A stretch of 63,047 nucleotides of DNA, filler included, from Dicyema japonicum (GCA_011109175.1; 5 parts of 5 records of this genome joined end to end with filler, not necessarily neighbours in it), one strand, 5' to 3'; counted from the first letter of the whole stretch, positions 1-63,047 are shown. Numbers and translations: made by a program. Notes: generated from the letters alone by a model not told the origin.

Positions 1-269
1 TGTGATCGTCATTAACCGTTCTACCAGTTTTCTCGATGTAGTTATCTTTTTACACGTCTCGCTGTTCTCTGACTTTAATAATTGGAGAGTACGATAAATA
101 CATAGATATTACCGTCTCGTAATCTTCGCATAACCTAAATTTAAAATTAGCATAACTTTTTACAGTCTTCTTAGTGGTTGACGAAAAATTTATACAAAAT
201 TTTGTAGCAGCTAAGCTGTCAATTGTCAGTTATTTCTTTAAAGTGAAATATTATTTATTAACTATGGTG

Positions 270-520
270 GAGAGCGACTGCTGACTTTACGGAGTAAGCG
301 TTTCCGCGGATAACTGCGATCCCATTTTGTTACCTCTGCCAGACCGCTTCATGCACGTTTTTTTTACGGTGGGCCAATTTCCATCGATTTCCTTTAGAGA
401 AAGAGGCTGTAATACTTCCGGCCGCACCAGACATCTCGATTGCCACCAATACAAAACGGTAGCGGTATCCAATTTCGCCATATTTTTTAATCTTGATTTT
501 CTCGGCCAATTCTATCAAAT
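270..520 (-). mobile_element. 3' remnant of CRE-type RLE non-LTR retrotransposon
   Basis: Minus-strand translation AEKIKIKKY..YRFVLVAIEMSG..EAVWQR*QNGIAVIRGNAYS matches the C-terminus of the larger copies at 22857-25888 and 29860-31610. Confidence 0.7.
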
Positions 521-539
521 TCTATAATAATCGCAAAGA

Positions 540-1110
540 CTCTTTAATTCTGAAAAATGATCTGTCATTTAAAGCAAGTAGTGGGTGGCTTGAATAGTTC
601 AAAGTTCGGAATGGTCTCAAGAAAATATCACAGAGACATGGGATTAGTAAATATTAATTAAAAATCTATTACTGAATGACACAATCAGCTTAATATTTGA
701 ACAAATAGATTGGATATTGTTTATAATGCAGATGAAATTGGAGTTTCATTGAACAATTAACTCTAAAACTGTATGCACTAAATCAATGTCTGGAATATAA
801 ATGTCAAGGGATAGATTTTCATTATTGTAATGTGCAAATTGTTTTGGTGCGGATAAAAGGAGGCCTGTAATGATAGGTAGATAAAAATCACAAGTGGTTC
901 AAAAATTTTAACATTGGAAGTTATGTAAGCTAGACATCTTCTAACATAGAATTGATGAACAGTGAAATTTTTAACAAATGGTTGATTGACTTTGAGTGTG
1001 AATTTGCCAATAAAAAAGAAAAATCACACGTGTAGTTGACCAATGTCATTCTCATAAACTATGATTATAACTGTGATTATAATTATGAAGAAAATGCTAA
1101 CTTATTCCAT
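540..1110 (+). mobile_element. decayed pogo/Tigger (DDE_1) transposase
   Basis: Motifs FKASSGWLE*FKVRNG, IVYNADEIG and RDRFSLL*CANCFG..RPVMIG, with stops and frameshifts. Confidence 0.75.
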
Positions 1111-1589
1111 TCACTGTGTAAGACCAAGAAGAAAACTTCCGACTATCTTGAATGAAGCGGTTGGTAGGAGACTAACTTCGGCGGACGACCTAAGAGAACA
1201 ACCGCGCAACAGAGAATCATGATCGATGCGGACGGCGGGATGATTCGGAATACAGAACAATGGAGACTTAATTAACTTTATGTTTCTCGGGAATGCATTT
1301 AATACTAATAATAATTTTTGTCTAATAATGGATGCACTAGCAATATTTACTATTATATAACTCGACTTTTTTTGAAATTATTAAAACACCATAAAAATAA
1401 ATTGTTTAGATTTCTTGAAATTACAACATTCTGGTTATTAACTTATTGTTCCACACCTCCCATTAAAGAATTTTTTATTAATCTCCTTTAGCCCCACCAA
1501 AATTAATATCTTTTTAACACAATACTTCAAAAATCATGTCGAAGTTCTAGAATTCTTTTCACACCTTGGCGTTAGCATGAATGGATTTT

Positions 1590-1800
1590 TGTTATGCTAT
1601 GGCAAATCAAGTGAAAACTGATATACCTACGCATCAAGATTATTTGCCTATGTGTTGGATCCATAAATGATGTGTTGCAGATAAATTATTTAGTCAGTTT
1701 TTTCTCCATCATCCTTGCATAAATGTACTTTTTGCAAATCTCAAGTACCTACTTGGCATTCAGATCATCACCAATAAATATTAATAAGGAATATTAAGTC
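1590..1800 (-). mobile_element. LINE APE-endonuclease remnant
   Basis: IGDDLNAK*V (GDLNAKVG-like) and FICNTSF motifs; heavily degraded. Confidence 0.35.
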
Positions 1801-2879
1801 ATCATCAAACAGAGTAATCAAAGTCTTGTTAACAAAATCTGAGATACATTTGTACTTTACCATGTAAAGTTTTAATAGAAGCATAAATATTCGTAGTTAA
1901 TTAAAATCAACAGTATTAGAAATACTGGAGTTATCTAAGGAAAAAAGGATAAAGTCATTTTTGGATTATCAAGAATTTATTTAATGAATTATAATTTATC
2001 AAACCTTAAGAAGAAATCGTGAATTTAAAAATGATATATTGTGTCCTTAAAACATGTTATATCCTGCAATTATTATGTGAGCTGTGTAGGTCGATGTCTA
2101 TTTAGCACTATTTAAAATTGCTGGGAATTCTCTTCTCGTTGGCATCTCCCTTGATCTTCTGTAAAATCGTATTATGATATTTTGAGGGGGTAATTTTCGA
2201 TGAAAGTGTTGAGGACTGTTACGTAAAAAAGGTTGGTTGGTCCGTCTCTCTGAATGATGTCCTCGTATTTTTCGATATTCAATATCGTTGGGGAGTCAAT
2301 ATTCGAACAAATAGTTTCCCTCTCTGTTGTGGACTAGCTGAGCTGAACCATAAAGGAGCTTTGCATTCAGATCTCAGCAGATGATAACTTATCGAATGTA
2401 GCCAGTCTTAATAAATTTGGCATAACATAGCTTTTTAGGCAGGAACCAAGGGACGGTCTTAAATTTCTCGAAGTTGGAATACTGAAAAAATTTTTATAAG
2501 ATAAGCCTTTTAAGCAAGGATTTAAACCCACTTGCAAAGATTAACAAGGATTCAAACCAACTTTATTTGAGATGAATATTCAAATAAGCGGAGAAATTTG
2601 AGAAGGAAAGGCTTACATTAAAGGAAAAATTCTCTTGCATGGTTTTTCATCACTGAAAAGATGATCAAGGTTAACTTACAAGTTTCTCACTTTTGTGGAA
2701 AAAAGATAAATCTAAACATTTCGGAAAGATAGTACGTTAAGTTTGCTAAACAAAAAACAACATGGTGTCATTAAGAAATTGTATCATTAAGATTCATGTT
2801 TATCGTTATAGTAATACAATTCATAACAATCAGTGGAAACAAAACCGCCAATATCCATGACAAATGGAAAAATATAACT

Positions 2880-3130
2880 ATTCTCCTGAATTTGAAAAAT
2901 AATACGGTCCTACCAAATGGTTTTTTGTTCGTTCCACTCGCCGTTGAGACATCTGGTTCTCTGCGCCTGAAAGGAATTTTTGAATCGTCTAGGAATTCAG
3001 ATTTCTACACGAGCAGATGACTCGTAAGCGCTGCTAGTTATTTGCGCGACCGTAAGAGGGAATAGTCACGCAGTCAAGGCGGGAGCTGTATAACCATTTG
3101 CTCACTTTATTTTTGAAAAAATTATCTGCA
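2880..3130 (+). mobile_element. 3' remnant of CRE-type retrotransposon
   Basis: FVPLAVETSGSL followed by TVRGNSHAVKAGAV*. Confidence 0.7.
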
Positions 3131-3914
3131 ATATTTGGGATGCTTCAGATAGCTTAGATCGAAAAATTCTAAGTCTATGGCTACATAAAGATGAGAATAT
3201 AAAAGATTATTATACAAAAATCAACAAAGTGAGAGAAAATCCTAAAAATTCGTATAAAGTTAGGTTAGCCATCGAAGTCGAGTGAAGGTCCAGGTGATTG
3301 TATTGAATAACGGCGGCATGACAAGAAGTAGGGTCAATCATTCGATTTGGAGTGATTTCTTTGAAATCAGAAAAAAAGAAAATTAATAATTCGTGTCTTG
3401 ATTTTCTTCTGTTTCTACGAGAGATCAATAGATTTATAGGAACGACTTAACGTAGAATAAAGACAGCCTGAATGTCTACGGTAAGAAATAGAGACACCTC
3501 TTAGTATCACAGTCAATTGAATACAGAATTATCAAAAATGCAACATCAAGTCCTTGCAGTTATGGCTACATCTCTGGTGGAATGGAGGAGAGCAAAATAT
3601 ACGCTATTTTTCAACCTAACTCTGTTCGCTAGCTTACATAGGTTGACAACATGAACTCACTTTAATAAAAACGAGAGAAAATAAAGGACATAAAAAAGTC
3701 ATTAACAAAGTCGCCAGTGGGGGAAATTGCACCAATAAGGTATCGTTTAAAAGATGACATGGCGCTAACTGAATTAGCGGGAGAGCACCCAAACACCAGT
3801 GATTTTTAGCCGGATTTAAATTAATTGAATTAAATTACAAATAATTCTAAAAATATTCAAAATAATTAACAATAAATAAAAATCTTTAATAATCTTATTG
3901 AAATCAGTCTAGTT

Positions 3915-4714
3915 ATGTGTGAAATTGCAAACAACAGAGAATTTCTACTAACAAAAGTCAGAATATTAAACGTGATTTGCGAATATAAGGAAGTTACAAA
4001 TATCCTACGAGAAGTAATAAGCTCTGACTATTCTCGCTCATTGACTGACGAAGAAGAAAAGATATTTTCAGTGGCTTTCAAGAATCTTCTTGAAACTCAT
4101 CGGTACTCGTACAGAATAGTTACCTCCATTCTACAAAACGAAGAGGATATCGGTGAATTGATGAGTTCTGTGATGAAAGAAATGAGCACAGAGGAGAGAG
4201 ACCACGTGTGCAGAATATGCGATGAAGTAAATGTATGTTGTGGGGTCATGCTTTAGTCTCTCTTGAGACCTTTTCTTGAGAAAGATTCACTTTCTGTTGA
4301 ATTTATCGTTTTCTGTTACAAGACGATGGCCGATTATTTGAGGTACAAAGTCGAGGTCACTGAAGAATGCGATGAGAAGGAAAGTACGATGTCTTGTTAT
4401 TTCCTAGAAATCATAGAAGAGGCATATCAGTATTACTCGAAAGGGTATGACATGTCTGTCAGGTACCTGAGTGCCCTCAATCCACTAAGGTTGGGATTCG
4501 TTCTGAATTTCTCCGTTTTTTACTTCGAAATTAAAGAAATGGCGGAAAAGTCAATAAAAATGGCTGAAGAGGCACTAAAGGAAGCAGAACTAGTCCCCTA
4601 TGAGGAAGATAAGGAATCGACAATTATTTTGAATCTTCTAAACAATAATATTCAGGTAAATCGCAATCCTTAGCATAGAATTGGAAGTTAAGTCTGAAGT
4701 CGCTTGAAATTTAG
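3915..4714 (+). CDS. divergent 14-3-3 family protein (~242 aa), 4 exons
   Basis: Exons 3915-4232, 4257-4383, 4408-4655, 4679-4714; GT-AG introns of 24, 24 and 23 nt. Removing them gives gap-free 14-3-3 motifs: FSVAFKNL, ICDEVNSLL, KTMADYLRY, PLRLGFVLNFSVFYFEI, ESTIILNLLNNNIQNW. The C-terminal end is less certain. Confidence 0.9.
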
Positions 4715-5566
4715 TTATTGGTGCTTTGCTAACAGATTCTTATAATAATTTTTGTTTCGGATTTGAGTGAGTGATGTTCTTTTGTTGAAGCTGGAAAACT
4801 AATATTGTGCTCAGGGACCAAGTTGGGGTCTGATTATCATAGGAGTCATAGGTATTTGAGTCACTAAGGCACAATGGGATTGCTGGGTCACTTCTAAGAA
4901 GATTACTTTCTAATTTGAGAGAAAGATACCGTAGACATCCACATAAGACCTTCCTGAAAATCTTAACGGTGGTTTAAGGTGCACTGAAGATGGAAAAGAT
5001 CGTGGTGATTTGAAGACTATGGCCTTAATAGAGAAGAGTGGAAACAAGTAGTAAAGAGCATCAATCTAAGAATAATGATTGATAGAACTACGAATGCTTG
5101 TAATCGTATTATGACAAATAATGCTAATATTGGTAATCCCCATAACTCTCTTGTATTAAGCTCCAAGTCATATATTTACAAATTATGTGTGGAAGTAATT
5201 GATCTATTGATTACCCTTAAGTACACTTATTTAGTTGCTAAAATTATCTGATAACTATACTGCAGCCATGCAAGATAATTTTCTGCAAGAACCAACGTGT
5301 CGTTAGGGGTCTCCTTTCTATTACCTCGCAAGACGTCTGATCATTACAGCAAATTCTATTATGCTGGTAAAAACACTCGAACGCCTCAGCAGAGAAAAAA
5401 GTATATGTTTGTTAATGTCTTCTATTTCTTTTTTTGTCATCTCAACTACAATGGAAGCCATTATTGCTTCGAAGATCTCACGAGGGACAATATTTTGATA
5501 TGAATAAAAATTGAATCTAAATTTTTCGTAAGGATATTTGGATTATCCACTAAATTACTGATTATT

Positions 5567-5784
5567 TCATCTTAGAATGAAATAATGTTGATAAGCGTTC
5601 TTAAATCTTAGTATTTTTGAGTATGTAATAAATTTAACTGCATAGTTAGTACCTCGTTACTTTGTAGGAGTGTCCAACCACCAGTTCTGAACTCTTCCAC
5701 AAGTCTTTCATGTTCATCGGAGGTACAGAGCGGGAAGAAGATTCTCGTTTTATCATTGAAAGTAGGTTCTGTGATGGAAGCCAT
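5567..5784 (-). CDS. candidate small orphan protein (~64 aa) with one 23-nt intron
   Basis: MASITEPTFNDK...GGWTLLQ|IKFITYSK...ILR*. Intron 5638-5660 (gtaacgaggtactaactatgcag) contains a CTAAC branch-like motif; exon 1 is GC-richer than its flanks; no recognised homology. Confidence 0.4.
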
Positions 5785-6354
5785 GAGCCAAACTCGTCTT
5801 TAAAAATATTATGTGCAGTAAGTGCCTTGAAATTTTTAATGCAAATATGTGACGATAAAAGCAAACTGATTTAAGAAAATCTCACTATATTCGATGTTTT
5901 CCTTAAATTTTAAAAATTTTGAAAAACTATTAAATACTTAAATCAACGTTCATGAAATTTCGAGGCACCATAATTTGCTTAGCTCACAGCCACCTATACT
6001 TTTTTTGTCGGTTGTAACGTCCCTCACTTGTTTTGCATGAAAGATTAGAACTTTTCCCTTAATGCTAAGGGTTTGTGACTGTCAAGAGATCTCACCACAA
6101 ACATGAACATGGAATTACGATATACTAGTCACGTGTCTTCAAAGATTAGACTAAAGATAGATCTCTTTTACTACAAACGGAGTTCAGTCACTGCCCATGG
6201 CTTAGCTGTTCGCACAAATCCAACAAAACATTATAACTGGAGGATCATTGATGAGATCTGTGCTATACAATTATGGATTCAGTAATAGATGACTGTCAAC
6301 GTACACACTTACAATGAGTATCATCTAAAAAGCCACGAAGGCGTCTTTCTATTA

Positions 6355-6600
6355 TACATAACGCTGTTCGCAAACTTAAAAGTATACTTGGATGCTATAC
6401 CATTCTCATTGCTGGAGACTAGAATTCCAAAATTGGCAAGATTAAACGGTAGTAAATGTCCATCGGTTTACATAACGCTGTTCGCAAACTTAAAAGTATA
6501 CTTGGATGCTATACCATTCTCATTGCTGGAGACTAGAATTCCAAAATTGGCTAGATTAAACGGTAGTAAATGTCCATCGGTAGGCATGGCAGAGGAAAGA
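6355..6600 (+). mobile_element. RTE-like endonuclease remnant containing a 114-bp near-perfect tandem duplication
   Basis: TILIAGD*NSKIG...IGRHGRG motif; copies start at 6355 and 6469. Confidence 0.55.
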
Positions 6601-7865
6601 AACACCAACATAATTATGCTCTGTGGAAAATCTATTTCGTGTAATATCTCCTTTATGTACTTGTCAAAACGTCTATGTCATTTTCGAATAAATTAAAAAA
6701 AAATGATTGTTGATTCTCAATCTTTCAGAGGTACCAAGGTATTGAGTGACCACAGACACTCGTTGTCAAGTTTTAACTATATTAGCTTTAGAATTACCAA
6801 TCTCGAACCCTGCTCTCAGCTAGAAATATAGTGAAGAAATCTAGAAACTGATCACGGAACAATCCTTCAATTCTCGACATACACATAGTTAGAAATATCC
6901 ACATATTGGATTCAATGGTATAAGGCAACGACGTTGTCAAAACATATTTAGAATTATTTTATTTATTTAAAAAACAAAAAATAAGTTATAAGAATATAAA
7001 AATTATAAAATAAAATTATTCCAAAGACCAAGGGTAAAACAAACGAACAATTCCTTGATCCTGACTCGATCAAGCAATTCCAGAACTTGACTCCAGGTGG
7101 GACAGATCATAAATTTTTAACCATTAGCCACGTAGCACCAAATGGTTCCTCGCGGATATCCAAATTCTTGTTATAAGAATGAGAATATTTAAAAAAATAA
7201 GTATTGCAAAAATAAAAATTAAAAAAATGAATTAAAATTGTGGTTATTAAAAACAGTTTAAAATCATATCAAGTGCCACCAATAAGTTTTCCTTAAAAAC
7301 AAAAAAACATAAGTAACAGAAATGTAAGAAAGCATCTAATAATTGGAGTGACTAGAACTTCTCCAATGAAGTTAGAGAGAAAGTGATTTTTACTTGTGGT
7401 CAAAACACAAAAAAGTGACATTTTTTATCTTATATATGAAGAACTCAAGTCGCCACTGTAGTTGAATGAGGGAGATTAAGGGACAAAAGAAAAGAAAAAA
7501 AACCTTTAACAAAGTAACAAGTAAGGAAAATTGGCTTTTTAAACACTAACTTATTGAGTTTGTAACAAGGCTCAGTGTAGTATGAGGTTACTCCATGAAC
7601 TTATAGTTTTATATTATAAAAATTAATTAAAAAAAAAAGAAAGCAATTTTTACAAAACAACGTAAGAGCTATTAATTGAAGAAAATTACTTTTTTTAATT
7701 TTAAATTCTTGAGACAGCATAAAACAATCCTGACTTAATGTTAGATGACCACTAATAATTCCGTTCAATGCAAGTTAATTATCAACTATTAAAAATAACT
7801 ATTTCACCGTTTTTTCAAAAATTGAAGTAAACTACATGAAAGATCATATATCTTTGAAAAAATAA

Positions 7866-8701
7866 NNNNNNNNNNNNNNNNNNNNNNNNNNNNNNNNNNN
7901 NNNNNNNNNNNNNNNNNNNNNNNNNNNNNNNNNNNNNNNNNNNNNNNNNNNNNNNNNNNNNNNNNNNNNNNNNNNNNNNNNNNNNNNNNNNNNNNNNNNN
8001 NNNNNNNNNNNNNNNNNNNNNNNNNNNNNNNNNNNNNNNNNNNNNNNNNNNNNNNNNNNNNNNNNNNNNNNNNNNNNNNNNNNNNNNNNNNNNNNNNNNN
8101 NNNNNNNNNNNNNNNNNNNNNNNNNNNNNNNNNNNNNNNNNNNNNNNNNNNNNNNNNNNNNNNNNNNNNNNNNNNNNNNNNNNNNNNNNNNNNNNNNNNN
8201 NNNNNNNNNNNNNNNNNNNNNNNNNNNNNNNNNNNNNNNNNNNNNNNNNNNNNNNNNNNNNNNNNNNNNNNNNNNNNNNNNNNNNNNNNNNNNNNNNNNN
8301 NNNNNNNNNNNNNNNNNNNNNNNNNNNNNNNNNNNNNNNNNNNNNNNNNNNNNNNNNNNNNNNNNNNNNNNNNNNNNNNNNNNNNNNNNNNNNNNNNNNN
8401 NNNNNNNNNNNNNNNNNNNNNNNNNNNNNNNNNNNNNNNNNNNNNNNNNNNNNNNNNNNNNNNNNNNNNNNNNNNNNNNNNNNNNNNNNNNNNNNNNNNN
8501 NNNNNNNNNNNNNNNNNNNNNNNNNNNNNNNNNNNNNNNNNNNNNNNNNNNNNNNNNNNNNNNNNNNNNNNNNNNNNNNNNNNNNNNNNNNNNNNNNNNN
8601 NNNNNNNNNNNNNNNNNNNNNNNNNNNNNNNNNNNNNNNNNNNNNNNNNNNNNNNNNNNNNNNNNNNNNNNNNNNNNNNNNNNNNNNNNNNNNNNNNNNN
8701 N
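7866..8701. other. assembly gap (N run)
   Basis: 836 N. Confidence 1.
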
Positions 8702-9600
8702 AACTACATCTTCGCTACGCAGGAGTCGGAATACGCTCGCAACTAGAACTCGCCTTTCCGGTTTTCCTTTTTTCGACATATGCTTCCAGTGGTCTCACAC
8801 TCCAGATCCTACACTACATTTACGGATCGGACGCTGAACCAGTTGTGTGCATGGCTCAGGATTTCTTAACGCGCTGGGTGTTGGATTCCCAAAGATCGCT
8901 AATAAACAACGAGAATGAGACAAGCTTTTGTGCTCAAAGATCACCGAAGAAATAAAACCTGTGTCTGATCAGCATCGTTTTGCTTGTCTGGCTTCTGAAT
9001 CAACGAATGAGATTGTACCTCACTTGGGACACTATTGGATTACGACGCGACGAGTATAGGGGTTCAGTCCGACTCGGAATGGATGTTTGCACAATTCATC
9101 GGTGTAGATGTGAAAGAATGGTCGACGTGATTGGTCTTCACGCTTTCTTTTGCCAGAGGAGTGCTGGAAGGAGTCCTAGACAAGCCGCAATCAACAAGGT
9201 TATTCTTGTGGACTTGAGGCTGCCGTATATCCTGTCCAATTGGAGGTGCTTGGACTTGCTCAAGCCAACCGAAGTCCGGACGGAACCAATCTCTTCCCAT
9301 TGGAGAGTGGTAAAAACCTTGCCGGGACGCCACCTGTGTCGATAGCCTTTCTATTTCCAATCCTCAAGGACAGCAACTGAACCAGGCTCAGCTTCAGAGA
9401 AGGCTGAGACCCTAAAGATAAAAAATACACATGTCTTGGAAGACAATTTATCTTCGAACCAGTAGCAGTTGAAACAACAGGCATAATTAGAAGAAGGTAA
9501 CTGACGCTGCTAAACAGGATCGGCTAGCTTATTGCGAAGAAGAAAAACGATAGGAGTGAAAGGAGCTGGCTCATTGAGCGGATTTATTTTCATTATATTT
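8702..9600 (+). mobile_element. decayed 3' ~0.9 kb of CRE-type retrotransposon
   Basis: LHLRYAGVGIRSQLELA, HRCRCERMVDVIGLH (zinc knuckle) and FIFEPVAVETTG; collinear with the copy at 22857-25888. Confidence 0.85.
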
Positions 9601-10430
9601 TCTTTGCTATATTCAATCGTCCCATAAAATATTTAATTAAACACTTTACATGAAGTCCTAATTTTTTATAATTTTTTTCTAAAGCACTATAGTTGAATAC
9701 ATTGTTCTGACCTAGGCAATTTAGGATAATCCCCAAGGGTTCTTAGTAATCAAATTAATTGTCTAAAATTTAGAATAAGGATTTTTTGGTTTTCATACAT
9801 TTGTGAACGCAATATGAATATTTAACCCATTTTTTAATTTTTTATTAAAAAGTGCAATTTATATTTTCTATGCTATATTCAATCGTCTTATAAAATATTT
9901 AATTAAACACTTTACATGAAGTCCTAATTTATTATAATTTTTTTTCTAAAGCACTATACTTGAATATATTGTTATGACCTAGGCAATTTACAGAAGTCCC
10001 GAAGGGTTCTTTGTAACCAAATTAATTGTCTAAATTTAGAATAAGGATTTTTTGGTTTTCATACATTTGTGAACGCAATATGAATATTTAACCTATTTTT
10101 TAATTTTTTATTAAAAAGTGCAATTTATATTTTCTATATTAAACTATCTTTCATTAAATAATTTTATTTGTAACTGTATATGACGTCTTTATTTTATATA
10201 ATTAATTTTCTGTCCAATGTACTTTTACTTGCACAAATTAAACAGACTAAGGCTAACATCAAGAAGTGTTTTTATTAGCAAAATCCTAGCGTTTCTTATT
10301 TTGATTAAAGAATAGATTTTTTAATTTTCATACATTTGTGAACTCAATATGAATATTTAACCTATTTTTTAATTTTTTATTAAAAGAAGTCTCATTTATT
10401 TTTTCTATAATATAACCATCTTCCTATAAA
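9597..10430. repeat. AT-rich tandem repeat, ~267-bp unit, about 3 diverged copies
   Basis: gctatattcaatcgtc at 9606 and 9872; ttttcatacatttgtgaac at ~9790, ~10056 and ~10325. Confidence 0.85.
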
Positions 10431-11297
10431 TAATTTTATTTGAGATGGATATAACGTTTTAATTTTTTTATTTTCATTTAATTGGTACATTCTTACTACT
10501 AGAAGATCTAAACAATATATCTTAATAAATTATTACTAAGAAATAATGAAATTAGAAATCCGACATTGATAGCCAACAAAATATCTACGATAAATAAATT
10601 TTTCAACAAAAAATAATTATAAAAAATATAAAAATAAAAGAAATTCCATTTGAGTCAATGTAATTAATTACATTAAATTTTTTAACGTTTGTGATAGAAA
10701 AATAAAATAAAATAATTCTACAAAGTTTGATAATATCAAAAAAATTCGTGAAAATTATGCTAAGGAGTATGGAAAAGATATGATTTTAAAAAGCTAATGA
10801 AATTATATAGAAAAATCTGATTTGATTTGTTCAAAATGCGTAAAGGATTTTTCTTTCATCAAATGATAAATAAGCTTGTTGACTCGACATTACTGGAATT
10901 TCAAAAAACTTAGTGACTAAGAAAAATTATCTATAATACTATTATTAGATATAACTCAGTATTTTAAACAATTTATTTAATAAGAAATGTAGAACATAGA
11001 AATCGAACAAAGATATCTAAAAAATGTCTTACAATAAATAATTAATTTCAACATAAAATTATAATCAAAAACAATTGAAAAATAAAAGAAAAAAAATTTC
11101 ACGTCAAATTAAAGCAAACTAACCAAATTAGTTGTTCAAAGAATTTTGATAAAAAAGAAAAATAAAATAAATCTATAAAGTTTGAATATATCAAATAAAA
11201 AAAAGTAAGATAAAAAGAATTGATGTCTAGAAAATAATCATTAATTTTATGATGTAAATAAAGAAACCATTTTATTACCCACCAAAGAACCAATGAA

Positions 11298-12619
11298 TCA
11301 AACTAATTAATATTATCGATCGATACACCTTCTGTCTTTAATGTAGTAGTAGAGGCTAGAGCTATGATTAGTAATGAAACCTGCTGTTGTCGACGGAGTA
11401 GTTGAAGCTATGAAAGTAACAAGTCACTATACCATTAGTCAATTGAGTGGTAGAAGCTAACGTTAATGATAAGTCATTATACCTGCATTCGTCGACGGAG
11501 TAGTAGAAGCTAGGAAAGTAACAAGTCACTATACCATTAGTCAATTGAGTGGTAGAAGCTAACGTTAATGATAAGTCATTATACCTGCATTCGTCGACGG
11601 AGTAGTAGAAGCTAGGAAAGTAACAAGTCACTATACCATTAGTCAATTGAGTGGTAGAAGCTAACGTTAATGATAAGTCATTATACCTGCATTCGTCGAC
11701 GGAGTAGTAGAAGCTAGGAAAGTAACAAGTCACTATACCATTAGTCAATTGAGTGGTAGAAGCTAACGTTAATGAGAAGCTAGGAAAGTAACAAGTCACT
11801 ATACCATTAGTCAATTGAGTGGTAGAAGCTAACGTTAATGATAAGTCATTATACCTGCATTCGTCGACGGAGTAGTAGAAGCTATGAAAGTAACAAGTCA
11901 CTATACCATTAGTCAATTGAGTGGTAGAAGCTAACGTTAATGATAAGTCATCATACATGTTGTCGTCGACGGAGTAGTAGAAGCTAAAGAAATGACTAGT
12001 CATCATACATTCAGCAAATGGAAAAATAAAAGCTGAGGTTTATGAAAAATCATTATACCTCTTAGTGTCGATTGAGTAGTAGAAGCTAGGGAAATGAACA
12101 GTCATTAAACCATTAGTAAATAGAGTGGTAGAAGCTACGTTAATAAACAGTCACTATACCTGCAGTCATCGACGGAGTAGTAGAATCTAGAGAATTGACT
12201 AGTCATTATACCTGTTGTCGTCGACTGAGTAATAGAAGCTAGGGAAATGACTATTCATCATACCTGTTGTCGTCGACTGAGTAGTAGAAGCTAGGGAAAT
12301 GACTATTCATTATACCTGTTGTCGTCGACTGAGTAGTAGATGCTAGGGAAATGACTAGTCATTATACCTGTTGTCGTCGACGGAGTAGTAGAATCTAGGG
12401 AAGTGACTAGTCATCATACTTGTTGTCGTCGACGGAGTAGTAGAATCTAGAGAATTGACTAGTCATTATACCTTCAATAAATGAAGTAGTATCTTCATTT
12501 TCTAACAATTAAAATTTACATTAATACCTTCTCCTGAACTTAATCCAATCTCTATTAATCAAAATTTACAATTTACTGGAAAATATATTGAAGAATAACA
12601 AAAGACTGACTAATATCAT
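11298..12619 (-). CDS. secreted Ser/Thr-rich mucin-like protein (~223 aa) encoded by 26 micro-exons
   Basis: ATG at 12619; signal-peptide-like MILVSLLLFFNIFSKIGLSS, then acidic GEENED. 24 internal exons of 24/27/30 nt, all phase 1-1. 25 GT-AG introns: 16 of 25 nt, 8 of 26 nt, one of 42 nt. Spliced CDS is 672 nt with repeats ASTTPSTTT, ASTTQLTN and ASTTPSTNA, ending TTLKTEV*. Confidence 0.85.
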
Positions 12620-13899
12620 TCAACATTTCCGTCTGTGTTCGATTATAAATATTCATCAAAGAATTTGACCTTATTTATTGTGAGTCCGAATGAATTCCAT
12701 ACACATAAAGGGATATTTGCTTATATCTTGATTTAATTTCTTTCTCTTACTAATCTCACTTCACGTAATGAAAACGTTCTTTTTTATCTCTGATGACATC
12801 AAAAAAATCTTTGTTTAAGGAGAAAATAACAATCAAAACTAACTTCACAGTCATATTTGTTCACAAAAGAGACTCCTGACAAACACCACAGATTTTAACA
12901 TTACCCTATAAGACGTCCGAATTATACTTGTAAAAAACTCGTTACTTTTATTAAGAGGATATCCCTGGGGACTTGGAATTAAATTTTTATTTTATTACAT
13001 CAAATATATATGAACGAAATTTATTTAAGTTTGGAATTTCATATATATACACAGATTGACTTTTTCTATTTTTTTGTTAGATTTGTAAAGTACATCACTG
13101 GATAACTCTCTGGGTACTCTTTGAATTATTTAAACTCAAGCCAATTATTAATTTGAAACTTTTTTATATGATATTTGGAGTATTAACCAAATTTTTGAAA
13201 TATCTTAATAATTTCAAGAATCATTTATATTATGAATGTGCTATTTATGGATTTGATCTTTTATAGACATATGAATTCGTCATCTGCTTTCAATTGGCAC
13301 AAAAATGAGTAACTAAAAGCTATTAATTGTTTTTTTAAACTCAAACGATTGAATAATCAATCAGTATAATTTATCTTATTTGTTATTTCCAATTGCTCAT
13401 CAGTGTAAGCTCACAGTCGCCTTCGATTACTTGGATCCACTTATTCTTATGGTGACTTCATTGAACTATAATTTGGGACTATGAATGCCCCTGGCTGACT
13501 GGTGGAACTTAATAAAACCTATTATGCGTAACTCTGGAGTTATTCAAAACTATGAGAAACCTAAAAAGTATTCAGTACGGCGATTTTTGTCATTAAGTAA
13601 AAAATTCATATGTTCTTTAAATTTGTTTGAAACTTGCACTAACAATTTAATAACATTCGCAATTTCGTGTTAGTTAACAAATTCTTTTTATATAAAATAT
13701 AGCTTACATATTTTTTTCCACTACCAACTCGACAGATCACGATATTATTCAACAGGACATCTCAAATGTAATTCTTAATCAAAAATATTATTTAAATCAA
13801 TAGTTATAAAATCAAAAAATCAAAATTAGAATTAGGACAATTATGTAAAATAATTTATTGATTTTATTATTGATTTTATTGAGTTTTTGTAAAGATACT

Positions 13900-14230
13900 T
13901 ACTTGTCTCTTTGCCGAACTCATCAGCGTATATGGAAAAACTAGACTCTTTCCACAGTGGTCAGCTGATAAAAATAACAGAAACTACATGCCTACGAGAA
14001 TATTGAGGAATGCTTTATATAAGAGATGCAGCACTAGACCTATCAGCTAAAAAGTACTAGAATCCCGATTGAAGCTCTTCGACACATATCTATTGAAACA
14101 TACTATGTTAGTCAAAAAATCAGCAATCGTGGAAGACCTAGGAACAACACTACCAATAGTCTAACTAAAAGACCTGATCAATATCATAAGAAATCTAAAA
14201 AATGCCGACGACCTAGAAAACATGAATGCT
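13900..14230 (+). mobile_element. RTE-like LINE 3' remnant
   Basis: LYIRDAA/RCSTRPIS..ESRLKLF..RGRPR; same type as 18503-18850. Confidence 0.5.
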
Positions 14231-15541
14231 TTGTCTAGGCACTAGTGAGCATGAAAAAGGATGTCATCTAACCTTGTTTCTTTTGCTGCACTTGCAGGGC
14301 TATAATTAGTATGGCTCTCGTGAAGTGCTTGAATAAATAAATACAAACTTGTCATCAAATGTCATGTCTCGTTCAATCAAGAAGGTCATTTGAAATGGTT
14401 AGACTGTTATTAGCAAATATTTTGGTGAATTTTATATCAACTCACAAATTTTCTATCAAAAGCTTTTTATTGATTATTTTGTCTAAGAAACCTTTCAACC
14501 TAAAAGTTCATTTTTATCACTATTTCAAAGGTTTTACTGTAAAAATATCTGTTTTTTTCATTCCATCTACTCACTCTGGGATCAATAGGTCACTAATCAT
14601 TATTTGAATATGATTTCTTTGCATTAATGGAACATTAAAGTTTACAAAAATTATTTGAGGTTTTGGATATCGTTTTCGAGCTAGGGGACAACTAGCCTGT
14701 AGGCAAGTAACTTCACAGTACAAGACGCAGCTAACATATTCAAAAATGTATCATAATTTTAGTATTTTAGAATCAATAAAGTCAATTTTTTATGTCAAAA
14801 TTTCTGATCTATAAAATCAAAAATAGCCCTAGTCTACCTAAGAATCTAAAGTTTATCTGAGCTGGTGGGGGTTGAATAACGGATTTTGTTCTTTCACTAA
14901 TAAACGTCCAATTGCGTAAGACACAAACTTTATTTTAAGAGAAGAAAAAGAAGTGAACTTTGCATATAAATTGTTCTTAACTTCTTTTAGTAGCGTGCGA
15001 GTCCCTTCAGTCCGCAGATATCACTGATGACGTAATGAAAGCCATGAGACAGGTGGATCACATGACGTCATAGAAAAAGATAGAATTCGTTGCTGATGGT
15101 ATGACTAGTGCAATAAATGCTATACAATATCAAACATCACCTTTGACCTCAGCTCACATCAGTCAAATGAAAAATTCCAGATATCCTACTGTAGCTGTGG
15201 GTTCGATTCTCACACTTCTATTTACTTGATCGAGATTCTTTACAGCTATTTTTTTCGTCTGTCCTAGAAACACCATTAGACCACATAATTCAGGAGACGA
15301 GACAACATAATATCACAAAAATTTATTTAATTTTAATATTTAATAAAATTAATGTAGCTTTAAATTACAAAGCAATTGACCTGAGTATACAACATCAGAA
15401 TCAATACTTTGTAACTAAGCAACTAATATGGACTTGTAATTAAAAGAGCCATAAAACATTGATGAATTTACAATATATGTATTAAGTGGTATTATCTTGC
15501 TAAACTACGGTCTCAATTCCATTCAGGAGACCTTTGGGTCA

Positions 15542-16324
15542 ATGTCCAACTCAGTTCAATCAAGAAATATCCTTTTTAAATTTAATTATGATTTTAAATC
15601 ATTTCCTTAGTTTTTACTTGACGGGTTTAGCAGAAAGGTTGAGGAAGTGGAAAGAAACATTGGGGGATTGGTTTCCCAAGCTGGTTTATCGCAGATAACT
15701 AAGTAAATAGCGCTTACTGATTTGATAAATTAAAATAAACTAGTTATCCTAATATTTATACTCCACATACTCTGAGAAACCTTGATTTGAATTTAATCTG
15801 CGTTTACGTAAGTGTAGCGGTCTATTTTTCTCATATCGTGACAATTGGAGGCATTTATGAGATATTGGATGCACAGAATATCGAACTGAGTTCAAGTCTC
15901 GCTCAAAAAATTAGAGCAGCGCCATCTGTTATTGCCGATGAAGCGGAAAGAAACATTGGAAGTCTAATTATTTTGGCTAGCAAACTACATACATCTAATC
16001 GAAAAATGAAGAGATCACGGATATCGAGGGCGCGTTATATGCTAATTAGTTAAGTAACACGGGACTCACAAATTTTTAGGATAACAGAAGCTACTAAGTA
16101 TGTCGCAGCAAATGCTAGTCGCTTCCATAAATCGGCCATCTTTGGAATTGTAAACGAATAGCGTACTAGATCAGGTAATTCAAATAGATAATTTGAAGTC
16201 AACTCTAAGAGGTTGCAATAAGGAACAGAAGACATCGTTTGCATCATCCTGTTTACGTACGTTAGTTGATAGAGATCTGTATATTTTATGCTTCTTTTGT
16301 ATAAGAACTATATTAGAAGCTTAA
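15542..16324 (+). CDS. candidate orphan protein (~215-225 aa), tiny-intron gene
   Basis: Continuous frame after removing GT-AG introns 15610-15630 (21 nt), 15703-15743 (41), 16034-16054 (21) and 16150-16174 (25); optional in-frame 27-nt intron near the 3' end. Internal repeat EEVERNIGGL / DEAERNIGSL. Start codon uncertain. Confidence 0.45.
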
Positions 16325-16744
16325 TGGGATATTAATGGATGGAGACTCTCAGACCTAAATGAGATTTTTTTATTTAAGAAACTCCGAGATCACCTGGAAA
16401 GAAACTTCAAACAAAAAAAACGCTTGATCACAACTTCTTGCAATATTTTAGAATACCTCGAGTGATCTTCTAGCAATCCTGCCGTCTTTTAGAAGTTTTT
16501 TCTTTATTTCTGCAGCAAAACTCATTCTTGGTGTTATTATTCAGTAGTTATCGGCATTCATCAATATGGTAAATTATTTATCCCAAGTAGCTTGAGATAC
16601 TTAGATTTTAAATTTTTGCAACCATCGAAATATCGATTTATTAATTTATTGGAACAATTACAAAAAATAAAATATTAAAAAATCTATTAAAATTTATAAA
16701 ATAAAATACATTTCCATAGAAACTTAAAAATTAATGCTAAAACA

Positions 16745-16974
16745 ATGTCCGTCATAATTACAGGAGATAACCCTAAAACTTCTCTAGTAGAACTAATTGC
16801 ATATAATTTAGCAGCTGGGAGAGCCTTCGGAAATAAAGTATTAATTTGGTATAAAATTAGAAAATATCGCTCACAATGTATCAACTTGGAGGGGATCAAA
16901 GCGAACTCGACAAAATCGTCGAAAATATTGAAGAATGCAGTTTAACTACTCTGAATGCAATAAATACTAATGAG
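16745..16974 (+). CDS. cytosolic malate dehydrogenase-like protein, N-terminal part (cut by contig end)
   Basis: Exons 16745-16837 and 16861-16974, 23-nt intron. VIITG...IAYNLAAGRAFGNKKISLTMY...LDKIVENIEECSLTTL aligns by eye to MDH1 VLVTG...[22 protein letters not shown]...LDGVLMELQDCALPLL. Confidence 0.65.
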
Positions 16975-17074
16975 NNNNNNNNNNNNNNNNNNNNNNNNNN
17001 NNNNNNNNNNNNNNNNNNTTAATTAATTAANNNNNNNNNNNNNNNNNNNNNNNNNNNNNNNNNNNNNNNNNNNN
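16975..17074. other. artificial contig linker (N44-TTAATTAATTAA-N44); identical linkers at 32011-32110, 48228-48327 and 61522-61621
   Basis: Identical 100-nt structure four times; the 12-mer places stops in all six frames. Confidence 0.95.
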
Positions 17075-17401
17075 TAAAACTGGAATGAATAAGCATTGTC
17101 GAAAATAGCTCTAATGTAATCCACAAACTCAAGGTACGACATCGCTCTGATCTTCTCACGGTCAACTGGGGTCGTCTCTTTCCCCGCGAGAACATCCTCC
17201 AAGAACCTCTTAAATACAACTTCCTTCAGTTTTTTGCAATATTCCTCCTTTTTAATTCTCCATTCCTAATATGAGTCACACTAATACATTTTCTAGATCC
17301 CTAATCTTCGATTTCACCCTTTGTCTGTACCTGGTTGCCGCCAGTCTGTTCTTCTTCCTTACTCTATCATCCATCAATGAATCGCCGTGAATATCGCACA
17401 T
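17075..17401 (-). CDS. small bZIP-domain protein (~101 aa), one 22-nt intron
   Basis: Exons 17401-17288 and 17265-17075; intron gtattagtgtgactcatattag. Basic region RVRKKNRLAATRYRQR fits N-x7-R-x9-L. The frame runs to TA+N at the contig edge. Confidence 0.7.
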
Positions 17402-17879
17402 ATTTCGCGATGTTACGTTTATATTCGATTATAGTTCGTTACCTCGTCGCAACGAAATTTCGACAGTTTTAAATTTGCGCAAACCTGTCAGCCGCTTTTA
17501 GTGCCTGATTTGACTGATAAAAACTAGAAGTAGTTAACTTTAGTGGTTGAGGTTGTGAAGTCAATCTCCACGTGTTTAATCCACGTTTGGACGGTCAATG
17601 ACAGAGGCCTAAAAGACTGAAGAGTCACCACGTCAGTATTTGCCTCCATGCAGAAGATCAATCCGCTGCTATCAAGACAAGTCAAAGAAGGTTTTCTTTT
17701 TTTCAATTCCTTCGCTCAGACTTTTGATCAAACAGCATCCTCCAATAGCATATCCTTCGTCGACGATCCCAATATATCAGTTCTCCGTGAGCCAGATGGC
17801 TATGGACAACTTACTCGTATAATGTCATCCACTTTAACTTTGTTTTAGTGGTGCTTAAAGAACTTGCCCCCAATACCAT

Positions 17880-18200
17880 CTCAGGTTTATGGAAAAGGAT
17901 TACTGACAATAATTCAGAAAGGAAGTAAGCTTGTCAGGCCGATTGAAAATGAAAACGAAGAAGAAATACAAAGAGCTACACAATCGGTTACCTCTCTGCC
18001 CCATAGTAGTTGAGACAACTGAAGAAATAAGCAGGACATCACTTCGTTTTCTAAAGAGGCTGGGACGCCTGGTTACATTCAAAAGCCACGACACACGTGA
18101 GACTCGGTGGCTTCTCTCTGTTGCTATCGTGAAAGTCAACGCAACTTCAATTATGTCGGCGGGGGTCATTTTTGATTGATTTTTGTGTTTTAATAAAGTT
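17880..18200 (+). mobile_element. 3' remnant of CRE-type retrotransposon
   Basis: KKYKEL..PIVVETT..LRFLKRLG..RETRWLLSVAIVKVNATSIMSAG. Confidence 0.75.
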
Positions 18201-18502
18201 TGATTGACTGCTTCAAAGTCAAAGTGGCTTCAAAATTGGGAGGTTTACAGTCGATATAGGTGTATCAGGGTATTCAGCAAAGATTTCAGACTACCACAAC
18301 AATTCGTGGAGTTGAAGGAGGTATACTACACGGATTCCACCTTCAGAAAGCTACAGTCCGACCCCGAATTGGGGCAGACCCCAGGGGTGGGGCACCCTCG
18401 AATTTTGGGGAATTTTTTGGCCAACATTTTGGCAGAGTAAAATGGAAAATCGATAAAAAAATATGGAAATTTTGGGGCACTGTAAAATTGTGGGGAATGA
18501 AT

Positions 18503-18850
18503 TTATAAGTAAATAAAATTATATTTTATTAATAAATATAATTTTGGAGTCAACATATCCATTCGTAAGATGTGACCAAAAAGTCTCCACCTAGCCTTGA
18601 GAATCTCCTCTGATAATGGCCTTACGCCACATCTTTTGTACAGTTCTGAATTTGATATCTTTTTCGGGAAATGTATTCTCAAGATGTTTCTTAGTTGATT
18701 TCTATGAAATTGATCCAGATTGTCCATTTCCCGTTTCGCAATCCCCCATGTCCCACAGTTGTATGTCAGGACTGGAACCACGAATGTTTTATACAATTTT
18801 AGCTTATAAAATATTTCCATCTAACATGAAAAATGCAACCTCTCGATCCC
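18503..18850 (-). mobile_element. RTE-clade LINE, post-RT C-terminal fragment
   Basis: KLKLYKTFVVPVLTYNCGTW...KISNSELYKRCGVRPLSEEILKARWRLFGHILRM. Confidence 0.85.
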
Positions 18851-18959
18851 ACTCTTAATGGATTCAAAAGACATCGGAAACCTGATAATTTAAAATAAGG
18901 GAGCGCATGAGTTATCAATGTCTGGGTTTGAATCCAAAGCTATCCCATATTGGAGAAAC

Positions 18960-19070
18960 TCGGGTATGCCTGAACCGTATCTGATTGCTTATCGGGACAA
19001 GAGAGACAAAAGCTGGCTTATTGGGCGCATTTACTTACTGATCGTCAGGGGAAATAGGTTTTAAACTAAA
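18960..19070 (+). mobile_element. very short 3' remnant of CRE-type retrotransposon
   Basis: RDKRDKSWLIGRIYLLIVRGN. Confidence 0.55.
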
Positions 19071-19483
19071 TTTATTGAGCCAGAAAAACACCGTGGGAGG
19101 ATACTGGACGTGGCACAAGGGGAACTTAATTAATCTAATTAATTTTTGATTTCCCGGGAGTGCTTAAAAAAACATTTCTAAGGAATTATGGGGACTTACG
19201 AATAAAAGTGGGTTCTGTGTCATAAGAGTCATATCCATGTAAGCGTCCAGTTTATCATGGAAAAGTTCTATAAATGTGCTGTTGTCAAAATCTGAGCCCG
19301 GGACAAGTAAAATTTAACTTTTCTATTTCGTGAAGGCACAACATCTTTTAGACCATTGAAAGAGAGTTAGATTATTTCTTCTTTCTCTCTCAACAAATAT
19401 GATACGCACGTCGGAGCTGATAATTAGAGGCTATTTCAAGTACATTCTGGTCTTCAGAACAAATTAAAAAAAGTTGAATGTAC

Positions 19484-21093
19484 TAGGGCGATTTTTGTCA
19501 ATAAAGTCAAAAATTGATATGTTTTTTATAATTGTTTAAAACTTATAAAAATGTAGTTTTTAATCCAAAATATTATATTAATCAAAAGTTATAAAGCCAA
19601 AAAAGTCAAAATTTTGGGTTATGTCAGAAAAGGTTAAAATTTAATTTTTAAGGTCAATAAAGTCAAAATTTTTATTGATTTTATTTTTTAATTTTTCGAG
19701 TTTTTGAATAAAACACTAGCGTGAGATCAATTATCATCATTCACAGTGTTCCGCGTTCAATCAAGAATGAAATTGAAAAGATTAAGTCTGTTGTTAGAAA
19801 ATATCTTAATGGAAATCTTTTTTGGAATTTATGTGGGATTTTTGTAACTGCAAAAAAGCAATTTGAATAGAATCATATAGATCTTCTAAGAAGCATATCA
19901 AATTAGCAGGTTTATTATTTTCTCATTACTATTTTAGAGCTTGACGCACTCTCCTGGAGACGCAGCCGACCAGGCGGAGGTCAAGAAGATCCATAAGTAC
20001 AAATCCCTGGAGACCATTACCATTTCGCTCCCATTGCTGTGGAGACAACTGGAACTGTAGGCGCGAAGACGGAAGCCATTCTCCACAGCATTGGAAGCAA
20101 ACTCGCTTCAAAAAGGTGCGAACCACGGGAATGACTCTGGTTAGAGGCAGAGGCTCGAAATGGCGATTATCAGAGGTAGCGCCTTCGCCATTTCTGTCGT
20201 CCTAATTATTGCCTAATTTTCATTATTAATCTTTTATAATAATAAAAAAATTTTAAAAATGTCAATATTATAAAACACATTGATTTTCTCCTCCCATCTT
20301 CCATTAAGGCTTTTGTCGAATCCGATATTCCCTTGCATAAGTTGAACAGTAAAAGCTTACGAGACTTGTTTGAGAGTATTAGACATAATCTTTCTTCTAC
20401 TTACGCTTTCCGAAAAAAGTGTAGAAAATTTATGCCAGAAGCAGCTTGACAGAATTGAATTATTTTTGAGGTTTTATTTTCATTCATTTAAATCTGAAAA
20501 ATTTTGTTTTTATTTACGAAACTGATATCCGGGGACAGAAATATGTCAATTCTATTGGAAGAATTTCTGATCTCAATAAAATATTTTTAATATCTTGTCG
20601 TCATTGTTTTCTGCGGCTAACTCTTCGTTTATCGTTCAGATAATTTTGCGATAGATTGTGAAGACGCTGTTGAACAAATTCAGAAATTGCATTTCGGGGA
20701 CGATTATGTGGAATCAGGAACTACTGAAATCAAGAATAATTGTCAATCTGGTTCTTTCTATCACAAAACTGGAAAAACAACATATTTCTACTTATGTATA
20801 CAACTATCTGAAAAAGTGTCCTTCCACGTCATGGAATCGTTTGTCAGCGGGTTTCGCATATTTGTTGAGATAAGTTTTTCTTTATTGAAAAAATTACTAT
20901 CTAAGACCGAAATTTTAAACCCAAAAAAGTTATTAATTACATTATTCTGTATTTTAATAAAGATTTTGATTAGTTTTTTATATTAAAAAAAGTTTTTCTG
21001 TAGATAAATTTATCATAAAGTTAAAAAAGGTCAAAATTTTGAAATTTTAAAGTCAATTAAGTCAATTTTTAGGTTAAAATAAAAATCGCCTTA
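19484..21093 (+). mobile_element. internally deleted hAT-type DNA transposon (CGGBP1/DUF659-like transposase)
   Basis: Ends TAGGGCGATTTTT ... AAAAATCGCCTTA with subterminal AAAGTCAA repeats; transposase relics DIPLHKLNSKSLRDLF, ETDIRGQKYVN and YNYLKKCPSTS; no matching 8-bp TSD found. Confidence 0.6.
19930..20210 (+). mobile_element. CRE-type 3' fragment nested in the hAT element
   Basis: DAADQAEVKKIHKY..FAPIAVETTG..RQRLEMAIIRGSA. Confidence 0.8.
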
Positions 21094-21429
21094 ATAATGA
21101 GTCAAGAATTCCAGCGTTGTAGACGCAAGAAAACCAGACGTCTCAGCCTCCGAGTGGAACAAAGAGATAATCCTTGGAAAGGATTTCAACAAGACTGAGA
21201 CGTCTAAAATAAAAATAATCAAATATATCAAAGATAACTTAGACTAATTATTATCAATGACAAATATGTTCTGGAGAGGAATTACAGGTTCCATTCGCAT
21301 CTTCCAACTATGATATAATTTGTTTTAATGTTTTTTAAAATTGATGATTGATTTTTCCTGACTTTTCCCGTTAAGGCGATCAAAGGTGACTCCACCTTTG
21401 ATCCTGATGGTCTTTTATGCTTTGGTTAA

Positions 21430-21720
21430 TATTATAGTTGTCTGATGGATTTCAATTCCGTCGGATGGCATCTTTTCATTTGGTTCCTTTTTTTTATAAG
21501 TGTAAGTGTCCGGGAATTGAGGGTAGGTAGAAAATTCGTGTATGATGAGAGAGGAATAAATTTGTTGTCAGCCTTTTGAATGGCTACACTGATGATTTTT
21601 GCGGCTTTATTTATCGAACGTATATGGGATGATAGTCCTTTGACCAATTCCAGGTCTACGAAGTCAGAGAAGCCAGACCAGTTAACCCAGAGGACTGTGA
21701 AGCTTTTCAATTATGTCCAT
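21430..21720 (-). mobile_element. LINE ORF2 linker-region remnant
   Basis: NWSGF...IISVAIQKADNKFIP...LIKKRNQMKR; resembles the EN-RT linker of the LINE at 36458-38768. Confidence 0.45.
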
Positions 21721-22039
21721 AAATATGAAAATAAGTAAAAAATGGATAGAAAACGTCTTTTTCAACCTCAATAAACTAAAATTTTGCCATCATATTGGAG
21801 ACTTTAGCCGTCTTTCCAACTTCCAAAATGTCTTCTTTGCAACAAAACTTTCAACCAGAACAAAAAATCAAATCTGGAGAGACACGTTAATTAAAAACAT
21901 GGTGATTCTTCAAGAAAATATCCAAATTGGCGATACACGAAAACTAGCTGTGGATATACTCAAAAAATTTTAAAATTGAAAATTCAACATTTAATTATGG
22001 GAAGCAGTCTGCCAGGACTACTAATATTGGAAGCTTCAT

Positions 22040-22300
22040 CGTCACTCATGATATTCAAAAATGAGGAAACCATTCACAGATAGTAAATACATCAAATCCT
22101 GTTTTCTAAATTTGTCACAACAACTACTCAAATTTTTATGAATAAAATAAAGCCTTTAAATCAAATTAAAATTTCACCGCTATCTGGAAAAACAATTTCG
22201 AGTAGAATTAATAAGATGGCTTGCCATGTGACGATGCAGCAAGTTGATGACTTTAAAATAGCTTCTGCAATTTCGATCAGAGTAGCTGAGTCATTGACCT
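22040..22300 (+). mobile_element. Buster/SPIN-type hAT transposase remnant
   Basis: KPFTDSKYIKSC...SPLSGKTISSRINKMA. Confidence 0.55.
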
Positions 22301-22856
22301 AAGGATCGACTCATTACAATAAAATAGTATTGATTAAAAACAATACCTACTTCTTTTCTGGAGGTCTGCCTTTTGATACAGTTCATCTTCAAGCTACTCG
22401 CTGTCGAAATTTATGGATTTTTGGCTGATAATATATTAAAAAAAGAGGGTCAACCGAAAAGAGGGATGATTGATTGAGAGCATTTCCATACAAAATCCTA
22501 AGCGGAAACTGGCTTTCAATCATGATAGTTAAATATTTATTTAAAACTTTAAAAATTTATCTTTGATATATTTGATTATTTTTATTTTAGACGTCTCAGT
22601 TTTGTTGAAATCCTTTCCAAGGATTATCTCTTTGTTTCACTCGGCGCTGAGACGTCTAGTTTTCTTGCGTCTATAACGCTGGAATTCTTGACTCATTATT
22701 AAGGCGATTTTTATTTTGACCTAAAAATTGACTTTATTGACTTTAAAATTCCAAAATTTTGACCTTTTTTTACTTATGATAAATTTATCAAAGATAAATT
22801 GTCCTAAAAATAATACATAATTATTTTAAATTTCATTTAATTACATGTTATAAATT

Positions 22857-25800
22857 TTTTTTTAAACAATAACAATTTATTGAAAAATAAAACCAAATAG
22901 TTAAAGGCTACTGGCTGCTCTCAGGATCGAGAGCGCATTATCCCCTTATGATCTGTAAAGAGATGCGCTCAATGAGCCAGCCCTTCTCTCTACATCCCTC
23001 TCCTTTTAGCGACTAACGATCCAATTTTGTTGAGCAGGGCTAACGACCTGCTTTCTATGACTCCCGAAGTTTCTACTGCGACTGGTTCAAATGTGTACTG
23101 CTCGCCGAGGCATGTGTACTTCTTTGCTTTAAGTATTTCTGCTTTCTCTGCAGCTGAGCCTGGATTTGTCGCACTCATTGTAATATTGGAAGGGGAGAAG
23201 CTATCTACGCAGGTGGCATCCCAGGCCAGGTACTTCCCAGCATCCCACGGGAACAGAGTCGCTCCATCCGGCCTTCTGTTTGCCGTGGCAAGTCCTAGGG
23301 GCTCCATCTGGACAGGGAATCCGGCAGCTTCTAGTCCCCACGCAATAACCTTGTTGATTGCACTATGTCTCAGGCTCCTTCCAGCGCTCCTTCGGCAGGA
23401 AAGTGCGTGGAGTCCTTTCGCGTCGACTATTCCTCCACATCTACAGCGATGGATTGCGCAAACATCGATTCCGAGGCGGACGCAAACCCCAATCCTCGTG
23501 GAGTCATCGTCCAGAAAAGTTCCGAGTGAAATGCACGGGAATGCTTTGAGCCATGCACCCTAACGTTTGTTGATGCGGTAGCCAGACAAGCCAGACGATG
23601 CTGGTCGAGTTGTGGTTTTAGCTCATCGATGGTCCTCGAACATACAAGTTCGTTCCAGTCTCGTTGTTTGTTGAAGTTCTTCGGGAGTCCCAAATTAAGT
23701 CCAATCCAAACATCGTGAGCCATGCATGCCATTGGTTCAGTGTCCGATCCGTTAATGTAGCGTAGGATCTGGTGAACTAGACCACGGGAAGCATATGTCG
23801 AAGACAGAAAGGCTGGGAGGGCGAGTTCAAGTGGCGAGCGTATCCCAATTCCTCCATAACGAAGTGGTAACTTGCATTGGGTCCACCCTGCTTTATCCAG
23901 AGAGATGTTAAGTGTTTCTTCAACAGAGGTCCTCAGCTTCTCATCGATAACTCTCAAGAAATCCATGTCTGTGAAACATGGGGATGTCCGTAGAAAAAAA
24001 GGAGTCGTGGTGTAAGGTGAAAATTCTTGAGGATGAAGAGAGAAATGTGGGAGTCCAAAGCCTTTAGATTGTGCGTGAGCAGCTGTACGGATTCACTCTT
24101 CTCCTCCAGGACAGTTGACATGTCATACAGAGGAGATCCGAGGAAAATCGCCTTTTCTAGTCGGGTGACTTTGATGTCCTGGAGGCAAGTAGAAATGGTC
24201 GTTATTGCGCGTTCAAAGGTGTCCTCTCCACAGGTCACGTTAATAACTTCGCACTTCGATGGATTCGGCTCCAGTCCGAGTGCCGCGAGGGCAGGGATGA
24301 CGCGTTTAACCTCTTCCACAACAATTTCCCAACTCCCCCAATGGTCGCGTCATCAAGGTACCATAAGTTCAAGGAGTTTTGATCGCAGATGATACACAGT
24401 CGATACCCAAAGCAAAGAGTAGAGGGCCAAGTGGGTCTCCTTGTTGGACTCCAGTCTTGGACTTGATGGCGTGTTGTCCGAAGATCAGCGTACACGGGGA
24501 ACCATATGAGAGTCTGACCATCCTGCTGATCTCAGGAATCCTAGAGACACTATCTTCTATGATTCTATCCTTCGGATGCTATTGAATGCATTACGTATGT
24601 CCAGTTTGACTATAATTGAATCCTGCGCGTCAGGAGGGCTGGCAACAAAATTCCGGATTGAATGTATTACTGCTTCACATCCATTAGGTACTCCAACTCC
24701 GAGTTGGACAGGACTAAGTTCGGCACTCAAAGTCTTGCTGGCTGCTCTGGCAGCGATCTTCGACAATAGGCGCCTAAAGACGTTACCAATGGCGATGGGT
24801 CCCGCCGCAAGGCTTCTTGAAGGCTACCAACCTCGAAGCGAAGAGGAGTTCTCGAGCATGCTCCGAGATATCTGCCCGAAGAACGTGGTTCGTAAGAGCA
24901 TTCAATGAGACGATGAGGGAGTCCCCTGTGTCGACGGTTGTTACAGAGGTGAGGTCTTTTATGTGGCTTGGGCGTAGGCCGTCCAGACCGGCGCCGCTGC
25001 TTCCAGGGAATGCACGAATAGCCCATTTAATATCATCAGGGGTGGCATTTAGTTGTGGGACATCCTTTTGAATTTTCGTGTCACGTAGATCAGCTGGTGC
25101 GGGCGGATGTTTCTGGACTAACTGGTCTAAGGTTTCTTTGCTTGGTGAAAGAACCTTGTCGCTGCTGGAGAGTGTACGTAGGGCTCCCCGAATGTCCCCG
25201 ACCATGATCTTCTTGTTTATTTCTCTGCGAAGATCCCTTTTCTTGGTTCTGGATGAAGAGGGTGAGTCAACAGTCGAAATGCTTTCCAGTGTATCCGCCA
25301 GGTTGATACTTTCGTATTTAGAAACGTTCCTTTTGATGATTGACTTGACATTCCGTTCCTTCAGTTCGGTCGGATGTGATCCGAGGACAAGAGGTGCAAA
25401 GCAGAGAAGGCGCATCCAAGCTTCTTGGGTGTTGTCACTGACTGCTTTGGTGATTAGTTTTGAGAGACACGTGGCAGCTGCTAGGCGCACCGACTTTGGG
25501 ATTCTGAGTGGGATAACCCTCTCTGATACAAGCCGGTTCAGGCGGCGTAAACATTCGTCCGTGTTAGATAGGTCCAGGACTGAACCAGAGAGCGGTTCCT
25601 TTTGCCTTGTGGGGTTCCCAAGGCATGTGGGGCATGACCAACTTGGGAGACACTGAGCAGTCCGTCTTGTCAGCTTGTTGCACCCAAGGTGTCCAAAATT
25701 TGGGCAACGGGAACATTGGATACTATATTTCCTCTTGTTTGCCTCTCCACAGATAATGCAGGGGATAGACGTGCGAGAAATATGCTCTTTGGGTTTCGGT

Positions 25801-25888
25801 GTTGGTTTCGGATCCTTTTCCATTGTCATGTTCAATCCAAAAAGTAGAACGGCCAATACACCACAACACCAGGGGAAATACGCTCTAT
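22857..25888 (-). mobile_element. full-length (~3.0 kb) CRE-type RLE non-LTR retrotransposon with N-terminal PHD finger; frameshifted
   Basis: 12-bp TSD ATGTTATAAATT at 22845-22856 and 25889-25900; oligo-A tail; ATG at 25829. C4HC3 PHD (CIIC..CSRC..HLGC..WSCPTC); RT motifs QLGVG..GCEA, GVQQGDPLGPLLF and YLDD; knuckle CRCGGIVDAKGLHALSC; RLE motif RRPDG..WDATCVD..KY..PVAVETSG. Confidence 0.92.
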
Positions 25889-25900
25889 ATGTTATAAATT

Positions 25901-26720
25901 GTTTTTTAAGTGTATTCTCATCTACAGAAAACATTTTTAAACGAACAATTCTTCTAGTTAATTATTGATGAAAATAACATTAACGGGAAAATAATATTAA
26001 ATATATTTGTCGAGACAATTTTTATTCCAGAGACTTTTTACATTGTGAAATCAGCTATAAATTCTGTACATTCAAATTCGAATGTTATAAATCAAACAAA
26101 AAATGTTTCCTATAAATTCTCTTTAAATTTTACAATTTGATTTTATTTATTAGCGATGCGGCTTATATTGTGAAAATACTGAAAAAATGAAAATAATAAA
26201 AATTTTCATATTACTTGTTTTTTTCATTTGCTAAAAAATTGTAAATGAAAAATATGTTAAAATATCCGGCAGCACTTAATAGAAAAAATAAAATTTTCTC
26301 CTTCAAAATTAATAAAGCGCAGAGCTATGTTTGATGAGATTAAATTACCTCCAGATGTAATTATCACAAAAGGGGGGAGTTTATTAGAAGCAGCATTTTA
26401 TTATTTCGAAAACCTCGTTGCAATAAAATACAAAGTAAACAATTTTGAAGACGATGGGAGTATTGTTGCGAGTGTGAAGCAATCAATAATGAATTAAAAT
26501 TTGTTTCATGACTCTTTGAAATTACAAATATCAATGGCTAAAAGCTAATTTAGAAAAAATTGCAAAACTCTCAGTATTCAATCCAAGCAAGTTATGCAGA
26601 TTTTGAAAAGATCAGTTATATTTCGGTAAATGGGGATATTGAAAGGTATTATTATTAAACTCCCGAGAAAACATAAAATTACTTAAGTTTCCTTTGTATT
26701 CCTAATTATCCTCTTCGTCA
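25901..26720 (+). mobile_element. decayed hAT (CGGBP1/DUF659-like) transposase, interrupted upstream by the CRE insertion
   Basis: IDENNINGKIILNIFV, FISDAAY, HITCFFHLL and LPPDVIITKGGSLLEAAFYYFEN motifs. Confidence 0.65.
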
Positions 26721-26789
26721 GCTTCGACCATGATTTTTTGTTNGTGATATCAATAATGGTGGCCTCGTTTATATAGCCAAACAGTATTG

Positions 26790-26880
26790 TAGAGGCATGA
26801 AACCTTCGATCAGAAAGGGTAGGAACGAGATTCGACACGGAATCCAACTGAATTTAGTCCAGCAGTTGTCAAGCTGCGGT
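26790..26880 (-). mobile_element. diverged tRNA-derived SINE remnant
   Basis: gtgtcgaatctcg..gaaggtttcatgcctctac resembles gagttcgaatctcg..gaaggttccacgcatctac of the 44481-44788 copy. Confidence 0.45.
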
Positions 26881-28949
26881 ATTTAGCTCAAGTGAAACAC
26901 ACAAATCGGGATCATCTGACCGCCGTGTATTCTGGCTAATTTGTCGGTGTTTCTTGGTTTTACGTATAAACTTTATATTAATTTATAAGAAGGATGGAGA
27001 TATGAATCTTTCCCAATAATCCAATTTCAAGACAAACCTGGCAACAGTCTACCAAATCCGTTTAAAACAAAAAATTGGAATATCGGTAACCCTAATATCC
27101 CTTCATTTGTTCATTTAATAATTCATTTATAGACACTATTTTATGTTCTGGTGGATTATGTAAATTATTAAACCGCAACAAAAAGTCTTTCCACTTTCAT
27201 TATAAACAAATTATATCAGTTATAGAAGAACGGGAAGCTCCTTTTGAAGAGTATCAAAAAACTGGATTCACTTCAATAAGTTCCCCAATTGTGATGAGGT
27301 AATCAAATAGTTTGAATGTTCCACCAAAAATCCCATCGTTTTCAGAAAAATTTGACATAAAATCAATTGGTTTTTTTTTCCTCTGAGTTGAACTGGATTC
27401 CTCCACTTGAACGATATTGTTTTCCAAATGAATTTACTGGTTTTTTGAAGAAAATTCCGAAATCCGATTTGTAAATTCTTCTGGAGGAGAAGTGACTAGG
27501 GTAGAACTCTTTAAGGTAGGAGAAGACGGAATATTTTCCGTTATTGAGTTGATTTCTTATTATTTTTGAAAAGGAAAGGCAAATCTCACTGCGGATCAGG
27601 CTTATTTTAGCATCAAATTAATGTTGGAAGTATCATCGAAGATCCTGTGATTTTTACCTGCGTGAATAGGGAAGTCGTCAAAAAATATCTTGAGATACGC
27701 ATGAAACCCAGCTTGAGGATACATAATTAAGCTTCGAGGTAAACGTAAAGATTAATGATTATTCTTATGCAAAAGATTATTGGATTCTTTACTTATTTCC
27801 TCTTATTATTATGGATTCTTTGCTTGTTAGATGCTAGGTAAGGAAGAATGTCTGGATTTGTCTGTTATTATTGTTGGCAGTTTTCTCTATAAGTGATGAC
27901 TTACATTAAATGAAATAAATCTATTACTTTTTTCGATTATAATTATTAAATTTTTTCTTTACATTATCCACGTAGCACCAATGACAAACTAAAAATATAT
28001 AAATTTAAATGAATTGTGATCTTGTTGAGCATTTTCTTTCTTTCCTTGAAAATGAAGGTATAATTCAATCATAATTAAATTATAGACCTAAACGTAATTA
28101 TAATCAACTAAACCACATTATCACCAACCTGATAGAAAACCATTCAGATTACAAGTACTTAATAAACTCCTTTTATTCACACAGTGTTCTTATATTTCCA
28201 AAATGAGCTATTGGATTCATCAAATTCTGTCAAATTCCACCGGTTTTACACTCAATGATTTGTCAACCCAACGGATTTTTGTAGTTTAGTACGCATTTAA
28301 GTTCTGCCAGTACCTAATTATAATTACCTGGTTAGAGATTCCAGTCTGCTTGCAAATGTAGGAATAATCGATTACCAAATTCGATGTTTACTGTCCATTC
28401 ATATCAACTCGGCTTCTTTTGTTTTTATCGCGGAATCTTGAACAAGTAGTACTTTAAAGTAAGAAAGTTAGATTTTTGTTGTCAAGCTGAGACTTGTCCC
28501 AGGTTTGGTTGACCACGATTGACTTGATGGCTACGAAAAAGGTGAATGTTTTTGAGGACTATGTAGATAAACTAATTATCTGCGAAATGAACGATTCCCA
28601 ATCACTTTGGTGAGCCAGCTTATTCAAGTAAATAAAATTTTTAATTGTANTGAAAGCACCGCGTGAAGCTTCATTTGCATTATTCTCTAAGAAATGCCAT
28701 TGTGAAGTTTCTCAGCAGCTGTTTGAACCCCATGTATGCTGCCAGCACGTGGTTTGAATGTCTAATTAATGTCTAAATTGATCATCTGATTAGAAAGTCA
28801 GGATAACAACAATTCTACCTTGCAGATAATTACTGAAATGGCTGATGCAGAATTATCTCTGATTAGACTTCTTTTTTATCTTTAATAAACTTGTGTCTAT
28901 CACCAATGATTTTTTACTATTACACAGTTTTTAATATGCAATTTCCCAA

Positions 28950-29300
28950 TATGTGGTTGAAAGGATCTTTTTTGGCTTTAAGGTAATGGTATGGATTATG
29001 AGGGAGTTGTCTTGAGAAGACTTTTATAAATTTAAGCCTCCTAGTCTTGATTTTATCAGAATGAAGAGTGAAACTCATTGACACATCAAAGGACTACAGG
29101 ATTTTCAGGTATTTGTCAAGCATGTGAAGAATTGGTTGACCAAGAGAATAGAAATCCTAAATGTGTAGCAAAAGCTCTTGGAAACAATGTTGAATCCTTT
29201 TCCACTATATAAAAGCAATTTGTCATGTCTGTGTTAACATATGCGAGTGCTATGTGGTCAATGGCCATTTCCCGTACATCAATGAATAAATTTACCAAAA
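28950..29300 (+). mobile_element. degraded LINE RT/thumb remnant
   Basis: HVKNWLTKRIEIL..LYK..VLTYASAMWS across frameshifts. Confidence 0.45.
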
Positions 29301-29859
29301 TCGATGAAACGTAAACAGAATCATCGTATCTATTTCCGAGTCTTGAATTGTCTCTGTCATACTGGAATCCTCTTGAAGATGAATTATGTATTGCAACCAT
29401 AATTAATAGACACGGAGTAACCATTATGATTGGCTCAATCATATGAGATTTAATCAGTTTTATTTGTTACAATTTTATAACATGAACTTTTTTAATAGTT
29501 TGTCAGAATATCCTTTCTAAATAACAATAACGTAATATATTAACATAAATTTAGTTACAAAGATATTTTGAATTACCAGTTCATAGATGGTTAATAGTGT
29601 AATTTCTAACCAAATTCGGTTTGTTAAACAAAAGTTTAGTCTATTTACTTTTCAGTCATGAAAAAGTTATTGCAAAATTTTACCAAAACCAAATGTCCCA
29701 ATACCAGCATACTATAGGACTTCACGAAACGAATTTTTAAATCTTACAAAAAATATGATTTACTTCGATATACCTTATCAGATTAGACCAATATACTTCT
29801 CAGATATGACTTATCAGGAGGTATATCTAATTCCCACCCCATTTATCCATTAAATTTAT

Positions 29860-31610
29860 TATTAGGAAACATGAGTTGTTAATTACTGAATCCAGCGGAT
29901 ATGATCGAGTGGCTGTTACCTCTGACTACTGCCAGGGATATCCTTTGGAAAAGCCACTCGGTTTCCCGACGCTCCCTCGAGGCTTTGGTCAATAGACACC
30001 CAAGTGCTCTAAGGAAAGAGACCGTCTTGGGGCCAAAGACTCCGCTCGTCTCGACGACCACTGGATGTACATGGAAACGGTTTAGGAGGCTGCTGTATTT
30101 CTTTATTTTTGAGTTTTCATATAAACGGGCTGCCTCTCCCGCTTTCATTGCCGACCTCAAAAGTTTCGACTGGAAAAAGCTGTCAGTACAGACAGCATCC
30201 CAAATTAAGCATTTGCCCCGAAAGAAGGGGAAGACAGTAATTCCATCGTGTCGCTTCCCATCATCCCTACTCAAGCCCGTTGGCTCTAGAATAAATGGGT
30301 ATCCCGCCAACTCGAGGGCGCGCTTCACCACTTCATCATTTATAACCTTGTGTCTAGCGAATCGACCTGCGCTTTTTCGACAAGAAAGGGCATGATGTCC
30401 ATAGCAGTCGACCTTCCGGCCGCATCGGCACTCATGGGGTTGACAAACTTTCAATCCAAGTCTGATGGAGACTCCGGTGCGGACCGTTTCATCGTCTAGG
30501 TGAGTTCCCACGTTTCCAATGGGTAGGGCATTGATCCAAGCCCCGCTCCACTCGTATCTTGCAGTAAAAAGACAGGCTCGTCGGTGTTGGTTAGATATTT
30601 TCAAAAGCCTTTAGGAATACCATTAATGCATCGGATTATCTGAAAATACATTTCTGTTGATTAACCTCGTTATAGCCGATAATAGCTGAACACCAGAGTT
30701 CCCCGTATTCTGATCAATTAAGTCTTTTAGGTGTCCTGGACGGAGTCCGTCAAGTCCCCCACTGCTGCTTGGGGTGAATGAGAGGATCTCATCTTTCACG
30801 TCCCCCTCAGAAATAATCAGACTAGGTAATTCTCCAGAGCAAGTAGGGATCTGTTCGTCCACTGGCGAACCAGGATGTCGTTCAACCAGTGCATCGTAGG
30901 AGTGTTCAGTTGGCTCAATTAGAAGGTTATGCTCTTCTAGAGTCCTCACGGCGGCCCGGACTCCACCTTTAGATAGTTTGCGATGTATCGCTCTTCCCAA
31001 TCTTTGTGTTTCTGAGGCATGGTTCTCGTGGTTTGAGGGCTTGAAGGTATATTCTCGGTAGTCACTGAACAAATTTCCAGAAGAAAACAAGCAAATATTT
31101 TCCTTTTCAATAGACGTGAGCGATTCCTGATTTTTCCTCTTCTGACAGGACATACATAGCGTGTATGGTGCAAAGTAGAATAATCGTGTCCAATCCACTG
31201 GTCAGTCGAAGAAATTGCCCTTTTAATACAATCATGTAAACAGTCGGCGGCAGGAACACGGGCAGGTTTTGGAATTTTGATCATTATCCTTCGTGTAGAT
31301 GCCAGGTTGGCAATTGATTCGAAGGTTTTCTGGTAATCTATTGGTATTCGTTCAGGTGAATTAGGTGGAGTCGATGGTGCTTTCGTCCCTGGAAGGAGGC
31401 ATGCCTGGCAACACCAGTTGGTAATGGTGGTAAGGGCTTTTTTGGTCATTCCAACACATGACATGTGAAAAACGACGACAAACGACACAACATATCAGCC
31501 GCCTTTCTTTTGTTAATTTTATTGCAAAATTCACAAAGCTCTTCTCTTTTGTCGATCTTGTGCATATCGCTTCTGGTTACTTTTTCTCAATTACACCACA
31601 CCACCACAAC
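29860..31610 (-). mobile_element. CRE-type element (second subfamily) with internal deletion of the RT core
   Basis: PHD relic (H..CVGMTKK..NWCCQAC), IPKPARVPAA and GLDGLRPGHLKDL, then a jump at ~30650 straight to the post-RT region. Open 241-codon frame covers the knuckle and RLE (LEPTGLSRDDGKRHDG..WDAVCTD..QRISLAVVRGNS). Confidence 0.88.
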
Positions 31611-31782
31611 AGCGATAATTCAAACTTATAAATACTTTTAAAAATTTATTGGGATATTAAAATAAGGAATAAGAATCTAAAAACTAAAATTACTTTATTC
31701 CTATTGATTTTAAAAGCATTCTTTTGGCTATAATATTTTAGCAATATTGTTAGATTTTTGGAGACAGCACATTATAAAAAAT

Positions 31783-31927
31783 TTACTTACCTGGTCGTGA
31801 TTTACTGCTATCATTTAGGCAGTTTATCTATTGGATTGCCGCCTATTGCACTGCAGGTTGCTTTCCAGTACTGACGCTCCATACGGGCAGTCCTACGGCA
31901 TATTTTTTCCGTGTGCTTTTGCCCATC
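31783..31927 (+). ncRNA. RNU1: U1 spliceosomal snRNA (short, divergent, ~145 nt)
   Basis: 5' ACTTACCTG; helix H GTCGT/ACGGC; SL1 GAT..ACTGC/GCAGT..ATC with a 10-nt loop; SL2 TATTGGA/TCCAGTA and CCT/AGG closing loop ATTGCACTGC (U1A site); SL3; U-rich Sm-like tract; terminal hairpin. Confidence 0.9.
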
Positions 31928-32499
31928 TATCATTTTTAATAATAATAAATTTATTTTTAATAAATTGCACCTGGTTTTCCTCGACTGTAGTTTTTGAAAT
32001 ATAGTCTCGGNNNNNNNNNNNNNNNNNNNNNNNNNNNNNNNNNNNNNNNNNNNNTTAATTAATTAANNNNNNNNNNNNNNNNNNNNNNNNNNNNNNNNNN
32101 NNNNNNNNNNAAAAAATCCCTGAAAGCGAATTTAAATGATATAATTAAACACGGTCTGGAAGTTGCTGGTTTCCCATCTCGAACCTGTCGGACTTAAGCG
32201 AAAAAAATGGGAGAAGGCCAGATTGGATGACGATCTTCCCACTTACGAAAGGACGCTCTTTTATGTCTCTTATTTGGGAAGTAACCTTTTCTCGACGAAT
32301 ATGAGTTCCACTACTAACTCTGCTGAAAGGAAAAAGATGGTTAAATAGTATGCATTTAAAAAAAGTTTCCACTTTAACTCAATCGCGTTCTAGGCTTCAA
32401 GGGGTTGGGACTGTCCCGAGAGGTTCTCGCAGAAATATTTTTTCAGACCCGTAAACGTTCGCGAAATTAAAAATTGCTTTAAATAACTAATTAAAAATT

Positions 32500-33595
32500 T
32501 TCCAAATCCCTCTTTATTTAACAAAAAATAAAAAAAAGTAAATATATTTAATAATCAACAACCTTCCTCCCCTGCCTGTTCGCCAGCCTCCTCAGGCAGG
32601 TTCAATTCTGGGTGCTGAAACAACTCCGAGAGTGCCTTGTCCAATTGAACCCTCTGCCCATATGGCATCTCAGGGCTCTGCCTCCTATACTCCAGTGTCA
32701 TGCTTTCTAGGGTCCGCTTTAACACAGTGGACTGTAGATAGGCCTGGAGCTTCCTATCTACCCCCAAGAGCTTCAGATAACCCTTGTGGTACTTTGTTGC
32801 AATTCCTTCCCACGTCATTACTATAGGAATAACGAGGACCTTGCAACCAAGCATCTGCCCCATCTTGTTTGCAAGAAAGTCATACTTCCTTTTTTTCTCC
32901 ACCTCCACACTCTGCAAACGGTCTTGAGACGTGAAGGCAACGTCTATGATAAGGACTTGGCCAGACTTCTTATCGTGTACCACAATGTCCGGTTTATTGT
33001 GCTTGACTAGCACCGAGGTACGGATAACACTGTCTACCTTAATTTGGACCATGGTGTTCTCTACTACAGATTGCACCTTATGAGTTCGCAACTTTCTGGT
33101 GTGGCGAATACCATACTTATTGCATAGTAGAAGATGAAGACTCCTTACTACCTCGTTGTACCTCCACACAGTCGTGGCAGAGCATGGATCCACATCGAGT
33201 AGCTAAATGATCAACCGACATGCTCCATGACTTACAGTGGGGACATGTATTTGTTGATCGACCCCAAAAATATTGCGGTCTTGCATATACGTGTACAGCG
33301 CCTCCGATCGAGGTGAGTTGTCACCGTATTTTAGCCATATTGTCGACGACTTAAGGTCGACATGTGGGTTGTCCAATGCTCTGAAGAGGACCTTATGAAG
33401 GCTTTTTAAGTTGATCTTTTCCATCAAATTATTATATTGTAATTCGATCAACGCCTTCACATTTACTAGCCCACCATCATCAACACCATACTTAGCAGAC
33501 AAAAAAGGTCTGATAGTGCCTAGGTGGGTTGCCCGTGTTTTCTCGGTCGTTATTACTGCTCACATCCGAGTCTAGTCATCAGAATAGCATAGGAC
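32500..33595 (-). mobile_element. 5'-truncated R4/Dong-like RLE non-LTR retrotransposon
   Basis: SSTIWLKYG..SEA..YMQDRNIF, RYNEVVRSLHLLLC, HNKPDIVVHDKK..IIDVA, EKKRKYDFLAN and IPIVMTWEG. Confidence 0.88.
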
Positions 33596-36460
33596 CAGAT
33601 AAAGTCATGAGTCCCCCCAATGAAGGGTACGCCATTGGGTTGTTCCAATCTTTATAAGCACCTGGTAAACTCTCTGAAATGAAATTTGGAAAGAACAGTC
33701 CAACTCTGACATTTCTGTTAATAGAACTCACGCTGGAAGAAGCCAGAGTGGTGATCTAAGGATGAAGCTATAATTTTACAATTCTGCTGAGGACATCGTT
33801 TCTACAGTCGAAAAAGGGGGTCGTCATGGATATCGTCGAATTTTCAATTCTCACAGACTTGTCGACTATTTGATGACTAAGAGAAGGGGGTCCAAAAATA
33901 AAAAAGTAAAATCCGACGTTATTTTCGATTAAATTGACATTTTGGATCATTACATTAGCCCTAGAGTTTACATAAAGTCCATAGTTGTAGAACTTCCAGA
34001 TTAGAAAGCCTACCCTCGTATAAATGACTACCATTTAGTGACAGACAGTTTGGCTCAACGGGATCCCCATTCGTGTGGAAAATAGCTACCCCGTTTAATC
34101 CCGATTTGGCCACGTTTCCAAAAATCTGAGGATTCGCGTCATTACACGTGGTTCCCCTTATTCGGTACGCCAGTGATTCAGAGCCTGCCACAACATTGGC
34201 GACCAGACGAGTCTGCATCATAAAAATGCCTACATTTTGTGCCCTGTTTACTGTGATGGCTCCTCTCCATAAAATATTGTCAAAGCTCCTCCCGTTGTAA
34301 GTCCCCTCATATAGATGGGAGACCACCAGGTTATTCTCTATCATTGTATTGGTACTTGTCGATATAATAGCTAGTTATTTTAAAATTTGGGGTTACCGGA
34401 CCGACAGGACGATAAATCACGTTGTTTGATATTTCAGGTTATTCGTTCGATACACTCCGATGGTGGGGGAGAAACAGTCATGAAAGGATGATTTCCTAAC
34501 ATAGGAAGGCCTAATGTTGTTTATGTCCCCAATATCCATAAATGTAACAGGATATCTCGCATCAGTATCACTGTCAAAGTCCAGTTGTCCTGTTTTAACG
34601 AACTCAACGTTTTTCAGTCTCGCGAAACCTTCATTTAACAATTCCTGGAATAACCTTTAAAGAGTATTCCATCATGCATTGTCGACCCGACCAGTATACG
34701 TCCCCGAAAGGAGTCGTCGAAAAGCTCCCAATAATTCTAATATTCCTAGTCAACAACCCAACAGAAGCCGCCAACTTAAATCTTTTAGTGCCGATAGTAT
34801 ACGTTTCACCTAAAGTGAGTTCAAGCAATACCCAGGTGGTTGTACCGAAGAGGAGCCTCAAGATGTAATACTAAGCCGTTTTGTGTTATATCCCTTATTA
34901 CAGCCTTTTCTGACTCAATCACGTTATAAGATGACGTGGAGATTACAATCTCTTCACCAATGCTCCAATCGACGGCGTCTTCCAAGTAAATGGTCCTCTC
35001 TCCGGAAACAGCAGTTCTATTAAGCGCCGTGAAGTAAATGTTGTGATCAACACCGTGAAGATCTACTCCACCAAAAGAGGCTAAATAGAAATAATTTGAT
35101 ACCAATGACTTTAGTCCCCACAACAGGTCCCACAATTCTTGGAAATGTTCGAGAATTGATGTTTCCTCTCAGAACAATGTCCAGTCTTCCCTGAAAGGCG
35201 TTGTCTTCTGTCCCCGCTATGATACGTCCCCCTCTTATGAAGATCACCTCCGCCGACAAAACAAAATCTCGATATCCAGAGCGCGTTGAATTATCAATTC
35301 CGTCAAATTCAAGAACTCCATACACGTGTAACTCTTTCAATGTTGGAAAAGCCACATCTGCTAAAACCCACGTGCCTGAATAATTAAGCGTGAAATTAAC
35401 CGGCAGATATCACGACGACACTCCCATTGGATGGCATACCACCACCTGAACTTAAACTTGCGTTCCACTGATTATTTGTGTAACTCCAAATATTTCTGTT
35501 TGACCATCTGACAAAATTGTTGGGTCTATTTCGTTGCGGGGGGAGGTTTGTAGAATCTGGGGGAGGCTCACATTTCGGGTAGAAGCATCGGTACGCATTA
35601 AATCTGACCCAAAATCTTCGAATAGACGAATACTTGTCGACACTGCTCGTTCTGGGGGACATCACTATTAATTAGCGATTGAGCTTAAAACATTCCTGGA
35701 GGAGTCATAATACCAATCTCCGTTATTGTTAGTCTCCACATTCAGGGGAAGCAAGGACATTGAACGGTTAACAGTGGAAGTCGTGAAAACACGATCGGGT
35801 TTCTCCCTCATAGACTGACTGACAATGATATAACCCCCACTCTGCGCATGAAATCAATTCAAACCATTAAGTGATCTACCGCTGCTTTGTAGGAAATATT
35901 TATTGAACTCGACTCGACTGGGAATTGCAGAAACATATTGCCATTTGCCGGGACAACAGCCATCCATCCAAGAGGGAGGTCATCCTCTTCTCTGCAAAAT
36001 AGCTCGTTTCGTTGCCGTATTTCACGATTATCTTGGCATTCCTCGCTAAATAGAGGGTCGGGAGGATATCTGGCATTAAAGCGAATGAAACCGTTCAATG
36101 ATAATCTCGCAAAGCTGTAACTCTGAGGACAGAAGGATGACTGTATTCCTTGTGTATTTTGGGTATTCGTAACACAATCAGATGGGACCAAATTGGAATA
36201 GGGGACAATATTTGTCACCGAACCAGTCTGGGACCCGTCAGAGTCTGTAATGACTCCCTCGTGTATCCAATTCCATTTATATCTATTATTTGAATTTGTA
36301 AAGTGAATGTTTCTAATTAAATAGAGAAATCCTGCAAAAGTTAAGGAAGCTCAACTCCCAGAGTAGGTAGAGCTGGTGCCATCATCTTTGCTTGGTAAAA
36401 GCACGAATATCCGGATTCGTTGTAATTATAGAACTTTATGTTATTCAGAGTTAATCCATC
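33595..36460 (-). pseudogene. PKHD1L1: fibrocystin-L (PKHD1L1)-like internal fragment: second G8 domain plus flanking beta-helix repeats
   Basis: WIHEGVITDSDGSQTG, GWMAVVP, GTWVLAD..LHVYGVLE, GGRIIAG.EDNAFQG, DLHG, DAVDWSIGEEIVISTSSY, LAASVGLLTRNIRIIG, NVEFVKTGQ and FHDCFSPTIGV. Tiny introns at 36332-36355 (24 nt), 36070-36091 (22), 35842-35864 (23) and 34371-34396 (26). At least two apparent 1-nt frameshifts; both ends abut retroelements. Confidence 0.85.
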
Positions 36461-38768
36461 TGTGGTGACTTCAATGCGAAGCACCCACTGTGGCTGACAG
36501 GACAAACCTACGACAAAAGTGTGAAGATGATAATTGAGGACCTCCACGCCTATGTATACTCAACGATCCTGCATCTCATACAAGAACACCTACTCGACGT
36601 AATGATAAACCTTCTTCTATCGACATCTCATAGTCATCACCGTCCTTGGCCCCACTTATTGACTGGTCAGTGAAGTATGACATCAGTAGTGACCACAACC
36701 TAATATTTTTGGAGGTCAAAACAAGGTCATGGATAAAAGGACAATGCCCAACAATAACTAACTAAAGCCTTGCGAATTGGAAAGGATTCAAGGAATACGT
36801 CGATAATTGTATTGGACTATTTAATTTCCCCACTTTTCCCTCCGTCGAACAATTAGTGAAACTCCATTATAAACGATCGAAAAAGAAGTACATTCCTATG
36901 GGGAGACAACGAACGTCATCAAAACGTTTTAACACAACGACGAAACATCTGATCAGAGAACGAAATAATTTAAAGATGGTAAAATCTCCAACAGAAGAGA
37001 ACATCAGGAAAATACGAAAATTGAACAGAGAGATCGACAACAACATAAAGACAGAAAATGCAAATAGATGGACGAGACTATCGAAAGCTCTCTACAAAAA
37101 CCCCCCAATGCAAAGAGTGTGGAAGTGGATCAAAAACATCAAAAGATCCTCCCCAGAGAGAAAAGTCGAAGTCTACATAAAACCAGACACTCTGATAAAA
37201 TACTACACATCTATATCCTACAGGAAGTTTTCAAAAGAACACCAAGTATTCCTGAAAAAGATTGAACCGAAACGCTCCGATGACTGGATCCTATTTACTA
37301 GTCAGGATGTTCGCAGAGCCATATCTAAGGCCAACAACTCAGAGGCCAAAGGACCAGACAACATAACCACATGTGAACTGAAGCACCTAGGCCATCGAGC
37401 CCTGGAACTATTAGCCTATATATTCAACCTATCCATTAACACAAATACAATCCCTGAAATATGGAAGAAGTCTCTAATCAGACCTATCCGAAAACCCAAC
37501 AAACCAATAGATGAACCATCTTCCTATCGCCCAATATCTATTCTAAGTCCGGTCTCAAGGATCCTTGAAAGGCTTGTTTTGGAAAAAATACAAGACTCAA
37601 TCTCAATACCTCCGACCCAGCACGGATTCCGGGACAACCATTCGACAAACACACACCTCACAACCCTCACACAATTCATTGCGGAAGGATTTAACTCCCC
37701 AAACCCCATCAGAGGACAGTAATTATATCCGTGGACATCACAAAAGCGTTCGACTCAGTCCCTAGGAAACTCCTAACAAAGAAAATATACGAAACCAACA
37801 TCCATCCGAACCTGAAACTTTGGCTTGGAAACTTCCTAAATGGAAGACGAGCACAAGTACTCTGCAACAACATCAAATCAAGATCTCGCTATTTCCCAAA
37901 TGGAGTCCCTCAAGGCTCCCACTATCACCCCAACTCTTCAATCTCTACATAAACGACATGCCACAAACCTGTAATGAAAACTGTCTAATCCTCTCCTATG
38001 CCGACGATATCATTCTTGCCTCCAAGAACAGAAGCATTCAATCAGCGACTCAGTTGGCTCAACAAATGCTCGACAACCTGGAACTATGGCTCTCGAAGCG
38101 GAGACTCGACACATCAGCAGCAAAGTCCTTTGTCACTGTTTACCACTTACAAGAGACAGCTCTGTATCGAACCAAAAATCTTTATGAAGAACAAAGCTAT
38201 CTCTATTAACAAAACACCGAAGATTCTGGGAGTAACCCTTGATTAGGGACTCACCTTTATCCGGCATGTTGAAAACAAGTAACTTCTGCTCTGAAAAAAA
38301 TGAGAATTTTAAAAGTGCTCTCAAAAACACTTAGAGATCAAACTGGTATCCTTGCCACGATTACAAACAATTTATCCGACCAACAATGACGTATGCAAGT
38401 CCTTCATGGGCAATGCAAATGTCACGATCTTCCTCATTGAAATTATCTGCAATCGAGGAGACCGCAATAAGGATAATTGGACCGGAATACAAAATCCAGC
38501 CATTGAAAACTTTTTAATCGAACTACAACGGAAACTATTAAAGGAGGCTATTCTACCGAGCTGCCCTCTATTCCAAATACTATCGAATTATCTACAATCA
38601 TACAGAAATTTTGAGCCGATGCCATGTCCAATGAGAAGAGCTGTTCAGGATTTTCGACCCCGCCGGACTCGTCCTCACCTTTGTCGGTCTTGGATCACTT
38701 AGTTAGATGAGAACTTTTATTTCTTTCTCTTTGACCCAGTGATCCTGGGGGTAATAATAATAATAAAA
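36458..38768 (+). mobile_element. 5'-truncated Jockey/I-like LINE (partial EN + RT), frameshifted, (TAA)n tail
   Basis: ICGDFNAKHPLW, SSDH, KGPDNI, YRPISILS, QHGFR, DITKAFDSV, GVPQG, YADD; ends gtaataataataat. Confidence 0.92.
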
Positions 38769-38924
38769 ACGATATAACTGGATCGTTTATTAATCCACAC
38801 CACAATGGTACATTATCACACAACGTTTCAAAAGTATCAAAAGTCCTCAGCACATCTGTGTTGATACTAAACACATATATACTACTATTATTAATTTATT
38901 TTATAAACCTAGTAATTGGAGCAT

Positions 38925-40104
38925 TCTCACAGCATTATTATTATTATTATTCAAATTAAAAATCACCGACAAATAAAATAACTACATAGCCATCAGGTAA
39001 TTCCACCCGCCTCGACTAGCAATCTCATTCTTGCTCAGTGTTCTTCCCGGGTTCCAACGCATATCCGGATTGGGCGGTGGTTTCTAACTTTTTGGGGGTA
39101 GTAAGGCTCCGAATTTCCTCACTAATTCTTCAAATGGTTTAGGGTTTAGAGGTGACTGGGAAAGCCTTTGCAGAGCCTTACTGACCATTTTTTGAAATGT
39201 ATTGATTTTTTCCATATTTGCGTTTGATAGTTTGGTTCCTTTGCAGCACACCCGTAAGTTAGAGACGGCTGAATAAACTGCACGTAGAGCATATCCAAAT
39301 TTGAATAAAAACACCCTTATATTTCCAAGGAGTTTCTTTAACAAAATTTAGCTTTCGTTGTACCGGGGAGATGACGTAGTGATGTGTCTGCTGAAGGTCA
39401 AAACTGGGTCGTATGTTACGCCCAGTATCTTGAACGAGTTGGTCGTGGGGATTGAGTTTCCATTTATGGTTACACATGGAGAGGAGATGTCAATCTTCTG
39501 TTAGTTGTAAAAAGTGTTGTATAAGACTTTTCTGGACTTGTATGTAAGATGTTCTTAACGTGCCAGCAGTTCAGATTGTCCAATAAAGCTTGTAGCAGGT
39601 ATTAACGCAGTGGTCTTTGACTGAGACGATAATATCATCTTCATATGTCAGAACCAGAGTATCATCACTGATCAGGGACGGCATATCATTAATAGGTTGA
39701 ACAAGTGTGGTGACAGTGGAGATCTTTGAGGGACCCAATTTGGAAAAATCTTGGTCACTGACCTAGTTTTTCCAGTAGTCACTCTTCCTCTTCTTCCATT
39801 TAGGAAATTAGCAATCCAGATTTTCAGGTTGTTTGAGATTCTTGACGTAAGGATCTTCCTTATCAAAAGCTTTCTTGCGACAGAGTCAAAAGGTTTTTTT
39901 ATATCGATGGAGCATATCAATGCCTTCTGATGAAGTTTGCGTTTTAGGCCATCCTTGATGAAATTTGTAAGGCATGTAAGATGTGTTCCTGTGGAATGCC
40001 CTTGTCTGAATCCGTGTTGAAAATGTGCATCAGGAAAGTATGGTTTGATTAGTTCAAGAATCAGCTTTTCCAAAATTTTTGATGTAACACATAGGAGAGA
40101 TATT
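38925..40104 (-). mobile_element. related Jockey/I-like LINE 3' half, tail-to-tail with the previous copy
   Basis: ISLLCVTSKILE, FQHGFRQGHST, DIKKPFDSV and VPQRSPLSP; (TAA)n tail at ~38930-38950; 5' part lost in the gap 40105-40212. Confidence 0.88.
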
Positions 40105-40212
40105 NNNNNNNNNNNNNNNNNNNNNNNNNNNNNNNNNNNNNNNNNNNNNNNNNNNNNNNNNNNNNNNNNNNNNNNNNNNNNNNNNNNNNNNNNNNNNNNN
40201 NNNNNNNNNNNN

Positions 40213-41145
40213 CAGAGCTTTTCAAAAAATAATTCTCGCGGCACACTAATCGTAAAAAAAATAATCCACGGCACACATTAAAAAATAAAAAAATTAAATT
40301 TTTAATATGTGTAAAACTAAGTACAAAAATTGGTAATTTAATGCCCAAATTTTTATTAATAAAAAATGAATTCTTAATTATTATTGTTTTTGCATATATC
40401 ATCAATATCAGGTCGAATGGTTAACAAAGGCACTCGCATTTCAGCACAAATCCGACGAGAAACAGTGTTATCTGACAAAGGTATCTTCATTATTTTTTGT
40501 TCATATTTATGGCCAAACATAGTCCGAACAATAATACGACAAGCAGGGATTATCAAGTTTTCGCCAATATTGTGAGGTTTTAGTTGTTTTGCTATCACTT
40601 CTGAGATCAGGTATAAACATTTCAATGATTCCTTTGTGTTTAAAAAAGTTTCACTGAACATCATTTGACTAGATCTACGATTCATAGTAAAAACCAAATA
40701 ATACTTAAGTTGTTTTTTTCAAATGGATAAAATAATCCACAGATTTTTCGGAATAGTCCGGATGCTTGGAAGTAAAATGTCTCTTTAGTTTGCTAAGAAC
40801 CATAGCATTACTTGCCAAAAATCCATGCAAATTAGACATTGAGGTAGTTTATTTTTATCTTTGCATATACATCCAAATGACATATAGAATCTTTATAAGA
40901 ACGACGAACTGATTTACCCATAAGCACGTTGATGCGCACGTTATTAAAAAATTTATAAATAATGGTTAACCAATGTAAATGTCATTTAATGTATAATAAA
41001 AAATGATTATTTTAATTTTAGTAATTATTTTAATTCGTTTATCTTTTTAAATTAATTAAGTCAAAAATGTATACAAATTTATTCAAATTTGTATTTGGCA
41101 GGCGGCACACTTAGTGTGCCGCGGCACATCGTTTGACAACCTCTG
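40213..41145 (-). mobile_element. internally deleted Buster/Charlie-type hAT transposon
   Basis: TIRs CAGAGCTTTTCAAA / CAGAGGTTGTCAAA with GCGGCACAC subterminal motifs; IAKQLKPHNIGENLIIPAC..IPLSDNTVSRRI; right flank ggtTAaag fits the Buster target pattern. Confidence 0.88.
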
Positions 41146-41739
41146 GGTTAAAGAGTACCGAAATTTCTATTGCACGGAAAAGAAAAAATTGTGAAATAAA
41201 AAATACATAACAAATGACAATAAAAATTTTATTTCTAATTTTTTGAGAAAATAATTATCCCACATTGTGAAATAAAAATTTCGATACTTTCAGAAATTCT
41301 TAAAAACTGTGAACTTGATAATTTGTTTTTGAATACATTTCAAGGATGAATGGATGAAACTGGGATCTTTTTTCAATCTTTCCTTTTTGAACAATTTCAT
41401 ATATTTATAGAAAGGGCATAAAGCAATGAAAAGTGAGAATAACTATAGTTTTTTGTGCTAATGCAACTATAACAATAAAAATTAAATTTTTCGTTATTAG
41501 GCAAGTCAAAGACCATAATGTTTAAGATGTTGACTTGGAAATATATTTACTATGCAAATTAAAGGGTTTGGATGACAACATAACTTTTTGAGGTTATCAG
41601 TCATTTTAGTGATGATTTTAATTAAATCATAATTATTTAAACTCAAAAATCAAATCAAAAGTAATCCCCGCCTACATATCGACGTTCAGTTGCCTCTCGC
41701 GATCGCTACAGATGTAAACTGAACTAATGAATTAAATGT

Positions 41740-41960
41740 TAAGAAAAAAGTTTTTTTTACTGATAGATAATGCTCCAAATCACGTTTTAACAAAATATTT
41801 TGAAAATTAAAAATTTTATTCCTTCAAAAAAACACAACTGCTAATCTTCAGCCAGTCGATTCAGTCATAATCAAGAACTTTAAGCATTATTATGAAAAAG
41901 ACTTATTTTTGATTACATGGAAGTCCTTAATTAGAAAAATAAATTTTGTGAATTTACGAA
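41740..41960 (+). mobile_element. pogo/Tigger DDE-domain remnant
   Basis: LLIDNAPNH..KNTTANLQPVDSVIIKNFKHYY. Confidence 0.8.
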
Positions 41961-42141
41961 AGGGCATCATTATGGTATCTCACGCATGAAGTAAAGAAAA
42001 CACAATAAAAATTGTTTCAAAAAACATGGGCAATCGAATGTCATTAAAATCTGCTAATGAAAATATGCAAAATTTTGTTTTGACTGAGTACAAAAAACTG
42101 GAAGAACTTGCTAATAAAAAAAAATTTGTGAAGAATATATT

Positions 42142-42215
42142 GTCGCCGGGTGGCATAGTTGTTAGGTGTCGTCTAAAGTGACTTAGGTTACCGGTTCGAT
42201 TCTCGCTGCTGTTCA
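42142..42215 (+). mobile_element. tRNA-like SINE head (cut at a single N)
   Basis: A box TGGCATAGTTG and B box GGTTCGATTC; similar to the 5' end of the 44481-44788 copy. Confidence 0.7.
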
Positions 42216-42769
42216 NACGTGCCAATCACATGCGAATTGTACAAAAGAGGCCCAGTGATGTGTTTCAACTGCAAATGCTATGGACGCAAATCTTCCTTCT
42301 ATAAAGAGAGATGTCTCAGTTGCGCATGAGTACTTCATAAGTTTGTTTAGAAAGATCGTGCTTTCCATTTATTCACGTGGGTGCGGGTTGTAAAACGATG
42401 GACAAGTGATGATAGGCGATATTGGAAGAACGTGGACAGCAAAGACACGAACGTCATGACGGCACCNTTACCTAGAACCGCGCATGAGTACTTCATAAGT
42501 TTGTTTAGAAAGATCGTGCTTTCCATTTATTCACGTGGGTGCGGGTTGTAAAACGATGGACAAGTGATGATAGGCGATATTGGAAGAACGTGGACAGCAA
42601 AGACACGTACGTCATGACGGCACCAAAAATTAATCGAAAATCGAATGAAATCCCACCCAATCTATCAGAGAAGGTATTTACGGAAATATCAAAGATTACT
42701 CACAGCTTAACTATCTGTGCGCGATTACATAGATGGATTTAATGGAGATAGAAAGCTTGGTTTGGAAGA

Positions 42770-43250
42770 AGCAAGGTCACCAAAATGTTGCTAGTGAATG
42801 CCCGATCCCTAAGAAAAGGCATAATAAACTAGCACTACTTTCTAGGGGCTCTAAGATCGACATCTTGGTGGTCAATGAGATGAAATAAAGAAATCGAAGA
42901 GTAATATATTGACGGGACACAATTCTGTGGACGTTTTATGGAAGGCTTGAGCAGTTGCTGTATGGGAACGTCTATTTTCTACCGCGACTGCCTCAGAATT
43001 CGTAATCCAAAGGTCTTTTGTCATTTATTGTGTGATTTTGTAAGCATGGACGTTTATTTCGAGGAAATATGGATTACTGTTGGAGGTCTATAAGGCAAGA
43101 ATCTTGATATTTGTTCTACAGATATATCTGAGTTCTACATCAAGAATCCCTATGCCATTTTAATTAGCGACTTGATTCGAAGAATTCTATTTCTGCTTTT
43201 AAAGACAAATCAGAATCTACGGCGTTTATAATTATAGTCTGATTAATGTG
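42770..43250 (+). mobile_element. LINE APE-endonuclease N-terminal remnant
   Basis: MLLVNARSL..KIDILVVNE. Confidence 0.5.
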
Positions 43251-44480
43251 GTTTTGTGATCCTCACATCAGATGACCCAATTCATTTTTTTATATTAAAA
43301 ACAAACCTGGCGTTTTCCTAGTATCGCCAGCTCTATCTATTTGAAAATGTCCAAAACTCTAGTTTTATTGAGGTTCTACATATCACAATTAGATTGAGGT
43401 CACTATAGGGATTTCATGCCTAATAATGGAAAGATTAAACCGTCTATGAAATGAAATGCTGAGAAAATAATGCATGACAAAGAAAACACCTTCGACATTC
43501 AGGGATTCAAGGATCAAAAAAATTCAGGGTGTTGTTCGGTAGAATTTGACACCGGATGACAAAAGAAGTTATGTGCCAATACATTTAATTACTCCGACGA
43601 GGAATATTCTCAAGAAATTTGGACGTGTGACTCTCTCAGAAGCAACTGTGTTCATATAATCGATCTCCTTGAATATCTTGAGAACGAATTTAGAGGATAG
43701 CAAAAAAAGTCAGGTTTTTGCATGACGATTTGTAAGAGGTTCAACAAGGAAAGATATTCTAAACAATAGCACTGAATAGACAAAAATCGGCATTACTGAA
43801 AAAGTTCATGTTACAAGACAAGGAAAAGTACGACTATACAATAGTTTCGTCTATTCCAAACTTTTCTACATCTCGGGAACGTGGGAACTAACTCGAACAT
43901 GTGTTGATAACCTAAATTCTTTCCAATGAAAAGAACTAAGGACTCTACTACGTATACACAATCCAATCGTGATAAAAAACGAATCTTATACACAGCTTGT
44001 TAGTCGGAGTATCTTAATTAAATTATTACAAGAACATCGATCTAAAAATGCTAAAATAGCATTAGTCGACGCTAATAGTGAAAAATGTCTCCAAAAATCG
44101 TAATCTTGTAAGAGCTTGAAGATGTCTAACTGACCGGATTATCAGGGGATGGTTCTTGGATGATTGACTCATTGGAGAAAGTCCTGAGAATGTCTGTTAA
44201 AAGCAACTACGATTTCCTCTACCTTAAAATTAGATCATATTTCTATTTACAGTAAAATTAGGTCAACCGTTGAAGTGATTATATAAATTTGATGACAATA
44301 GATGCATTGGTGTATACTTTTATTCGGAACCAAATGTGGATGCCATTGGTGGATACTGTCCTTACTCTTATTCTTTGTAACTATCAGGAGCCGTGGAGGT
44401 ATCGACATATTCATTAATGATCTGGATGACTGAACTAAATGTCTGTTTTTGAAAAAGAAAGAGTTCCCTGAGCGCAATGT

Positions 44481-44788
44481 TTTTTAAGCCTTTTCACGAA
44501 AGCCATAGTATTTATAACTCCGCATAGGCAGGACTCACACTTTATTTAAGTAAAGAACAGTTAATTTTAACTAATCGTAGAACCAAGGAATGATCTTCAC
44601 TTCTATTTTCTTGTGTGAGTGTCCTTTCTAGACAATCCAGTTCCGCAGTGAGTATCCACTGATGACGGCGTCACTCGTCAAGCCTTTTTAGCATCGTAGA
44701 TGCGTGGAACCTTCCACCAGGTGAACAGCAGCGAGATTCGAACTCGCAACCTAAGCCACTTAAGCCCTACACCTAACCACTATGCCAT
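44481..44788 (-). mobile_element. complete tRNA-derived SINE (~308 bp) with 13-bp TSD
   Basis: TSD CTGAGCGCAATGT at 44468-44480 and 44789-44801; A box TGGCATAGTGG; B box GAGTTCGAATC; A-rich 3' end. Confidence 0.88.
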
Positions 44789-45379
44789 CTGAGCGCAATG
44801 TGATTGGAAAAAAACTTGTCTCAAATGACTATCAGTTATTCAACGAATACTCGGTTGAGTTTTTATCCATGTGATGAAATTGGTAATATTCTGACGATGA
44901 ATTTGAGAATAGAACCCTCTTTCGGTCTCTACAGTTGCTATACTGTTACGATGACCTTTCATAGAAAATTCAAATAATAATTATGAAATTATATAAAACT
45001 CAAATGATAGTAATGGATACATCTTAGTTGTGCTTAATGTTACAGATAAAACCCATGGAAATAACAAGGTTGCAAATTTAATTACTCGCTTGATTCTGCA
45101 GCTGCGGCCAGAGTGACCCTACGTTTTATGGGGGACTTTGTATTCTGCTTTAACAACCCAGAAGATGATAGCTTATTTGAAAGAGATCTCAATGAAAGTT
45201 GCCTTTTGGAGATAATGGACACAAACTTCACGAACTAAGTTTACACCTTCATGAAGTTGTATTAAAGAATTTACTTAAAGAGCTTAATGAATTCCTCGCA
45301 TATTATATCTTCAGAGTTCACTATTAAAAGATTTGAAAAACATGGAGAAAGATTTTAACTTTAACAACTTTATTAGCAA

Positions 45380-46850
45380 GGAAAAATTAAAGAGGGTTAT
45401 TTGACTTGATGCCGCAAGTCCTACAAACGCTTGGACTCTTCTCTGCGCTCTCAGACCCCTCTTATCGTTTGTTTTGTGCTGCAACATACTGCATCTCTTT
45501 TAGAAGTTTTCCATCTTTTTTTCTGCTGCATCTATTATCGACATTGCTAGCAAATTTTCATTTCTATCTAGCTTCTCGTCTAACCTTTTGTATAAGGCAA
45601 TTTTGATCCCTGCTCGTCTCGATTGTTCAAGAAGCAAAATAAACGCTCTTTGCATGCAGTGCCATCCTTCCAGCCCATAAAAGTGTGATGGGATGATCGT
45701 ATATGAAAAAATAAATAAAAACATATCCGCTTCGAGTCTCAATTTCCTCATACACAATTACGCATGGTGGGCTTTCTACCCTTTTAGCTTAAAATTGCAC
45801 AATGTGCTCCCAGATTTCTCAAAAACTGTTCCGAGATACTTCAGGGAGCTCACAATGTTGATTCCGCATATGGAGTCTTTCTGATTTACTTTACCATTCC
45901 GACCGAGGAACATTATTGCACTAGATTTTTCTTCTGACAGTTTTAACCCATAAAGACCACACCAGTCTTTTATCTCTTCCATTACATATTGAGTCTCCTC
46001 TCTGAGATCGTGCTCGATCTCGACATATCAGACAGTAGCACGTCGTCTGCGTATATCAGAGATCTCGTACTCGGTGTAGACGGAGACGGGAAACCGGCCA
46101 TTAGAACATTAAACAATATAGGGCTCAAAATTGATCCTTGTGGGACTCCTCTCTTCAATAATATCATATTTGAAAAATAGCGTCCACATCTAACATAGTA
46201 TTTTCTTCCTTCTAGGTATTCTTTCACCCAATTCACTAGTTCCTTTGGGCTCCCCGTCCGAGATAACTGATCGATTATGGCTCTGTGGTTAACACTGTCA
46301 AATGCTTTTGATTTGTCGATACATATGACATTTATGAGACATTTGGATTCTCTGGCTTTGCATAACTCGGAGTTGAGATGAAATAAGCAATCACCGCATG
46401 ACCGTCCTGGGCGAAAACCAAATTGATCATTTCTGAAGTAATTTTCTTTTTCGAACTGAGTTGTAAGCCTCCAGAAGATAATTTTTCCATGACTTTTGAG
46501 ATCGACCTATTCAGGTTGATCGAACGGTAGCTGTCAGGATCATTTTTCGGTCTTCTTGTCTTCGCCACTATCCGTACAATGGTCTTCTTCCATTCCTGCG
46601 GAACATGACCAATTTTTATGCATGCGTTGAACATATCTTGTAGGACTTCGAATAAAATTTCTTGGCCTTCTTTGAACATCCTAGCTTTGATGAATTCACT
46701 GCCCGGAACTTTATTCTTGACAGCTCTTATTGCTATCTTCAGCTCTTCTAGAGAGATCTCTATAAATGCTGTTTTCTCTGACAATGGTTTGTAACATGTC
46801 TTCTTTGCTGACATCGTCCACATCATCATCGACTTTTTTGAAAAGTTAAT
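45380..46850 (-). mobile_element. decayed Jockey/I-like LINE RT
   Basis: DPDSYRSI, DKSKAFDSV, GVPQGSILSPILFN, IYADD, LKYLG. Confidence 0.88.
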
Positions 46851-47678
46851 GGCCGATACCGTTGAATTAAATTATTTTGTTGTAGATTCTCTTGTGTTTT
46901 ATTTTATGTGTGTTGGTCATACCATTATGGATGAATAGTGGTGATCATATCCACGTGTGTATAGACCTCAGAGGCTTTCTCTCTTGGCCCCTCTATGGAA
47001 ACAGGAATAGTCTTCTCTAAACTAGAGTACTCAAATTGTTCAATTGCCTTCTGGTGGTAACAAATCAGATTATGAATTCATGCTTAGACGACGGAGGACT
47101 ATATTTAGTTTATTTTCATAAACCACATTTTCGTGACATATTCTAACAGCAGCAGGGCAGAAATTAAAATATTCAAAAAGCGGAAATAAAAAAAATACTT
47201 TTCAACAATAACTTAACGTTTTTTGTTAAAACGCCAATATTTTATAACTTTTAATAATTTATTAGTTATATTTTTATAAAATTGTTTAAATTGAAATATC
47301 GCGCTCTGATAATAGTAAAGGTTGTTGGGTCGTTTTGACGAGTAGAATTTAATGGGAGATTCTTTCGAAGGCTTCAAGTTTAATCTAGAAGCTGATTATT
47401 TGTCTTCTCAGAAGGAATTCATGGAACTCATGAATAAAATAGACATTTATAATATTCCTCTGTTTTGTCTTGGTAGAGTACAAAATATTCCAATTTAAAC
47501 ATATTTTCAATATCGACAAAATCATCAGTGTAATAATCTATAATTTTTGAATCTGAAAATCCGACCAAAGATACTGGCCGATTACAAGAGGGGTTAAACT
47601 CCAAAGAAGTCGAAAAGTCAAATTCCACTCAGAATTAGTACAATTTGTGAAGTTTGTGTCTTTTTTGGATTATTTTTG

Positions 47679-48227
47679 CAATAATAATGTTATTGGTCTA
47701 AGCTTCATATCGTAGATTAAATTCATTATATAATTGTATAGGCGTCGTAGTGTGATTCCCGATTGATATAATCTTGGNATAGGACTAAGCTTCATCTCGT
47801 TGATTAAATTCTTTATATAATTGTATAGGCGTCGTAGTGTGATTCCCGATTGATAAAATCTTTGCAATAGTAACTAGTAAATTTACATTTTCACTAAAAT
47901 TCAAATTGTTATACTAATCTGCATTTTTTGCAATAATAATGTTATTTGACTAAGCTTCATATCGTAGATTAAATTCAATATATAATTGTATAGGCGTCGT
48001 AGTGTGATTCCCGATTGATAAAATCTTGGCATTTAGTAACTAGTAAATTTGTATTTTCAGTAGAATTCAAATTGGTATACTAATCTGCATTTATTGCAAT
48101 AATAATGTTATATGTCTAAGCTTCATATCGTAGATTAAATTCATTATATAATTGTATAGGCGTCGTAGTGTGATTCCCGATTGATAAAATCTTGGCAATA
48201 GTAACTAGTAAATTTATATTTTCCCTA
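47679..48227. repeat. ~166-bp tandem repeat (about 3 diverged units) running into the contig end
   Basis: gcaataataatgtt at ~47679, ~47931 and ~48097; an extra 86-bp partial copy sits at a single N (47778). Confidence 0.85.
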
Positions 48228-49407
48228 NNNNNNNNNNNNNNNNNNNNNNNNNNNNNNNNNNNNNNNNNNNNTTAATTAATTAANNNNNNNNNNNNNNNNN
48301 NNNNNNNNNNNNNNNNNNNNNNNNNNNAGGGAATATCGCAGTAATTGATATTATTATTATTTTTTTAACAATGTCATTTATAATAAATTTGAAATTTAAA
48401 TTTGAAATTTGTTATAGTGGGTCTTAGATTTCACGTGAAACTTTGTTCAACAATTTTAAATTAATTACAGGTGAGATTAAGCGTTAGGTTTTAGACCGAA
48501 AATATACATGGGACATCAGACAAGTCAGAGATAACAGTGAGGTCATATTCAGAATGTAAAATGATCATTATTTTACGATCTCTATAATCCACGCATTGTA
48601 AATTAAACTGACGACTCCGATGTGTGATAGGTAATTGGCTTTCTGATTATCATTCTGCGAATAGAACTCAGCTTTTGAGAGTCAGGACTATACAGAAGAC
48701 GAAGAAATTCTGAATAATCAGGTAATAACGTTTAACATGATATTGAGAGGGTAACTCATAATTTTATTTATTTCTGATGCACTGAGAATAGAGTTAACAA
48801 TTTGATTGAAAAACCAGGACCTTCCACTTCACAAATGTTGTGGGGGATAGCAAATGATTCAGTAAGTGGCCCCCATATATTACTGCTTGCATGATGTTTT
48901 TCTGGAACAAAGATTAGGAAGGAAATGTCGATCATGTAATCAGGGGGAATCGAACCGAAGATAATTGTTAGTGGTGACGTTAACCAATTTGTGGAAAGAC
49001 ATAATAGTGAGAATATGAGAGAATTAAATTGCTTACTATAGCACGTTGTGGTCTAAGAATGTGAGCAGCAAACTTTCTGGATATATTGAGGGATGCATTG
49101 GGAACCCAAAGAAGGTGTCAACGGGAAATAGAACAAGCAATACTTAACCAGTTGATCGACTAGCAGAACAGAAATAATATGGCCATGTGTGGATAGACGT
49201 GAATAAATCTTTTGAATCAGTGGATACTTGCTAACTGTATAGGGTACTCGATGACCCTATAGGATTGAAAAAGCAACGTTTTGAAAAACCAAATGTCCTA
49301 GTTAATATTTAATGGAGTTAAAAGAGGATAAACAGTCTGGCAAGTACATGATTGAACTCGGGTAATTTGTTCAAAGCCATAAATGAATAAGTTTTATCCT
49401 TACATCG

Positions 49408-49850
49408 TTACTACATTGAACTCATGGATATCTAACCTTCCGAATTTGAACTTTTCCACCAAAACAAAAGGAAAGCTCTTGTAAAGGAACTGATTCATTT
49501 GAGGCCTAGAAACAAATAAAGACTCTACCTGTTGAGAGACGAAGTATTGTTCGAGGAAAGAAGTGATTCTGCGGGTCACAAAAAGAAAGAACGTATGTTC
49601 ACAATCATATAATTCATCCATCGAAGATACAAAGAACCCGCTGTTATGCATCTGGACTTTTGAAAGAGATCCAGGAGAAATCTTTAATCAACAAATATTT
49701 TTGTGTCTTATACAAAACTGAAATTTATTCTTCTACTATCTAGTCATTGTAATTCTGCTAGGAAATATGTCCACTTCTTGGCGGCAATGTGTGGTCGGCG
49801 ACTACTTTTGTAGACATAATGGAGTGGCTAAATGCATACATCTGTCTCTT
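49408..49850 (-). CDS. low-confidence small gene with tiny introns
   Basis: Clean 24-nt (gttctttctttttgtgacccgcag) and 23-nt (gtagagtctttatttgtttctag) GT-AG candidates keep the frame HTITSFLEQYFVSQQASNESVPLQELSFCFGGKVQIRK open; 5' exons ambiguous. Confidence 0.3.
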
Positions 49851-50329
49851 AAATATGGAATTAATAAGACTAGGGGACTCAAGACACTCTCNTGAGAATT
49901 TGATGATGTAAGCTATGCTGGTGATCAAGTTACTTTATAGTAGAAAATACCGAACGAACAGCATTTTTGTGACTGAAGAAGTTTCCCTCTAAGATAGACC
50001 CAGTCAATGTGTTGGAAATCGCATATCGAAGAAAGGGGGATATTAAAGGGAAAGTCGAATACTGTTTCTCATTATCATTAATATTTTACATTTATTCCCC
50101 AAAGAATGAAAAAGTCACTACAAAAACTGATCAATTATAACGCGGAGATTAAGAATGTAAACCTCTTCTTCACGGACTCGACTACTAACAACAGGGTTAA
50201 TAAGAAAAAGGAAAAATCAGCACCAACGGTAATTTTAAGAGAATCAAACCTCCTACCAATTCCCTTATTTATTAATCAATCAAAAAACCCGAAATACCTT
50301 AAATTGAGCACTTTTTGTCCCGTGGACGA

Positions 50330-50960
50330 TATTCTGATTATGGATACGTCAGGGAAGTCAACATTATTAGATAGAAGAATCAAGTTATTCATTGAGCAAG
50401 TGCAGGATTGGTGCTCCAAGAGAGGGATGAGACTCTCTACTGAGAAGTCCAGCTTCTTGAGGATTAGTTGCCTACGGAGACATCATACGCAGCCCTACTC
50501 ACTTGGTATTCCGAAAGTACATTCACTTCGCTACCTCGGGATAGTCATCGATCATGGAAGGTTCTTTTATGAAAGATATCAGACAAAGAAGGAAGAAGGC
50601 GTTAAAAGCGCTTCTATGTACAAGCAAGTTGTCCTTTAGCTTGGAGACCTTCTTGTTTATCTTTATGAGGATTATTCTACCAGAGTTAGTATACGAATCT
50701 GAAGAATGGTATTTCTCACGACAAAGGAATAGAATAATGTTACTTCTGGAAAAATCGAGAAGGTCAGCAATAAAGTTAGCCTTGGGGAAAAAGCTGCTTG
50801 ATGTCCTGAGTACAGAAGAGGACAGGATTCTCGCCTCAGTCAAGTACATTGTGGAGAAGAGGATTAATCGGATCCGACGCTTGAACTAAACTAAATTGAG
50901 ATGTGGTCCGTAGGAAGTGTCCAGACCGCATAGGTGGACTCGTTAAAAATACCCCTTAAA
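50330..50960 (+). mobile_element. LINE 3' fragment, same family as 45380-46850
   Basis: VQDWCSKRGMRLSTEKS, LRYLGIVID and LLLEKSRRSAIKLAL. Confidence 0.8.
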
Positions 50961-52404
50961 ACTAACTCCTAGTTACTGTTTCGAATAATATGTTTTCGGT
51001 GTGTCCCGTGGTCCATGAGTGACGTCACCAGTTCAGCCTTCTGAGCAAATAACCTGCCTGTCTAGTAAATGGCTTTCCATGTTCAATTATTTTGTGGATA
51101 ATAAATGTTTTCCACGTTCTAATTGTGGCTAGCTCGAGTAACTGATTCATTTTTGAAAAGATTTGTTAGTAACACAGAAACTGATTGCATGTGATTACAT
51201 CGGAATGGAGCATAGAATTGGAAAATGTCTTAATTCATAATGGTGACAAATATTGTATTCTTAGGTAGAAAATGATTTCACCCCCAATTTGTTTGGTTGA
51301 TTCCAGTAATCAATCTCTTTTCTTCCGCTATAGTAAATATAATATTCGGAATATAAGCTAACCAAAATCAGTGGAAGATGAGAGATAACTAACTTTTAAA
51401 TTTATTTAGAACCCCGGGATCACCTAGAAAGAAAGACAGAAATAACGTCAAACAGTTAGGTGCTTCCAGTTCCCGCATGTAGTCTTCCATTGTTCCTGAT
51501 ACCATGCAAAGGAGCCTTTACTCATTCCTGAAGAGTAATCCGATTGGGGAAGGGAACTTTTGTACCAATCGGTTTTCTTTTGCCTTGTGTATGAACAGGC
51601 GAAGCCGGTTTCCATCTTCCTCACAGAAACGAATCTGGATTCCTCCCGTCTCCAGTATGGTTATTGTCTGATCATCAATCGAAACTTTTCTAGTCTTTGT
51701 GGTAATCCTCAAAAAAACGAATCTGGATTCCTCCCGTCTCCAGTATGGTTATTGTCTGATCATCAATCGAAACTTTTCTAGTCTTTGTGGTAATATTCGT
51801 AAACACTTATAATCTAAAGGTGAAATTATCAGATAAATACTAGGATGAGGAATCTGTGAATTCAGATAGTCTGTCATCAAAGGAAGCTGAGTTTTACACT
51901 TATTTGTACGATGATGAATTCGACACCTTCTCCAAGTCTCAGACATTAGAGCACAAGTAAGTGATATTCTCTACTTAGAAATTACTTAAGTTGAAATAAA
52001 ATTGCCAAACGTTTATTTGAGGTATTAAGATTTATTATTTTAGGGATTTTACCGAAGATTGGATGCATTTCAGAATGATATACTCACAACCATAGAATAC
52101 GGCATTCAATTCTCACAGTCAGAATCGATGGTTGCTTGTTTTGTAAAGTTAGATGTATAACTATTCAATCAAACTAAGAAAATTCTACTATGATTGAAGA
52201 GACAAAATGACTGAGAAAGGGAAGGTGCAATGGTCTCCAGAATTGAAGAATACCGCCTCGAATGATTCGCTTTTTCTTCCAAAGACAGATTCTGAAATAG
52301 AATTAGTATTATTGCTTATATACTCCAGGACACATTGCAGTCTATAAGCCTTAATGGGGACTCATATTCTGTAGGGGATTACGTATATATCAGATTAAAG
52401 ATTA

Positions 52405-52599
52405 ATCTAATAAAAATTGATTTTGCCAGGTCCTCGACATCTTAGGTAAAAAAGTCATCTTTTTTAAATCTAATGAAAATTGATTTTGCCAGGTCCTCGA
52501 CATCTTAGGTAAAAAAGTCATCTTTTTTAAATCTTATAAAAATTGATTTTGCAAGGTCCTCGACATCTTTAGGTAAAAAAGTCATCTTTTTTAAATCTT
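52405..52599. repeat. 63-bp minisatellite, 3 copies; related single copy at ~59488-59545
   Basis: aaattgattttgc at 52414, 52477 and 52540. Confidence 0.9.
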
Positions 52600-53699
52600 G
52601 AGTAACATTATCCACCTTAGCCATCTGTCTTTGGCAACACCCAGTACCAGATAACACCAGAAGAGATCATTCGTTCTCACTCATTTAATTTCAGGAGCTA
52701 CACGTGAGATGAACCTTGTTTTCCTTGCCTAGAGAACAACACGTTTTTCACTTGTTTTATAGTAGTGAGGAAGTCAAATAAGAAATTAAATTATTTCAAT
52801 AAACAAACACAAAATTTATTAACAACGAAAAACTCTCAATAATTATCAGAAACTCTCAGATAAATTTTCCTGCTCGTCATCAGTGATGATTATATCCTTC
52901 AGAAAAAGAGAAGACAAGACTCCATCGATATATTCAACATTTGGTGGGTTGCAAATTTCCAAATCGTTGTTCACTTCTTCGATGAGTTTATCCAACGTAG
53001 AAAACTCCTCATCTAAAGTGTCCCAATGAGATTCTTGAAATAAAGGCCTATTGTCTATCATTTCTATGCTATTTTCGATTTTTGTCTTCCCAACAATATC
53101 CTTAACAGAGTCGTCTTCATTCTCGAAAGATGTTGGTTCACGTTGTTTGTCCTCAATATGTAATTTTTTTTTGAAATTTGTCTAAAAATCAACGATTTTA
53201 TCAAATTACAGTTAATTGTTGATCATTTCCGTAAGTGCCATCCATTTCACCAAAAAGATAGTAAATTGCGAAATTCTACTATTTAAGATAACAAAAATTA
53301 TTATGTATTATTATTATTATTTTTTGTTGAATAATAATTATTTAATTCATTATATAATAATTTATTTCGGTCAAGATATTGGGCGTAACTTAAATACAAA
53401 CATGCAACGTGCTTTCGATTCGGTGGCGTTAAAACTCTCTCGAGTTGGCAAAAATGTTAAAGGAAAAAATGAGAAGGGTCACTTCCGCTACCTGATGGTA
53501 TGAATGTGATTCTTGCCTTATCCGAGAGCGTTGTGGCAGATGACCCAAAAAATGGGCGAGGCAGGTAGTCCTGCAGATACGTAACAGGCTATCTCGAATG
53601 CCCTGGAATTGTTGGCCATACTTGGCGGTGCTCTGCAGTTGCAGATTCAGTACTGCTATATCTGTGAGTAAACTCAAGAAAATGGCTGTAGGCAAAGAG

Positions 53700-54130
53700 G
53701 GTACTGGTCTAAAGGGGCAGGACTAGGTGACCATAACTGTCAAAGAAGAACGAGCACCAGAGCTGTGATACGTTGCAGCTCAAGCATGTTTATGAGGTCT
53801 TCACGCGGAATCTCGCAGCTGCGGCAGATGTCCTTCTTGAGGACCGTAGATTTACTCGCAAGATTCCTCATTGTATGGTTAACGGTGTAGTGTTAACCTG
53901 CATCAATAAGGCTGTGGCTTATTGGTGGAGGCTAAGCCAGTAGGGTCACTGGGTGACATCTCATTAGTACTGAATGCAGCACAGATCACCTATGAGGAAT
54001 TGACGGACAAGCCCAGACCACCCAGTAAATGGAGGGAGCAGATCTGTGCCAAGATTGCTTAACAGACTGAGCTGGAAGCACTGGATGGGCACATAAGTAG
54101 TGTGGCGAGAGGGGTTAGAGGAAAAACACC
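53700..54130 (+). mobile_element. possible R4-like retroelement N-terminal remnant
   Basis: INKAVAY..GDISLVLNAAQITYEELT..SKWREQICAKI. Confidence 0.4.
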
Positions 54131-57100
54131 GCCTATAGTAGAGGGGCTAATTACTAAACCCCGTGTTCCCAAATGGGACCTCAAAGAGTTGAGGAGAGCA
54201 AAGATGGAGCTTGATTTACATACAGACAATGGAAAGGAATTTTAAAATTCATTAATGGAGGATTTATGATAATAGAGACTAATACAACCATACTAGAATA
54301 TGAAGAAGAAGCGTATTTTAGACAAGAGGACTAATATGTTATATGTCAAAAATCCAGGAGACTCGCTTATCTCCAGTTCTGCTAACTCTTGTTCTGGCCG
54401 ATCTCCGAACTATGGAATATGATAATGATTTTTACTCGCGTATACTGATAATATTAATATGGTCACAAGATCGGGACATCCAGGCGGACACAGAAAGAAT
54501 CAAGTTAACCTGAAAAGACTTAATGACTAGATAACAGAAATGAATGCTGAGAAGTCGTCTACTTTCCTTTTTTACTTTTGACAAGATTGGGAAGGAAGAC
54601 AGTCACCTTGAAAACTAAAACACCAATATTAATAGGTTTATGGCCATGGTTTTACTGAAATACCAATATTAATAAGTTTATGGCCATGGTTTTACTGAAA
54701 TACCAATATTAATAGGTTTATTTGTTTTCCGGAATGTCTATATGTTTTTTTACATCGTTAAAGTTATTTTTAGTATTTTGGTAAATTTAATCTATCGGAT
54801 CATTATATTATATTCATTAACAAATAAAAACGTATTAAATATGGATGCCAATGAGTAATCTATATTTTGATTATTTTTTTCATTTTTGAGAAAATATGAT
54901 TAACTTCCGCATTTATCAAAAGTGAATCTGCAAATTCAAATCTGAATGAAACATTATTGTAGAGCATTCGATTTTTATTTAAAACATAAATAAATAACTA
55001 TATTCTGATATATTGCATTTTTTCGATTGGTATTATTTTTTATTTATTTTTTCGTTTCAACACCTTCCTTGTCTAGGATAAAAATATTGAATTGTTAAAA
55101 ACAATAAAGTCAAAAACCTAATCAATCCTATTTTGGGATCTTTTTTTATGTGTAACATTTCATTATCTCAATTTTACTTTCTATGAAAACCGTGCTTTTT
55201 TCTCCTTCGTTAAGAATGAGTTTATATAGGTGAATTTTCTAATGCAAAATAAACGATGCAATATCGTAGAGCAACTTATGTCATTATCCTTGCTTACTAA
55301 TCATTTATGTGATGAGAAATAATTTTTTTGTTAACGCACTTGGCGTGGTTTAAAATCAATCAGATTTTCTTTATTTCTTTTAAATAATTTTTTAGATGGT
55401 ATAGCATAATTAATTCATTTGGGAATTTAGAAATTCTTCATTTAATGTCCTTTCTTAGATCTAGGTATGATCTTCCATTGAAAATATAGTAATCTCATCT
55501 AAGTTTAACTTTTATGTGATAAAATTAAGAGTTTTTTGATTTGAAAAATTCTACCATAAATATAAGAAAGAGCGGTTCATTCCCTGGGAATGTTAAAATA
55601 TCTAACTGAAAGTACGTTGAAATTCTCCTTAATTGACGTTTATTCTCTCGCAAAGAGAGCTCAGGGGCCTTTGAACATCCGATTTATTCTCTCCTCAATA
55701 GACTTGGTAATTTATCTCAGCAGGGTCAGGACGATTATGTAATTCAGAGTTTTTATATTTATTTTTTGCACATTTCATGACAGACACAAAAGACCCAACT
55801 ACCAGGATCTTTAGGAGGATCACTCATTCAGGTGCAGACAACTCTCGGCCGAATTCCACACGTTATTGATAAAGTCTCTCTTTATTCGCAGATCAGACAT
55901 GCACGCCGTAGCCCCTCTATACTTGTCAAGTCATAAAATCAATGGCATCTTACTTACACGACTCGAGGTCTATTCTCCTCATAATTGACGAGTACTGATA
56001 GAATTGAACATCGATGAGTCTGTTCAACGATTCGAGACAGATTACAAGAGCAGGGGTGGCATACTTTCTACTTAGTAACCTCAGCAATATTATCTTTGTT
56101 TTCGAACATTCCACAAGATTCAGTCATCAGTGGTCAGGTCCCACCTTGAGCAGATTAATCCCCGATCTATCCTTTACATGCTTTAACACGCTTCTCAGAG
56201 TGAAAAAAAATATCAACATCTTGCTAAGTACCAACGTTCCACTAGTTTTATTCAATTCTGCAATTAGACTCAAAAAGATTATTTTTTAAATTGCGAATAA
56301 CCTTGAGCCAAAAGTGTGGGATTTTTTCTAACATACCGAACTGGTATCATCTTCTTCAACTTTGGCCCTAGGAAACGGTAATTCAACTTTTCAAAATGTT
56401 TCTTCTCTAATAATTGTAACACCAGAGATCACGTTTACACACGAGACAGAGATCACTAATCACGTGATCACAGCACGCACTTGAAAAGATTTCATCTTCC
56501 GATGCTTTTCCCTGATTATTGTGAGAGGAAACACTGTTCAATTATAGATAGAAATATTAATTAATTTATTTTATTTGTTTTTAAAAATTGTTTTACAATA
56601 TGGCGAACCTACTGATACATTATTGGTTTATTTGGCGTGTAGTTTGACACGTTGTTGTGGTCCCTTTGTTTGTTTCACATTTATCGTCTTTTCCTGTTTA
56701 TTGTAATATATTTTCTTATATATTAGATTAATGGATAATCAAATAGTGTTGGAGACAGTTATCAAAATATTTAAAATATATATATATTTCGGTAACCTAT
56801 AAATATGGATTATTCTCCACTATTTGATTTTTCTATACTTATTGTGCAATTATTTTTTGGAATTTTATTGTAATATTTTGGAAAATGATCATTATTACGA
56901 AGATTATTTAGAAATAAATATTGTAGTTTTTGGATGAATCGTGCTTTTATTTGACCAAGCCATAGCTAAAGAGCAATCAATTTTTATTCAATCATTATTA
57001 TCAATTCGTAATTGATTGTGTAATTTGAAAAGCAATGTTTTGAATTATATAAACTCAATATGAATGACAGAAAAGAACGTCCATATTGACTTATCTATCA

Positions 57101-57809
57101 GGTTTTGAGTAAACTAACATTCAGATTTATTTACGTACAATTTGAATGGAAAATTGAGGCCTATACCTCCCTGAATGTTATCAAATTGCAACACGAAGGA
57201 TGTTTTAAGAGCATAGCTGAATGTAAAAATATATCCCAACCATTTCGAAACTAACAAAAATATACTGCCAAACCTCTGCAAAATATCAAGGATTCTGACG
57301 GACCAGGAAATTCCGTAATAATACCCAGTTATCGGAAACAGATCAATTCTATTTGCTTTACTTCATTGATTTGTGTTCTTGGCGAAACATTTTCATGTAT
57401 GACTTCAAATGAGCCTTTTTTTTATTTGGTCCGGTGACAAAATGAGTACATGAATCTTATTTCTGATTCATATTTTGTAGTTGATTTGCTAGTTTTAAAC
57501 TCACGTGCGATGTATCTTAGTGGGATTATTAATGGTAATTTTTAGAATTAAAGAGATTTCATATTTAAAATTCGAAATAAATGATAGTTTTTGCATCAAA
57601 TCAGGGTTCAGGAGGACAAGTTTCATATATCAGAAAAGGCTTATATCTTTGGTCCAGATCAATCATAAGTGCAATAAAGGTTGTTGACGAACTTTAATGC
57701 ACTAAATTTACTTATATCCGTTTGGCAGTTATAACCTTTTTTTCTCGCATGGATAGCATGACCAAATTAGAAGAACGTTTAATTTGCATCTTATGACTGA
57801 TGTTCTCTG

Positions 57810-58200
57810 ATACAACCTCTTGGACCTTCAGATTGGATTCTGGAAAATGCGATCCTGTGGTGATTGCCTTTGGAGGTTGAGCTATCAGATCTGCGACCAG
57901 AAGAAGATTAAGAAGTGTACAGTTGCACTATTTCTTGACGCGGAAAGGCCGTTCGACTCGAAGTGGCAAGACGGCCATCAATGCGCCCTACTGGAATCAG
58001 AAATTCCCATGAAGCTGAATTTCCAGCTTCGTAGCCTGTTGAGCTATCAGATCTGCGACCAGAAGAAGATTAAGAAGTGTACAGTTGCACTATTTCTTGA
58101 CGCGGAAAGGCCGTTCGACTCGAAGTGGCAAGACGGCCATCAATGCGCCCTACTGGAATCAGAAATTCCCATGAAGCTGAATTTCCAGCTTCGTAGCCTA
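57810..58200 (+). mobile_element. Jockey-like RT fragment with a ~160-bp exact tandem duplication
   Basis: QIGFWKMRSCGDCLWRL..TVALFLDAERPFDSKW; duplicated block starts at ~57877 and ~58037. Confidence 0.8.
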
Positions 58201-60309
58201 AACGACAATTACACCAAAATTAACCAACTAGGAGAATCGAAATCCTGTAACTTAACAATTTGGACTTTTTTAATATTTCACCACTAAAAGTAAATTGAAT
58301 AGAAACTTCGAATTTTCAGAGTTATGTGGTAAAAATTGATTCGACTTAACTGGTTTGATTTTCATGGCTGTGTTGGCTTCTAGTATATTGATTTCGACTA
58401 AACCATTATATTGAAGATTCGTGGGGGAAGCTATTTTCGCTACAGAGGATGAACTAATGTTCTCATCGTCGTTCACTTCCACTATGAAGTAGTTAATAGT
58501 TTTATACGTTTGGGAGTCGCTGCGTCAGGAAATTTTAAAATTGGCTTATATATTTTCGTGTTCAGTACTTTATTGGATGTATAACCTAACTAAGCAAAAT
58601 TTCATACGAGTTTCAGGAAATTCAGGAATATTAAAATAATCAGTGTCTTGCAAACTTTCCACGGTCTTGCTTTCCACTGGAAATCAAACATTGGATACTA
58701 CTTTTACTGTATTCATTGATGAACTTTTTGTTGGATTCGTTCGATAGCTTGGATAAGTTAAATAACTACCAGTGACACGAGCTTTGTTGATATTACCTTA
58801 TATTTTTCTTTAAATTTTGTTGTTCCTTGTCGTTTGTGGGTTGAATTCATTTGAAAACTATGGAAGTTTCGATATATATATAACGATTTTTATTTTTCAT
58901 TAATTACGGGAACATTCAAAATGGCCTCATTCAAAATTTTCTCTTTTCAAAATGGCCTCCAAATAATTTTTAAGTTTTGGACAAGTTCAACAATAAAGAT
59001 CATTAGATATTTATTATTATTAACCCCCGGCTTATCATTGTAAGCCCAGCACAAACAGTCATAACTAACTAATCCAAGGAAGGAACCNTTCATTTGAAAA
59101 CTATGGAAGTTTCGATATATATATAACGATTTTTATTTTTCATTAATTACGGGAACATTCAAAATGGCCTCCATTTAAAATTTTCTCTTTTCAAAATGGC
59201 CTCCAAATAATTTTTAAGTTTTGGACAAGTTCAACAATAAAGATCATTAGATATTTATTATTATTAACCCCCGGCTTATCATTGTAAGCCCAGCACAAAC
59301 TGTCATAACTAACTAATCCAAGGAAGGAACCAAAGGGAGAACATCTGCTTGTGTCGACCAAATCCATCTTCCAATACTTCATTACAGCCTTCCGAAGAGA
59401 GGTGCGGAACTAGGTCCGCCCTCTTCCATTTTTGTCCCACGTCAGATCGTTCAGCCAGAATAGATTTTTTTACAATGTGATTGACAACTTTAGGTAAAAA
59501 AGGCAACTTTTTTTAATCTTATAAAAATTGATTTTGATGGGTCCTATGAATAAGTGGAACATTTTACCAAAGTTCTCCAAATTTGTAGAAGAACAAATGT
59601 TTCTTAATATGGATCCGACAGAACATATATTCAATTTAATAGAATATGTATTCTATTAACATTTTTTTAATTAAAGATTATTTCTTTAACGAATGGTCAT
59701 ATAGCGGCTGTTCTGACTGGTTAGCTATTCCCTTTCAGGATGACGAGCAATCGATAATTAATTTCATATGTCTTTACTTTCATAGAACAAACTATTACAA
59801 TTTTTATCAATATTTTAACAAATGGATCAAAAACCTATTTAGTAGTGCAATATGAAAAACAATTGTTTTTGTGTCTTTACTGTTGGGTTCAAAAACTAAC
59901 TCAAATACTGTTTCTCCCCAATGTGAAACTCCTAGCTGGGTTTCAACACGTCACTCAATTTCGTATAAANCAACTCCTAGCTGGGTTTCAACACGTCACT
60001 CAATTTCGTATAAAAATTACATTTAAAAAACTCAGTTTTAAAGAATGTAACAAATTTAATCCAATTGAACAGTAGAATTGGAAAACAAAGATCATGTTTT
60101 TGAGAGATCACCTATGAATACATATCATACTGTATTTTCAACAATCTAAGAAATCTTACCTTTCCACTTTATAAATTAAAAAATCGCAATCACACTAAAC
60201 TATCTCTTCAGAAAAGAGGGAAAAGGCTTAAGGGAAAAAATACAGTGCTAATAAGCAGTTCACGTAGGACAAGTGGTAGGATAAATAAAAGGTTTTTGTT
60301 ATTTTCGAA

Positions 60310-60400
60310 TCGTTGATGACGGCGTCACTTGTAAATCCCATAAGCATCTAGATGCGTGGAATCTTAAACGGGAATTGACAGAACAAGATTCCAACCCTGA
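60310..60400 (-). mobile_element. diverged SINE remnant
   Basis: tgatgacggcgtcact..agatgcgtggaa shared with 44655-44710. Confidence 0.6.
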
Positions 60401-61199
60401 ATATTCAGGATTTGTAATTGTTCATTTTAATAACATCAACCTCTTTTACACACCTTGATTGTTAACTCTAAATGAGTGAGTTCTTTCAAATATTTCAAAA
60501 CTTTTTTATGCTTATTTCGTAAAACAACAGATTAAAGTTACTCTTGGATGTTTAATTAATAAACTTTGTGACAGGTAAATTTACTCTTAATAGACAATAT
60601 CCAAGAGTGTATTTGACATTTTCGTATTACGGAACTTTATATATCTAATGTCTTACAAAATTTATCATTTCTGTTATGCACATGAGAAGAATAGCAACGA
60701 TAAGTTCCATCAATCTTTAAAAAATATCGGAGGTACGTTTCCACATCAACTTTTGACGACTAACAAAATACCTCAACTGGCCAAAATAAAACTAATATTA
60801 ATTTTGGTAGTGGAGAGTTAGAAACTAAAGTTAATAAATCGTGAAATAATAGTAAATTTAAATGCAGTCAGAAATAAATACTAATAAACATTATTTTAAA
60901 ATAAAACGACTTAAAGGAAGACTCAGAACTATTTCTGAGAGTCTCTTGTATTTTGACTCTGGAGAAGAATCTTTTCTTTCTAAAAAACTTTCCCAAATTT
61001 CGATCAGGCACAGCCTTTTTGCTTTTAGTAATCTTCTTTGTAGGATATTTTCTTACAACATGTTTAACAACACCACAACCACGTTTATTAAAAGGAATTC
61101 TTAAAGTAGGCCCATATTGCATTTCTGCAGTTTACAAGACAGCTTCGAATAATTTCCAGTTGTTAGACAACTAGATATAATTAAATTATTAATTTTTAA

Positions 61200-61325
61200 G
61201 GTAAAAAATTAATTAACAATAAAATATTATTTATTAGCTATATCAGCGGCTGCTGACATTACGGAGTAAGCGTTTCCGCGGACAACTGCGATCCCAATTC
61301 TTTGCCTCAGCCAGACCGCTTCCCG
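61200..61325 (-). mobile_element. extremely 5'-truncated CRE-type 3' end
   Basis: EAVWLRQRIGIAVVRGNAYSVMSAA; close nucleotide match to 285-350. Confidence 0.8.
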
Positions 61326-61479
61326 TAAAAAAATAATTTATATTGTTTTATAAATTAATATTAATTTATATTATAATGTTTTATAAAATAACCTAAATAA
61401 ATAAATAATAACCTATAATGACCCCACAGTATCAAGCCATTGGATTTCTGCCGTTTTCTCCAAGTATGCTCTCTCAACA

Positions 61480-61521
61480 TTAGTAATGATCGCAGGAGAT
61501 TTAAATGCGAAAGCTGGCACC
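61480..61521 (+). mobile_element. LINE endonuclease remnant at contig end
   Basis: LVMIAGDLNAKAG. Confidence 0.5.
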
Positions 61522-63047
61522 NNNNNNNNNNNNNNNNNNNNNNNNNNNNNNNNNNNNNNNNNNNNTTAATTAATTAANNNNNNNNNNNNNNNNNNNNNNN
61601 NNNNNNNNNNNNNNNNNNNNNAACTACATGTTGAGTATTTTTTCAGCTTCCCCATTAAGGAAATTTTAATAGAGTTGTATCATTATCAACCCCACTTATC
61701 TTATTCTTCAATTAACGTCCTCTCATTAATGTGATATAAAATACTTACAAAACCAATTAATGGAACTCTAATCTAAATTTGGGAGTAAAATGCTTAAATA
61801 GTTCATTTTTAATTTAAACGCATCACATGCATAGATTGAAGTAAACTGTCAATTATTACGAGAGCTAAATGACATAACTGTACTTTTTTCAACCCCAGAG
61901 TCACCGAGGTAATATAAGTGCTTTCAGTTTCTACGGTTGTAATCAACCCAAATAAACTACATAAGTCTATCAAATAAACCACATAAGTCATCATGTAATT
62001 GTGAACCACCACATTAGGCCATGTTAATTCAAAGCAGTTAACAGATAAAAGAAGCCTTCGACCAGTCCCTGTCGGGAATCAACCCAATTCCCATTTTAAC
62101 TGCTTTAGAAATAATCTCTCGTGGGAAATATCACTAGCAATGTTTGATAAATTAAAATGATTATTGTTCGCTTTGTATCTTATCGATCACATTTTACAAA
62201 TTAAACTATTAATAAATTGTATCGAGAGCTTTTCTCCCATATTAATAGCCACAACAAGAAGTCAAAACATTTCTGTCGTGTTAAACCGCACGTATACACG
62301 AGCATATTATCTATAGCTCCGCTCAGACCAGACACACTTTAATTAAGTAAAGAACGGTTATCGTAACTAATCGTAAATCTTTTTTCACAAACTCTCGCAC
62401 ACCAAGAACATTTCGAAATGCCGCCAGACGTCCCAGGTTTTCGAAGGAAGATTTCGTACTTAATGTTCCAGTTGACAAGAATCCCGCGGAACGTGGACCG
62501 TTCGAGAAACCATTGGTATTTCTTCCCTTCAGTATCCCCGATTTTCTATGGTGGATATACCTATGATAGTAATAAGTCAGTCACATGTGCTATATTTTAA
62601 TATTCCAAGTGTGAATTATCTATTGGGGCCTTACAAGGTAGCTTTCCCCAATAACCAATTACTCAACAAGATCTCCTTAAAGTAACTGAGGACATTAGAA
62701 TTAATAAAGCACTAATCGGCTCAGCAGGAGGGAGGCCTAACCCATGAGTATTCTCAAGGATGGTCGAATGAAATGCAATTTTTTTTATAGTAATTAAGTC
62801 TAACTAAATGGCTCTCTCGAAAACCATCCTAACCTGTCAATTATCTCAAGTCTTAATTAATTTTAGTAAACCACGGATGACAATTTCATAGCAATCAATA
62901 ATTAATCATTTAGCATATAAGCAAGCACCACATGGTTGACTATTCACTACTACGAAACATATTATTTTACAAGTCCATTTGTTGTATTCCTCAATAGTCT
63001 TCTTCACTAAATAAGAGACAAGAGGAATCCCCATTTCCGAGAGTTCA

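Follow-up and report, generated by a model that had tools for sequence, protein, structure and literature searches.

A candidate minus-strand gene for a secreted mucin-like protein built of exon-plus-intron repeats

Classical mucin VNTRs consist of a signal peptide and tandem Ser/Thr(/Pro) modules that lie within a single large exon. In the SmPoMuc mucins of Schistosoma mansoni, repeats of 9 amino acids are each encoded by one 27-bp exon, and exon plus intron are arranged in tandem in up to about 20 copies (PMC2576457). The micro-exon genes (MEGs) of schistosomes form a family that has been described as specific to Schistosomatidae (bioRxiv 10.1101/2023.06.21.545858). Among animals, a median intron length below 30 nt is found only in myxobolid myxozoans and Dicyema japonicum, and the donor site is reduced to 'GTa' (PMC13644364). 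The D. japonicum genome, sequenced from one paired-end and four mate-pair libraries, contains 5,012 genes in 67.5 Mb with 4.1% gaps; its GC content is 36.7% and its introns average 38 nt (PMC6736024). In a second dicyemid, the median intron length is 27 nt (PMC6543705).

Here we analysed a window of D. japonicum DNA, meaning the whole stretch of 63,047 nucleotides, filler included. Judging from the sequence, a locus on the minus strand of this window is likely to be a spliced gene encoding a secreted mucin-like protein built of exon-plus-intron repeats. The coding sequence, rebuilt by script on positions 11100-12800, runs from an ATG at 12619 to a TGA at 11300-11298 and comprises 26 exons. The 24 internal exons measure 24 nt (nine exons), 27 nt (14 exons) or 30 nt (one exon), and every one of them is entered and left in phase 1. 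GT..AG ends were found in 25 of the 25 introns, which are 25 nt (16 introns), 26 nt (eight introns) or 42 nt (one intron) long; 22 of the 25 start with GTA and 24 finish with TAG. Exons of 30 nt or less, 24 in number, hold 624 of the 672 coding nucleotides (93%), and the last exon contributes two coding bases and the stop codon TGA. The spliced ORF encodes 223 amino acids and contains no internal stop. Transcription and splicing are what we infer from this anatomy and from the statistics given below.

The coding part of exon 1 (12577..12619, minus strand, 43 nt) encodes MILVSLLLFFNIFS, a signal-peptide-like segment and the sole hydrophobic stretch of the protein. It is followed by a non-repeated 5' part (12472..12576, minus strand) that encodes the acidic linker KIGLSSGEENEDTTSFIE along a single in-phase path, through intron 1 (12576-12552, 25 nt), exon 2 (12551-12528, 24 nt), intron 2 (12527-12502, 26 nt) and exon 3 (12501-12472, 30 nt). 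At the other end, the 3' part of the CDS (11298..11355, minus strand) contains exon 25 (11355-11329) and intron 25 (11328-11303), the latter 26 nt long and not derived from the repeat. A candidate polyadenylation signal, AATAAA, lies on the same strand at 11271..11276, 22 nt 3' of the stop codon. Upstream, a motif scan detected the TATA-like motif TATTTATAAT (12642..12651, minus strand) about 30 nt from the ATG, which may represent the core promoter. An upstream ATG (12624..12626, minus strand) stands 7 nt 5' of the proposed start, out of frame with it, and its frame stops after splicing; whether it is present in the transcript depends on the transcription start site. A first-pass annotation had described 26 exons, internal exons of 24, 27 or 30 nt, phase 1-1 throughout and one odd intron. 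The rebuilt model reproduced all of these features, and the interval given there, 11298-12619, is bounded exactly by the start and stop codons. The proposal that the duplicated unit is an exon plus an intron held as well, since each internal repeat exon has its own intron and TRF returned periods of 52 and 102.

The predicted protein starts with the hydrophobic segment, continues with the acidic linker and about 22 Ser/Thr modules of 8-9 amino acids each, and ends with TLKTEV. These six residues directly follow the array, and there is no C-terminal domain. The modules take the forms (A/D/N/S)STTPSTTT, ASTTQSTTT, ASTTQLTN and ASTTPSTNA, and a single hydrophobic module, AFIFPFAE, is encoded by the 24-nt exon 12032-12009; ASTTPSTTT and the other forms named in the first-pass annotation (ASTTQSTTT, ASTTQLTN, ASTTPSTNA and AFIFPFAE) were all recovered in the spliced ORF. 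Threonine makes up 35% of the residues, serine 18% and proline 4.5%, and serine and threonine together amount to 56% of the mature part. Cysteine is absent, as are a second hydrophobic segment and any transmembrane or GPI-like tail. The only hydrophobic window covers residues 1-16, with Kyte-Doolittle values of 2.1-2.7 in windows starting at residues 1-4; residues 2-13 are hydrophobic, and small residues occupy positions -1 and -3 of a possible cleavage site after S14. The signal-peptide call is based on a hydropathy heuristic. A signal-like start followed by Ser/Thr(/Pro) tandem repeats is the combination expected of a mucin-like protein, and from this composition we infer that the product is probably secreted and heavily O-glycosylated. 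Differences between modules are mostly non-synonymous (34 versus 11 synonymous) and show no third-position bias, so that there is no signal of purifying selection on individual residues. This fits a repeat domain that is selected for its composition and not for its exact sequence.

The repeats fall into two parts of apparently different age. TRF reported a 52-bp array at 11389-12473 and a 102-bp array at 11364-11779 whose copies are 96% identical, together with periods of 168 (a 98% duplication) and 66. The older array (11957..12471, minus strand), with a period of 49-53 bp, comprises introns 3-12 and exons 4-13; its exons are 27 nt long apart from two of 24 nt, and its units are about 71-85% alike. 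The young higher-order array (11356..11956, minus strand) comprises introns 13-24 and exons 14-24, and its copies are 96-98% identical. Its 102-bp unit consists of a 27-nt exon with a 26-nt intron plus a 24-nt exon with a 25-nt intron. Each period brings its own intron, so 3n length is required of the exon only and not of the DNA period of such an array. As a 52-bp period is not divisible by three, the intron must have been part of the unit by the time duplication began. The symmetry of all exons follows from the same constraint, because only exons of 3n length make the duplication of exon plus intron tolerable.

The pattern of an older, more diverged half and a young, nearly identical half indicates that growth of the array is ongoing, which would proceed via unequal exchange or slippage. 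In the history that we propose, 52-bp exon-plus-intron units would have multiplied first, and a two-unit higher-order repeat of 102 bp would have arisen recently. After transcription, removal of the short GTA...TAG introns would yield an mRNA for a precursor of 223 amino acids, or of 148 amino acids if the usual acceptor is used in intron 16. In this precursor, a signal peptide at the N-terminus would be followed by a short acidic linker and then by about 22 modules rich in Ser/Thr, and its variation would arise mostly at the DNA level, in module number and point changes, and not by programmed exon skipping. A short palindrome, ATGACTAGTCAT, was also observed right after the donor in many array introns, at 12343-12471 and elsewhere, with the variants ATGA-CTTA-TCAT and GTGAC-TT-GTTAC. 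Its loop is shorter than a normal RNA hairpin allows; the palindrome might affect DNA slippage or be a relic.

Reads containing the locus came from the 2019 runs of one sample, made up of a very large library and several small ones, and word depth was in the thousands. Because any 31-mer within the array crosses an exon-intron boundary, the 31-mer index finds the unspliced form only. In the four runs with the unspliced locus, no 25-nt skip joints were found and the flanks were as deep as the gene, so these runs behave as DNA. Contigs of the source sample, 90-99% alike, extend over the gene and its flanking sequence. Between 10900 and 13100, the four runs (X1-X4) contain at least two sequence versions, flanks included, which are 90-95% and 99-100% alike and of comparable depth; they represent either recent paralogues or, in a pooled population, divergent haplotypes. 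A total of 15 substitutions were listed in the gene, five in introns and ten in exons (nine non-synonymous, one synonymous), and none of these introduces a stop codon or alters a GT or AG. The four one-base indels in the gene all lie in introns (p ~0.06). A contig of 1327 nt joins position ~11953 to 11302 and then continues into diverged flanks, which suggests a shorter allele or paralogue. All of this contig variation is suggestive only, given cross-placement between units and mis-joins in 31-mer assemblies. Joints internal to the array were considered as copy-number alleles and set aside, since contigs built from 31-mers mis-join repeats.

The one exceptional intron is intron 16 (11763..11804, minus strand, 42 nt), which is composed of an ordinary, complete 25-nt intron (11804-11780) and a 17-nt remnant (11779-11763), a point that the first-pass annotation had passed over. 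Its first 25 nt are a letter-for-letter copy of three other array introns, and the remnant, CTTCT followed by CATTAACGTTAG, stems from a 27-nt exon with its 26-nt intron, from which a 36-bp deletion removed most of the exon and the donor of the intron. Use of the proximal AG (11781-11780) would lead to Ala-Ser-His-TAA and a product of 148 amino acids, and use of the distal AG would give the 223 amino acids of the full model. The premature TAA is the likelier outcome at this intron, because its first 25 nt match introns used elsewhere. This copy may therefore encode a shorter mucin, be a target of NMD, or reflect an assembly collapse in a repeat whose copies are 96-98% identical.

The array could accordingly have been a spliced gene once and now be a decaying or truncated copy, disabled by the 36-bp deletion, that is, a pseudogene or NMD target. 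The deletion did take a donor site, and the intron whose proximal acceptor leads to the TAA has three identical counterparts. The sample also contains contigs of a shorter, diverged copy, and read depth over 11714-11787 is below that of the neighbouring bins, a difference that is not decisive. However, everything else is intact, with 25 of 25 splice sites and no other stop, and an intron of 42 nt is within the published range for such genomes, where the mean is 38 nt. A product of 148 amino acids would still be secreted and mucin-like, and the deletion itself is possibly an assembly collapse in the near-identical repeat. We consider a disabled copy unlikely.

Alternatively, the gene could be real and serve diversification as in MEGs, with combinatorial skipping of its symmetric micro-exons giving rise to numerous secreted variants. 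Since the 24 internal exons are all in phase 1-1, any subset could be removed in frame; exons of 30 nt or less make up 93% of the CDS, behind a signal-like start; and schistosome MEGs and SmPoMuc show that parasites exploit such genes for variation. The first-pass annotation had taken exon symmetry as a hallmark of MEGs and of skipping. Symmetry is, however, expected without skipping, being a precondition for tolerated duplication of exon plus intron, and this argument did not hold. For very short introns, splice-site recognition is generally held to occur across the intron. Skipping one exon would require the removal of a 77-nt intron, against a local norm of 25-30 nt. Moreover, as the modules are nearly identical, skipping would mainly change the length of the protein, which a change in DNA copy number does likewise. 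Combinatorial skipping is for these reasons improbable. Of the annotation's overall reading, the spliced, secreted, Ser/Thr-rich gene is supported by the sequence statistics, whereas the MEG-like diversification is not; membership of the MEG family itself fails on intron length and tandem exons.

We then evaluated whether the spliced gene model exceeds what a repeat would produce by chance. A minisatellite of non-genic nature might happen to have GT and AG 25 nt apart in its unit, in which case the spliced ORF would be an artefact. A random 52-nt unit often has some GT..AG pair, and shifted registers are often open once 25-26 nt per unit are removed. An open frame alone is weak evidence, since many shifted splice registers leave two stops or fewer, and a dynamic programme for the longest spliced ORF was non-discriminating: it returned 338-391 codons via partial intron retention, and 122-266 codons on the plus strand. 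Decisive among the registers is the one with GT-AG ends, which has them at all 25 boundaries; in the 52 shifted registers, none of the 25 boundaries has GT-AG. Among 16 distinct exon-plus-intron units, 12 of 53 columns are invariant and 41 vary; the GT and AG account for four of the invariant columns, and the probability that all splice columns are invariant is about 0.002 in this alignment (hypergeometric test). In the same alignment, the exon part contains a single indel, of 3 nt, and the intron part a single indel, of 1 nt. A non-genic origin leaves both the invariance of the GT/AG columns and this 3-nt versus 1-nt pattern unexplained.

The flanks of the array lead to the same conclusion. 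Introns 1, 2 and 25 are no copies of the repeat and yet measure 25, 26 and 26 nt with GT..TAG ends; three unrelated introns of the same size at the flanks have no explanation if the array is non-genic. In the non-repeated 5' part there is exactly one path from an ATG into the frame of the array. Dinucleotide-preserving shuffles gave any in-phase 5' path in 5% of cases and one with an equally hydrophobic start in 0.1% (p ~0.001), and neither this unique path nor the stop followed by AATAAA right past the array would be expected of a mere minisatellite. GC content is 42% in exons and 31% in introns. Candidate GTA..TAG introns of 24-30 nt number 22 in 2 kb here, versus ~1.5 per kb elsewhere, and they are enriched here only. 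A search with the unspliced ORF of 223 amino acids found no homologue at E≤10 among 8000 candidates, in line with a non-genic origin; an annotated spliced product did not emerge from this search either. On balance, a chance or purely non-genic origin is unlikely, and the bare minisatellite in particular is very hard to reconcile with the splice register.

In the unspliced sequence there are stops in all frames, save for a frame of 223 codons (11371-12039) within the 102-bp half of the array, which is open because an intron pair of 25 and 26 nt adds up to 51 nt. Gene finders would report just this unspliced frame of such an array. That the frame encodes an intronless protein with 34-aa repeats is barely conceivable: it is open, as such a protein would require, but it is confined to the 102-bp half while the 52-bp half has stops in all frames, it shows neither a signal peptide nor any other feature that can be recognised, a search at E≤10 gave no homologue, and a 34-codon unit would be open by chance in about 10-20% of cases, as estimated from base composition. 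No exact products of three window ORFs are on record in public gene calls, and Rfam and tRNA scans of the window gave no matches.

The genomic context was analysed for further genes. A Pfam search on 16 ORFs of the window gave a single match, a divergent 14-3-3 gene (3915..4673, plus strand; 42.7 and 91.8 bits over two ORFs), which is the only other recognisable gene in a window of low gene content. Its intron (4227-4256) is 30 nt long with GT..AG ends, has a 3n length and ends in an in-frame TAG. For the 14-3-3 exon, a full HMMER search among 1.84 billion representatives gave a best match of 41% identity, and the two best organism-named matches were from amphioxus and scallop; a word-indexed search with this exon gave no match. 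These matches lend weak support to a fast-evolving metazoan, and none is a close relative. Neither the 14-3-3 CDS (~245 codons) nor the mucin CDS (223 codons) has an in-frame TAA or TAG. This absence, together with the 30-nt intron of the 14-3-3 gene, argues for the standard code and tiny introns in this genome. A ciliate code of the Paramecium type was considered and ruled out, as there is no in-frame TAA or TAG and the break in the 14-3-3 gene is a GT..AG intron.

GC content in the window is ~30-37% outside a scaffold gap (7866-8701) and an AT-rich stretch (9500-11500). Beside this N gap, the region 8956-9523 has a higher GC content (~37%) and overlapping ORFs on both strands, with no Pfam match. 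One of these ORFs contains a Cys/His-rich stretch, …CTIHRCRCERMVDVIGLHAFFCQRSAGRSPRQ…, which is reminiscent of retrotransposon ORF tails; the region is possibly a transposable-element remnant at the scaffold gap. Downstream from the mucin gene, at 9593-10137, a 266-bp unit is present twice (93% identity) in a very AT-rich stretch with a GC content of 20-24%. Another duplication, a tandem one of 114 bp (3n) with 99% identity, was found at 6355-6581 inside an ORF of 135 codons (6289-6693), for which there was no Pfam match and no exact product on record.

If transcripts confirm the spliced mucin gene, it would represent an extreme architecture, with 25 introns within 1.3 kb, exons as short as introns and a non-3n period of 52 bp rescued by splicing. 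The assembly of spliceosomes on introns that lie 24-27 nt apart would be a stress test for splicing. It would also show that, in genomes with tiny introns, a minisatellite can carry whole exon-intron units, and one slippage event would then create a new intron and a new module at once, which would be a simple way to gain introns and to evolve secreted proteins rapidly. With respect to parasite biology, the product would be a candidate for a mucin at the host interface, in a lineage with poor annotation. By analogy with schistosomes, a dicyemid or another parasite with tiny introns might also have convergently evolved a system of variable glycoproteins that combines copy-number change with in-frame skipping, which we regard as improbable. 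Were it true, rapid copy-number change in the germline or soma would vary a surface or secreted glycoprotein, and with 25 spliceosomal introns in 1.3 kb the gene would have the densest run known.

We finally compared the locus with the systems described so far. Its predicted introns resemble the ultra-short introns of dicyemids and myxobolids, which have a median of 22-27 nt, a 'GTa' donor and an AG acceptor (PMC13644364, PMC6543705, PMC6736024); of the introns found here, all 25 have GT..AG ends, 24 are 25-26 nt long and 22 have a GTA donor. Genes in those reports have 5-6 introns each and exons that average ~200 nt, in contrast with the 24 micro-exons of this gene. In the literature covered, which was incomplete, we found no description of 24 successive exons of at most 30 nt in tiny-intron genomes. 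The locus shares with classical mucin VNTRs a minisatellite-like coding array prone to copy-number change. It differs from them in that their repeat lies in one exon and its period must be a multiple of three, whereas here the period is 49-53 bp and each copy has its own intron.

MEGs have symmetric 3n micro-exons of 3-81 nt between signal-peptide and terminal exons and encode secreted proteins (bioRxiv 10.1101/2023.06.21.545858), and here too most of the CDS is in symmetric 3n micro-exons. However, MEG introns measure 0.1-5 kb, compared with 25-26 nt plus one of 42 nt in this gene; the micro-exons of MEGs are not tandem copies of each other; and their proteins contain no mucin-like repeats. 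Variation by exon skipping is documented for MEGs, whereas in the present gene it would be hypothetical. Membership of the MEG family fails on these points, and what would be left is an analogy of function.

SmPoMuc proteins are secreted, Ser/Thr-rich and composed of homogenised repeats, and their genomic unit is an exon with its flanking intron (PMC2576457), as in the locus described here. The 27-bp exon encoding a 9-aa repeat and the tandem exon-plus-intron unit are both found at this locus, where 14 exons are 27 nt and nine are 24 nt long. The SmPoMuc unit differs in its size of ~1 kb with microsatellite spacers, against 52 bp here, and SmPoMuc has a conserved C-terminal domain (13 further exons, 3-15), whereas this protein ends six residues past the array. 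SmPoMuc is also a multigene family; the possible counterparts here are the contigs 90-95% alike over the flanks and the shorter contig of 1327 nt, although joints inside the array could be de Bruijn artefacts. Variation in SmPoMuc arises largely at the DNA level, through repeat number and recombination. Compared by architecture, SmPoMuc is a nearer analogue of this gene than the MEGs, and because the lineages differ, the resemblance is presumably convergent.
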